Virus record (IMG/VR): IMGVR_UViG_2737471839_000021 | Coordinates: 1 to 11,464 of that record | Length of the DNA stretch: 11,464 bases | Strand: one strand, 5' to 3' | Source: a virus | Taxonomy: Duplodnaviria > Heunggongvirae > Uroviricota > Caudoviricetes | Shown: positions 1-11,464 of the stretch, in pieces | How the letters are laid out: the number at the start of each line of letters is the position of its first letter | Position numbering within the stretch: the stretch's first letter is position 1 | Notes under the pieces: generated by a model | Databases searched by the model: none | Told to the model about the DNA's origin: nothing | Seen by the model: the letters and a program-made list of their open reading frames with translations, nothing else | Translations under genes and position numbers: made by a program

Positions 1-384
1 GCATACGAGATCGCAAAGGACTATTACGCTGGTGTGATGGCGAAAAAAGGCGTGGTATCAGGCGAAATTGACAATGATATCTGGAAACAGGCTGTTAACG
101 TAGCTACAGGTGGCGTGCATGACTATAACGGAATGGGGAATGTTCTTTTGCCGTGGGGAATGTCTGCAGAGCAATTCGATAAGCAGGTTAATCAGGCTTG
201 GAATGAACAAGTTGTCGGCACAGGGATAAAAACACCGCCTGGTCAGTATGGTTTGCAAAGTTACGGCGATAGTCAGTACCTGGTAAAACTTGGGACTGGA
301 TATCTGCTGAAGGATGATGGTTCTCCTGTTGTTCTTGATCTGACACAGAAGCGTCAGAGATTCTCCGGAGATATTCCGCAATGA
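1..384 (+). CDS. 3' fragment of a phage virion gene; the 5' end lies upstream of the window
   Basis: Frame 1 is open from base 1 to TGA at 382-384, so the listed 34..384 ORF is a 5'-truncated gene. Its stop overlaps the next start (ATGA at 381-384), typical of coupled phage structural operons. No recognisable motif. Confidence 0.5.
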   Translation, partial: AYEIAKDYYAGVMAKKGVVSGEIDNDIWKQAVNVATGGVHDYNGMGNVLLPWGMSAEQFDKQVNQAWNEQVVGTGIKTPPGQYGLQSYGDSQYLVKLGTGYLLKDDGSPVVLDLTQKRQRFSGDIPQ

Positions 385-2183
385 GTTACTTTGGCCTTAA
401 TCCAGTAAACCAGAATCAGCAGCTTGACGAAGCAGTATCAAATCCAGCTGGCTTTAACAGCGATGTTGGTTTTTTCGACAATGCTGTAGGAGCGGCATTG
501 TCTGGTTTGTACTCCGGGCTGGTGGCAAAGCCAGATCAGTTGCTATGGGCAGGGATGGATAAAATCGTATCCCCGATTGCTCAGTTTGTTAACGAAAACA
601 CCTCGCTCAATGACACTTCAGTTTCATACATTGCCGAGCAGAGAAAACTAGCAGAGCAGCAGGTTAAGCGGCTGACGCCTGATGCCGCGACAACCGGAAC
701 CGCAGGGCAGGTTCTTTATGGGTTGTTCGATATGGGCGGGCAGGCTGTTGTCGGTACAACGCTCGGTGGTCAGGTCGGAGGTGCGGCGGCGGTAACTTCG
801 CTACAGGGTTTTTCTGAGTTTGAACGGCTGACAGCACAGGGTGTTGATTTCAGGACAGCGCAGGAAGCGGGATTAGTGCAGGGCATTACTGCTGGTGCCG
901 GAACATTGATCCCTATGAGCCTCGGGTTACGTGCTGGTGGTGCGCTGGCGGAAGGTGTGGCGGCTCAGCTCGCGCGGACGGGTGAGAGTTCAGTGCGACG
1001 CGCCGCAGCAACAGCAGTACGTGCAACGCCAGATATTGCCTATGCCGCAGGTACAAATATTGCGTTCGGTATGGCACAGCGTGGGCTTACTGCAAAAACG
1101 CTTCGTGATGGTGGCTATAGCGAAATGGCTAACCAGTATGATGTGTTGGATCGACAGGCAATTGCTATTGATGCTGTTCTTGGGGTGGCGTTTGGTGGTG
1201 TTGGCAGATTTATTAACTCTCGCGGCGAGTCTACAAGCGCACCAAATTTTTCACCAGTTGATGTCGATGCTGCACTGGCGGCGAATGCCGCTCATCATGC
1301 TGAAATTGATATTGCTCCCGGCGTGCCGATCAACGTGCTTTCGCGCAATTCTCACATTCAGGCTCTGCGAAAAGCTATGTCTGATGTTAGCCAGGGGAGA
1401 CCTGTAGACGTTGCCAGCATTGTTGAGTCTGCATCTTTCAGTGAAATTCCAGGGCGCAAGAGTCTGCTGTCTCAGGCAGTTAATGAGGCTCTGTCATCTG
1501 TAGATGATGGAGTAACGGCGCGCGCTATAGAAAATCGGTTGCTTGAAGAACAGGCCGCGCAGCTTTTGCCGCGTGGCGATAGACAGGTTTACCAGTCTGA
1601 AATCGCTAATAGCCAACGAATTATTGAAAATCTCACTGAACAGCGCGCACAAATTCTTGCAGAAGAGCCAACAGGTAGCGGTAAAGCTTTGTCTCGTGCT
1701 CGATCAGATAAACAGGTCAGACTTCACGATATTGACCAACGAATCCGGCAGGCACAAGAACGCCTGGAATTTTCCCGTAACGCGTTGGCACCGCATGAGC
1801 CTGGCGGTCAGTTTTTTGAAGCTCGAGCAGAACTGGCACGGCGACAGCAGGCTGAAAGTGAACTTAATGCTCAGGCTGTTTCATTCTATAAAACAGCAGA
1901 GGTAAGTACGCCAGACGAAGTAGCTCCTTTTGAGCCCGGTAAGATATTGCAACAGGCAGAACAAAAGATGATGGCAGATCCGGCAGGAGATATTGATCTG
2001 CGCATAGCTGAAGATTCGCTGCTTGAATCACCGGACATGATAATAACCGTGCTGGATGATGATGGTAATCCACAATCGCGCAGCGCGCGTGAAGTGCTGG
2101 ATGAAGCGAACAGGGAAAGTGAGCAGGCAATACACGATTCCAGCCTGTTTGATGTCGCTGTGGCGTGTTTCTTGAGAGGTTAA
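381..2183 (+). CDS. Putative internal virion / ejection protein (600 aa)
   Basis: Long ORF in operon position just upstream of the tailspike. Gly/Ala/Thr-rich low-complexity N-terminal third, charged helical C-terminal half, no catalytic motif seen. Start overlaps upstream stop. Functional label rests on position and composition only. Confidence 0.55.
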   Translation: MSYFGLNPVNQNQQLDEAVSNPAGFNSDVGFFDNAVGAALSGLYSGLVAKPDQLLWAGMDKIVSPIAQFVNENTSLNDTSVSYIAEQRKLAEQQVKRLTPDAATTGTAGQVLYGLFDMGGQAVVGTTLGGQVGGAAAVTSLQGFSEFERLTAQGVDFRTAQEAGLVQGITAGAGTLIPMSLGLRAGGALAEGVAAQLARTGESSVRRAAATAVRATPDIAYAAGTNIAFGMAQRGLTAKTLRDGGYSEMANQYDVLDRQAIAIDAVLGVAFGGVGRFINSRGESTSAPNFSPVDVDAALAANAAHHAEIDIAPGVPINVLSRNSHIQALRKAMSDVSQGRPVDVASIVESASFSEIPGRKSLLSQAVNEALSSVDDGVTARAIENRLLEEQAAQLLPRGDRQVYQSEIANSQRIIENLTEQRAQILAEEPTGSGKALSRARSDKQVRLHDIDQRIRQAQERLEFSRNALAPHEPGGQFFEARAELARRQQAESELNAQAVSFYKTAEVSTPDEVAPFEPGKILQQAEQKMMADPAGDIDLRIAEDSLLESPDMIITVLDDDGNPQSRSAREVLDEANRESEQAIHDSSLFDVAVACFLRG

Positions 2184-2188
2184 ATTAA

Positions 2189-4663
2189 ATGAGACAGGAA
2201 TGTATACAAGCGGTCCAGCAGGCGGCGCAGCGCACGTTAACGGCGCGAGAAATACAGAACATTGAAGACCGCATTTATCGAAATATGCGCTCCATTGCTC
2301 GTGATGACCCGATGTCGTGGCGACAACTTTCCGAATCAGAACGGTTGTATCGTGCAGCACAATTGGCATCTGAAGAATTACAGCGAGAAGCGGCATTAAA
2401 GAAACGTCGTGTGGCCCTCACTATAGCCGCACGTCAGAGATTGGATAAATTTATCAATAGCTATCAAGGGGCTGATGGGAAACTTGGCGCTCTTAACCGT
2501 ACTATTGCTTTTAATGCAGACGGTAAATCGAATTTCCTCTCTGTTGAATCCAGAACAAAAGCCACCCGTGATTATGCATTGAGTCGATTGCAGGAGGCAT
2601 TCGAAGCAGTTGATCCTCGCTTTTTTGGTCTGTTTGAAGATGAAGCGGGCGTACGTGACCTGGTATATGAAATGCGGGGGCAAAATACTGGCAATGCTAA
2701 AGCAAGAAAAGGTGCTAAGGCGTGGAGAGAAGTTACAGAGCTGCTGCGCCGCCGGTTTAATGATGCTGGTGGGGACATTGGCTATCTCGAAAACTGGGGG
2801 ATCCCTCAACATCATTCTATGGAAAAGGTTGGGGCGGTATCAAAAGATAAATGGGTTAGCGATATTATAGGTAAGCTGGATCGCAAATATTATACCCGAG
2901 CCGATGGACAACTGATGAACGATGCCGAGTTGTCTGCATTTCTTGGAGAGGCTTATAACACGATCGCTACTGGTGGGCTGAATAAGCTTACTGATACCGG
3001 AATGCGAATTTCCGGCGCACGTGCTAACCGTGGTAATGCATCACGACAGATACATTTCAAAGATGCAGATTCCTATCTCCAATATCAACAACTTTATGGC
3101 GATCGCTCTCTATGGGAAATCATGGTCGGTCACCTGGAAGGTATCAGTAAAGATATTGCTCTGGTGGAAACATATGGTCCAAACCCCGATCATGTTTTCC
3201 GCTCCCTTCTTGATCAGGTTAAGGCAGAAACGGCAACAGCTAACCCGAGTAAAACCGGTAAAGTCGAGCGGCTGGCGAACAACACAGAGAATCTGTACAA
3301 CTTTATTTCCGGAAAGACACAGCCTGTAGCGAATCCGCACATCGCGCGATGGTCTGACAATATCCGCAACTGGCTGGTTGCCAGCAGACTCGGATCCGCG
3401 TTGCTGTCATCGTTCTCTGATCTTGGAACCATGTATCTGTCTGCGAAGGTTACCAACCTTCCAATGAACCAGTTATTCCGCAACCAACTTGAAGCTATGG
3501 ACCCAACGAACCGTACAGAACTTGCGCGGGCGCGCCGCGCTGGTCTGGCGATGGAATCTCTACTTGGCAGCGTTAACCGATGGGCGATGGATAATATGGG
3601 GCCGTCAGTGTCTCGTTGGGCGGCGACGGCGGTAATGCGTGCCAGTGGGCTTACAGCATGGTCAGATGCGCACAAGCGCGCCTATGGCGTAACCATGATG
3701 GGAAGCCTGGGAGAAGTAGTGTCACGGACACCAGACCTTCGTAGCCTCGATGACTCTGATTTTCGTATCCTGAAAAGCAAAGGGATTACTGACACAGACT
3801 GGAGCGTATGGAAGTTGGCGCAACAGGAGGACTGGGGGAACGGTAATAATACGATGCTGACACCAGAAAGCATTATGCGTATCCCTGATTCAGCAGTTAA
3901 ACATCTTGGTGAGCCTGAACGCGTGAAATTTGAGGCAATGCGTAAACTGCTCGGTGCCGTAACTGAAGAAGTTGATATGGCTGTTATTACACCGGGAGCA
4001 CGTGAGAAACTGATAACCGGTTCTGGTATTCAGCGTGGAACATGGAAAGGTGAATTAACGAGAAGTGTTTTCCTGTTTAAATCGTTCCCTATCTCGGTTG
4101 TTATGCGTCACTGGTCACGCGCTATGGGTATGCCGTCTGCTGGTGGGCGTGCGGCATATATTGCGACGTTTATTGCCAGTACGACCATTCTTGGCGCTTT
4201 GTCGCAGCAACTTAACGACCTTGCGTCGGGTCGTAATCCTCGAGAGATGACAGGAGAAGATGCCGCAAAATTCTGGCTTGGTGCTCTACTGAAAGGTGGT
4301 GGTCTTGGCCTTTACGGTGACTTTTTATTGTCAGATCACACTAGGTACGGAAGCGGCGCGCTGGCGTCGATGCTTGGCCCGGTAGCTGGTCTGGTTGATG
4401 ACGTAGTGAAGATTGCTCAGGGCATACCGTTAAATGCTGTGGAAGGGAAGAGTGAGCAGACTGGTGGTGATCTGGTGAAGCTGGGGAAAGGTTTGATGCC
4501 AGGTGCGAATCTCTGGTACTTGAAGGCGGCTCTCGATCACATGATCTTTAACCAGATGCAGGAGTATTTTTCACCAGGCTATTTGCGTAAAATGGAGCAA
4601 CGTTCGAAGAAAGAGTTTAACCAGACATACTGGTGGCGACCTCAGGATGTCACTCCGCAATAA
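2189..4663 (+). CDS. Putative large internal virion / ejection protein (824 aa)
   Basis: Starts 6 nt after the previous stop with GAGAGG about 9 nt upstream. Uninterrupted 2.4 kb ORF with a Gly-rich hydrophobic C-terminal segment (GGGLGLYGDFLL...GPVAGLVDDV). Size and position fit the large core/ejection protein of podoviruses; no sequence search was possible. Confidence 0.55.
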   Translation: MRQECIQAVQQAAQRTLTAREIQNIEDRIYRNMRSIARDDPMSWRQLSESERLYRAAQLASEELQREAALKKRRVALTIAARQRLDKFINSYQGADGKLGALNRTIAFNADGKSNFLSVESRTKATRDYALSRLQEAFEAVDPRFFGLFEDEAGVRDLVYEMRGQNTGNAKARKGAKAWREVTELLRRRFNDAGGDIGYLENWGIPQHHSMEKVGAVSKDKWVSDIIGKLDRKYYTRADGQLMNDAELSAFLGEAYNTIATGGLNKLTDTGMRISGARANRGNASRQIHFKDADSYLQYQQLYGDRSLWEIMVGHLEGISKDIALVETYGPNPDHVFRSLLDQVKAETATANPSKTGKVERLANNTENLYNFISGKTQPVANPHIARWSDNIRNWLVASRLGSALLSSFSDLGTMYLSAKVTNLPMNQLFRNQLEAMDPTNRTELARARRAGLAMESLLGSVNRWAMDNMGPSVSRWAATAVMRASGLTAWSDAHKRAYGVTMMGSLGEVVSRTPDLRSLDDSDFRILKSKGITDTDWSVWKLAQQEDWGNGNNTMLTPESIMRIPDSAVKHLGEPERVKFEAMRKLLGAVTEEVDMAVITPGAREKLITGSGIQRGTWKGELTRSVFLFKSFPISVVMRHWSRAMGMPSAGGRAAYIATFIASTTILGALSQQLNDLASGRNPREMTGEDAAKFWLGALLKGGGLGLYGDFLLSDHTRYGSGALASMLGPVAGLVDDVVKIAQGIPLNAVEGKSEQTGGDLVKLGKGLMPGANLWYLKAALDHMIFNQMQEYFSPGYLRKMEQRSKKEFNQTYWWRPQDVTPQ

Positions 4664-4672
4664 GGAAGTGTT

Positions 4673-4846
4673 GTGTTTTTAATTATTTTGAGTGTGATAA
4701 TTTCTGGTGGATTGTTATTTATTGACCGCTACAAATATTTTCTTAACCCTCAGACTCAAGCTATTTGCTGGTTCATCTTTGTTGTGCAGGGAGTAGTTCT
4801 TGTTGCAAGCCTTATTGAGGGGAGGCCTCTTATTTTTACTGGGTAA
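4673..4846 (+). CDS. Possible small two-TM membrane peptide (about 57 aa), GTG start, absent from the ATG-based ORF track
   Basis: Frame-2 ORF open from 4664 to TAA 4844-4846. AAGGAAG (4662-4668) lies just upstream of GTG 4673; alternative starts TTG 4688 and GTG 4694. Translation ...LIILSVIISGGLLFIDRYKYFLNPQTQAICWFIFVVQGVVLVASLIEGRPLIFTG has two hydrophobic helices. It fills an otherwise empty 195-bp gap and ends 12 nt before the next gene. Non-ATG start keeps confidence low. Confidence 0.3.
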   Translation: MFLIILSVIISGGLLFIDRYKYFLNPQTQAICWFIFVVQGVVLVASLIEGRPLIFTG

Positions 4847-4858
4847 ATAGGTGACTAC

Positions 4859-5155
4859 ATGCAAGCTATAGGATTCATTGTTTATATCGTCGTTGGTCTT
4901 TTTCAGTTGGCAGCAATTATGGCTGGGCTTGAATCATGGTGGGGATTGCACTGGATAATTGCAGCCCCCATTGCTTTCATCGTGAGCTATATTCCATTTG
5001 TTGGAGCGATTGTTGGTATGGTTGGCGCTGTGGATGTATGGCGGTGGGAGTGGTGGCAGGCTGGCCTTCTCTTCTTTGGTGGGATCATCTTTGCTATTGT
5101 CTGCGGTGGAATGTCATCATTTTTCGAATGGCTATCATTCAGAAAAGGGACGTGA
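4859..5155 (+). CDS. Small Trp-rich integral membrane protein (98 aa, about 3 TM helices), unknown function
   Basis: ATG at 4859 preceded by AGGTGA. Three long hydrophobic segments (IGFIVYIVVGLFQLAAIMAGL, WIIAAPIAFIVSYIPFVGAIVGMVGAV, AGLLFFGGIIFAIVCGG) with Trp clusters at the segment borders. Followed directly by an intrinsic terminator. Confidence 0.6.
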   Translation: MQAIGFIVYIVVGLFQLAAIMAGLESWWGLHWIIAAPIAFIVSYIPFVGAIVGMVGAVDVWRWEWWQAGLLFFGGIIFAIVCGGMSSFFEWLSFRKGT

Positions 5156-5190
5156 CATGTCACAGGCCGCTTTCGCGGCCTTTTCTTTAT
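5152..5190. terminator. Bidirectional intrinsic terminator between convergent genes
   Basis: Perfect 12-bp palindrome GTGACATGTCAC (5152-5163) overlaps the TGA of the membrane-protein gene. It is followed by a GC hairpin AGGCCGC-tttc-GCGGCCT (5164-5181) and a T-run (5182-5188). On the minus strand the same hairpins are followed by TTTTCT. Confidence 0.55.
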
Positions 5191-5444
5191 GTGGTTTGTT
5201 TTCGTAATTGTTCGGCACAATAGTCGAGATGTGTTTGCAGATCCTGCATAGACATCTGTGAGCTGGTGACGTAGTTAATCAGTGCAGTCAGTTCGGCAAG
5301 TGGGCCATCGACATTAAATCCATCCTTATCGAGATCCCGGAGTAATTTCATCAAGTGCGATCCCTCCACCAGTGATCTGACGCCTCCCGGCGTGTGAATC
5401 CTTTCGGTAAATCCGTCTTCCAGTGGATAGTGATACTGCTGCAT
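5187..5444 (-). CDS. Small soluble acidic protein (85 aa) of unknown function with a LexA box in its promoter; candidate SOS-inducible antirepressor or effector
   Basis: Minus-strand ORF. The track begins at a TTG (5462), but the first ATG (5444) is preceded by GGAGAAG with about 8-nt spacing, so 5444 is taken as start. Product MQQYHYPLEDGFTERIHTPGG...DYCAEQLRKQTT has no TM segment. LexA box lies 20 bp upstream. Confidence 0.6.
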   Translation of the reverse strand: MQQYHYPLEDGFTERIHTPGGVRSLVEGSHLMKLLRDLDKDGFNVDGPLAELTALINYVTSSQMSMQDLQTHLDYCAEQLRKQTT

Positions 5445-5463
5445 CTTATCTTCTCCATGCAAT

Positions 5464-5483
5464 AACTGTATATTTATACAGTA
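5464..5483. promoter_or_regulatory. LexA (SOS) operator, near-consensus
   Basis: AACTGTATATTTATACAGTA: CTGT-N8-ACAG with an AT-rich spacer, matching the E. coli LexA consensus TACTG(TA)5CAGTA; the core ACTGTATA..TATACAGT is a perfect palindrome. Sits 20-40 bp upstream of the minus-strand start at 5444, overlapping the expected promoter. Confidence 0.65.
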
Positions 5484-5639
5484 TCAAATAATTTGTTTGC
5501 TATCCAGCACGTTTTGCAAATCACCTGAAAGGTAATATCTGTTCGTATTTATGGGTTGTCTATCCATATGTGGTTTTTCAGGTAATAGAATAACCGGATA
5601 TGCGGCGCAACGGGTGCTGCGACTATCTGGAGATTTAAC

Positions 5640-8279
5640 ATGACGGTCTCAACCGAAGTTAACCACAACGAATACACAGGTAATGGTGTTACGACCACAT
5701 TCCCTTACACCTTTAGGGTTTTCAATAAATCTGATCTGGTGGTGCAGGTTATTGACCTTGAAGAAAATATCGCTGTGCTGGCTCCTGATACTGATTACAC
5801 CGTTACCGGGGCTGGAGGATATAACGGCGGTAATGTAATTCTGTCGAAGGCACTGGCTAACGGTTATCAGATTTCTATATCGCGAGAACTGAAGGTTACT
5901 CAGGAAACAGATCTGAGAAACCAGGGTAAGTTTTTTGCTGAGGTGCATGAAGACGCGTTCGATAAGCTGACTATGCTGATTCAGCAGGTGCGCAGTTTGT
6001 TTTCTCTGGCCCTTCGTAAGCCGTCGTTTGTGGCTAACTATTATGATGCTCTGAACAACTATATTAGAAATCTTCGCGATCCCATACGCCAACAGGATGC
6101 GGCTACAAAGAACTATGTGGATATGCTTGCTGAAAATAATATAAACAAAACACTGCGTGTTCCTGAGGGTTTTATACCATCACTTCCACCTGTATCTCAG
6201 CGAAAAAACAAAATTGTAGCTATGAACGATAATGGCGTTCCAATTATGGTATTGCCGGAAAGCGGTTCTGCTGCGGATGTGCTTATAGAGTTAGCTAAAT
6301 CCAATGGCACAAATAATATAAACGGAACAAAACACGTTCTTGGAGCTGAAGCAAGAAATCTTACTGACATGTTGTCTGACGAGATATCAGTTCGTGATTT
6401 TGGTGGTAATGATGATTACGATGGAACAAATTCTGATTCATGCACAAATAACCTGATTGCTTTTCAAAAATATTTTGAATACCTGAACTCTATTGGTGGT
6501 GGGAATTTAAATATACCAAAGACAAACACAGGCAAGTATTATATTAGTGGTGATGATCATACGCATGTGTCAAGTGATATTATGATATGTGCTGATAATG
6601 ATGTTTCTATTCATCTAAATTTTTCTGGTGGGTCATCAAACACTCCATTTGCTAACCTTGACCTGAAAGCATTACGTCAAATAAAAATAGAGTATGTTAA
6701 TTTTGGTTACAATTCATATGTTGGTGGGAGAGTCGATGTTCCGTTAGGTGACTTACTGCAAACCATGAATAATGGTAGCGGTGTCTACTCAATTCCAGAA
6801 TCTCTATCAGGAGATAATTTTTTCGTTATCGCACTGGGTAACAACACCACATCAATACCTCCGATATCATCAAGTGCAGATTCTATTTTATTTAATGGTT
6901 CAGGTGTTCCAACAGCGGCCACGATAAGCGCAATGCCTGGCGATGAAATTATGTCAATGGTTAGCGCACCGGTAACAGGAGGTATCCTTGCTGGTGTTGT
7001 GACGGCCGGTGGTTATGCGTTTGTATCTCAAGATACATCAACCGGAGATGTTGTTATTGCAGAAGGTACAACTGGTCAGCCAAATATACTTAACGGATTG
7101 AATTACGCTCTGATGGACCAATTGCGCGATAGATTTGACATGGCGCTGCTATCAGTAAAAGTTACTTCATCAAGAACTTTTACTGTAATGGCGAATGGTT
7201 TGGCAGTCGCAAGCCACACGACACGCTCGACAATTCTTGGTGTCTGTTTTGGTGCTAAAGATATTAACAATACAATCAGTGTTTCTCAGATGTCGCGTGT
7301 AAGGGGGAATAGCTTTTCTGGATCAAAACCATTAAAAATATTGGTATGCGGGGATTCTATTACTGATCAAAATAACCAGTATTCATGGGCCAAATATCTC
7401 CAGATGCAGTTGGGATCAGCTGGGATTAACATTGCTGAAATTAAAAATCTGGCAGTTGCTGGCCATACGGCAGCACAGCAATTAAGCATATTGCAGACAG
7501 TAGGCGTTGGTTATGATCTGTGCTTAATTCAGGTCGGAGTTAATGATGTTCAGATGCAAACTCCTGTTTTTAGTTTTATGTCAACAATAAGTCAAATGGT
7601 TACTTATTCTAAAAGCATTGGCGCATTTCCTATTGTTGGTGTACCAACGGCTTTTTATTCTCTTGCCGAAGCGAATGCTAACGGTCAAAGAGGAGGCCAG
7701 AATACATCAAACAATAATCTTATAGGTTTGTATCGTTCTTTGCTTATACGAGCTGTGGCATCGGCTGGTGGGATTGTTAATCTTGAACCTATGAAAGGAC
7801 ATGGGGCGATGACAGCGAAGTGGCTATCGATTGATCCGTATGCTGTTAGTGACAGCATTGTATTAGATAACATTCACCCAACACCATACGGTTCAATGCT
7901 ACTTGCGCAGGGATTCTCGCGCAGCATTATTGGTTGGCTTACTCGCCCTGATTTAACAGCAACAGAAAGTTTTGAATCAATCCCTACTCAGTGGTTAAGT
8001 CCCGGTTTTGGTACGACGTCGCTACCTAAAATCAAAGGAAGAACATTATCTGGTTTAATTAGTTTACATGAAACAAACATAAATGATGGCTCATTAGCAT
8101 TTACTCTGCCTCCTGCAATAAAACTTGATCAGCCAAGAATGCTAAGCGTTATTGGTGTTGGAGACAATGATCTCCCGGTTGGTCCATGCAGCATGTATAT
8201 AGGCACTGACGGAAAATGCTATTTTTTTAACCTTGCAGCAGGAACGAAGAAAATCTCACTTGATGGAGTTGAGATTTAG
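5640..8279 (+). CDS. Tailspike / tail fibre (879 aa): T7 gp17-like N-terminal anchor, beta-helix signature, SGNH/GDSL esterase domain
   Basis: ATG 5640 with GGAG upstream. Residues about 10-150 follow the T7 gp17 N-terminal tail-attachment pattern (YTGNG..FPYTF, TDYTV, EVHEDAFDKL). Around residue 250, SVRDFGGNDDYDGTNSD resembles the (V)xDFGAxGDGxTDD opening of beta-helix tailspikes. SGNH blocks: GDSIT (Ser 573, nt 7356-7358), GVND (res 633-636), DNIH (Asp 743/His 746, nt 7866-7877). Confidence 0.85.
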   Translation: MTVSTEVNHNEYTGNGVTTTFPYTFRVFNKSDLVVQVIDLEENIAVLAPDTDYTVTGAGGYNGGNVILSKALANGYQISISRELKVTQETDLRNQGKFFAEVHEDAFDKLTMLIQQVRSLFSLALRKPSFVANYYDALNNYIRNLRDPIRQQDAATKNYVDMLAENNINKTLRVPEGFIPSLPPVSQRKNKIVAMNDNGVPIMVLPESGSAADVLIELAKSNGTNNINGTKHVLGAEARNLTDMLSDEISVRDFGGNDDYDGTNSDSCTNNLIAFQKYFEYLNSIGGGNLNIPKTNTGKYYISGDDHTHVSSDIMICADNDVSIHLNFSGGSSNTPFANLDLKALRQIKIEYVNFGYNSYVGGRVDVPLGDLLQTMNNGSGVYSIPESLSGDNFFVIALGNNTTSIPPISSSADSILFNGSGVPTAATISAMPGDEIMSMVSAPVTGGILAGVVTAGGYAFVSQDTSTGDVVIAEGTTGQPNILNGLNYALMDQLRDRFDMALLSVKVTSSRTFTVMANGLAVASHTTRSTILGVCFGAKDINNTISVSQMSRVRGNSFSGSKPLKILVCGDSITDQNNQYSWAKYLQMQLGSAGINIAEIKNLAVAGHTAAQQLSILQTVGVGYDLCLIQVGVNDVQMQTPVFSFMSTISQMVTYSKSIGAFPIVGVPTAFYSLAEANANGQRGGQNTSNNNLIGLYRSLLIRAVASAGGIVNLEPMKGHGAMTAKWLSIDPYAVSDSIVLDNIHPTPYGSMLLAQGFSRSIIGWLTRPDLTATESFESIPTQWLSPGFGTTSLPKIKGRTLSGLISLHETNINDGSLAFTLPPAIKLDQPRMLSVIGVGDNDLPVGPCSMYIGTDGKCYFFNLAAGTKKISLDGVEI

Positions 8280-8378
8280 AGTGTCAAATCAATAGTAATT
8301 ATTATCCGTAAATGGTTTATTGTGTATGATGAGTTCACCAATAAGTGAGTTCATCATGCACGTTAAACGGTGGTTTTT

Positions 8379-8783
8379 ATGTCAGTTCAGCTAACCAGTG
8401 AGTCTTTAAATCAGTGGCTTAGTGCGGGTTCTCTTGCTGCGGTGATAGCAGGTGTTCCTCCAGAGGTGGCTTTGGGAGCTTTGGCTGGGGCGGTAATTTT
8501 TGTTACCTCAGCTATCGAGTATCCCATTCATCGTCGGGTTCTCCTGTCTATGCTCAGCTTCCTCTGCGGCCTTCTCTTTTACAAACCTACAGCATCCATC
8601 CTTATCGGTGTAGCCAGCCTGATCCCTACCATCACGCAGGACTCTTTCGAGAAAGGGATCGTCTTCTCTGCTGGCGCATTTGTGTCGTCAATTGTCGCCG
8701 TGCGTATTGGTATATGGCTCTATCACCGTTCCGATAATCCACGCGAGTTAATTCCGGGGAGAAAAGACGATGGTAACGCATGA
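8379..8783 (+). CDS. Holin-like membrane protein (134 aa from ATG 8379; GTG 8370 is an alternative start)
   Basis: First gene of the lysis cassette. Three to four hydrophobic helices and a charged C-terminal tail ([18 protein letters not shown]). Track start is GTG 8370 (M-V-F-M...), first ATG 8379 with GGTGG upstream. Overlaps the next gene by 14 nt. Confidence 0.55.
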   Translation: MSVQLTSESLNQWLSAGSLAAVIAGVPPEVALGALAGAVIFVTSAIEYPIHRRVLLSMLSFLCGLLFYKPTASILIGVASLIPTITQDSFEKGIVFSAGAFVSSIVAVRIGIWLYHRSDNPRELIPGRKDDGNA

Positions 8784-9078
8784 GCTTTTTTTACTTATCA
8801 CCAATGCGGTTATTTGCACTGGTATAGCCGTTCGAGTTGTCACATTTCGGCGAAACGGTTCTCAACACAGGCGATGGGGTGGGTGGCTGGCTTATTTCCT
8901 GATTGTTGCTGCGGCCAGCATTCCAGTTCGTGTCGCTTATGCAATCTGGTTACGCACACCAATGGTTGTGGATTTATCTGAGGTCATTATCAACGCTGTC
9001 ATGCTTGCTGCAGTCATTAAAACGCGCGGTAACGTAGTTCAGATTTTCAAAATAACGAGGTCTAAACATGGAGATTAA
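8770..9078 (+). CDS. Second holin-like / antiholin membrane protein (102 aa)
   Basis: Three hydrophobic segments with a basic C-terminus ([19 protein letters not shown]). Overlaps the upstream holin-like gene and the downstream endolysin start, so it is translationally coupled within the lysis cassette. Confidence 0.55.
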
Positions 9079-9697
9079 ACAATTCCAGCGAGCTGCTGGT
9101 ATCAGCGAGGCGCTGGCTGCACGCTGGTTCTCGCATATTAATTATGCGATGAAAGAATTTGGTATCAGCAAACCAGAAGATCTGGCAATGTTTATTGCTC
9201 AGGTCGGGCATGAGTCTGTTGGCTTCACCAGATTGCAGGAGAATTTCAACTACAGTGTCAGTGGACTGGCTAACTTCGTTCGGGCTGGGCGTCTCACTCA
9301 GGGGCAGGCTAATGCACTGGGTCGCCGTGCTGGTGAACCACCATTGCCACTCGAGCGCCAGCGAGCGATCGCCAATCTGGTGTACAGCAAACGCATGGGG
9401 AACAATGCCCCTGGTGATGGCTGGAATTACCGGGGACGCGGACTTATCCAGATTACCGGTTTGAATAACTATCGTGATTGCGGAAACGGTCTGAAGGTTG
9501 ACCTGCTGGAGAGCCCTGAACTGCTGGCGCAGGACGAATATGCGGCTCGTAGCGCGGCGTGGTTCTTCGCCAGCAAAGGATGCATGAAGTATACCGGAGA
9601 TATTGCACGTGTAACTCTGATTATCAATGGCGGTAGGAATGGCATCGACGACAGGCGCGCGCGGTACATCACTGCCAGTAAGGTGCTGGTGGTATGA
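9068..9697 (+). CDS. Endolysin, glycoside hydrolase family 19 (chitinase-like) type
   Basis: 209 aa; ATG 9068 preceded by GAGG. Carries [12 protein letters not shown]...QENFNYS with two closely spaced Glu (GH19 catalytic pair arrangement) and GRGLIQITG. No signal peptide or TM, consistent with holin-dependent release. Stop overlaps the Rz start (ATGA at 9694-9697). Confidence 0.85.
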
Positions 9698-10176
9698 TCT
9701 GGGCATTCGTAAAAGCATACTGGAAACAGTTGGTTATCATGGCGATGCTTGCTGTTCTGGTTATATCAGGAGTTGTAGCCTGGAATGCACACGGCAGTCG
9801 TCAGTACGACGCCGGGTATGCGCAGGCGAAAGAAGACTGCAAAGCCGAAGAAGAAAAAGTTCGTCAGCACCACGAACAGGAGAAAGCGACCAATGAACGT
9901 GAAGCGCAGCAGAGGATCGAACAGGCGCGCAGTGATGCTCTTGATGCTGCCGCTCGCGCTGGCAGGTTGCAGCAACAGCTCGTTGCCATCCGTGAGCAGC
10001 TCAGGCAGTATAACGCCATTGTCGGCGCTGGGTCGTCAGCCGCAGATACCGGAGTTTTGCTTGCCGACGTGTTCAGCAAATCTCTCGAGAGAAATAGACA
10101 ACTGGCAGAGTATGCTGACCGGGCAGCCGAAGCCGGAAGAGTCTGCGAAAAACAGTACGACACCATGACCAGATAG
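9694..10176 (+). CDS. Rz: Rz-type inner-membrane spanin (i-spanin), 160 aa
   Basis: N-terminal TM anchor ([21 protein letters not shown]) followed by a charged, coiled-coil-prone periplasmic domain. Immediately downstream of the endolysin and contains an embedded +1-frame lipoprotein ORF. Confidence 0.8.
9893..10168 (+). CDS. Rz1: Rz1-type outer-membrane lipoprotein spanin (o-spanin), embedded in Rz in the +1 frame
   Basis: Within track ORF 9785..10168, Met at 9893 begins [28 protein letters not shown]...: basic n-region, hydrophobic core, lipobox LAGC, then a Pro/Ser-rich short mature peptide. Start could alternatively be Met 9935. Entirely inside Rz. Confidence 0.7.
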   Translation: MNVKRSRGSNRRAVMLLMLPLALAGCSNSSLPSVSSSGSITPLSALGRQPQIPEFCLPTCSANLSREIDNWQSMLTGQPKPEESAKNSTTP

Positions 10177-10325
10177 CATGGCATTTTTCATGGTACTGAT
10201 TTTTGGTGACGGTATATAAAACGGTATGGTGAAAATCATGTTGCAGAAAGTTGTTGTCAGTCAATTGGTTATGTATTTCGTAAATAATTGAGTGGGAATG
10301 ATTTGACCCTGCACTATGAATGAAC

Positions 10326-10356
10326 AAAACCCTCTGTTACTACAGAGGGTTTTTTA
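10326..10356. terminator. Intrinsic terminator downstream of the lysis cassette, probably bidirectional
   Basis: AAAACCCTCTGT-tact-ACAGAGGGTTTTTT: 10-12 bp GC-containing stem, 4-nt loop, T6 tract on the + strand. On the minus strand the same stem is followed by TTTT, downstream of the convergent gene ending at 10394. Confidence 0.65.
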
Positions 10357-10393
10357 TCTTCAAGAATTATAGGATTGAAGTTACTAACATCGA

Positions 10394-10933
10394 TTAATTA
10401 AACCAGCTGTCCGATTTGTTCTCTTCTGCTTTGCCCACGCTTTTCATCAGATCGCGACCGCCTTCAGTCATATTTCTGTTGGCGTCAGCTTCAGATTGCA
10501 CCACATCGGTTTGCGCAGCTTTGTGCTTCAGTTCCTGATCGATAAATTCGTTTTCTCGCTTAACGCGGGCTTCTTCTTTCGCCAGCGCCAGTTTTTGTTT
10601 CTGAATCTCTAAGCTGCGTAGCTCATCTTCATAACTTTGATCGCGTTTTTTGTCCGCAGAGGCTTCGGCGTCCAGTTTATCCTGACGAGCTTTCTTATTT
10701 GCCGCTGCCGTTGCCGCTCTTTTGTTAGCGGCGGCCTGGGCATTTGCGCGACGTTGCTTCTCTTGCTGGATTTCCCTGTTGCGCTCCGCGACCCATTCGT
10801 CATGCTGCCTTTGCTCTTCATTTTTACCTTGCTGTTCCGCTTCTGCGACAGCAGAGAGTTGATCCTGCAATGATGAGGCGATAGCCGGATAGCTTAAGGA
10901 GGCTAAGATGGCGCAAAGAAAAACTTTCTTCAT
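10394..10933 (-). CDS. Secreted, highly charged (K/E/R/A/Q-rich) probable coiled-coil periplasmic protein (179 aa)
   Basis: N-terminal signal peptide MKKVFLCAILASLSYPAIA with an AxA cleavage site, then low-complexity charged helical sequence. RBS AGGAGGAG upstream on the minus strand. No enzymatic motif. Confidence 0.6.
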   Translation of the reverse strand: MKKVFLCAILASLSYPAIASSLQDQLSAVAEAEQQGKNEEQRQHDEWVAERNREIQQEKQRRANAQAAANKRAATAAANKKARQDKLDAEASADKKRDQSYEDELRSLEIQKQKLALAKEEARVKRENEFIDQELKHKAAQTDVVQSEADANRNMTEGGRDLMKSVGKAEENKSDSWFN

Positions 10934-10948
10934 GACTCCTCCTGATTA

Positions 10949-11464
10949 TTAGCTCTTTTCAGGACATTTGGTATTTGGCTGAATACGCGTTTCGTTATAC
11001 GTCGTGGTAATAACAACGGCTAAACCTGTCGTAAACTGGCACTCTTTACCCACCTGGGTAGAGGTATACACTTTGGTGCCTTCCTTATAGGTTAAAGAAA
11101 CACCTTCCACTAAGGTTTTATCATTCACCATAGAACCCGCTGCCGCGCCTACAGCTCCGCCGCCAACTGCACCTGCCGTCGTTCCGGAATTGCTGCCAGA
11201 CCCGACGTTGTGGCCGATAACACCGCCAGCGACTGCGCCAATAAGCGCGCCGAAGGCTTGTGCGTTCCGTTTATTTTGGGAGTTGTCTACGGCAACTTTT
11301 GCGGGAAGAATGGAAATAATATTAACGGTTTTAGTTTCTTGTTTGGTATTCAGTTGATCGGTTTGATAAACATCGGCAGCATGATCGTCAGCATTTGACT
11401 GGCATCCTGCCAGAGTGAATGACGCTAACATTGCCACAGGCAGAAGACATTTTTTAAATTTCAT
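10949..11464 (-). CDS. Outer-membrane lipoprotein with glycine-zipper domain (SlyB / 17-kDa-antigen-like), 171 aa
   Basis: Start ATG is the last 3 nt of the window (11462-11464). Lipoprotein signal MKFKKCLLPVAMLASFTLAGCQ with lipobox LAGC. Central GALIGAVAGGVIGHNVGSGSNSGTTAGAVGGGAVGAAAG is a glycine-zipper motif as in SlyB-family lipoproteins. Runs 15 nt upstream of the secreted-protein gene on the same strand, a likely two-gene operon. Confidence 0.7.
   Translation of the reverse strand: MKFKKCLLPVAMLASFTLAGCQSNADDHAADVYQTDQLNTKQETKTVNIISILPAKVAVDNSQNKRNAQAFGALIGAVAGGVIGHNVGSGSNSGTTAGAVGGGAVGAAAGSMVNDKTLVEGVSLTYKEGTKVYTSTQVGKECQFTTGLAVVITTTYNETRIQPNTKCPEKS

Follow-up and report, generated by a model that had tools for sequence, protein, structure and literature searches.

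What lies between the last large virion gene and the tailspike gene of this prophage, and do the small genes found there act together? The preliminary description placed in this gap a 57-aa ORF with two transmembrane (TM) segments, a 98-aa Trp-rich three-TM ORF and a convergent SOS-controlled ORF with a LexA box and a hairpin, all of which are present, and proposed that they could form a single module. The window, meaning the whole stretch of 11,464 nucleotides analysed here, is, by its closest matches, part of an epsilon15/phiV10-like (Uetakevirus) prophage of E. coli integrated at guaA. At the DNA level it matches phiV10, YDC107_2 and other Uetakevirus genomes best, and an attR core, ATTGAGTGGGAATGATT, is located at 10287-10303, adjoining yfgI/yfgH. 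The gap measures 976 bp from the stop codon of the gp17-like gene (4663) to the tailspike ATG (5640), not the 0.8 kb originally given. In the explanation preferred here, which is probable as a whole, the virion core/ejection operon meets the tailspike-lysis operon in this region, which contains independent units rather than one module. One is an SOS-responsive antirepressor switch; the other is a cassette slot, located where the late operon ends and ahead of a terminator that is conserved, and filled here by the 57- and 98-aa genes (Table 1). The overall design is ordinary, with one modest lead.

Table 1. Features at the junction between the core/ejection operon and the tailspike-lysis operon (window coordinates).
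Feature	Position	Strand	Description
gp17-like gene	2189..4663	+	last large virion core/ejection-protein gene, 824 aa; homologue of epsilon15 gp17 and phiV10 gp20
57-aa peptide	4673..4846	+	predicted two-TM hairpin peptide; GTG start 9 nt after the gp17-like stop
98-aa membrane protein	4859..5155	+	Trp-rich, three predicted TM segments; PHROG 3075 (function unknown category); mobile cassette gene
Intrinsic terminator	5164..5191	+	end of the late/cassette transcript; 7-bp GC stem 5164-5181, then UUUUCUUUAU
ant	5187..5444	-	85-aa predicted LexA-repressed antirepressor; orthologue of SPC32H Ant and epsilon15 gp19
LexA (SOS) box	5464..5483	.	predicted; ~20 nt upstream of the ant ATG, overlapping the TATAAA(T) -10-like hexamer of the ant promoter
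Rep-operator-type palindrome	5520..5536	.	ATCACCTGAAAGGTAAT, 17 bp, between ant and the tailspike gene
Tailspike gene	5640..8279	+	879 aa; epsilon15-type N-terminal head-binding region and C-terminal SGNH/GDSL esterase domain

The gp17-like gene is the upstream border of the cassette slot, and the tailspike gene is the downstream border of the region. The gp17-like protein matches phrog_684 ('virion structural protein', E=0) and shares 28% amino acid identity with epsilon15 gp17; at the nucleotide level, the gene is 97.8% identical to its phiV10 counterpart as far as the stop codon. A near-identical prophage from strain 22-245 has it as the third large gene following one for a 'virion core protein, T7 gp14 family'. 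On the other side, the tailspike N-terminus matches phrog_1640 and many tail PHROGs, and residues 570-751 match Pfam Lipase_GDSL_2. The tailspike gene and the lysis cassette come directly after the region, and the phage encodes two holin-family genes (Phage_holin_8 and Phage_holin_3_7 in Pfam), an endolysin and a spanin. An Rfam scan of the window detected no RNA family.

The minus-strand ORF extends over 5187-5462, and the ATG at 5444, with a GGAGAAG ribosome-binding site (RBS) at 5450-5456, is almost certainly the true start, being the one used in RefSeq and in the PDB homologue. The resulting 85-aa product matches PDB 5d50_E ('Anti-repressor protein', E=1.7e-47, residues 8-91 covered), is identical to SPC32H_020 'ant' at 74 of 84 residues (88%) and falls in phrog_450; its similarity to the anti-repressor phrog_1760 is weak and partial (E=4e-7, C-terminal 50 aa). 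PADLOC-DB contains no family for Ant or for either membrane protein at E<=0.1. E. coli records annotate the gene as encoding a 'hypothetical protein', and one paper on this prophage type gives the anti-repressor role to a Bro-N protein. By these matches, the gene encodes an SOS antirepressor of an already known type, that of SPC32H. The suggestion that it serves lysogeny control is thus borne out, with the gene being a functional analogue of ant in the P22 immI region. The P22 immunity genes themselves (sieA, mnt, arc and P22 ant) are all absent, and the SPC32H-type ant is the sole regulator gene in 4664-5640.

The cis-elements around ant are consistent with this assignment. The LexA box core CTGT-N8-ACAG at 5466-5481 is weak evidence by itself, with 0.14 occurrences expected per window, but the full 20-mer at 5464-5483 agrees with the consensus TACTGTATATATATACAGTA at 18 of 20 positions, a match found in none of 200 shuffles, and is conserved in phiV10, SPC32H and epsilon15. 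Neither the window nor the near-identical prophage, in its remaining 31 kb, yielded a second LexA box. The Rep-operator-type palindrome occurs once in the window (0.03 expected) and is conserved in five phages; the epsilon15 record annotates the aligned site as a repressor binding site. Seven more copies are present in the rest of the related prophage (0.05 expected), at int, at rep/cro and at late-gene starts. A Rep homologue is encoded outside the window, by strain 22-245 in its prophage of 99.4% identity. This homologue shares 42% identity with SPC32H Rep and matches 5d50_A (E=4e-42), and its residues 89-190 match the C-terminal fragment 5d4z_A. The protein consists of HTH domains only, with no Peptidase_S24 domain.

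Orthology and these conserved elements together suggest that it is through ant that SOS signals reach the prophage. LexA would occupy the predicted box over the ant promoter, and DNA damage would lead to LexA cleavage and hence to synthesis of Ant. Ant would then bind the HTH repressor Rep, which has no S24 autocleavage domain, at its C-terminal tetramerisation domain. This binding would break the Rep tetramer, so that the Rep operators, including the one at 5520-5536, are vacated and the prophage is induced. The Ant-Rep pairing in this particular phage is one that we infer, Rep being 42% and Ant 88% identical to their SPC32H counterparts. For the SPC32H protein, LexA repression and disassembly of the phage repressor by Ant have been demonstrated experimentally (PMC7380047, PMC9638917, PMC9986798).

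A GC hairpin at 5164-5181 separates the two convergent stop codons. It had been described as a bidirectional terminator, but it has the canonical form for the plus strand alone: the U-tract is found on the plus strand only, GUGACAUGUCAC comes next on the minus strand, and the hairpin lies 6 nt beyond the ant stop with no U-tract in the ant direction. RNA folds of the hairpin give z -2.7 (plus) and z -4.0 (minus). Of 5426 complete E. coli genomes, 532 carry the conserved terminator sequence, and the phiV10 and epsilon15 records both annotate a terminator here. Another hairpin, at 4816-4832 inside the 57-aa ORF, was considered as an internal terminator and rejected, as it is no more stable than its shuffles (z +0.68).

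The 98-aa protein has three hydrophobic segments and 8 Trp residues. It matches phrog_3075 (E=1.6e-54) and has 52 close homologues in Enterobacterales, and the family is marked by the conserved motifs GLESWWG and YIPxxGxIVGMVGAxxxWxWxWWQAxLLFFG. An AF2 model (pLDDT 90.3) places helices at residues 2-28, 32-42/46-59 and 65-97. Foldseek comparison of this model with BFVD and the PDB gave chance-level matches only (E>3), and a PDB sequence search with the protein gave none. Pfam, NCBIfam and PADLOC scans yielded no match for either membrane ORF, and PHROGs offered only 'unknown function'. A profile search of 1.8 billion representatives recovered 750 clusters, and the names looked up for these are 'hypothetical' or absent except for one 'RDD family protein'. 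Fusions to DUF805, RDD, zinc ribbon and MORN domains occur in the family and are uninformative. An identical 98-aa protein is found in strain AREA_486 behind a different partner gene and a gp17 lineage of only 24% identity. Homologues also stand alone, next to integrase and Bro-N genes and in another mobile element. The homologue in phiv142-3, orf12, is missing from an expression table for that phage that covers up-regulated genes only. Longer forms of 144-149 aa were dismissed as annotation artefacts in another frame.

The slot in which these genes are located varies widely between related phages. Identity to phiV10 stops exactly at the gp17 stop (4666) and returns at the terminator (5151). 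In place of the genes found here, phiV10 and SPC32H encode a 46-aa two-TM protein and epsilon15 a 64-aa two-TM protein, while other relatives encode a 58-aa two-TM protein with a 128-aa lipoprotein, a 126-aa lipoprotein, or a 99-aa three-TM protein alone. Signal-peptide proteins of 186, 283 and 123 aa occur in further relatives. The 57-aa peptide corresponds in position, but not by sequence homology, to phiV10 gp21, SPC32H_019 and epsilon15 gp18. Because the same core-protein allele carries different cassettes and the envelope proteins in the slot are so varied, the slot contents are best read as interchangeable accessory envelope proteins, and the proposal that this gap is a variable cargo site is confirmed by the comparison across related prophages. 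The cassette genes are probably transcribed by read-through from the late operon. Consensus-only scans found no sigma-70-like plus-strand promoter upstream of the membrane genes in 3600-4860, and promoter hits stayed at chance level both across the window and ahead of the stand-alone 98-aa homologues.

It might be objected that the 57-aa ORF is a spurious frame in the spacer ahead of the 98-aa gene. RefSeq/PGAP leaves it out, it begins with GTG, its GC content is about 39%, and no match was found in PHROG, Pfam or NCBIfam. However, it has 13 homologue clusters (56-58 aa, 67-98% identity) in E. coli, Citrobacter, Klebsiella, Salmonella and Enterobacter, and the frame stays intact at 67-80% amino acid identity in the latter four genera. 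Two divergent homologues with context examined begin about 10 nt downstream of the gp17-like gene, and neither has a 98-aa gene behind it. Compared with Klebsiella phage BUCT711, 18 of 34 differences fall at third codon positions and pN/pS is 0.28; the value for the 98-aa ORF is 0.05, and both indicate purifying selection. An AAGGAAG RBS precedes the start, the hydrophobic segments (residues 1-20 and 28-51) are those of a two-TM peptide, and such peptides occupy the same position in phiV10, SPC32H and epsilon15. A spurious frame is therefore improbable; the intact homologues and the pN/pS values indicate more than chance, and both ORFs are, on this evidence of conservation, real genes. A single gene split by a stop codon was also considered, since the two ORFs share a frame in the window, and was rejected; in strain ECO_2_R a 1-nt indel puts them out of frame with both still intact. 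As for the three genes forming one defence or lysogeny-control module, like sieA and immI of a P22-like phage, their adjacency, convergence and shared hairpin in the window speak for it, as does the analogous position of the P22 genes. Their distribution already largely refutes it: among 5426 complete E. coli genomes, ant occurs in 529, the 57+98 cassette in 216 and the contiguous arrangement of the window in 48, and three of the cassette types occur in 216, 54 and 56 genomes, while ant and the terminator are in 529-532. Cassette and ant are usually separated by unrelated cargo (Bro-N, toxin-antitoxin pairs of the YafO or HicAB kind, or a small secreted peptide), which spans 1-3 kb in other prophages. 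Moreover, ant is found with entirely different slot genes, the 98-aa gene is found with no ant nearby, and this phage, which lacks homologues of sieA, mnt and arc, is not of the P22 type. A single SOS-gated module is scarcely tenable, because ant and the membrane genes assort independently.

If the cassette is an independent unit, the most likely role of its proteins, put forward tentatively and by analogy, would be to hinder the entry of related phages at the inner membrane, as functional analogues of P22 SieA or T4 Imm. A broader version is more doubtful: that the slot after the last core/ejection gene of epsilon15-like podoviruses is a dedicated hot-spot in which each interchangeable envelope protein blocks the assembly or function of a rival Uetakevirus ejection conduit, as sequence-unrelated analogues of SieA. 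Several results speak against an exclusion role: the 98-aa family profile aligns to P22 SieA with a probability of 0.2% (hhalign), the motif FxRYPxEAxxFNK of SieA types A-C is absent from both ORFs, Pfam-A, which includes Imm_superinfect (the T4 Imm type), has no match to the membrane ORFs at E<=0.01, and the promoter scans found no promoter for them of the kind that P22 sieA has. It is also conceivable, if unlikely, that the membrane proteins act only in lytic growth as part of the late programme, in lysis timing, membrane conditioning or late protection of the cell and its progeny, and not in exclusion by the prophage. They share the strand of the late operon; 9 nt separate the pair from the gp17-like gene, and 12 nt one ORF from the other. 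The scans gave no promoter match, a single terminator comes after the pair, and the tailspike and lysis genes are directly downstream; the three-TM layout predicted from sequence (N-out/C-in) resembles that of class I holins. However, this phage already has its two holins, endolysin and spanin, neither ORF matches a Pfam holin family, and hhalign against both resident holins gives probabilities below 1%. The lipoproteins and soluble secreted proteins among the slot alternatives would be unfit as holins or antiholins, and stand-alone 98-aa copies beside integrase genes are in a typical moron position. Much less probable is a structural or essential role as partners of the core/ejection proteins, either as an assembly chaperone or as a component of the trans-envelope conduit. 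A small membrane or envelope gene does follow the last core gene in every related podovirus examined, even at 24-27% gp17 identity. Yet unrelated slot proteins accompany the same gp17 allele, as in the window and phiV10, and the relatives L023 and Cronobacter L005, with 93% amino acid identity in gp17, encode a 186-aa secreted protein and a 99-aa three-TM protein, respectively. The identical 98-aa protein behind two gp17 lineages and the range of localisation classes (TM hairpin, lipoprotein, periplasmic) also argue against such a role, and epsilon15 gp18 was reportedly not among the proteins detected in virion studies.

This prophage type is common, as ant is present in about 10% of complete E. 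coli genomes, APEC and ExPEC strains included. Correct naming of the induction switch helps studies of induction and of antibiotic-triggered phage release, as well as phiV10-like phage tools. The envelope-protein slot is a candidate site, cheap to survey and well defined, in which to seek superinfection-exclusion proteins against O-antigen-specific podoviruses, and any found would bear on phage therapy and host-range prediction. If the broader hot-spot reading is correct, the 98-aa protein would represent a new and widespread family of exclusion proteins, with about 750 clusters (50% identity) and some members fused to zinc-ribbon, RDD or DUF805 domains.

Among known systems, the closest is the Ant-Rep-LexA antirepression switch of Salmonella phage SPC32H, reportedly the work of Kim & Ryu (2013, J Virol 87:11775) and Kim et al. 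(2016), with structures 5D50 and 5D4Z in the PDB. The two phages share the genus Uetakevirus, an orthologous Ant, a conserved LexA box and Rep-operator palindrome, and an HTH-only Rep homologue. As in SPC32H and epsilon15, ant runs towards the core-gene operon's end from a promoter on the tailspike side. The host here is E. coli, however, Rep is much less similar than Ant, and the switch is known here from sequence. In Tum of coliphage 186, GfoA/GftA of the Gifsy prophages and AntC of N15, LexA likewise represses a small antirepressor, which inactivates an uncleaved repressor by binding it (PMC3121763, PMC7380047). The switch logic is the same as that of ant, whereas the genomic position differs, there is no dinI partner here, and only the weak phrog_1760 similarity connects the sequences.

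The comparison with P22 drawn in the preliminary description is apt as to position, since sieA, mnt, arc and ant lie between genes 16 and 9. In both cases, a last ejection-protein gene, inner-membrane proteins (here the predicted two- and three-TM proteins at 4673-5155), an antirepressor and a tailspike gene occur in this order. The analogy is positional only; P22 belongs to another lineage, and there is no sequence homology. In P22, sieA has a promoter of its own and is read from the opposite strand, whereas the cassette genes are co-oriented with the late operon and abut the virion genes with no recognisable promoter. The 300-aa product of P22 ant is under the control of Mnt, Arc and sar RNA instead of LexA. 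P22 SieA acts on the gp16/gp20 ejection conduit to block DNA entry (PMC10883804), and this is the model for a possible action of the slot proteins. T4 Imm, HK97 gp15 and phage morons differ from the cassette in that the latter has no Pfam (Imm_superinfect) or PADLOC match and no detected promoter/terminator pair of its own. Like them, however, it encodes small, predicted inner-membrane proteins from exchangeable accessory genes beside virion genes, with stand-alone copies near integrases.

The window spans the right-hand 10.3 kb of an epsilon15/phiV10-like E. coli prophage (genus Uetakevirus) together with flanking host genes. The preliminary description drew a comparison with P22-like phages, but this phage is not one of them. 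Between the gp17-like gene and the tailspike gene, Escherichia phage YDC107_2 aligns end to end at 97.9% identity, phiV10, phiv142-3, HEMP4, PAS61 and ZX5 align blockwise, and a prophage located between guaA and yfgI in E. coli strain 22-245 is 99.4% identical. In that full prophage, a gene annotated as 'virion core protein, T7 gp14 family' precedes three large genes, and it is therefore reasonable to infer ejection proteins, as the earlier label had it. The tailspike gene is followed, in order, by two holin-family genes, a GH19 endolysin, an Rz-like spanin, attR and the host genes yfgI and yfgH. The attachment core ATTGAGTGGGAATGATT, published for phiV10, epsilon15 and ZX5, occurs once in the window; as the attR core of Uetakeviruses that integrate at guaA, it marks the end of the prophage.

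The N-terminal region of the tailspike is of the conserved epsilon15 type, and its C-terminal part contains an SGNH/GDSL esterase domain (residues 570-751, Pfam Lipase_GDSL_2), which would imply a receptor-destroying enzyme of the O-antigen deacetylase type; the spikes of relatives at this site are endosialidase, GH28 or beta-helix. The ORF nested in the Rz-like gene resembles an Rz1-type o-spanin within an i-spanin gene.

Coordinates of features in the window and, where a locus is named, in related prophages (L028, the 22-245 prophage; L026, phiv142-3)
Feature	Position	Strand	Remark
gp16-like gene	381-2183
gp17-like gene	2189-4663		directly upstream of the slot
57-aa ORF	4673-4846	+	two hydrophobic segments
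98-aa ORF	4859-5155	+	three hydrophobic segments, 8 Trp
Intrinsic terminator hairpin	5164-5181	+	stem, then UUUUCUUUAU; canonical
ant	5444 (ATG) to 5187	minus	85 aa; RBS GGAGAAG
Predicted LexA box	5464-5483
17-bp palindrome ATCACCTGAAAGGTAAT	5520-5536		ATTACC-N5-GGTAAT; between ant and tailspike gene; kept in five phages
Candidate second ant promoter	5562-5534	minus	TAGACA-17-GATATT
Tailspike gene	5640-8279		C-terminal GDSL esterase; downstream of the slot
Rz-like gene	9694-10176		DUF2514
ORF nested in Rz-like gene	9785-10168		+1 frame; lipobox
attR core	10287-10303
yfgI, yfgH	10394-11464	minus	DUF5384; glycine-zipper lipoprotein; host genes past attR
rep	L028 8525-9109
Further palindrome copies	L028 2838, 8390, 8452, 9164, 11495, 11557, 19280
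phrog_14503 gene	L015 5522-5683; L017 3340-3498; L018 5840-5992; L020 7736-7888
phiv142-3 orf10	L026 6498-6656

The 97.8% identity between phiV10 and the window breaks off precisely with the gp17 stop codon (4666) and returns at 5151, at the terminator; 484 bp of the window stand in place of phiV10 gp21, an unrelated 46-aa two-TM peptide. This slot, from the gp17-like stop codon to the conserved plus-strand terminator, holds the 57-aa and 98-aa ORFs (the 57+98 cassette) in the window, the 46-aa type in Salmonella phage SPC32H, and a third type, a 64-aa two-TM peptide, in epsilon15. In other relatives, alternatives occur in the equivalent place and strand, with the terminator downstream: a 58-aa two-TM peptide and a 128-aa lipoprotein (Salmonella Muenchen), a two-TM-like ORF and a 126-aa lipoprotein (APEC O1), a lone 99-aa three-TM protein abutting the core gene (Cronobacter), and signal-peptide proteins of 186 aa (strain AZ 190; 56 genomes) and 283 aa (strain IR53017). 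In strain AREA_486, a 98-aa protein identical to that of the window follows a 123-aa signal-peptide protein, both downstream of a gp17 lineage just ~24% identical to the window's. Near-identical core-protein alleles are found with different slot proteins, which speaks against slot proteins being obligate physical partners of gp17 and in favour of exchangeable accessory cargo. By sequence comparison, this is a cassette slot for predicted envelope proteins, envelope localisation being the trait its cargo appears to share.

Both genes of the cassette are real. RefSeq gives no annotation for the 57-aa ORF, but that it is spurious is very unlikely given its conservation in relatives: the frame is intact in five genera at 67-98% identity, it starts ~10 nt past the gp17-like gene in the contexts examined, and its pN/pS is 0.28. 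In some genomes (for example at related prophage locus L015, 5056-5490), a 1-nt indel leads PGAP and other gene callers to lengthen the 98-aa gene to 144-149 aa; the added stretch overlaps the 57-aa ORF in a different frame, an annotation problem in public records. The 98-aa protein belongs to PHROG 3075 ('unknown function') and has 52 close homologues, with strongly conserved motifs, across E. coli, Klebsiella, Cronobacter, Dickeya, Kosakonia, Yersinia and Salmonella; its pN/pS is 0.05 against Klebsiella phage BUCT711. A confident AF2 model (pLDDT 90.3) has three membrane-length helices with a proline kink in the middle one. A profile search returns ~750 clusters at 50% identity, some with zinc-ribbon, RDD, DUF805 or MORN fusions and none with an assigned function. 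Stand-alone copies adjoin integrase and Bro-N genes or sit in another mobile element, and a 94-aa homologue follows the gp17-like gene in a distinct Salmonella podovirus with a T7-type terminase. Neither membrane ORF has a match in Pfam, NCBIfam or PADLOC, and the 98-aa protein has none in PDB or a fold search, nor to P22 SieA or the phage's own holins. Both membrane proteins belong to uncharacterised families, and the slot they occupy is recognisably of the moron type.

Every feature listed in the preliminary description is found in the window, but its union of the membrane genes and the SOS-controlled gene into one module does not hold. Among 5426 complete E. coli genomes, 529 have ant and its LexA box and 532 the terminator, versus 216 for the 57+98 cassette, 54 for the phiV10-gp21 type and 56 for the 186-aa type; the contiguous cassette-terminator-ant arrangement occurs in only 48. 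Most prophages have 1-3 kb of extra cargo between terminator and ant, including a 53-aa secreted peptide, Bro-N proteins, YafO or HicAB toxin-antitoxin pairs, DUF2335 and pRha. The window has the minimal arrangement, with 6 nt separating the hairpin from the ant stop. The terminator, described as bidirectional, is canonical on the plus strand; the minus strand lacks a U-tract directly after the stem, so that the description is half right.

The APEC prophage phiv142-3 has the 57+98 cassette and, between terminator and ant, orf10, which is absent from the window. This gene is reported to increase both resistance to serum and the expression of K1 capsule genes (PMC7724020), and cargo at the locus can therefore affect host fitness. 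Likewise missing from the window is a signal-peptide protein of 50-53 aa (MKKA..AFAGNCQHDSDTAADGSRCGGRSADSRPGG; phrog_14503, moron category, 'membrane associated protein'); relatives in E. coli, Klebsiella and Salmonella repeatedly encode it immediately beyond the terminator, on the opposite strand.

The proposal of SOS and lysogeny control for ant is upheld. Its protein matches 5D50 chain E, 'Anti-repressor protein' (E=1.7e-47), and shares 88% identity with SPC32H_020, which is annotated 'ant', and ~83% with epsilon15 gp19; orthology to a characterised system is straightforward here, and the Ant part is already known. A 91-aa TTG-started version was rejected as an artefact of mechanical ORF calling. 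The LexA core CTGT-N8-ACAG, expected 0.14 times per window, is weak evidence when taken alone; the predicted box matches the E. coli consensus 20-mer at 18 of 20 positions (0 of 200 shuffles) and is kept in phiV10, SPC32H and epsilon15, though adjacent DNA is just ~75% identical. A box scan found no second copy in the window or the remaining 31 kb of the 22-245 prophage, making ant the single SOS input. According to reviews and later papers on SPC32H, LexA self-cleavage allows production of Ant, which inactivates the lytic repressor via protein-protein interaction (PMC7380047), acting through the C-terminal tetramerisation domain of Rep (PMC9986798). By orthology to that phage, in which the experiments were done, the route here would run from LexA through Ant and Rep to induction. 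The vB_EcoP_ZX5 paper (PMC9782041) and several records apply 'anti-repressor' to a Bro-N domain protein of the cargo region (cf. phiV10 p23/p24); the SPC32H-Ant orthologue adjoining the ZX5 Bro-N gene is 98.9% identical to the window's ant, yet is labelled hypothetical.

The Rep homologue of the 22-245 prophage matches 5d50_A (E=4e-42), and its C-terminal domain matches 5d4z_A. The domains recognised in it are all HTH, none being a LexA-like S24 domain. The epsilon15 record annotates a repressor binding site at the position aligned to the window's palindrome. Seven more copies (0.05 expected) lie in the rest of the 22-245 prophage, eight in total for this prophage type, at int, around rep/cro, and ahead of the late genes and tailspike. 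These palindromes are probably the Rep operator set. The window's copy could subject the tailspike-lysis operon to direct Rep control or, alternatively, do so for the candidate second ant promoter. While Ant is 88% identical to its SPC32H counterpart, Rep is only 42% identical, and epsilon15 has a similar asymmetry. This suggests that the surface by which Ant recognises Rep is conserved and that Ant could also induce heterologous Uetakevirus prophages. Gifsy antirepressors cross-induce heterologous prophages.

Given the 9- and 12-nt gaps, the lack of a match in a promoter scan and the shared terminator, the membrane genes would be transcribed with the late operon. Their main rival reading is a purely lytic-cycle role, which is rather unlikely; a structural or chaperone role, disfavoured by the shuffling of core alleles among differing slot proteins, is less probable still. 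The best guess, a tentative one by analogy, is that they may interfere at the inner membrane with the entry of related phages. P22 SieA interferes in this manner by acting on the gp16/gp20 conduit (PMC10883804). The earlier comparison with P22 is an analogy across unrelated lineages, with no match to SieA, but the positional parallel with the gene16-sieA-immI-gene9 region is real, and it is the envelope-protein slot that merits testing.

Follow-up and report, generated by a model that had tools for sequence, protein, structure and literature searches.

Gene content of the window

The window, by which the whole analysed stretch of 11,464 nucleotides is meant, is part of an epsilon15/phiV10-like prophage (genus Uetakevirus) in an E. 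coli chromosome. A gp16-like gene (381-2183) is followed by the gp17-like gene for an internal virion/ejection protein of 824 aa (2189..4663, + strand), which matched phrog_684 ('virion structural protein', E = 0) and is the counterpart of phiV10 p20 and SPN1S_0019. Behind it lies a small ORF, called A57 here (4673..4846, + strand), with a GTG start, 57 codons and a TAA stop, which encodes MFLIILSVIISGGLLFIDRYKYFLNPQTQAICWFIFVVQGVVLVASLIEGRPLIFTG. The next gene, second in what is described below as a cassette, specifies a 98-aa multi-TM protein (4859..5155, + strand; phrog_3075, E = 1.6e-54), for which Pfam gave only a sub-threshold holin match (Phage_holin_5_2, E = 0.027). The late structural/ejection operon ends at a Rho-independent terminator (5164..5190, + strand) with a 7-bp stem, six GC pairs and a T-run; the annotations of phiV10 and epsilon15 mark the identical sequence as a terminator. 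Further to the right are a gp19-like gene on the reverse strand (5187-5462), a tailspike with a GDSL esterase domain (5640-8279) and a lysis cassette comprising Phage_holin_8, Phage_holin_3_7, a GH19 endolysin and an Rz-like spanin (8370-10176). Host-type genes occupy the right end of the window, namely DUF5384 (yfgI in RefSeq) and a glycine-zipper lipoprotein. The region 4600-5200 was matched in 502 of 5426 complete E. coli genomes, 205 of them at no less than 80% of its length.

Reading frame and start codon

The initial annotation, made from the sequence alone, had placed a GTG-initiated ORF of about 57 aa in a gap between ATG-based ORFs. An ORF of 57 aa was indeed present at 4673..4846 on the + strand, reading VFLIILSVIISGGLLFIDRYKYFLNPQTQAICWFIFVVQGVVLVASLIEGRPLIFTG up to its stop. 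The gp17-like gene terminates at TAA 4661-4663, 9 nt ahead of the GTG, and the Shine-Dalgarno AAGGAAG (4662..4668, + strand) overlaps this stop codon, being followed by the 4 nt TGTT and then by GTG 4673. Start codon and Shine-Dalgarno were thus read directly from the sequence as had been proposed, and the same was true of the 12-nt gap to the next membrane protein gene, since A57 ends with TAA 4844-4846 and the 98-aa ORF begins with ATG 4859. The additional claim that frame 2 is open throughout the gap held up to TAA 4844-4846, but not as far as 4858. When the 195-nt gap was shuffled 5000 times with dinucleotides preserved, an ORF of at least 57 aa appeared in 0.8% of shuffles.

The position of the start is fixed across the homologues described below and only GTG, TTG or ATG is found there; a purine-rich Shine-Dalgarno lies upstream in all homologous loci (AAGGGGG, AAGGAGG, AAGGGGAGGGG). 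GTG 4673 was preferred over TTG 4688 and GTG 4694, because residues 1-5 (MFLII) are conserved among homologues and because the first genes of alternative cassettes (phiV10 p21, a 137-aa lipoprotein) have their ATG likewise 9 nt from the gp17 stop. These comparisons support GTG 4673 as the probable start of translation.

Conservation and selection

Conservation in related prophages, and the balance of synonymous and non-synonymous substitutions, had been suggested as checks on the ORF, and both spoke in its favour. In six enterobacterial genera, Uetakevirus prophages were found to carry homologues of 56-58 aa at the corresponding site. When 5.8 billion proteins were searched, the matches formed 13 clusters, all of 56-58 aa and 67-98% identical to A57 over 98-100% of the query (E = 2e-28 to 2e-15), with the shared motifs SGGLL-x2-DRYKYFL and CWFxFV; these clusters originated from E. 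coli, Citrobacter, Klebsiella, Salmonella and Enterobacter, and DNA scans also gave Kluyvera, K. pneumoniae and 71 IMG/VR viral contigs. Among 73 fetched loci the ORF was intact in 71, while one (L051) carried a 1-nt deletion three codons ahead of the stop that lengthens the product to 60 aa and one other was truncated by the end of its contig.

The divergent homologues differ from the window at 16-23% of nucleotides (27-39 differences over 168 nt), with no indels over 55 codons. Measured against them, dN/dS was 0.17-0.27 and dS was 0.44-0.80; the remaining two sense frames gave dN/dS values of about 0.5-2.3. Variable columns were distributed 27/18/40 over the three codon positions, third positions varying most. 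Constraint on A57 within E. coli was weak: there were 7 synonymous versus 12 nonsynonymous variants, and a pN/pS of approximately 0.5 is not clearly different from neutral. Frame-disrupting indels, which the initial annotation had named as evidence that would count against the ORF, were rare. They comprised the deletion in L051, a -1/+1 pair in YDC107_2 (an error-ridden record) and a frameshifted, divergent sister type that is described below. The comparative evidence identifies A57 as a genuine, conserved protein-coding gene, and its mode of evolution suggests that it is translated; the original reading, in which the ORF encodes a real small membrane protein that starts at a codon other than ATG and is often missed, is supported.

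Two other candidates at this position were rejected. An antisense ORF (4715-4864, - strand) was not conserved and had a dN/dS of 0.4-1.4, and the only antisense frame with a low dN/dS was full of stop codons. For an RNA element in place of a protein, Rfam provided no credible match and the fold around the start was unremarkable (z = -1.5).

Predicted structure and topology

The A57 product is 60% hydrophobic and consists of two hydrophobic segments with a polar loop, DRYKYFLNPQTQ, between them. The two TM-like helices anticipated from the sequence were recovered as Kyte-Doolittle maxima of 2.8 and 2.7 (15-residue windows), and AlphaFold2, supplied with the family alignment, placed helices at residues 2-20 and 26-49 (mean pLDDT 76). 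On hydropathy and the AlphaFold2 model, A57 is predicted to be a helical hairpin. Predicted transmembrane helix 1 covers residues 2-17 (4676..4723, + strand) and holds the small-residue motif S11-G12-G13; 4 of the 12 nonsynonymous variants in E. coli fell within codons 11-13. In the alignments, the polar loop (residues 18-29; 4724..4759, + strand) contains a nearly invariant D-R-Y-K-Y-F-L, followed by hypervariable residues 25-29, and predicted transmembrane helix 2 (residues 30-48; 4760..4816, + strand) is the most conserved segment (CWF.FV..G..L.ASLI). The C-terminal tail is EGRPLIFTG. By the positive-inside rule alone, the polar loop is predicted to be cytoplasmic. In the inner membrane, the protein would most likely adopt an N-out/C-out orientation, which leaves the conserved basic DRYKY loop on the cytoplasmic side.

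Annotation status and extent of the family

The description of the ORF as unannotated was correct for some records, namely the RefSeq version of E. coli E2865 and the phages phiv142-3, BUCT711 and YDC107_2, but not in general, for the exact protein is already deposited in GenBank as a 'hypothetical protein' (e.g., AKK49208.1) and occurs on 453 contigs. The E2865 genome is 100% identical to the window over 601 nt (4600-5200), yet A57 is missing from its RefSeq annotation; in phiv142-3 the neighbouring gene has been mis-extended over the A57 region.

Searches with the 57-aa protein matched zero Pfam families at E<=0.1, no PHROG even at E<=10 and no family in NCBIfam or PADLOC. A profile search of the PDB gave a chance match only (E = 0.22), and a fold search of BFVD gave nothing at E<=0.001, the best non-significant matches including a 'holin'. 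An exhaustive HMM search of 1.84 billion representatives added only three further real clusters at 50% identity, all of 58 aa. P0016 was rejected as a member, being a spurious repeat protein whose score was summed over 14 stretches that match a 'HRYSYFLNQ' repeat motif. Searches of the literature on epsilon15 gp18, on superinfection exclusion in Uetakevirus/phiV10 and on the epsilon15 ejection proteins did not find A57 or its positional analogues.

One more distant relative was recognized. When a single A is removed from an A5 run, a 41-aa ORF type of E. coli becomes a 54-aa hairpin, the second helix of which aligns to A57 (hhalign probability 90%). An intact 54-aa form, P0032, was found 8 nt behind an 824-aa gp17. 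The 41-aa type is identified on this basis as a frameshifted distant homologue, or sister type, of A57. As delimited by these searches, the A57 family is very narrow, comprising proteins of 52-58 aa confined to enterobacterial Uetakevirus prophages.

A swappable cassette slot behind gp17

Alignment with phiV10 showed the window to be identical up to ...CAATAAGGA, which contains the gp17 stop and Shine-Dalgarno (TAAGGA), and again from CGTGACATGTCACAGGCCGC..., which belongs to the terminator; between these two points the sequences were unrelated. The terminator is common to every cassette type and forms the right-hand edge of the variable region. Genome comparison shows a swappable cassette slot in which A57 is the first gene; it extends from the stop codon of the gp17-like gene, the last of the ejection-protein genes, to the operon terminator. 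In phiV10 and SPN1S the slot contains a 46-aa two-TM protein (p21 and SPN1S_0020, respectively) and in epsilon15 the 64-aa gp18; each enterobacterial Uetakevirus phage record inspected had a membrane protein here, Tyrion gp19 being the fourth.

The slot was surveyed in 80 viral contigs with a gp17 C-terminus at least 97% identical to that of the window. A57 was present in 40 and the unrelated 46-aa p21 type in 29, while 9 had the frameshifted 41-aa sister ORF followed by a lipoprotein, one had a lipoprotein directly and one, at a contig end, was unclassified. Loss is therefore tolerated, given that the sister type is frameshifted in these 9 loci. In another E. coli genome, a 137-aa lipoprotein stood immediately behind gp17; the prophages with a lipoprotein in place of a membrane protein were two (L087 and L170). 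Cassette types were interspersed inside gp17 clusters at less than 1% nucleotide distance. One locus (L083) combined A57 with a gp18 homologue, hence the types are not strictly alternative.

The genes behind A57 differed by genus, being a 126-128-aa lipoprotein, a 92-aa protein, 93-aa and 98-aa proteins, or a homologue of epsilon15 gp18; it is therefore the gp17 stop, rather than the 98-aa gene, to which A57 is linked. In loci from outside E. coli, A57 was followed within about 20 nt by a relic whose translation matches the final 27 residues of epsilon15 gp17. The presence of this gp17 3' end behind A57 indicates that A57 came by recombination, and that the arrangement in E. coli is a derived deletion.

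Base composition and divergence also set A57 apart from its neighbour. The G-C content of A57 was 36.8%, against 49.4% for gp17, and at third positions the values were 34.5% and 45.3%. Synonymous divergence from the other genera was 0.44-0.80 (about 0.6) for A57, while the adjacent gp17 was saturated at 1.7-4.3 (about 2), so that dS was lower in A57 by a factor of three or more, and omega was about 10-fold higher (approximately 0.2 versus 0.02). No ORF was seen at the slot in four distant podoviruses that carry gp17: Pseudomonas YA3, Yersinia YeP6, Burkholderia BcepC6B and Vibrio VP2. The lower G-C content, much lower dS and roughly 10-fold higher dN/dS mark A57 as a mobile accessory gene. On these comparisons, it is horizontally mobile, accessory and moderately constrained, and not a core partner of gp17.

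Expression

A consensus scan of the + strand found no sigma70-like site upstream of A57, and synonymous divergence at the 3' end of gp17 showed no dip such as an embedded conserved promoter might cause; a promoter embedded in the 3' end of gp17 was rejected on both grounds. The sole strong terminator lies behind the cassette, downstream of the 98-aa gene. From the 9-nt spacer, the Shine-Dalgarno overlapping the gp17 stop and the lack of a detectable promoter, we infer that A57 would be transcribed with the late structural/ejection operon, as its penultimate gene, and translated by coupling or re-initiation after gp17. The weak GTG/TTG start suggests a low level of product, so that the protein would be made late and in small amounts. 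The combined reading, of a real gene for a hairpin protein in a mobile slot with late, coupled expression, is considered probable; this estimate does not extend to a function in exclusion.

Possible functions

The remark in the initial annotation that small membrane peptides are frequent phage effectors is a generality. The leading guess as to function, a tentative one drawn by analogy, is that A57 may be an envelope-level exclusion factor comparable to P22 SieA or T4 Imm, one that would act at the inner membrane and interfere there with the conduit through which the DNA of incoming related phages enters. Several other explanations were weighed against it. On one view A57 is not an independent gene at all: the ORF would be there by chance, would extend gp17 through readthrough or would be an N-terminus cut off from the 98-aa gene. 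This might be entertained because gp17, A57 and the 98-aa ORF all share frame 2, the spacers behind gp17 are mostly 9 or 12 nt and the NCBI pipeline (RefSeq) omits the ORF from the E2865 genome. Chance is ruled out as an origin by purifying selection specific to this frame, together with a length kept from genus to genus. A readthrough fusion was rejected since L052 (10 nt), L068 (11 nt) and L065 (an in-frame TAG) have lost the in-frame relation to gp17 but retain the ORF. Nor are A57 and the 98-aa ORF halves of one gene: each occurs alone (A57 in L005, L052, L078, L080 and L083; the 98-aa gene in L089), an insertion of 1 nt lies between them in a variant common in E. coli, and in L082 the relic and another gene separate them. 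Explanations of this kind are highly improbable. The idea that A57 is a detached C-terminal TM module of the longer, epsilon15-type gp17 (918 aa versus 824 aa) also failed; the C-terminus of epsilon15 gp17 aligns to the end of gp17 in the window, with no hydrophobic segment and no similarity to A57.

Two functional alternatives take A57 to be a real gene. As a specific partner of gp17, it would serve as a cofactor in the membrane, a chaperone or a factor for self-immunity, and would either guide the ejection conduit or shield the inner membrane of the producer from it. Such a role would explain the tight coupling to gp17, and it agrees with a spacing of 8-12 nt and an overlapping Shine-Dalgarno in every lineage, as well as with the presence of some membrane protein in the slot of all the enterobacterial phage records mentioned above. 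However, unrelated cassettes stand behind gp17 genes that are less than 1% different, so the two do not co-vary; some prophages have a lipoprotein or frameshifted copy instead, and the four distant podoviruses have an empty slot. The dS values (about 0.6 versus about 2) indicate that A57 was exchanged more recently than gp17, and packaging of an integral membrane protein in a capsid is unlikely. A partnership with gp17 is accordingly quite unlikely. A57 might otherwise modulate lysis late in infection, as a holin-, antiholin- or pinholin-like hairpin that is made alongside the structural proteins and tunes membrane energisation or the timing of lysis. Class II (two-TM) holins and pinholins are, like A57, small two-helix membrane proteins from late phage operons; late expression is suggested for A57 too, dose-sensitive membrane proteins typically have weak GTG/TTG starts, the adjoining 98-aa protein has a sub-threshold Hol44 holin match, and a 'holin' was among the best, non-significant BFVD matches. 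Against this, the prophage already has a complete lysis cassette 3.5 kb downstream (8370-10176), outside which A57 lies, and A57 matched no holin family in Pfam or PHROG at E<=0.1. A charged C-terminal cytoplasmic tail is a hallmark of holins, and the tail EGRPLIFTG is not of this type; moreover, A57 is absent or replaced in close relatives of the prophage. A lysis modulator thus seems an unlikely identity. The weight that remains after these readings and the exclusion factor falls on something not yet imagined, or on a nearly neutral passenger.

Significance

The identification of A57 closes a recurrent annotation gap: some E. coli genomes have the gene annotated, but it is left out of identical ones and of several phage records. 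It also defines a narrow family of 52-58-aa membrane proteins without prior characterisation. The finding itself is a sound, ordinary small-gene call of a familiar kind, namely a small accessory membrane protein of a temperate phage. Of greater interest and use, as a by-product, is the architecture of the slot: the analysis defines a discrete envelope-protein cassette slot at the end of the ejection operon in epsilon15/phiV10-like phages. phiV10 serves in the detection of E. coli O157:H7 (PMC11854483). If the proteins of this slot did exclude related phages, host-range assays and phage-based detection would be affected, and they would provide a minimal model for blocking the entry of podovirus DNA.

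Comparison with known systems

The closest analogue of the proposed exclusion factor is SieA of P22, which acts at the inner membrane by blocking the ejection conduit (PMC10883804). SieA occurs in 22 of 66 P22-like phages as three types that are about 25% identical to each other; it has 162-164 aa, three predicted TM segments and an FxRYPxEAxxFNK motif, and in P22 its gene is transcribed from a promoter of its own, with expression from the prophage in lysogens (PMC10883804). The sieA gene encodes an inner-membrane protein, as A57 is predicted to do, and like A57 it is located in a temperate podovirus between the last ejection-protein gene and the tailspike; the order in the window is gp17-like gene, A57, 98-aa ORF, terminator, reverse-strand gene and tailspike, which corresponds to the SieA position in a different phage group. 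Both share a patchy, accessory presence and a polymorphism of types at one locus, and the content of the slot behind gp17, being exclusively envelope-directed, parallels the SieA system. A57 differs in that it has 57 aa and two helices and lacks FxRYPxEAxxFNK, detectable homology to SieA and a detectable promoter, and the P22 ejection proteins are not homologous to gp15-17 in any simple way. No sequence or fold similarity of A57 to SieA, Imm or any defence family was found in Pfam, PHROG, NCBIfam, PADLOC, PDB or BFVD. As no promoter was found, a product made only late in the lytic cycle would be a poor factor for protecting lysogens. The exclusion analogy is weakened by this absence of a promoter, by the absence of SieA homology and by the tolerance of a frameshift in one lineage.

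T4 Imm is an 83-aa inner-membrane protein with two predicted TM segments that blocks the entry of phage DNA, and is an early gene of a virulent myovirus. Its resemblance to A57 is one of architecture only; the Imm_superinfect profile was not matched, there being zero Pfam families at E<=0.1. The late-operon morons of temperate phages offer another comparison, for example lambda lom/bor and HK97 gp15, the last of which is an inner-membrane exclusion protein. A57 is similar in being a low-GC, mobile, accessory gene for an envelope protein among late structural genes, with a patchy distribution on near-identical gp17. Classical morons are transcribed independently, each between a promoter and a terminator of its own; A57, by contrast, has its ribosome-binding site at the gp17 stop and uses the operon terminator, and a consensus scan found no promoter belonging to it.

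The nearest counterparts in position are the p21 type (p21/SPN1S_0020, phrog_7892) and gp18 (phrog_29212). They occupy the same slot ahead of the shared terminator, either no more than 10 nt from the gp17 stop or in overlap with it, and are likewise hairpins (46-64 aa) in which TM1 lies at the extreme N-terminus and basic residues come next. They differ from A57 in having ATG starts, and hhalign gave probabilities of 0.4% and 0.5% for A57 against phrog_7892 and phrog_29212, which indicates no relationship. A more speculative and rather doubtful extension of the exclusion reading is that the A57/A54, p21 and gp18 types are interchangeable, unrelated mini-hairpins, and would be the smallest known superinfection-exclusion proteins. 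They would jam the inner-membrane step of the ejection conduit, translational coupling would deliver them in a fixed ratio with the phage's own ejection proteins, and an arms race would drive their diversification. Diversification of this sort would explain why amino-acid changes have a hot-spot at the helix-packing motif S11-G12-G13.

Variable gene content between gp17 and the terminator

Comparison of the window with the homologous loci L003, L084, L086, L087, L088, L170 and L176 delimited a recombination slot at 4664-5163, which extended from the stop codon and Shine-Dalgarno sequence of gp17 (TAAGGA) to a common terminator (GTGACATGTCAC...GGCCGC). The contents of this slot were unrelated envelope proteins that differed by Uetakevirus prophage: hairpin proteins of 46, 54, 57 and 64 aa, two-TM proteins of 92/103 aa and 93/113 aa, a multi-TM protein of 98 aa, and lipoproteins of 126 and 137 aa (phrog_3716, phrog_8691). 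The window itself carried the small hairpin ORF A57 (4673-4846) and the 98-aa gene (4859-5155).

The tailspike of the window (5640-8279) had a C-terminal GDSL/SGNH esterase domain at residues ~567-757. E. coli E2865 was identical to the window throughout the 601 nt that were matched (4600-5200), yet its tailspike, unlike that of the window, was of the parallel beta-helix type and was followed by gtrA. From this difference, the receptor-binding module appears to be exchanged independently of the slot. The right end of the prophage was placed between the stop codon of the Rz-like gene (10176) and 10394; the two reverse-strand genes that follow, a DUF5384 gene (10394-10933; yfgI in RefSeq annotation) and a glycine-zipper/TraT-like lipoprotein gene (10949-11464), look like host chromosome.

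Acquisition and divergence of A57

Immediately 3' of the A57 stop codon in one homologous locus (L083:4178-4274), and likewise in L005, L052, L078, L080 and L082, there was a relic of ~95 nt, the translation of which (EFNTTSWWEPGSTTPRRAPDLGKAVGQ, then a stop) was the last 27 residues of epsilon15 gp17. The next gene of the cassette came after this relic, being a homologue of epsilon15 gp18 in L083. The relic is the footprint of the acquisition of A57. When the window was compared with relatives from other genera, dS for A57 (4673-4846) was 0.44-0.80 against 1.7-4.3 for the adjoining 3' region of gp17 (3764-4660), i.e., at least three-fold lower; this indicates that A57 has recently spread horizontally among phages of different genera.

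A 41-aa cassette ORF in E. coli (L088:373-536) was a distant homologue of A57 with a +1 frameshift, located at an A5 run. This 41-aa ORF was present in all nine IMG/VR loci of that type (L092 and eight others), as well as in CU532-9 (L088), the single complete genome inspected. An unbroken 54-aa form of this sister type (P0032) occurred in L171, and a 44-aa form with an in-frame deletion (P0035) was also found.

Sequence variation and annotation of A57

A single extra T situated 3' of the A57 stop codon was a common variant (AAATTAGG), and led to a 118-aa ORF being called in phage phiv142-3. This ORF (Orf12, L002:3401-3757, equivalent to window ~4800-5156) begins inside A57 in a different frame and was annotated in place of both A57 and the 98-aa gene; it is probably a misannotation. 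In phage YDC107_2 (L001, CP025713), the A57 copy had -1 and +1 indels 59 nt apart, both within homopolymers, and gp17 in the same record was broken into several CDSs. Together these features point to a record rich in sequencing errors or to a decaying prophage, and the indels should not be taken as an argument against A57 coding.

A weak terminator-like hairpin was observed within the final 10 codons of A57 (4816-4839; TGAGGGG-AGG-CCTCTTA, then TTTTTAC). It may act as an attenuator, limiting read-through to the 98-aa gene. No comparable hairpin was evident by eye in L080 (GAAGGTAAATCACTG...), the sole non-E. coli copy compared.

Nonsynonymous variants of A57 numbered 12 in the E. coli copies, and four of these (S11F, G12C, G12V and G13V) altered codons 11-13 (4703-4711, TCT GGT GGA); Klebsiella-type copies had G12C or G13W. 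These changes could stem either from selection acting on a motif for helix packing or from a hot-spot of mutation. Three of the four E. coli changes were G-to-T substitutions inside TCTGGTGG, which matches Chi at seven of eight bases.

Follow-up and report, generated by a model that had tools for sequence, protein, structure and literature searches.

What is the function of a small gene that runs against the surrounding late genes of a phage and is preceded by an apparent SOS operator? The question is raised by the window analysed here, a stretch of 11,464 nucleotides of viral DNA in which an 85-aa minus-strand open reading frame (5444-5187) lies close to a LexA box at 5464-5483. Sequence and coordinates of both elements were given correctly in the first-pass annotation of this DNA, which suggested that the product may be an undescribed SOS-triggered antirepressor, an anti-defence factor or a host-targeting effector. 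We find that the feature is real but already known, belonging to the characterised LexA-Ant switch of epsilon15-like phages. The gene is referred to below as ant and its product as Ant.

Prophage setting of the locus

On sequence grounds, what the window holds is the right arm of a Uetakevirus prophage, phiV10/epsilon15-like, whose integration site is the 3' end of guaA in E. coli: an exact copy of the attR core ATTGAGTGGGAATGATT at 10287-10303 marks the prophage end and is followed by the host genes yfgI (10394-10933) and yfgH (10949-11464), both on the minus strand. The same core is the attachment sequence of phiV10, epsilon15 and ZX5 (PMC9782041). The closest colinear complete prophage, that of E. 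coli 22-245, sits between guaA and yfgI and is 97.8% identical over 98% of the window.

Plus-strand virion genes (381-4663 and 4859-5155) lie to the left of ant and the plus-strand tailspike gene (5640-8279) to its right, leaving ant antiparallel to its neighbours on both sides, as had been observed at first pass. The order of products along the window is gp16-like and gp17-like virion proteins, a small membrane protein, Ant from the opposite strand and the tailspike, followed downstream by two holins, a GH19 endolysin and an Rz-like spanin. Gene order around ant is common to the window, SPC32H, epsilon15, phiV10 and BUCT554. The slot that ant occupies, between virion operon and tailspike, on the opposite strand and outside the immunity region, is that of SPC32H-type Ant. 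An Rfam scan of the whole window gave no match. In the tailspike itself, the N-terminal ~230 aa are those conserved in Uetakevirus, and aa 567-757 form a GDSL/SGNH esterase domain; this suggests a receptor-modifying enzyme, a deacetylase or esterase, rather than a glycanase.

The ant gene, its product and the predicted target

The ant coding sequence (5187-5444, minus strand) runs from an ATG at 5444 to a TAA at 5189-5187. A GGAG ribosome-binding site at 5453-5456, 8 nt upstream of the ATG on the same strand, is invariant in nine of nine aligned phages and bears out the earlier description of the gene as well equipped for translation initiation. A longer reading of 91 aa from a TTG at 5462 was rejected: this codon adjoins the LexA box and is without a ribosome-binding site, and it is further disfavoured because the start annotated for SPC32H ant aligns with the ATG. 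When ant of the window is compared with that of SPC32H, synonymous differences are near saturation (pS 0.66), and dN/dS is 0.047. Because dN/dS is this low despite near-saturated synonymous sites, ant is, by its substitution pattern, a maintained coding gene under strong purifying selection.

The intrinsic terminator of the plus-strand virion operon, a GC-rich hairpin with a T-run (5164-5181, plus strand), begins 5 nt past the ant stop codon. Its 7-bp stem has six GC pairs and is followed by TTTTCTTT, and the homologous stem-loop carries a terminator annotation in the epsilon15 record. On the ant strand, no T-run follows the hairpin. Just ahead of the hairpin, GTGACATGTCAC (5150-5161) forms a perfect 12-bp palindrome over the stop codon of the 98-aa membrane-protein open reading frame. 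At 5156-5186, the slot bounded by the virion-operon terminator and the ant stop is empty in the window and takes up variable cargo in relatives, where it is filled by Bro-N/AntA proteins, DUF4760 and small membrane proteins (3280-3959 of relative L002, 2073-2777 of L006 and 5687-7341 of L012).

By homology, the 85-aa product is the E. coli prophage orthologue of SPC32H Ant, an antirepressor that has already been described. A sequence search of the PDB returned a single match, 5D50 chain E, 'Anti-repressor protein' (residues 2-85, E=1.3e-47), and alignment with SPC32H_020, 'ant' in GenBank, gave 74/84 identical residues (88% over the full length). The SPC32H and SPC32N records both name this 88%-identical orthologue 'ant: anti-repressor protein'. 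PHROG 450 matches Ant over its full length (E=1.4e-47), and its sole functional PHROG neighbour is phrog_1760, 'anti-repressor' (E=4.5e-7). A tblastn search of 50,697 phage records (E<=1e-5) found full-length matches in 35, which come from Escherichia, Salmonella, Enterobacter and Klebsiella phages and one further phage, and which belong to Uetakevirus wherever taxonomy is shown. Identity is 84.5% for epsilon15 gp19, 97.6% for phiV10 p24 and 100% for the proteins of the E. coli phages TL-2011b, EC.W1-9 and ZX5 (over residues 1-84 in ZX5). The orthologues of epsilon15, phiV10, vB_EcoP_ZX5 and TL-2011b, at 84.5-100% identity, occupy the same slot and are all annotated 'hypothetical protein'. The family was reportedly characterised genetically by Kim & Ryu in 2013 and structurally by Kim et al. 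in 2016 (PDB 5D50), so that the epithet 'undescribed' does not hold.

Pfam and NCBIfam scans placed the 85-aa protein in no significant family. DUF724 (Pfam, 17.6 bits against a cutoff of 38.4) and UpsF (NCBIfam, 13 bits against 400) were set aside as chance matches far under threshold. With the sub-threshold DUF724 as its only hit, the Pfam scan showed neither a Bro-N (PF02498) nor an AntA (PF08346) domain. The initial remark that the product does not resemble DinI, Tum or YebG was upheld: the DinI and YebG family models of Pfam and NCBIfam did not match at E<=1, and homology to Tum, GfoA or GfhA was not detected, no 186, Fels or Gifsy record being among the 35 recovered by tblastn from the 50,697 searched.

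The immunity region, rep included, is outside the window, whose phage sequence ends at attR. In the 97.8%-identical prophage of E. coli 22-245 (L011), a 194-aa helix-turn-helix (HTH) protein of the WP_000836290.1 type (9525-10109) occupies the position of SPC32H rep and matches 5D50 chain A, 'Repressor' (E=4e-42). Pfam finds HTH domains only in this protein, and Peptidase_S24 is absent. It is thus a two-HTH Rep without the S24 autocleavage domain, as is the cognate Rep of the SPC32H type, and this is consistent with a non-self-cleaving repressor that needs an antirepressor. Identity to SPC32H Rep (33739-34335 of L010) is 42-43%, with 53% in the N-terminal domain and 37% in the C-terminal domain. 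The C-terminal domain is reported in the 2016 structural paper to be the one that binds Ant. Since Rep is only 43% identical between the E. coli prophage and SPC32H while Ant is 88% identical, binding of Ant to Rep in E. coli would be an extrapolation from SPC32H; the operator half-sites ATTACC and GGTAAT are still common to both. The same Rep is found in phiV10, ZX5, phiv142-3 and typing phage 10 (PMC9782041).

The LexA box, the candidate promoter and a probable Rep operator

The LexA (SOS) box AACTGTATATTTATACAGTA (5464-5483; TACTGTATAAATATACAGTT on the ant strand) agrees with the consensus TACTGTATATATATACAGTA at 18 of 20 positions, and its two mismatches leave both the CTGT and ACAG arms intact around a spacer made up entirely of A and T. 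It is the sole match at <=3 mismatches in the 11.5-kb window, where it is also the sole exact CTGT-N8-ACAG, and 0/200 dinucleotide-preserving shuffles gave any such match. The box is therefore near-consensus, as first proposed. Its edge is 19 nt from the ant ATG; the close upstream position noted at first pass stands, but the gap of 20 bp then given does not. The ant-tailspike intergenic region was aligned for nine phages from E. coli, Salmonella, Enterobacter and Klebsiella. Throughout these nine epsilon15-like phages the box is kept, at 16-18/20 to the consensus, while neighbouring intergenic bases vary, and it lies 19 nt from the ATG in seven phages and 18 nt in two Klebsiella phages.

Over the 3.2-kb locus compared, SPC32H and SPC32N differ at two nucleotides, one of which is a C-to-A change that converts the ACAG arm of the LexA box to AAAG. 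This agrees with the genetics of Kim & Ryu 2013, in which two phages two nucleotides apart were reportedly distinguished by a mutation in a LexA site overlapping the ant promoter, leading to constitutive Ant and lytic growth. In the window, a candidate ant promoter can be placed by eye at 5473-5502 on the minus strand, with a -35 element TAGCAA (5502-5497), an 18-nt spacer and a -10 element TATAAA (5478-5473) that falls inside the LexA box. A sigma-70 consensus scan called no promoter over the box, the candidate being missed because of its weak -35. We infer that the LexA box overlaps the candidate ant promoter, an arrangement that fits the LexA site reported to overlap the promoter of SPC32H ant. 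Another minus-strand sequence, TAGACA-17-GATATT at 5562-5534 (9/12), was not relied on; the scan count was at background (3 versus 1.9 expected), and its -35 is not conserved in Salmonella phages.

A second palindrome, ATCACCTGAAAGGTAAT (5520-5536), separates the ant promoter from the tailspike gene and lies 37 bp upstream of the LexA box; it is a 17-bp sequence of the form ATTACC-N5-GGTAAT with one mismatch. The ATTACC and GGTAAT half-sites are invariant or nearly so in the nine phages, the single mismatch being in the window copy, and in the epsilon15 record their counterpart carries the annotation 'protein_bind: repressor'. The motif occurs in 11-12 copies in epsilon15 and SPC32H, two to three of them between rep and cro. 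Nine copies (0.08 expected) occur in a related E. coli prophage, some in its rep-cro region and others in front of late operons; the window has one match at <=1 mismatch. The palindrome at 5520-5536 is probably an operator at which Rep would bind.

The proposed switch, its alternatives and known systems

We favour, at a probability of roughly 93%, a LexA-Ant-Rep explanation in which ant is the SOS switch of a guaA-integrated phiV10/epsilon15-like prophage. In the lysogen, host LexA at the box 5464-5483, overlapping or abutting the ant promoter, would hold ant off. DNA damage would activate RecA, LexA would cleave itself and Ant would be made. By homology with SPC32H, Ant would bind the non-cleavable two-HTH Rep and split the DNA-binding Rep tetramer; loss of the tetramer would derepress the lytic promoters, and the prophage would be induced. 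For the E. coli element, LexA binding, SOS-dependent expression and Ant-Rep binding are predicted by homology, the SPC32N box mutation lending indirect support to the first two, and the case for the switch in the window rests on sequence identity, synteny, operator conservation, purifying selection and the S24-less Rep of near-identical prophages. The 88% identity to SPC32H Ant and the conserved position of the box also argue for the suggestion, made at first pass, of a small LexA-controlled antirepressor like that of an epsilon15-like podovirus. The sequence of events from LexA cleavage through Ant synthesis to repressor inhibition has been described (PMC7380047), as has the binding of an Ant tetramer to two Rep dimers, which breaks the Rep tetramer (PMC9638917).

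Very unlikely, in our judgement, is an arrangement in which Ant is conserved without being the main trigger in E. coli phiV10-like prophages. Larger Bro-N/AntA neighbours would then carry out antirepression, leaving the small Ant redundant or active mainly in trans on other prophages. Such genes do adjoin ant, directly downstream and on the same strand, in relatives; phiV10, ZX5 and Tyrion have extra Bro-N cargo at this position, which the window is without. Their products (Tyrion gp20, phiV10 p23, ZX5 ORF4 and the AntA protein of L012) differ from Ant in having an N-terminal Bro-N or AntA domain, confirmed by Pfam, and some have Ant-like C-termini: Tyrion gp20 and the L012 AntA protein each end in ~75 residues that are homologous to Ant over its entire length (38-42% identity), whereas in phiV10 p23 only about 31 residues align with it. 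Overexpression of the ZX5 Bro-N protein ORF4 lowered lysogeny, and the ZX5 study, the only one to have been published on these phages in E. coli, assigned antirepression to that protein and left ant undiscussed (PMC9782041). The far greater divergence of Rep than of Ant also counts on this side. The window, however, has no second antirepressor gene, the terminator hairpin following directly upon ant as it does in SPC32H, whose reported switch is Ant by itself. Moreover, purifying selection on ant is strong and its LexA box is conserved, which points to a maintained SOS-linked function of Ant itself.

It is scarcely credible that the LexA box chiefly controls the divergent tailspike and lysis genes, or that it is a fortuitous palindrome. 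The box does sit within the 195-bp divergent intergenic region shared by ant and the tailspike gene, but the ant ATG is 19 nt away and the tailspike ATG 157 nt; over the nine phages the spacing between box and ant stays constant to within a nucleotide, and the box mutation of SPC32N is said to make Ant constitutive. The chance expectation of the box, zero by the shuffles, speaks against a fortuitous origin. A different primary role for the 85-aa protein, such as anti-defence or host takeover, is just as hard to credit. No support was found for the anti-defence factor or host-targeting effector raised at first pass, Pfam and NCBIfam yielding no significant family. Against such a role stand 88% identity to a protein whose crystal structure includes the repressor it targets and a functional PHROG neighbourhood consisting solely of 'anti-repressor'.

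The LexA-Ant-Rep switch of epsilon15-like podoviruses thus has little discovery value, having already been published with both genetics and a crystal structure. Its practical value lies in annotation: once ant is recognised, guaA-integrated prophages are predicted to be SOS-inducible via antirepression and not via repressor cleavage. A survey of 5,426 complete E. coli genomes found ant together with its regulatory region (5187-5640 of the window) in 523, about 10%, and among the matches listed its RefSeq label is 'hypothetical protein'.

Three extensions of the switch can be envisaged. Because Ant is nearly frozen (88%, dN/dS 0.05) while Rep has diverged to 43%, it is conceivable that one type of Ant might inactivate Rep in various Uetakevirus prophages despite that divergence and so be a trans-acting, Gifsy-like induction signal between phages. 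The Ant-like C-termini of the Bro-N/AntA neighbours could act on the same repressor as a second input under different regulation. The Rep-type operator near the LexA box might add feedback by Rep on ant or on the tailspike gene. A joint reading that combines cross-phage Ant, the second input to Rep and Rep feedback through the operator is speculative, and we consider it doubtful.

Among known systems, GfoA and GfhA of Gifsy-1 and Gifsy-3 and Tum of coliphage 186 and Fels-2 are small antirepressors under direct LexA control that act on a non-cleavable repressor (PMC3121763). Ant of the window is predicted to share their logic, that of a small LexA-controlled antirepressor encoded outside the immunity region. 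The Gifsy and Tum systems differ from Ant in repressor family and in oligomeric mechanism, an Ant tetramer splitting a Rep tetramer (PMC9638917). With SPC32H the likeness takes in the protein (88% identity), the position and orientation of its gene, the GGAG, the LexA box 19 nt from the ATG and a Rep of the same fold family, present in prophages related to the window. On all features that can be compared in silico, Ant of the window belongs with the SPC32H Ant family. SPC32H Ant is reportedly a LexA-repressed antirepressor that inactivates the non-cleavable SPC32H Rep. Its counterpart in the window differs from it in being one codon shorter (Arg3 is missing), in 10 mostly conservative substitutions and in its E. 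coli host.

Follow-up and report, generated by a model that had tools for sequence, protein, structure and literature searches.

An exchangeable SGNH esterase-type module on the tailspike of a Uetakevirus-like Escherichia coli prophage and its association with serogroup O109 in complete genomes

Genomic setting of the tailspike gene

The window, that is, the whole stretch of 11,464 nucleotides analysed here, represents the right arm of an epsilon15/phiV10-like (Uetakevirus) prophage, in which two large virion protein genes (381-2183 and 2189-4663) are followed by small moron genes, the spike gene, two holins, a GH19 endolysin and an Rz-like spanin. Homology to phiV10 ends at 10303, beyond which the chromosomal genes yfgI and yfgH are found. 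The spike gene (Table 1) is the longest open reading frame at its locus, belongs to the PHROG tail protein family phrog_1640 (E 2e-145) and occupies the position of the phiV10 gp25 and epsilon15 gp20 spike genes. It is the single tailspike gene of an epsilon15/phiV10-like temperate podovirus prophage of E. coli integrated beside yfgI, a site common to all three carriers that were inspected (AMSHJX01, 22-245 and HCM-28C-2). The gene order is that of epsilon15-like genomes, and the DNA flanking the spike on either side shares 94-96% identity with phages HEMP4, phiv142-3 and phiV10; around the spike, the only DNA that does not match phiV10-like phages is the 3' three quarters of the spike gene itself. 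Neither Pfam searches nor phiV10 synteny revealed an O-antigen-modifying gene between the spike and the lysis cassette. A promoter and terminator scan returned sites no more numerous than in shuffled controls, and a tRNA scan found none. The exact spike protein is already present in NCBI, and 7 of 5,426 complete E. coli genomes contain a near-identical prophage spike; in both cases the only name given is 'SGNH/GDSL hydrolase family protein'.

Table 1. Features of the spike gene and its surroundings, in window coordinates
Feature	Coordinates	Strand	Basis or remark
Shine-Dalgarno-like GGAGA	5629..5633	+	7 nt 5' of ATG; read from sequence
Tailspike gene	5640..8279	+	879 aa plus stop, ATG start; ORF list and translation
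Virion anchor, epsilon15/phiV10 (Uetakevirus) spike family, residues 1-217	5640..6290	+	BLASTP identities, PDB match
Junction, residues 218-249: end of anchor homology, start of shared receptor-binding module	6291..6386	+	BLASTP starts, GC drop from 0.46 to 0.35
Short right-handed beta-helix stub, residues 250-362 (cap helix and about 2-3 rungs), opening with DFGG..DGT	6387..6725	+	
ConA/galectin/CBM-like beta-sandwich, residues 384-556, probably sugar-binding	6789..7307	+	
SGNH/GDSL esterase domain, residues 565-770	7332..7949	+	
Ser573 codon, predicted nucleophile, block I GDSIT	7356..7358	+	invariant
Gly608 codon, block II oxyanion-hole glycine	7461..7463	+	invariant
Asn635 codon, block III GVND oxyanion-hole asparagine	7542..7544	+	invariant
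Asp743-Asn-Ile-His746 codons, block V DxxH, triad acid and base	7866..7877	+	D743 and H746 invariant
C-terminal all-beta domain, residues 775-879	7962..8276	+	pLDDT 86-94, conserved with module
Lysis cassette: two holins, GH19 endolysin, Rz-like spanin	8370..10176	+	Pfam PF16931, PF05449, PF00182, PF10721; synteny with phiV10 minus oac

Domain organisation of the spike

The N-terminal part of the protein is homologous to the virion-binding domain of Uetakevirus tailspikes, with residues 1-224/234 sharing 74-82% identity with the spikes of phiV10, epsilon15, SPN1S and PAT1, and the anchor also matches the N-terminus of the Dpo31/Carin-1 tail fibre in the PDB (E 2e-27). When the spike was compared with epsilon15 gp20 by hhalign, the alignment was limited to the anchor. 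A preliminary description of this DNA, made from its letters and open reading frames, had named the anchor T7 gp17-like; PF03906, however, reaches 13.9 bits (cut-off 25.2), on residues 135-166 only, so that the anchor, a member of the epsilon15/phiV10 family, shares the role of the gp17 N-terminus without demonstrable membership in that family. By analogy with epsilon15, the spike probably forms a trimer.

The SGNH motif set reported in the same description is borne out in full, with GDSIT at residues 571-575 (Ser573), GVND at 633-636 and DNIH at 743-746 (Asp743 and His746), and blocks I, II, III and V follow one another in the order typical of the SGNH/GDSL superfamily. Two profiles exceed their curated thresholds, namely PF13472 (Lipase_GDSL_2; 44.1 bits, cut-off 32.9, E 4e-11, residues 570-751) and PF00657 (Lipase_GDSL; 30.6 bits, cut-off 23.6). 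Across 33 aligned homologues (31-90% identity), G571/D572/S573, G608, G633/N635/D636 and D743/H746 are invariant; another alignment, with anchor-only homologues added, had too many gaps for modelling. A further set of 26 cluster representatives, more distant than the first, shows near-invariance at these positions. Judged from sequence, these motifs represent far more than a chance resemblance. The structural model likewise predicts the three-layer, flavodoxin-like alpha/beta/alpha core expected of an SGNH domain, and the best whole-model matches in Foldseek are carbohydrate esterases in which a sandwich precedes the SGNH domain, including YxiM, CE2 enzymes and Ape1.

The remainder of the protein was delineated with a full-length monomeric AlphaFold model (pLDDT 71.5, with residues 86-247 poorly predicted) and a sub-model of residues 235-565 (pLDDT 81.6), which together split the region beyond the anchor into four parts. 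The beta-helix signature noted earlier is real at its opening (DFGG at 253-256 and DGT at 261-263), but it begins only a stub of about 110 residues. The Pfam beta-helix families PF12708, PF13229 and PF05048 give no match to the spike at E<=1, whereas PF13229 is matched by epsilon15 gp20 and the BUCT554 spike, and the long, many-rung helix that forms the catalytic groove of depolymerase spikes is absent from the model. The top structural matches of the sandwich are non-catalytic lectins and carbohydrate-binding modules (CBMs), with GH16 enzymes and an alginate lyase lower in the list. The sandwich is probably a sugar-binding domain. The C-terminal domain contains W785, invariant in the homologue alignment, and its candidate roles are trimerisation or provision of a second binding site.

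An exchangeable receptor-binding module

Residues 218-879 form a single conserved block, shared at 43-90% identity by about 32 protein clusters, and the BLASTP alignments of these module homologues begin at query residues 212-245. Besides epsilon15-like anchors, the block rides on PF18668 (TSP1/gp66-type), PF03906 (true T7-type), PF26208 and Mtd_N anchors, the relatives P0138 and P0139 being examples in which the same module follows a true PF03906 anchor. Residues 218-879 therefore move as one unit, joined to at least four anchor types in addition to the epsilon15-like one. Over positions 6200-8300 the GC content is 0.35-0.41, down from 0.46, and in the lysis genes it is back at 0.49; this dip fits horizontal acquisition of the module. 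Within the module, conservation peaks in the SGNH domain (0.67 vs about 0.51). When 1.84 billion cluster representatives were searched with the stub and sandwich, just 26 clusters were returned, nearly all of which match both parts together, and a recognisable GDSL domain is present in 21-22 of the 26, the remaining clusters including short fragments. Since the stub and sandwich are nearly always joined to SGNH, the three domains constitute an obligate unit. Among the best 120 clusters with the same Uetakevirus anchor, roughly a fifth contain a GDSL domain, and several of the GDSL proteins on this anchor have another layout, with SGNH directly after the anchor.

Matches to the module in phage genomes are scarce, being limited to 6 of 50,697 phage records, from Aeromonas and Enterobacter phages, at no more than 31% identity and without functional annotation in any of the six. 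The best of them are unannotated Aeromonas phage proteins (30% identity). These six records include three Aeromonas podophages, two of which are classed as T7-like Studiervirinae, and in the one podophage inspected, Aeromonas phage phiA014S, the module lies in the gp17 position. No characterised homologue of the module is detectable by sequence; a PDB sequence search with the C-terminal 645 aa found nothing, and an NCBIfam search of the spike gave no match.

Association with serogroup O109

The O-antigen locus of AMSHJX01, whose chromosome also carries an inversion, is annotated with O109-family wzx and wzy genes. By megablast, its 11.9-kb O109 cluster was found in only 18 of the 5,426 complete genomes (0.33%), and these 18 include all seven genomes with a near-identical spike as well as YZ22MPE6 and LF4-1, in which a 73%-identical module is joined to a PF18668 anchor and lies elsewhere in the genome, at another locus. 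Among complete genomes, carriage of the module is restricted to hosts of one serogroup, with nine of nine carriers being O109. The hypergeometric probability of this overlap is 4e-24, or 2e-13 when the carriers are collapsed to 5 lineages; the nine are not all independent, as they include three OkiPb strains, the pair 22-245/22-250 and the pair YZ22MPE6/LF4-1. The carriers were obtained from panda, cattle, chicken, pork and deer in three countries, and their prophages vary in moron regions and in spike allele (92-99%). The exclusive association of the module with O109 in complete genomes is a new result. A similar serogroup-restricted pattern has been described for O-antigen-specific Uetakevirus receptor-binding proteins (PMC10408124). 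Because all nine carriers fall within O109, the O109 O-antigen is predicted to be the most likely receptor.

Among the genes of the O109 cluster is one for a hexapeptide acetyltransferase of 177 aa resembling CysE/EpsC/WcaB. The enzyme falls under every NCBIfam cut-off, yet its nearest models are the O-acetyltransferases EpsC, CysE and WcaB, with the N-acetyltransferases NeuD, PglB and VioB much more distant, which makes it a candidate source of an O-acetyl substrate on O109. Alternatively, it could act as an N-acetyltransferase in the formation of L-RhaNAc3NAc. In AMSHJX01, wcaB and wcaF adjoin the O cluster. A pair of MBOAT genes was also considered as a general O109 feature and was rejected, being present in only 2 genomes.

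Proposed mode of action and alternative explanations

Taken as a whole, the best explanation, which we consider reasonably probable, is that a prophage spike bearing an exchanged SGNH module recognises the O109 antigen and O-deacetylates it without cleaving the chain. We infer esterase activity, an acetyl leaving group, O109 as the substrate and a role of the spike in adsorption. Residues 1-217 would fix the spike to the tail, while the sandwich, and perhaps the C-terminal domain as well, would hold the O109 polysaccharide. Ser573, acting as the nucleophile with His746 and Asp743 and with an oxyanion hole formed by Gly608 and Asn635, would hydrolyse the O-acetyl ester of the O-units, such that the O-acetyl group would be removed and the O-antigen chain left uncut, as with G7C gp63.1. 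Binding is envisaged as reversible and processive, so that repeated cycles of binding and deacetylation would bring the tail to the outer membrane. Several precedents are consistent with such a mechanism. Deacetylation by G7C gp63.1 is essential for infection, appears to be processive and leaves the chain intact (PMC10743462), O-deacetylation by gp66 of Pectobacterium phage Possum has been proven by NMR (PMC9569702), enzymatic O-deacetylation has been reported for the G7C, PP99 and Possum spikes (PMC10743462, PMC9569702), and SGNH receptor-binding proteins of Klebsiella prophages possess esterase activity on pNPA (PMC13123978).

The preliminary description had also suggested a dual glycanase-plus-esterase spike, in which the stub or the ConA-like sandwich would additionally cleave the polysaccharide backbone. 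The ConA-like fold is indeed common to GH16 glycanases and PL7 lyases, but the best sandwich matches are non-catalytic, neither a GH16 ExDxxE motif nor a PL7 signature is present in the translation or among the conserved residues, and the stub, with roughly 2-3 rungs and no Pfam beta-helix match, is conserved less than SGNH, as is the sandwich; this proposal is consequently not supported and appears distinctly improbable. The converse possibility is that the spike only binds. Some phage receptor-binding proteins retain enzyme folds for binding alone, a precedent under which the SGNH domain would be kept as a lectin-like scaffold whose hydrolytic activity is irrelevant or lost. However, the five catalytic and oxyanion residues are invariant or nearly so down to about 25-30% identity, and no other part of the module is as well conserved as the domain that contains them, a pattern unexpected for a dead enzyme, and we regard a purely binding role as improbable. 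The fold would also permit acyltransferase rather than hydrolase activity, and OatA and PatB are among the structural matches; yet the better matches are esterases, an extracellular virion protein has no obvious acetyl donor, and the SGNH domains of characterised spikes are reported to be hydrolases (PMC10743462, PMC9569702), leaving acyl transfer barely credible.

A different set of alternatives concerns the polymer that is recognised. The target of the esterase could be a capsule, colanic acid, ECA or another acylated glycan, with the O109 link reflecting shared host ancestry. Several carriers are near-duplicates, O-acetylation is found in colanic acid and many K antigens, and wcaB and wcaF stand beside the O cluster. 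Moreover, some subtypes of Uetakevirus receptor-binding proteins span many serogroups (PMC10408124). Against this stands the confinement of all nine carriers to a serogroup found in 0.33% of complete genomes, which extends to a 92% allele and to the 73%-identical copy on another anchor at another locus, in hosts from five animal sources and three countries. In addition, nearly all E. coli possess colanic acid genes, and a colanic acid target would therefore not yield the O109 pattern. We regard a target other than the O-antigen as unlikely, though not negligible. The spike could also be viewed as a counter to acetylation-based receptor masking, in which the module strips acyl marks, or depends on them, to reach O109 cells. 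Uetakeviruses and related prophages shield their lysogens by O-acetylating the O-antigen, as exemplified by phiV10 Oac, and the stranded module copy of YZ22MPE6 and LF4-1 adjoins the MBOAT O-acyltransferase pair; if counter-masking were true, this copy would be a remnant of a lineage that both wrote and erased acyl marks. Such a function has, in our estimation, a rather slim chance of being correct, and a weaker variant of it treats the stub and ConA-like sandwich as a second catalytic unit.

Significance

Esterase spikes are already known from G7C, PP99, Possum and Klebsiella prophages, and no general principle is altered by the present finding. What the spike represents is an uncharacterised SGNH-esterase family whose domains stand in a distinctive order and for which a specific serogroup is predicted, and the analysis provides a testable receptor, the O109 O-antigen, for a protein that databases list by its hydrolase family name. 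Its architecture of stub, lectin-like sandwich, SGNH and C-terminal domain joins the few esterase spikes that have been studied, and lends support to an emerging picture in which deacetylation of host polysaccharides, rather than their depolymerisation, is common among temperate phages. Possible uses of the module include O109 typing and the engineering of phage host range.

Comparison with known systems

The closest relatives by anchor are epsilon15 gp20 and phiV10 gp25, whose N-termini are 74-79% identical over residues 1-224/234 and whose genes occupy the same position, between a gp19-like gene and the lysis genes. Their receptor-binding parts are unrelated to the module, that of epsilon15 gp20 being a PF13229 beta-helix, and both phages carry O-antigen-modifying genes after the spike, which this prophage lacks. 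According to the title of a 2026 preprint, the epsilon15 spike itself bears an esterase domain.

In its proposed action, the spike is most comparable to the O-antigen deacetylase G7C gp63.1 (PDB 4QNL). This likeness is one of analogy: neither BLASTP nor hhalign gives a significant alignment between the two proteins or aligns their SGNH domains, and homology at the family level was rejected on these grounds. The gp63.1-specific families PF21562, PF21988 and PF22245 are likewise absent from the spike in Pfam searches. The domain order also differs, since in gp63.1 the SGNH domain (270-485) is followed by galactose-binding-like and C-terminal domains, whereas here the sandwich precedes SGNH. Furthermore, gp63.1 hangs on gp66 via PF18668 in a lytic N4-like phage, while the present module is located on an epsilon15-type anchor in a temperate phage.

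With respect to domain order, the best counterparts are sandwich-SGNH esterases with an N-terminal sandwich and a C-terminal SGNH domain, such as Bacillus subtilis YxiM (2O14), the CE2 enzymes (2WAA, 7TOH and 3U37) and Campylobacter jejuni Ape1 with its CBM35. These are soluble or secreted bacterial enzymes that act on plant xylan or peptidoglycan, share 10-17% identity with the spike, and lack both a virion anchor and the C-terminal beta domain.

The esterase spikes of Klebsiella prophages (164_08-KL2 and 174_38-KL55) and of the Pectobacterium phages PP99 and Possum display no detectable sequence relation to the module in the phage-record search, and the Klebsiella SGNH proteins are described as having no parallel beta-helix (PMC13123978), unlike the present spike with its stub. 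What they share with it is a concept: they deacetylate rather than depolymerise, track the polysaccharide type of the host and are horizontally exchanged (PMC13123978, PMC9569702).

Chromosomal context of the prophage and its spike gene

At the right end of the prophage (Table), homology to phiV10-like phages breaks off at about position 10303 and is followed by the bacterial genes yfgI and yfgH; the window is therefore a piece of the E. coli chromosome rather than a free phage genome. The junction lacks a tRNA gene. As a separate feature of strain AMSHJX01 (NZ_CP030939.1, about 1.33-3.3 Mb), which carries a near-identical prophage spike, a large chromosomal inversion relative to the K-12 gene order was observed, with the yfgI region descending in K-12 order and the 1.86-3.3 Mb stretch ascending.

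The variable moron region 5' of the spike is minimal in the window, as in strain 22-245, whereas the corresponding region contains DUF4760 and AntA/B genes in the AMSHJX01 prophage and genes encoding Arc, an antirepressor, the YafO toxin, and BRO-N in that of HCM-28C-2. Two antisense ORFs lying within the spike gene itself are assumed to be spurious.

Features of the prophage, the O109 cluster, and the stranded spike locus
Feature	Sequence	Position	Strand
Moron region	Window	4664-5639	
98-aa ORF, moron region	Window	4859-5155	+
epsilon15 gp19-like ORF, moron region	Window	5187-5462	-
Antisense ORF (147 aa), spike gene	Window	5649-6092	-
Antisense ORF (62 aa), spike gene	Window	7685-7873	-
Spike stop to first holin	Window	8280-8369	
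Right prophage/chromosome junction	Window	10177-11464	
yfgI	Window	10394-10933	-
yfgH	Window	10949-11464	-
Hexapeptide acetyltransferase (177 aa)	L006, O109 O-antigen region of NZ_CP030939.1	11577-12110	
Stranded spike locus, YZ22MPE6	L008, region of NZ_CP139339.1	7886-13291	

Predicted O109 acetyltransferases and a stranded spike copy

The last gene of the O109 O-antigen cluster, adjoining gnd, encodes a hexapeptide acetyltransferase whose nearest models are EpsC/CysE/WcaB O-acetyltransferases (124 bits, under the cut-off), a resemblance hinting that the O109 O-unit may be O-acetylated. The cluster also holds a separate GNAT gene, which, given its position beside the two aminotransferases, is taken to correspond to WeiO of the published scheme, the acetyltransferase responsible for the N-acetyl groups of L-RhaNAc3NAc.

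Two O109 genomes, YZ22MPE6 (NZ_CP139339.1) and LF4-1, carry a stranded spike gene at the yiiG-frvB locus, in which a PF18668 anchor is joined to the esterase module of the window's spike (73% nucleotide identity). It is flanked by IS1 on one side and, on the other, by a convergent gene pair, one member encoding a hypothetical protein of 359 aa and the other an MBOAT O-acyltransferase; this pair is confined to these two among the 5,426 genomes compared. Possibly, the locus is what is left of a phage in which a spike that removes acyl groups was combined with a conversion module that adds them.

Comparison with related spikes and phages

GDSL domains also occur in three further spikes that share the Uetakevirus anchor (P0010, P0031, and P0035), but in these the domains immediately follow the anchor (residues ~277-600) and lack resemblance to the esterase module of the window; thus, this anchor has acquired several unrelated esterase modules. 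The gap between the stop codon of the spike gene and the first holin gene is just 90 bp long and holds no O-antigen-modifying gene, whereas the same position is occupied by the O-acetyltransferase gene oac in phiV10, by O-antigen conversion genes in epsilon15, and by a glucosyltransferase in BUCT554.

Follow-up and report, generated by a model that had tools for sequence, protein, structure and literature searches.

A layered tailspike gene with an AT-rich SGNH esterase-like cassette in an epsilon15-like prophage of Escherichia coli

A prophage end and its tailspike gene

The window (the whole 11,464-nucleotide stretch analysed) forms the right-hand end of an epsilon15/phiV10-like (Uetakevirus) temperate podovirus prophage, beside yfgI/yfgH in E. 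coli. Compared with phiV10 and PAS61 it is a patchwork. Nucleotide identity is 98% over 1-4666, 85-89% from 5187 to about 6125 and 45-77% in the neck of the tailspike gene; there is none over 6312-8279, and it is 86-92% from 8284 on, the relatives' similarity restarting at 8284-8312. The features are:

5187..5444, (-), small gene like epsilon15 gp19 (phrog_450)
5640..8279, (+), tailspike gene, an intact open reading frame by translation (879 aa)
5640..6125, (+), N-terminal particle-binding anchor (aa 1-162; GC3 about 0.47)
6126..6311, (+), neck or linker (aa 163-224; GC3 0.28), conserved as protein and diverged as DNA
6312..8279, (+), exchangeable cassette, predicted to be a receptor-binding esterase (aa 225-879; GC 40%, GC3 0.29)
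6357..6719, (+), first cassette domain, mixed alpha/beta (aa 240-360; AlphaFold2 pLDDT about 85-92 over aa 250-330)
6789..7307, (+), beta-sandwich domain before the esterase (aa 384-556; all-beta in AlphaFold2, pLDDT about 90)
7332..7949, (+), SGNH/GDSL esterase domain (aa 565-770)
8028..8276, (+), C-terminal beta domain (aa 797-879; AlphaFold2 pLDDT about 90)
8370..10176, (+), lysis cassette: two holin-family genes, a GH19 endolysin and an Rz-like gene (Pfam)

The tailspike gene occupies a conserved genomic position, with the gp19-like gene upstream, the holin, GH19 endolysin and Rz genes downstream, and virion genes that are 98% identical to those of phiV10 and PAS61. The gp19-like gene and the anchor form one moderately diverged block, with 85-89% nucleotide identity to phiV10, PAS61 and TL-2011b from 5151/5187 to about 6125-6295. 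The lysis cassette lies directly 3' of the tailspike gene with no O-antigen modification gene between them; oac, wzy or gtr genes occur at this position in phiV10, PAS61, epsilon15, SPN1S and TL-2011b. Whether having no conversion gene at this place is peculiar to esterase spikes was considered and rejected, as the EC361 prophage, whose tip is not of the SGNH type, also has none.

The encoded protein is 99% identical to protein cluster P0001 (121 members), and RefSeq labels its counterpart in seven E. coli prophages an SGNH/GDSL hydrolase family protein. The anchor shares 70-86% nucleotide identity with the tailspike genes of phiV10, PAS61, epsilon15, SPN1S and TL-2011b. Homology to epsilon15 gp20 and phiV10 gp25 is evident at 72.9-85.8% nucleotide identity where most or all of 5640-6100 aligns, and further records align over the first ~347 nt alone, at ~70%. 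At the protein level, alignment with Uetakevirus tailspikes is nearly collinear up to about aa 225, and aa 1-223 (anchor plus neck) are 70-83% identical to tailspikes with unrelated tips; the neck has about 70-76% amino acid identity to many of these, yet 45-77% as DNA. A sequence search of the PDB matched aa 1-165 to a tail-fibre N-terminus (28lx/8ck1, E=1.9e-27) and aa 135-233 to the Acinetobacter KN1 depolymerase 9m4c (E=1.8e-8). The AlphaFold2 model is of the monomer and has low confidence over aa 86-179.

That PDB search matched the anchor and neck and missed the esterase, so a fold search was needed. The SGNH domain, which sits within a virion tailspike, has the alpha/beta/alpha flavodoxin-like SGNH fold, and its best structural matches are esterases. 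Pfam profiles PF13472 (44.1 bits, cut-off 32.9) and PF00657 (30.6 bits, cut-off 23.6) both match aa 567-757. The predicted catalytic residues are Ser573 (nt 7356-7358), Gly608, Asn635, Asp743 and His746 (nt 7875-7877), and the motifs GDS573, G608, GVN635D and D743xxH746 are unchanged in 30 of 30 homologues. The top Foldseek matches, 2o14 (YxiM) and 2waa (CE2), are two-domain proteins with an SGNH domain. The beta-sandwich domain overlaps a patch that is swapped in strain HCM-28C-2, and DNA similarity to the siphovirus-type copies ends at 8113-8129, within the C-terminal beta domain.

The composition step and the layered module boundary

An earlier note, made from the sequence alone, had pointed to an abrupt AT-rich shift from about 6100, and codon positions bear this out. 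The maximum-likelihood change point in GC3 is nt 6126 (2-LLR support 6024-6171; permutation p = 0.0005), at the start of the neck. Across it GC3 in the reading frame falls from 46% to 29%, while total GC merely moves from 45% to 40%. The anchor segment 5640-6098 has 44.9% GC (GC1/2/3 = 0.54/0.34/0.46) and the distal segment 6099-8279 has 40.1% (0.48/0.43/0.29), against 48.8% for the window outside both; the difference in GC3 between the segments is significant by Fisher's test (p = 5.5e-5). The fall is steep, with 50-codon GC3 values of 0.54, 0.38 and 0.28 between 5940 and 6239, and the first cassette domain is the most AT-rich stretch (0.16-0.30 in 50-codon windows). The AT runs quoted in the note lie at 6135-6150 and 6461-6480, and the low-GC stretch reaches the stop codon as described, GC returning to 50% in the holin gene that follows. 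The low-GC segment that comes out best over the window is 4541-8410 (41.4% GC), which takes in the variable region 5' of the tailspike gene.

Codons ending in A or T make up 71% of the distal part versus 54% in the window's other phage genes (p = 9e-17), and 53% of the anchor, the same as those genes (p = 0.87). The note likened the anchor to the upstream virion genes in composition; in total GC it is already lower than they are (45% versus 50%). In the codon-adaptation check that had been proposed, a CAI-like index referred to the other phage genes of the window failed to tell anchor (0.78) from tip (0.74), both inside the range of the reference genes. Codon bias in the prophage is too weak for such an index to inform, and GC3 is the informative measure. 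A scan for promoters and terminators around the tailspike gene found nothing beyond shuffled expectation.

Could the AT-richness simply reflect amino acid composition, as in beta domains rich in Asn, Ile or Lys, or chance, in a gene with a single history? By eye, Asn, Ser, Gly and Ile are abundant in the distal protein, and GC1 does fall slightly, from 0.54 to 0.48. However, GC2 rises as GC3 drops, so the shift lies in synonymous sites and amino acid composition is not its cause. Both the permutation result and the coincidence of the step with the end of DNA similarity across hundreds of prophages speak against chance. Codon-position analysis refutes this explanation, to which we assign a negligible probability.

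The module boundary is layered, not single. DNA similarity and GC3 both break at about 6120-6130, and the boundary common to other anchor types lies at about 6312-6318: BLASTP matches to proteins with other anchors start at aa 217-225, and at the DNA level the copies of the cassette in Proteus (78.9%) and in the siphovirus-type prophage of E. coli (72.3%) match from nt 6318 on. Prophages that carry the anchor fall into three classes by where DNA similarity stops: about 5985, about 6116-6132 or about 6280-6308.

Exchange of the cassette and the meaning of its AT-richness

The sequence comparisons support the view that the distal part is an exchanged receptor-binding module on a conserved anchor, an ordinary tailspike mosaic, as had been proposed. 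Of 5426 E. coli genomes, 562 have this anchor followed by unrelated distal domains, including GH28, endosialidase, beta-helix, S74 and other SGNH modules. Conversely, the cassette occurs on unrelated anchors: on a PF18668 anchor in a siphovirus-type prophage of Proteus (80% amino acid identity; 78.9% as DNA from nt 6318) and in one of E. coli (75% amino acid identity), and on the T7-tail anchor PF03906 (47%). In Enterobacter ludwigii it stands on a Uetakevirus anchor, with 62% amino acid identity over the full length. The breaks in similarity and composition fall at the junction. When anchor and distal segments were searched separately, the anchor matched Uetakevirus, and the distal 2.2 kb had no DNA match in 50,697 phage records except 104 nt in the neck (6201-6304), 82.7% identical to the GDSL esterase gene of Klebsiella phage BUCT711. 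The closest relative of the distal esterase protein in these records has 30% amino acid identity, and a single-protein scan with the cassette of a genome collection holding one genome per species gave no confirmed relative.

Is the AT-richness then a mark of recent transfer, as the earlier note held? Of ten related tailspikes whose distal domains are unrelated, nine have a distal GC3 of 0.26-0.40, and tips of unrelated fold in phiV10, PAS61, epsilon15, TL-2011b, SPN1S, phiv142-3 and EC361 are equally AT-rich. The exception, TCM3e1, has a different SGNH type and a tip GC3 of 0.54, so AT-rich tips are usual, not universal. The cassette itself keeps to a GC3 of 0.29-0.37 across E. coli, Enterobacter and Proteus, where the hosts' own genes range from 0.30 to 0.75, and it stays AT-rich in hosts of 38-55% GC. 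As AT-richness holds whatever the host GC, it marks the exchangeable segment and gives no date for the exchange. Since AT-rich tips are normal in this phage group, they should not be taken in genome scans as evidence of recent transfer or of a low-GC donor.

A recent donor nevertheless deserves to be weighed: a phage infecting a host of lower GC (one of the Morganellaceae, for instance Proteus) could have supplied the distal part, which, not yet ameliorated, would mark a recent host-range switch. The step in the window is sharp, and the Proteus copy, with the identities given above, has a GC3 (0.34) near that of Proteus genes (about 0.30) and no composition step within the gene, which would be compatible with an old origin in a lineage of low GC. 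The window copy (0.287), however, is more AT-rich than the Proteus copy (0.336), and unrelated tips across the family are just as AT-rich. No near-identical low-GC copy was found; beyond the 99% E. coli group the nearest copies come from two metagenome bins that share the lysis cassette (about 85% nucleotide identity), from Proteus (79%) and from the siphovirus-type prophage of E. coli (72%), and the searches pointed to no identifiable recent donor. In addition, the cassette occurs in at least three prophage backgrounds within E. coli serogroup O109, and its copies show internal recombination patches, which argues for long residence in E. coli. A recent low-GC donor is therefore unlikely, and that part of the note's claim is not supported.

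The association with O109 and the proposed function

Among complete E. coli genomes the cassette is confined to serogroup O109. The O109 wzx/wzy cluster is present in 18 of 5426, and these include all nine genomes that carry the cassette, a coincidence with a chance probability of about 4e-24, or about 2e-13 if just five lineages are independent; the association rests on fewer than nine independent events, because OkiPb01676/OkiPb01690 and 22-245/22-250 are probably clonal. Three cassette-bearing strains have been typed as O109:H16 or O109:H10 (PMC12613899). Relatives with other tips are recorded from O157, O146 and O103 hosts. The strict association points to the O-antigen as target, and the comparison with those relatives supports a change of receptor specificity; of the recent host-range switch claimed earlier, the change of specificity is thus retained and the recency is not. 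Next to gnd, the O109 cluster has a gene for a 177-aa protein whose annotation is serine O-acetyltransferase. No O109 structure was found in the text and supplements examined of a review of E. coli O-antigens.

We favour, with a probability of about three in four for the reading as a whole, a tailspike that is a three-layer mosaic of anchor, neck and receptor-recognition cassette. The anchor (aa 1-162), with codon composition like the rest of the phage, would join the spike to the tail. The cassette (aa 225-879: alpha/beta domain, beta-sandwich, SGNH esterase and C-terminal beta domain) would pass between unrelated prophage types when recombination occurs at the neck and anchor, and its AT-rich third positions may be a property of a circulating pool of neck-plus-tip segments. 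The spike would recognise the O109 O-antigen and strip O-acetyl groups from it through the predicted Ser573/His746/Asp743 triad with no chain cutting; such deacetylation, as in gp63.1 of phage G7C, could let the virion work down to the outer membrane.

Alternatively, the SGNH domain may act on another polymer (capsule, colanic acid or ECA) or a lipid, serve as a transferase, or be a non-catalytic binder whose flanking beta domains recognise O109. Against these readings stand a Ser-Gly-Asn-Asp-His set that is invariant over the 30 homologues and esterases as the closest structures; the characterised tailspike SGNH domains cited in PMC13123978 are reported as acetyl esterases (G7C gp63.1 and Klebsiella prophage receptor-binding proteins), and the strict tie to O109 favours the O-antigen. 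These alternatives together seem to us quite improbable, and an O-antigen deacetylase remains our preferred assignment.

A wider reading, speculative and in our judgement unlikely as a whole, is that the cassette represents an uncharacterised family of O-antigen deacetylase receptor-binding modules that cultured phages lack (best match 30% amino acid identity) and whose specificity is for E. coli O109. The GC3 of the cassette (0.29) lies near the 0.27 of the O109 O-antigen gene cluster; on this reading, tips and O-antigen loci would draw on one low-GC gene pool, or be under one selective or mutational regime, throughout Enterobacterales.

A pair of MBOAT acyltransferase genes adjoins the siphovirus-type copy. 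Within the same speculative reading, this arrangement hints at two coupled activities: the virion might remove acetyl groups and the prophage add them as an immunity function.

The locus offers a worked example of tailspike assembly, with nested recombination points at the anchor and neck and a tip cassette common to podovirus-like and siphovirus-like prophages of several genera. One cassette is tied to the single serogroup O109, which takes in Shiga-toxin-producing cattle isolates, and the link makes the receptor assignment testable and offers a candidate reagent for O109-specific binding or typing.

How does this tailspike compare with known systems? Like the window gene, epsilon15 gp20, phiV10 gp25 and the PAS61 tailspike lie between the gp19-like gene and the lysis genes, and Uetakevirus tailspikes share a homologous anchor and neck (aa 1-223), the same modular logic and the same GC3 drop after the anchor. 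The distal 655 aa of the window protein are unrelated to theirs, which are beta-helix or other domains for other O-antigens (O157 and O146 hosts), and most of these relatives, unlike the window prophage, have an O-antigen-modifying gene after the tailspike. The title of a 2026 preprint gives epsilon15 gp20 a protruding esterase domain; Pfam finds a beta-helix alone in gp20, and BLASTP of the cassette against it gave no similarity (E about 1).

The O-antigen deacetylase G7C gp63.1 (PDB 4QNL) matches the SGNH domain only, in structure and at 14% identity; its N-terminal attachment and flanking domains differ from those of the window tailspike, 4QNL was absent from PDB phmmer matches at E<=1, and tblastn gave no G7C-like phage at E<=1e-3. 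Moreover, G7C is a lytic N4-like phage, whereas the window belongs to a temperate epsilon15-like prophage whose esterase is predicted from sequence and model. YxiM 2o14, CE2 2waa/2wao and Ape1 have a beta domain followed by an SGNH catalytic domain, as in the cassette, but are soluble or secreted bacterial enzymes and not virion proteins, a likeness of fold only (11-17% identity). Prophages often encode receptor-binding proteins with SGNH domains, and two such proteins from Klebsiella were shown to be active esterases (PMC13123978, PLoS Biol 2026). The Klebsiella proteins are likewise from temperate phages and likewise track the polysaccharide type of the host; they follow the capsule (K-locus), whereas the window tailspike follows the E. 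coli O-antigen type O109.

Composition step in a prophage tailspike gene

By megablast against phage records, positions 1-10303 are the late region of an epsilon15/phiV10-like podovirus of the genus Uetakevirus, with virion genes 94-98% identical to those of HEMP4, phiv142-3, phiV10 and PAS61 and gaps mid-region. Phage similarity stops at ~10303 and chromosomal genes occupy 10394-11464, so the window is the right end of a prophage, including the prophage-chromosome junction. The identical gene arrangement is annotated in RefSeq for E. coli AMSHJX01 and others. A small opposite-strand gp19-like gene precedes the tailspike, and holin, endolysin and Rz genes follow it.

Features of the window
4859-5155: small ORF, phrog_3075, inside the low-GC region upstream of the tailspike
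5187-5444: small ORF, phrog_450, inside the same low-GC region
5640-8279 (+): tailspike ORF, 879 aa, same position as epsilon15 gp20 and the phiV10 tail fibre
10394-10933 (-): yfgI (DUF5384), chromosomal
10949-11464 (-): yfgH (glycine-zipper lipoprotein), chromosomal

An abrupt shift to AT-rich sequence near position 6100 of the tailspike gene, described in the earlier note, is real and statistically solid. Both AT runs quoted there are present (6135-6150 and 6461-6480), and a likelihood change-point scan places a break in GC at third codon positions (GC3) at nt 6126 (support 6024-6171, permutation p = 0.0005), where 50-codon GC3 drops from 0.54 to 0.28 inside ~150 nt. Total GC is 44.9% in the anchor (5640-6098), 40.1% in the distal part (6099-8279) and 48.8% in the remainder of the window. 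The shift lies almost wholly at third codon positions: GC3 is 0.46 in the anchor and 0.29 distally, whereas GC2 goes up (0.34 to 0.43) and GC1 declines slightly, which rules out amino-acid composition as the cause of the AT-richness. In the distal part 71% of codons end in A or T, compared with 54% for the remaining phage genes of the window (p = 9e-17). The anchor's 53% cannot be told apart from the latter value. Unlike in the earlier note's description, its total GC is already 5 points below that of the virion genes. A CAI-like index for anchor versus distal part was uninformative. The best single low-GC block of the whole window, 4541-8410, takes in the variable region upstream of the tailspike gene. 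Total GC is 39-47% across 4541-5640, a stretch that starts at the end of the gene for an 824-aa virion protein and includes both small ORFs, and the low-GC block is thus wider than the tailspike tip.

Anchor, neck and exchangeable tip

Searched separately, the two parts of the gene clearly differ in their matches, so the refuting outcome named in the earlier note, one lineage hit by both at equal identity, did not occur. The anchor matched 46 phage records at 70-86% identity, comprising tailspikes of Uetakevirus phages that infect E. coli or Salmonella as well as Enterobacter, Klebsiella and Pseudomonas phages. Against the same phage records, the distal 2180 nt gave no DNA match except 104 nt (6201-6304), which are 82.7% identical to a GDSL esterase gene of Klebsiella phage vB_KpnP_BUCT711. 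This stretch belongs to the neck (aa 163-224), which is therefore common to several genera and to different esterase spikes. Beyond it, the nearest phage relative of aa 225-879 by tblastn is 30% identical and occurs in Aeromonas phages.

Mosaic map (local BLAST against phiV10, PAS61, phiv142-3, TL-2011b, SPN1S and epsilon15)
1-4666 (up to 5189 in some relatives): 98% to E. coli members
5187 to ~6125, gp19-like gene and anchor: 85-89% to relatives
6126-6311, neck: 45-77% to relatives
6312-8279, tip: no similarity to relatives
8284-8312 onward: 86-92% to relatives

The anchor occurs in 562 of 5426 complete E. coli genomes, where the annotation of the genes that carry it varies: GH28-related, endosialidase, beta-helix, S74 tail-fibre or SGNH. 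DNA similarity ends in three classes (~5985, ~6116-6132 and ~6280-6308), the second of which coincides with the GC3 change point. In protein comparisons, aa 1-223 share 70-83% identity with hundreds of tailspikes from prophages whose tips are unrelated, and alignments to proteins with the same tip on another anchor begin at aa 217-225. The gene thus has three layers: anchor (aa 1-162), neck and tip cassette (aa 225-879). In protein sequence the neck is conserved, whereas its DNA is AT-rich and diverged. In the PDB, the anchor matches tail-fibre chains of 8ck1/28lx and the neck matches Acinetobacter capsule depolymerases. The proposal of a receptor-binding module grafted onto a conserved anchor was right, and these comparisons support it directly.

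The same tip occurs on several anchors. In a Proteus protein (P0003) it is 80% identical in amino acids and 78.9% in nucleotides from nt 6318, behind a PF18668 N-terminus; the preceding genes (DUF1833, NlpC/P60 and an 822-aa protein) are tail-tip genes, from which we read the prophage as siphovirus-type. An E. coli version (P0004, 75% aa) belongs to a prophage of similar type; a tape-measure gene precedes it, and downstream come a 359-aa protein, then an MBOAT acyltransferase and an integrase. P0021 joins a 47% identical tip to a T7-tail N-terminus, and P0005 of Enterobacter ludwigii has the Uetakevirus anchor and 62% identity over its full length. The cassette is itself mosaic: the gene of E. 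coli HCM-28C-2, whose upstream virion genes also differ, is 98-100% identical in 100-nt windows except at ~6780-7450 (60-74%), a patch spanning the beta-sandwich and the beginning of the SGNH domain that indicates intragenic recombination. AMSHJX01 has a smaller diverged patch (7300-7500, 93-96%).

Flanking sites also vary. Relative to the AMSHJX01 prophage, elsewhere 98-99% identical, ~1.97 kb encoding a small membrane protein, a DUF4760 protein and an antirepressor is absent at 5187-5189, immediately after a terminator-like hairpin (5164-5181); relatives have other accessory genes at this site (5155-5190), namely Bro-N, YafO toxin and Arc/Ant. Only 90 nt (8280-8369) lie between the tailspike stop and the first gene of the holin family. 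At this site phiV10, PAS61, epsilon15, SPN1S and TL-2011b have genes for O-antigen modification (oac, wzy plus inhibitor, gtr), which the Enterobacter esterase, TCM3e1 SGNH and EC361 (non-SGNH tip) prophages likewise lack.

Low GC3 as a property of the cassette

In nine related tailspikes compared with that of the window, anchors have GC3 of 0.45-0.56 and the neck is AT-rich in most. Tip GC3 is 0.26-0.40 in phiV10, PAS61, epsilon15, TL-2011b, SPN1S, phiv142-3, EC361 and the Enterobacter homologue; TCM3e1 (0.54) is the sole tailspike of the ten without an AT-rich tip. The prophage of E. coli TCM3e1 (locus L015, 3941-6601) encodes a second, unrelated SGNH tailspike type, with anchor and neck as in the window and the SGNH domain directly after the neck (aa 273-491).

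GC3 of cassette copies and their surroundings
Window: 0.29; other phage genes of the window 0.44-0.50
Metagenome bin (locus L017): 0.32; adjacent endolysin 0.63
Proteus: 0.34; host/neighbouring genes about 0.30
E. coli, siphovirus-type: 0.35; neighbouring tail genes 0.52-0.58
Enterobacter: 0.37; host/neighbouring genes 0.65-0.75

Cassette GC3 thus stays at 0.29-0.37 across hosts, a stable, host-independent property of these exchangeable segments. It flags the segment as a member of a mobile pool and neither dates the exchange nor names the donor. An ancient low-GC origin of the cassette is possible, and the Proteus copy is compositionally at home in Proteus, but the window cassette is more AT-rich than that copy. 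With tips AT-rich family-wide and no near-identical donor copy in the data searched, the recent switch from a lower-GC donor suggested in the earlier note is unsupported.

Serogroup O109 and a predicted esterase

The cassette is present in nine complete E. coli genomes. In seven it sits on the Uetakevirus anchor; the other two, both O109 strains, have an orphan copy adjoining IS1 near fdhD. The orphan is an N-terminally shortened version (locus L002, 7614-12291) of a trio also found at locus L011 (8001-13547), where the 359-aa protein (no Pfam match) and the MBOAT O-acyltransferase, both AT-rich, lie on the opposite strand after the P0004-type esterase tailspike. The arrangement may represent a conversion module coupled with a spike that deacetylates.

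Three of the nine strains are typed O109:H16 or O109:H10 (PMC12613899). In the O-antigen cluster of OkiPb01676, wzx and wzy are of the O109 family, and the neighbour of gnd encodes 177 aa with a serine O-acetyltransferase annotation. When its wzx-wzy segment was searched against all 5426 genomes, only 18 had it, among them all nine cassette carriers (chance probability ~4e-24, or ~2e-13 counting just five carriers as independent). Sources of the carriers, spread over three countries, are panda, cattle, chicken, pork and deer. Their cassettes lie in three different genetic contexts, so clonal descent by itself does not explain the link. On this basis we propose the O109 O-antigen as the receptor, and the cassette most likely sets O109 specificity. 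The modest importance of this tailspike rests mainly on the clean O109 association. In the OkiPb01676 O109 cluster (locus L020, 26668-40594) total GC is 34.1% and GC3 is 0.27, near that of the cassette apparently targeting it (0.29); the adjacent his genes have 0.63.

The product is predicted to be an SGNH-esterase tailspike on an epsilon15-type anchor; it is of a kind already known, and RefSeq auto-annotates it as SGNH/GDSL hydrolase. GDSL/SGNH Pfam models score over their curated cut-offs on aa 567-757, and all four SGNH blocks (GDS573, G608, GVN635D and D743xxH746) are present and invariant in 30 of 30 homologues covering the region. An AlphaFold2 model built from a 44-sequence alignment (mean pLDDT 76; confidence high at aa 250-360 and 384-879, low at aa 86-179) predicts, in order, an alpha/beta domain, a beta-sandwich (aa 384-556), an SGNH alpha/beta domain (aa 565-770) and a C-terminal beta domain. 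Its top Foldseek matches include two-domain SGNH-containing proteins such as YxiM and the CE2 carbohydrate esterase. A recent study reports SGNH among the commonest enzymatic domains of Klebsiella prophage receptor-binding proteins and showed two such SGNH proteins to be active acetyl esterases; it cites G7C gp63.1, the esterase tailspike of phage G7C, as the precedent for an O-antigen deacetylase (PMC13123978).

Follow-up and report, generated by a model that had tools for sequence, protein, structure and literature searches.

Prophages of the Uetakevirus group (phiV10, epsilon15 and vB_EcoP_ZX5) are inserted in the 3' end of guaA, and the core common to attP and attB of vB_EcoP_ZX5 has been published as attgagtgggaatgatt (PMC9782041). 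In the free phiV10 genome, Rz/Rz1 is followed by a terminator and then by the integrase gene, with attP located before int, and yfgH and yfgI are absent. In E. coli chromosomes of the K-12 type, yfgH and yfgI lie together, flanked by guaA and by yfgG/pdeF; the pair is treated as an operon in the literature, and the orthologous operon of S. Typhi, srgIL, is regulated by SdiA (PMC11619404). A further point of comparison is bor of lambda and its DLP12 counterpart borD, each of which, like yfgH in the DNA studied here, is a small outer-membrane lipoprotein gene found on the opposite strand just after Rz/Rz1. However, bor is part of the prophage and moves with the phage, whereas yfgH and yfgI belong to the core genes of the host and are located outside att.

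The window analyzed here is the whole stretch of 11,464 nucleotides (positions 1 to 11,464 of IMG/VR record IMGVR_UViG_2737471839_000021). It is virtually certain that bases 10304-11464 are E. coli chromosome, comprising the guaA/yfgI terminator and the yfgH-yfgI operon, directly outside attR of a phiV10/epsilon15-type (Uetakevirus) prophage that shares the insertion site in the 3' end of guaA with the prophages named above. The features around this junction are as follows.

9694-10176, plus strand: Rz-like i-spanin (DUF2514), the final phage gene ahead of the prophage end (Pfam PF10721, E=9.9e-42; counterpart of phiV10 p30)
9893-10168, plus strand: embedded Rz1-like o-spanin lipoprotein in the +1 frame (from the ORF list, with coordinates mapped from the phiV10 p30a annotation)
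10177-10286, no strand: phage-derived arm of attR, corresponding to the attP left arm (alignable to phiV10 attP but not to prophage-free attB)
10287-10303, plus strand: att common core ATTGAGTGGGAATGATT, 17 bp, the sole stretch shared by attP, attB, attL and attR
10326-10353, no strand: host intrinsic terminator of the convergent guaA and yfgI genes, with a 12-bp stem and a 4-nt loop
10394-10933, minus strand: yfgI, encoding a secreted (predicted periplasmic) DUF5384 protein of 179 aa (Pfam PF17358; RefSeq name yfgI)
10934-10948, minus strand: yfgH-yfgI spacer of 15 nt with an AGGAGG ribosome-binding site (read from the sequence)
10949-11464, minus strand: yfgH, encoding an outer-membrane glycine-zipper (SlyB-like) lipoprotein of 171 aa (Pfam PF05433; RefSeq name yfgH)

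The junction was defined by a four-way att alignment in which the window represented attR, the prophage-free strain WG5 attB, the lysogen OkiPb01684 attL and the free phage phiV10 attP. To the left of the core the window tracks phiV10 attP, and to the right it tracks host attB, terminator hairpin included; the attP/attB/attL/attR pattern around ATTGAGTGGGAATGATT is a textbook one. The core is identical to the published 17-bp Uetakevirus sequence, and its bases 10287-10301 are the final four codons of guaA (I-E-W-E) and the stop codon. When the megablast query was extended leftwards to position 9600, complete E. coli genomes fell into two classes. Prophage-free genomes match the window only from base 10287 (base 688 of the query), in a stretch that overlaps the end of guaA. 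In the other class, about 526 of the 5426 genomes, the match continues into Rz and the endolysin gene and the lysis cassette abuts yfgI, which puts occupancy of the guaA site at roughly 10% of strains. Taken together, the start of homology at 10287, the att alignment and the gene order of the free phage indicate that the window crosses the right end (attR) of a phiV10-type prophage. Phage DNA stops at approximately 10286-10303; from the terminator through yfgI and yfgH, the sequence belongs to the host. Base composition over the junction was uninformative.

Comparison of the two reference strains shows the same locus in its empty and occupied states. The gene order in WG5 is xseA, guaB, guaA, yfgI, yfgH, yfgG, pdeF, with 92 bp separating the end of guaA from yfgI, while in OkiPb01684 guaA and yfgI are separated by a prophage of approximately 39 kb, with its tyrosine integrase gene next to guaA, its lysis cassette next to yfgI, and a junction 99.7% identical to that of the window. 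The yfgH-yfgI DNA of the window is 97-100% identical to that of many E. coli chromosomes and is the same operon; the only change relative to the standard locus is that the prophage moves guaA about 39 kb away, the genes themselves being unchanged. The window covers the right end of the prophage, and attL and the integrase end were viewed in the related strain, since the left end in the source genome lies beyond the window; in OkiPb01684, a P4-type tyrosine integrase, which is also present in phiV10, lies next to an intact guaA. The prophage would have been inserted by tyrosine-integrase recombination at the 17-bp core in the 3' end of guaA, an event that would turn the lysis genes into the right end of the prophage, and the lysis cassette adjoins yfgI only because attP sits between Rz/Rz1 and int in the phage genome. 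The integrase-side arm of the phiV10-type attP bears a near-copy of the host guaA terminator hairpin (AACCCTCTGTTTTTACAGAGGGTTTTT, compared with AACCCTCTGTTACTACAGAGGGTTTTT in the host), located at about 19450-19500 on the minus strand of the OkiPb01684 attL locus and at 2282-2314 of the phiV10 locus. This implies that an integrated prophage leaves guaA with its final codons and also with a terminator, the latter at attL.

The initial annotation, made from the sequence alone, had placed two envelope-protein genes on the opposite strand after Rz/Rz1, which the ORF positions bear out, and had offered two readings of them: lysogenic-conversion genes in the position occupied by bor in lambda, or host genes marking the prophage boundary. 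The position and orientation of the pair suit the former reading, as do the existence of PHROG families for both proteins, the diverged copies of the pair on P7 and other P1-like phages, and the phage record TL-2011b, in which both genes are listed. Nevertheless, both genes lie beyond the att core in DNA that is collinear with prophage-free attB. The region 10180-11464 was found by megablast in 5422 of 5426 complete E. coli genomes (99.9%), with a median of one copy per genome, nearly all of them chromosomal and annotated yfgI and yfgH, and the comparison with prophage-free strains that the initial annotation had proposed places both genes at the same locus next to guaA in WG5. Moreover, the pair is absent from phiV10, HEMP4, phiv142-3, ZX5 and other free Uetakevirus genomes, and among Uetakevirus-type (phiV10-like) records, 10304-11464 is matched only by TL-2011b, a record that merely runs about 3.5 kb past attR into yfgI-yfgH-yfgG. 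No sequence relation to bor was found, the Pfam matches of YfgH being to Gly-zipper, SlyB and TraT-like families only. A bor-like moron was expected to lie inside att, to occur in the free phage and to be missing from non-lysogens, and it was rejected when the pair showed none of these properties. The moron reading therefore has next to no chance of being right, and the second alternative of the initial annotation, host genes at a prophage boundary, is the correct one, with the core of the att site that it had proposed to look for at 10287-10303 and the integrase next to guaA in OkiPb01684.

Nothing at this locus is new, be it the genes, the site of integration, the core or the type of phage, and the analysis adds no knowledge of phage morons. 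Its chief value is the boundary call, with the prophage ending at 10303 and chromosome to the right. To treat yfgI-yfgH as phage cargo is an error, and the same error is already present in a public record: TL-2011b (NC_019445, 6088-9512) overruns attR by about 3.5 kb into host DNA and annotates as phage genes not only yfgI, yfgH and yfgG but also the beginning of the host gene that follows.

A bidirectional terminator had also been proposed between the lysis cassette and the two genes. The hairpin at 10326-10353 is real and strong on both strands (-19.4 kcal/mol on the plus strand and -18.7 kcal/mol on the minus strand, with z-scores of -5.8 and -4.7); none of 200 shuffled sequences folded equally well, and runs of U follow it in both directions. 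It is, however, the host guaBA/yfgI terminator, and its assignment as a phage element was rejected because it is identical in prophage-free attB. This hairpin also bears on the possibility that yfgH and yfgI are host genes whose expression is altered by the prophage, for example by antisense read-through from the late/lysis operon into yfgI, producing an envelope effect that resembles conversion. The lysis operon and yfgHI are indeed convergent, and a scan of 9600-11464 found no terminator-like site from Rz to the att core, leaving the host hairpin alone between them. Yet the hairpin is strong both ways and unaltered by integration, the yfgH promoter lies on the far side of the genes and is untouched by integration, and the related phage ZX5, as a lysogen at the guaA site, had no measurable effect on growth, on the stress response, or on sensitivity to serum or antibiotics (PMC9782041). 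An effect of the prophage on the expression of these genes is thus highly improbable.

To the left of the junction, the phage DNA aligns to phiV10, HEMP4 and phiv142-3 at 94-96% identity, the aligned portion amounting to about 75% of bases 1-10303; the lysis cassette falls in this identity range. Upstream of the junction, the lysis cassette comprises holins of families PF16931 and PF05449, a GH19 endolysin and the Rz protein of family DUF2514 (Pfam). Relative to phiV10, the prophage is mosaic in its tailspike/accessory region: the tailspike region and the small membrane ORFs at 4673-5462 are unlike phiV10, in which an O-acetyltransferase gene occupies this position. The tailspike itself (879 aa; 5640-8279, plus strand) carries a C-terminal GDSL/SGNH esterase domain at residues 567-757, which suggests a putative O-antigen-deacetylating or esterase receptor-destroying activity. 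At 381-4663, the plus strand carries two large ORFs, 600 and 824 aa long, that had no Pfam match and are counterparts of the internal virion/ejection proteins of phiV10-like phages.

The description of the lipoprotein as SlyB-like with a glycine zipper stands. YfgH has an L-A-G-C lipobox with Cys21 and Gln rather than Asp at position +2, a Gly-zipper at residues 72-113 (PF05433, 33.2 bits against a cutoff of 24.2) within a segment, residues 67-116, that is 28% Gly, and a phmmer match to SlyB (7ojf; E=4e-10) that extends over the full length of the protein, aligning query residues 8-163 with residues 6-154 of the chain. In NCBIfam, YfgH gave sub-threshold matches to YiaD and PRK11280 only. The window ends on an ATG, and the RefSeq start of yfgH is a GTG one codon upstream, just past the window end. 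YfgH and SlyB (PDB 7ojf/7ojg) share the lipobox, the glycine-zipper hairpin and a C-terminal beta domain, although their sequence identity is low. To our knowledge, SlyB has no YfgI-like partner gene. Deletion of yfgH causes sensitivity to SDS plus EDTA, higher outer-membrane permeability and depletion of OMPs under stress, and overexpression of YfgH rescues knock-downs of outer-membrane biogenesis genes (bioRxiv 10.64898/2025.12.22.696046). The same study reports that mutations in clsA suppress the yfgH deletion phenotype, whereas the slyB suppressors are in mla, and its authors propose that SlyB-like oligomeric rings of YfgH stabilize cardiolipin-rich nanodomains; the rings are AF3 models alone, and the authors grant that there is no strong biochemical evidence for them. 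According to this one preprint, YfgH would act when the envelope is stressed, stabilizing both the outer membrane and the proteins in it, and would be linked to cardiolipin.

The second protein had been described as a signal-peptide protein with a highly charged helical body, a description that the ORF at 10394-10933 matches in each respect. YfgI covers the whole of the PF17358 profile (positions 1-145 of 145; E=7.5e-62, 208.2 bits against a cutoff of 25). Its N-terminus, MKKVFLCAILASLSYPAIA/SS, reads as a Sec signal of the signal-peptidase-I type lacking a lipobox, and the P7 homologue carries a sig_peptide annotation. The mature part is 39% D/E/K/R and 16% hydrophobic, and AlphaFold2 modelled the protein as a single continuous helix over residues 3-178 (mean pLDDT 85, pTM 0.35), so that mature YfgI is predicted to be one charged helix of about 160 residues. 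Searches of the YfgI sequence against solved structures returned chance coiled-coil matches only, all with E>0.1, and no NCBIfam family was found for it. Conservation is concentrated in the first N-terminal residues of the mature protein, which carry the motif SLQDQLSAVA, and in the C-terminal half (approximately residues 94-179, ending in SWFN). The length of YfgI varies within E. coli (179, 177, 175, 173 and 170 aa), a variation that appears to map to a central Ala/Lys-rich stretch of low complexity. The single published yfgI phenotype is the nalidixic-acid sensitivity of a mutant (PMC3536626), which is not an obvious fit to a role in the envelope. In E. coli G3/10 (NZ_CP060075, 6070-7150), one of the few genomes without the pair, an IS1A element lies between guaA and yfgG in place of yfgI-yfgH, and the loss of the pair to IS1 in this strain indicates that it is dispensable.

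Each of the 26 loci of sufficient length for assessment had a yfgH homologue directly upstream of yfgI; these loci belong to Escherichia, Citrobacter, Xenorhabdus, Pantoea, Pseudomonas duriflava, Haemophilus haemolyticus, an Acidisoma MAG, unclassified proteobacterial MAGs and phage P7. Evidence of mobile elements was sought by ORF inspection around the distant loci of Xenorhabdus, Pantoea, Pseudomonas and Haemophilus; the neighbors were housekeeping-like, and we make no claim that the yfgHI module is mobile there. Because the genes are always adjacent and translationally close, YfgI presumably acts with YfgH, and from this gene order we infer that YfgI may be a periplasmic partner of YfgH.

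Truly phage-borne copies of a diverged yfgH-yfgI pair occur in P7, SJ46, RCS47 and other P1-like phage-plasmids, and this type of gene is therefore not intrinsically non-phage. The P7 pair (NC_050152, 5007-6071) has the same order and architecture as that of the window, with identities of 69% between Upf50.5 and YfgH and of 47% between Upf50.0 and YfgI. The P7 copies are nevertheless diverged paralogues with the tail-tube operon on one side and immI on the other, whereas the window copy is the chromosomal orthologue. About 186 plasmid records also contained homologues of less than 60% identity. The plasmids were for the most part non-mobilizable, with E. coli or Salmonella as their source; among the matches listed, sizes were about 80-370 kb, most of them 88-146 kb. 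A literature search on DUF5384, upf50.0 and upf50.5 found nothing. It is conceivable, though on the whole unlikely, that yfgH and yfgI form an obligately paired envelope module, in which the YfgI helix of about 160 residues would, for example, scaffold or regulate YfgH assemblies, that this module has enough mobility for P7/P1-like phage-plasmids to have acquired it, and that upf50.5/upf50.0 is a true lysogenic-conversion cassette that hardens the outer membrane of the host. This proposal concerns the gene family; the copy in the window is plainly the host's. The strict pairing with YfgH, a protein recently tied to outer-membrane stabilization, and the presence of a phage-plasmid copy make the YfgH-YfgI partnership worth testing.

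Further database errors came to light in the searches with these genes. The YfgH-type lipoprotein is named 'DNA methyltransferase' in PHROG phrog_1277 and in RefSeq phage CDSs (TL-2011b, 6643-7158; P7, 5550-6071), a label that is plainly a propagating annotation error. Fragments of yfgI 97-100% identical to E. coli were also found on very short, low-coverage contigs of Gram-positive assemblies (Fredinandcohnia humi, 274 bp; Brevibacterium, 336 bp; and Staphylococcus aureus), and these are almost certainly E. coli contamination.
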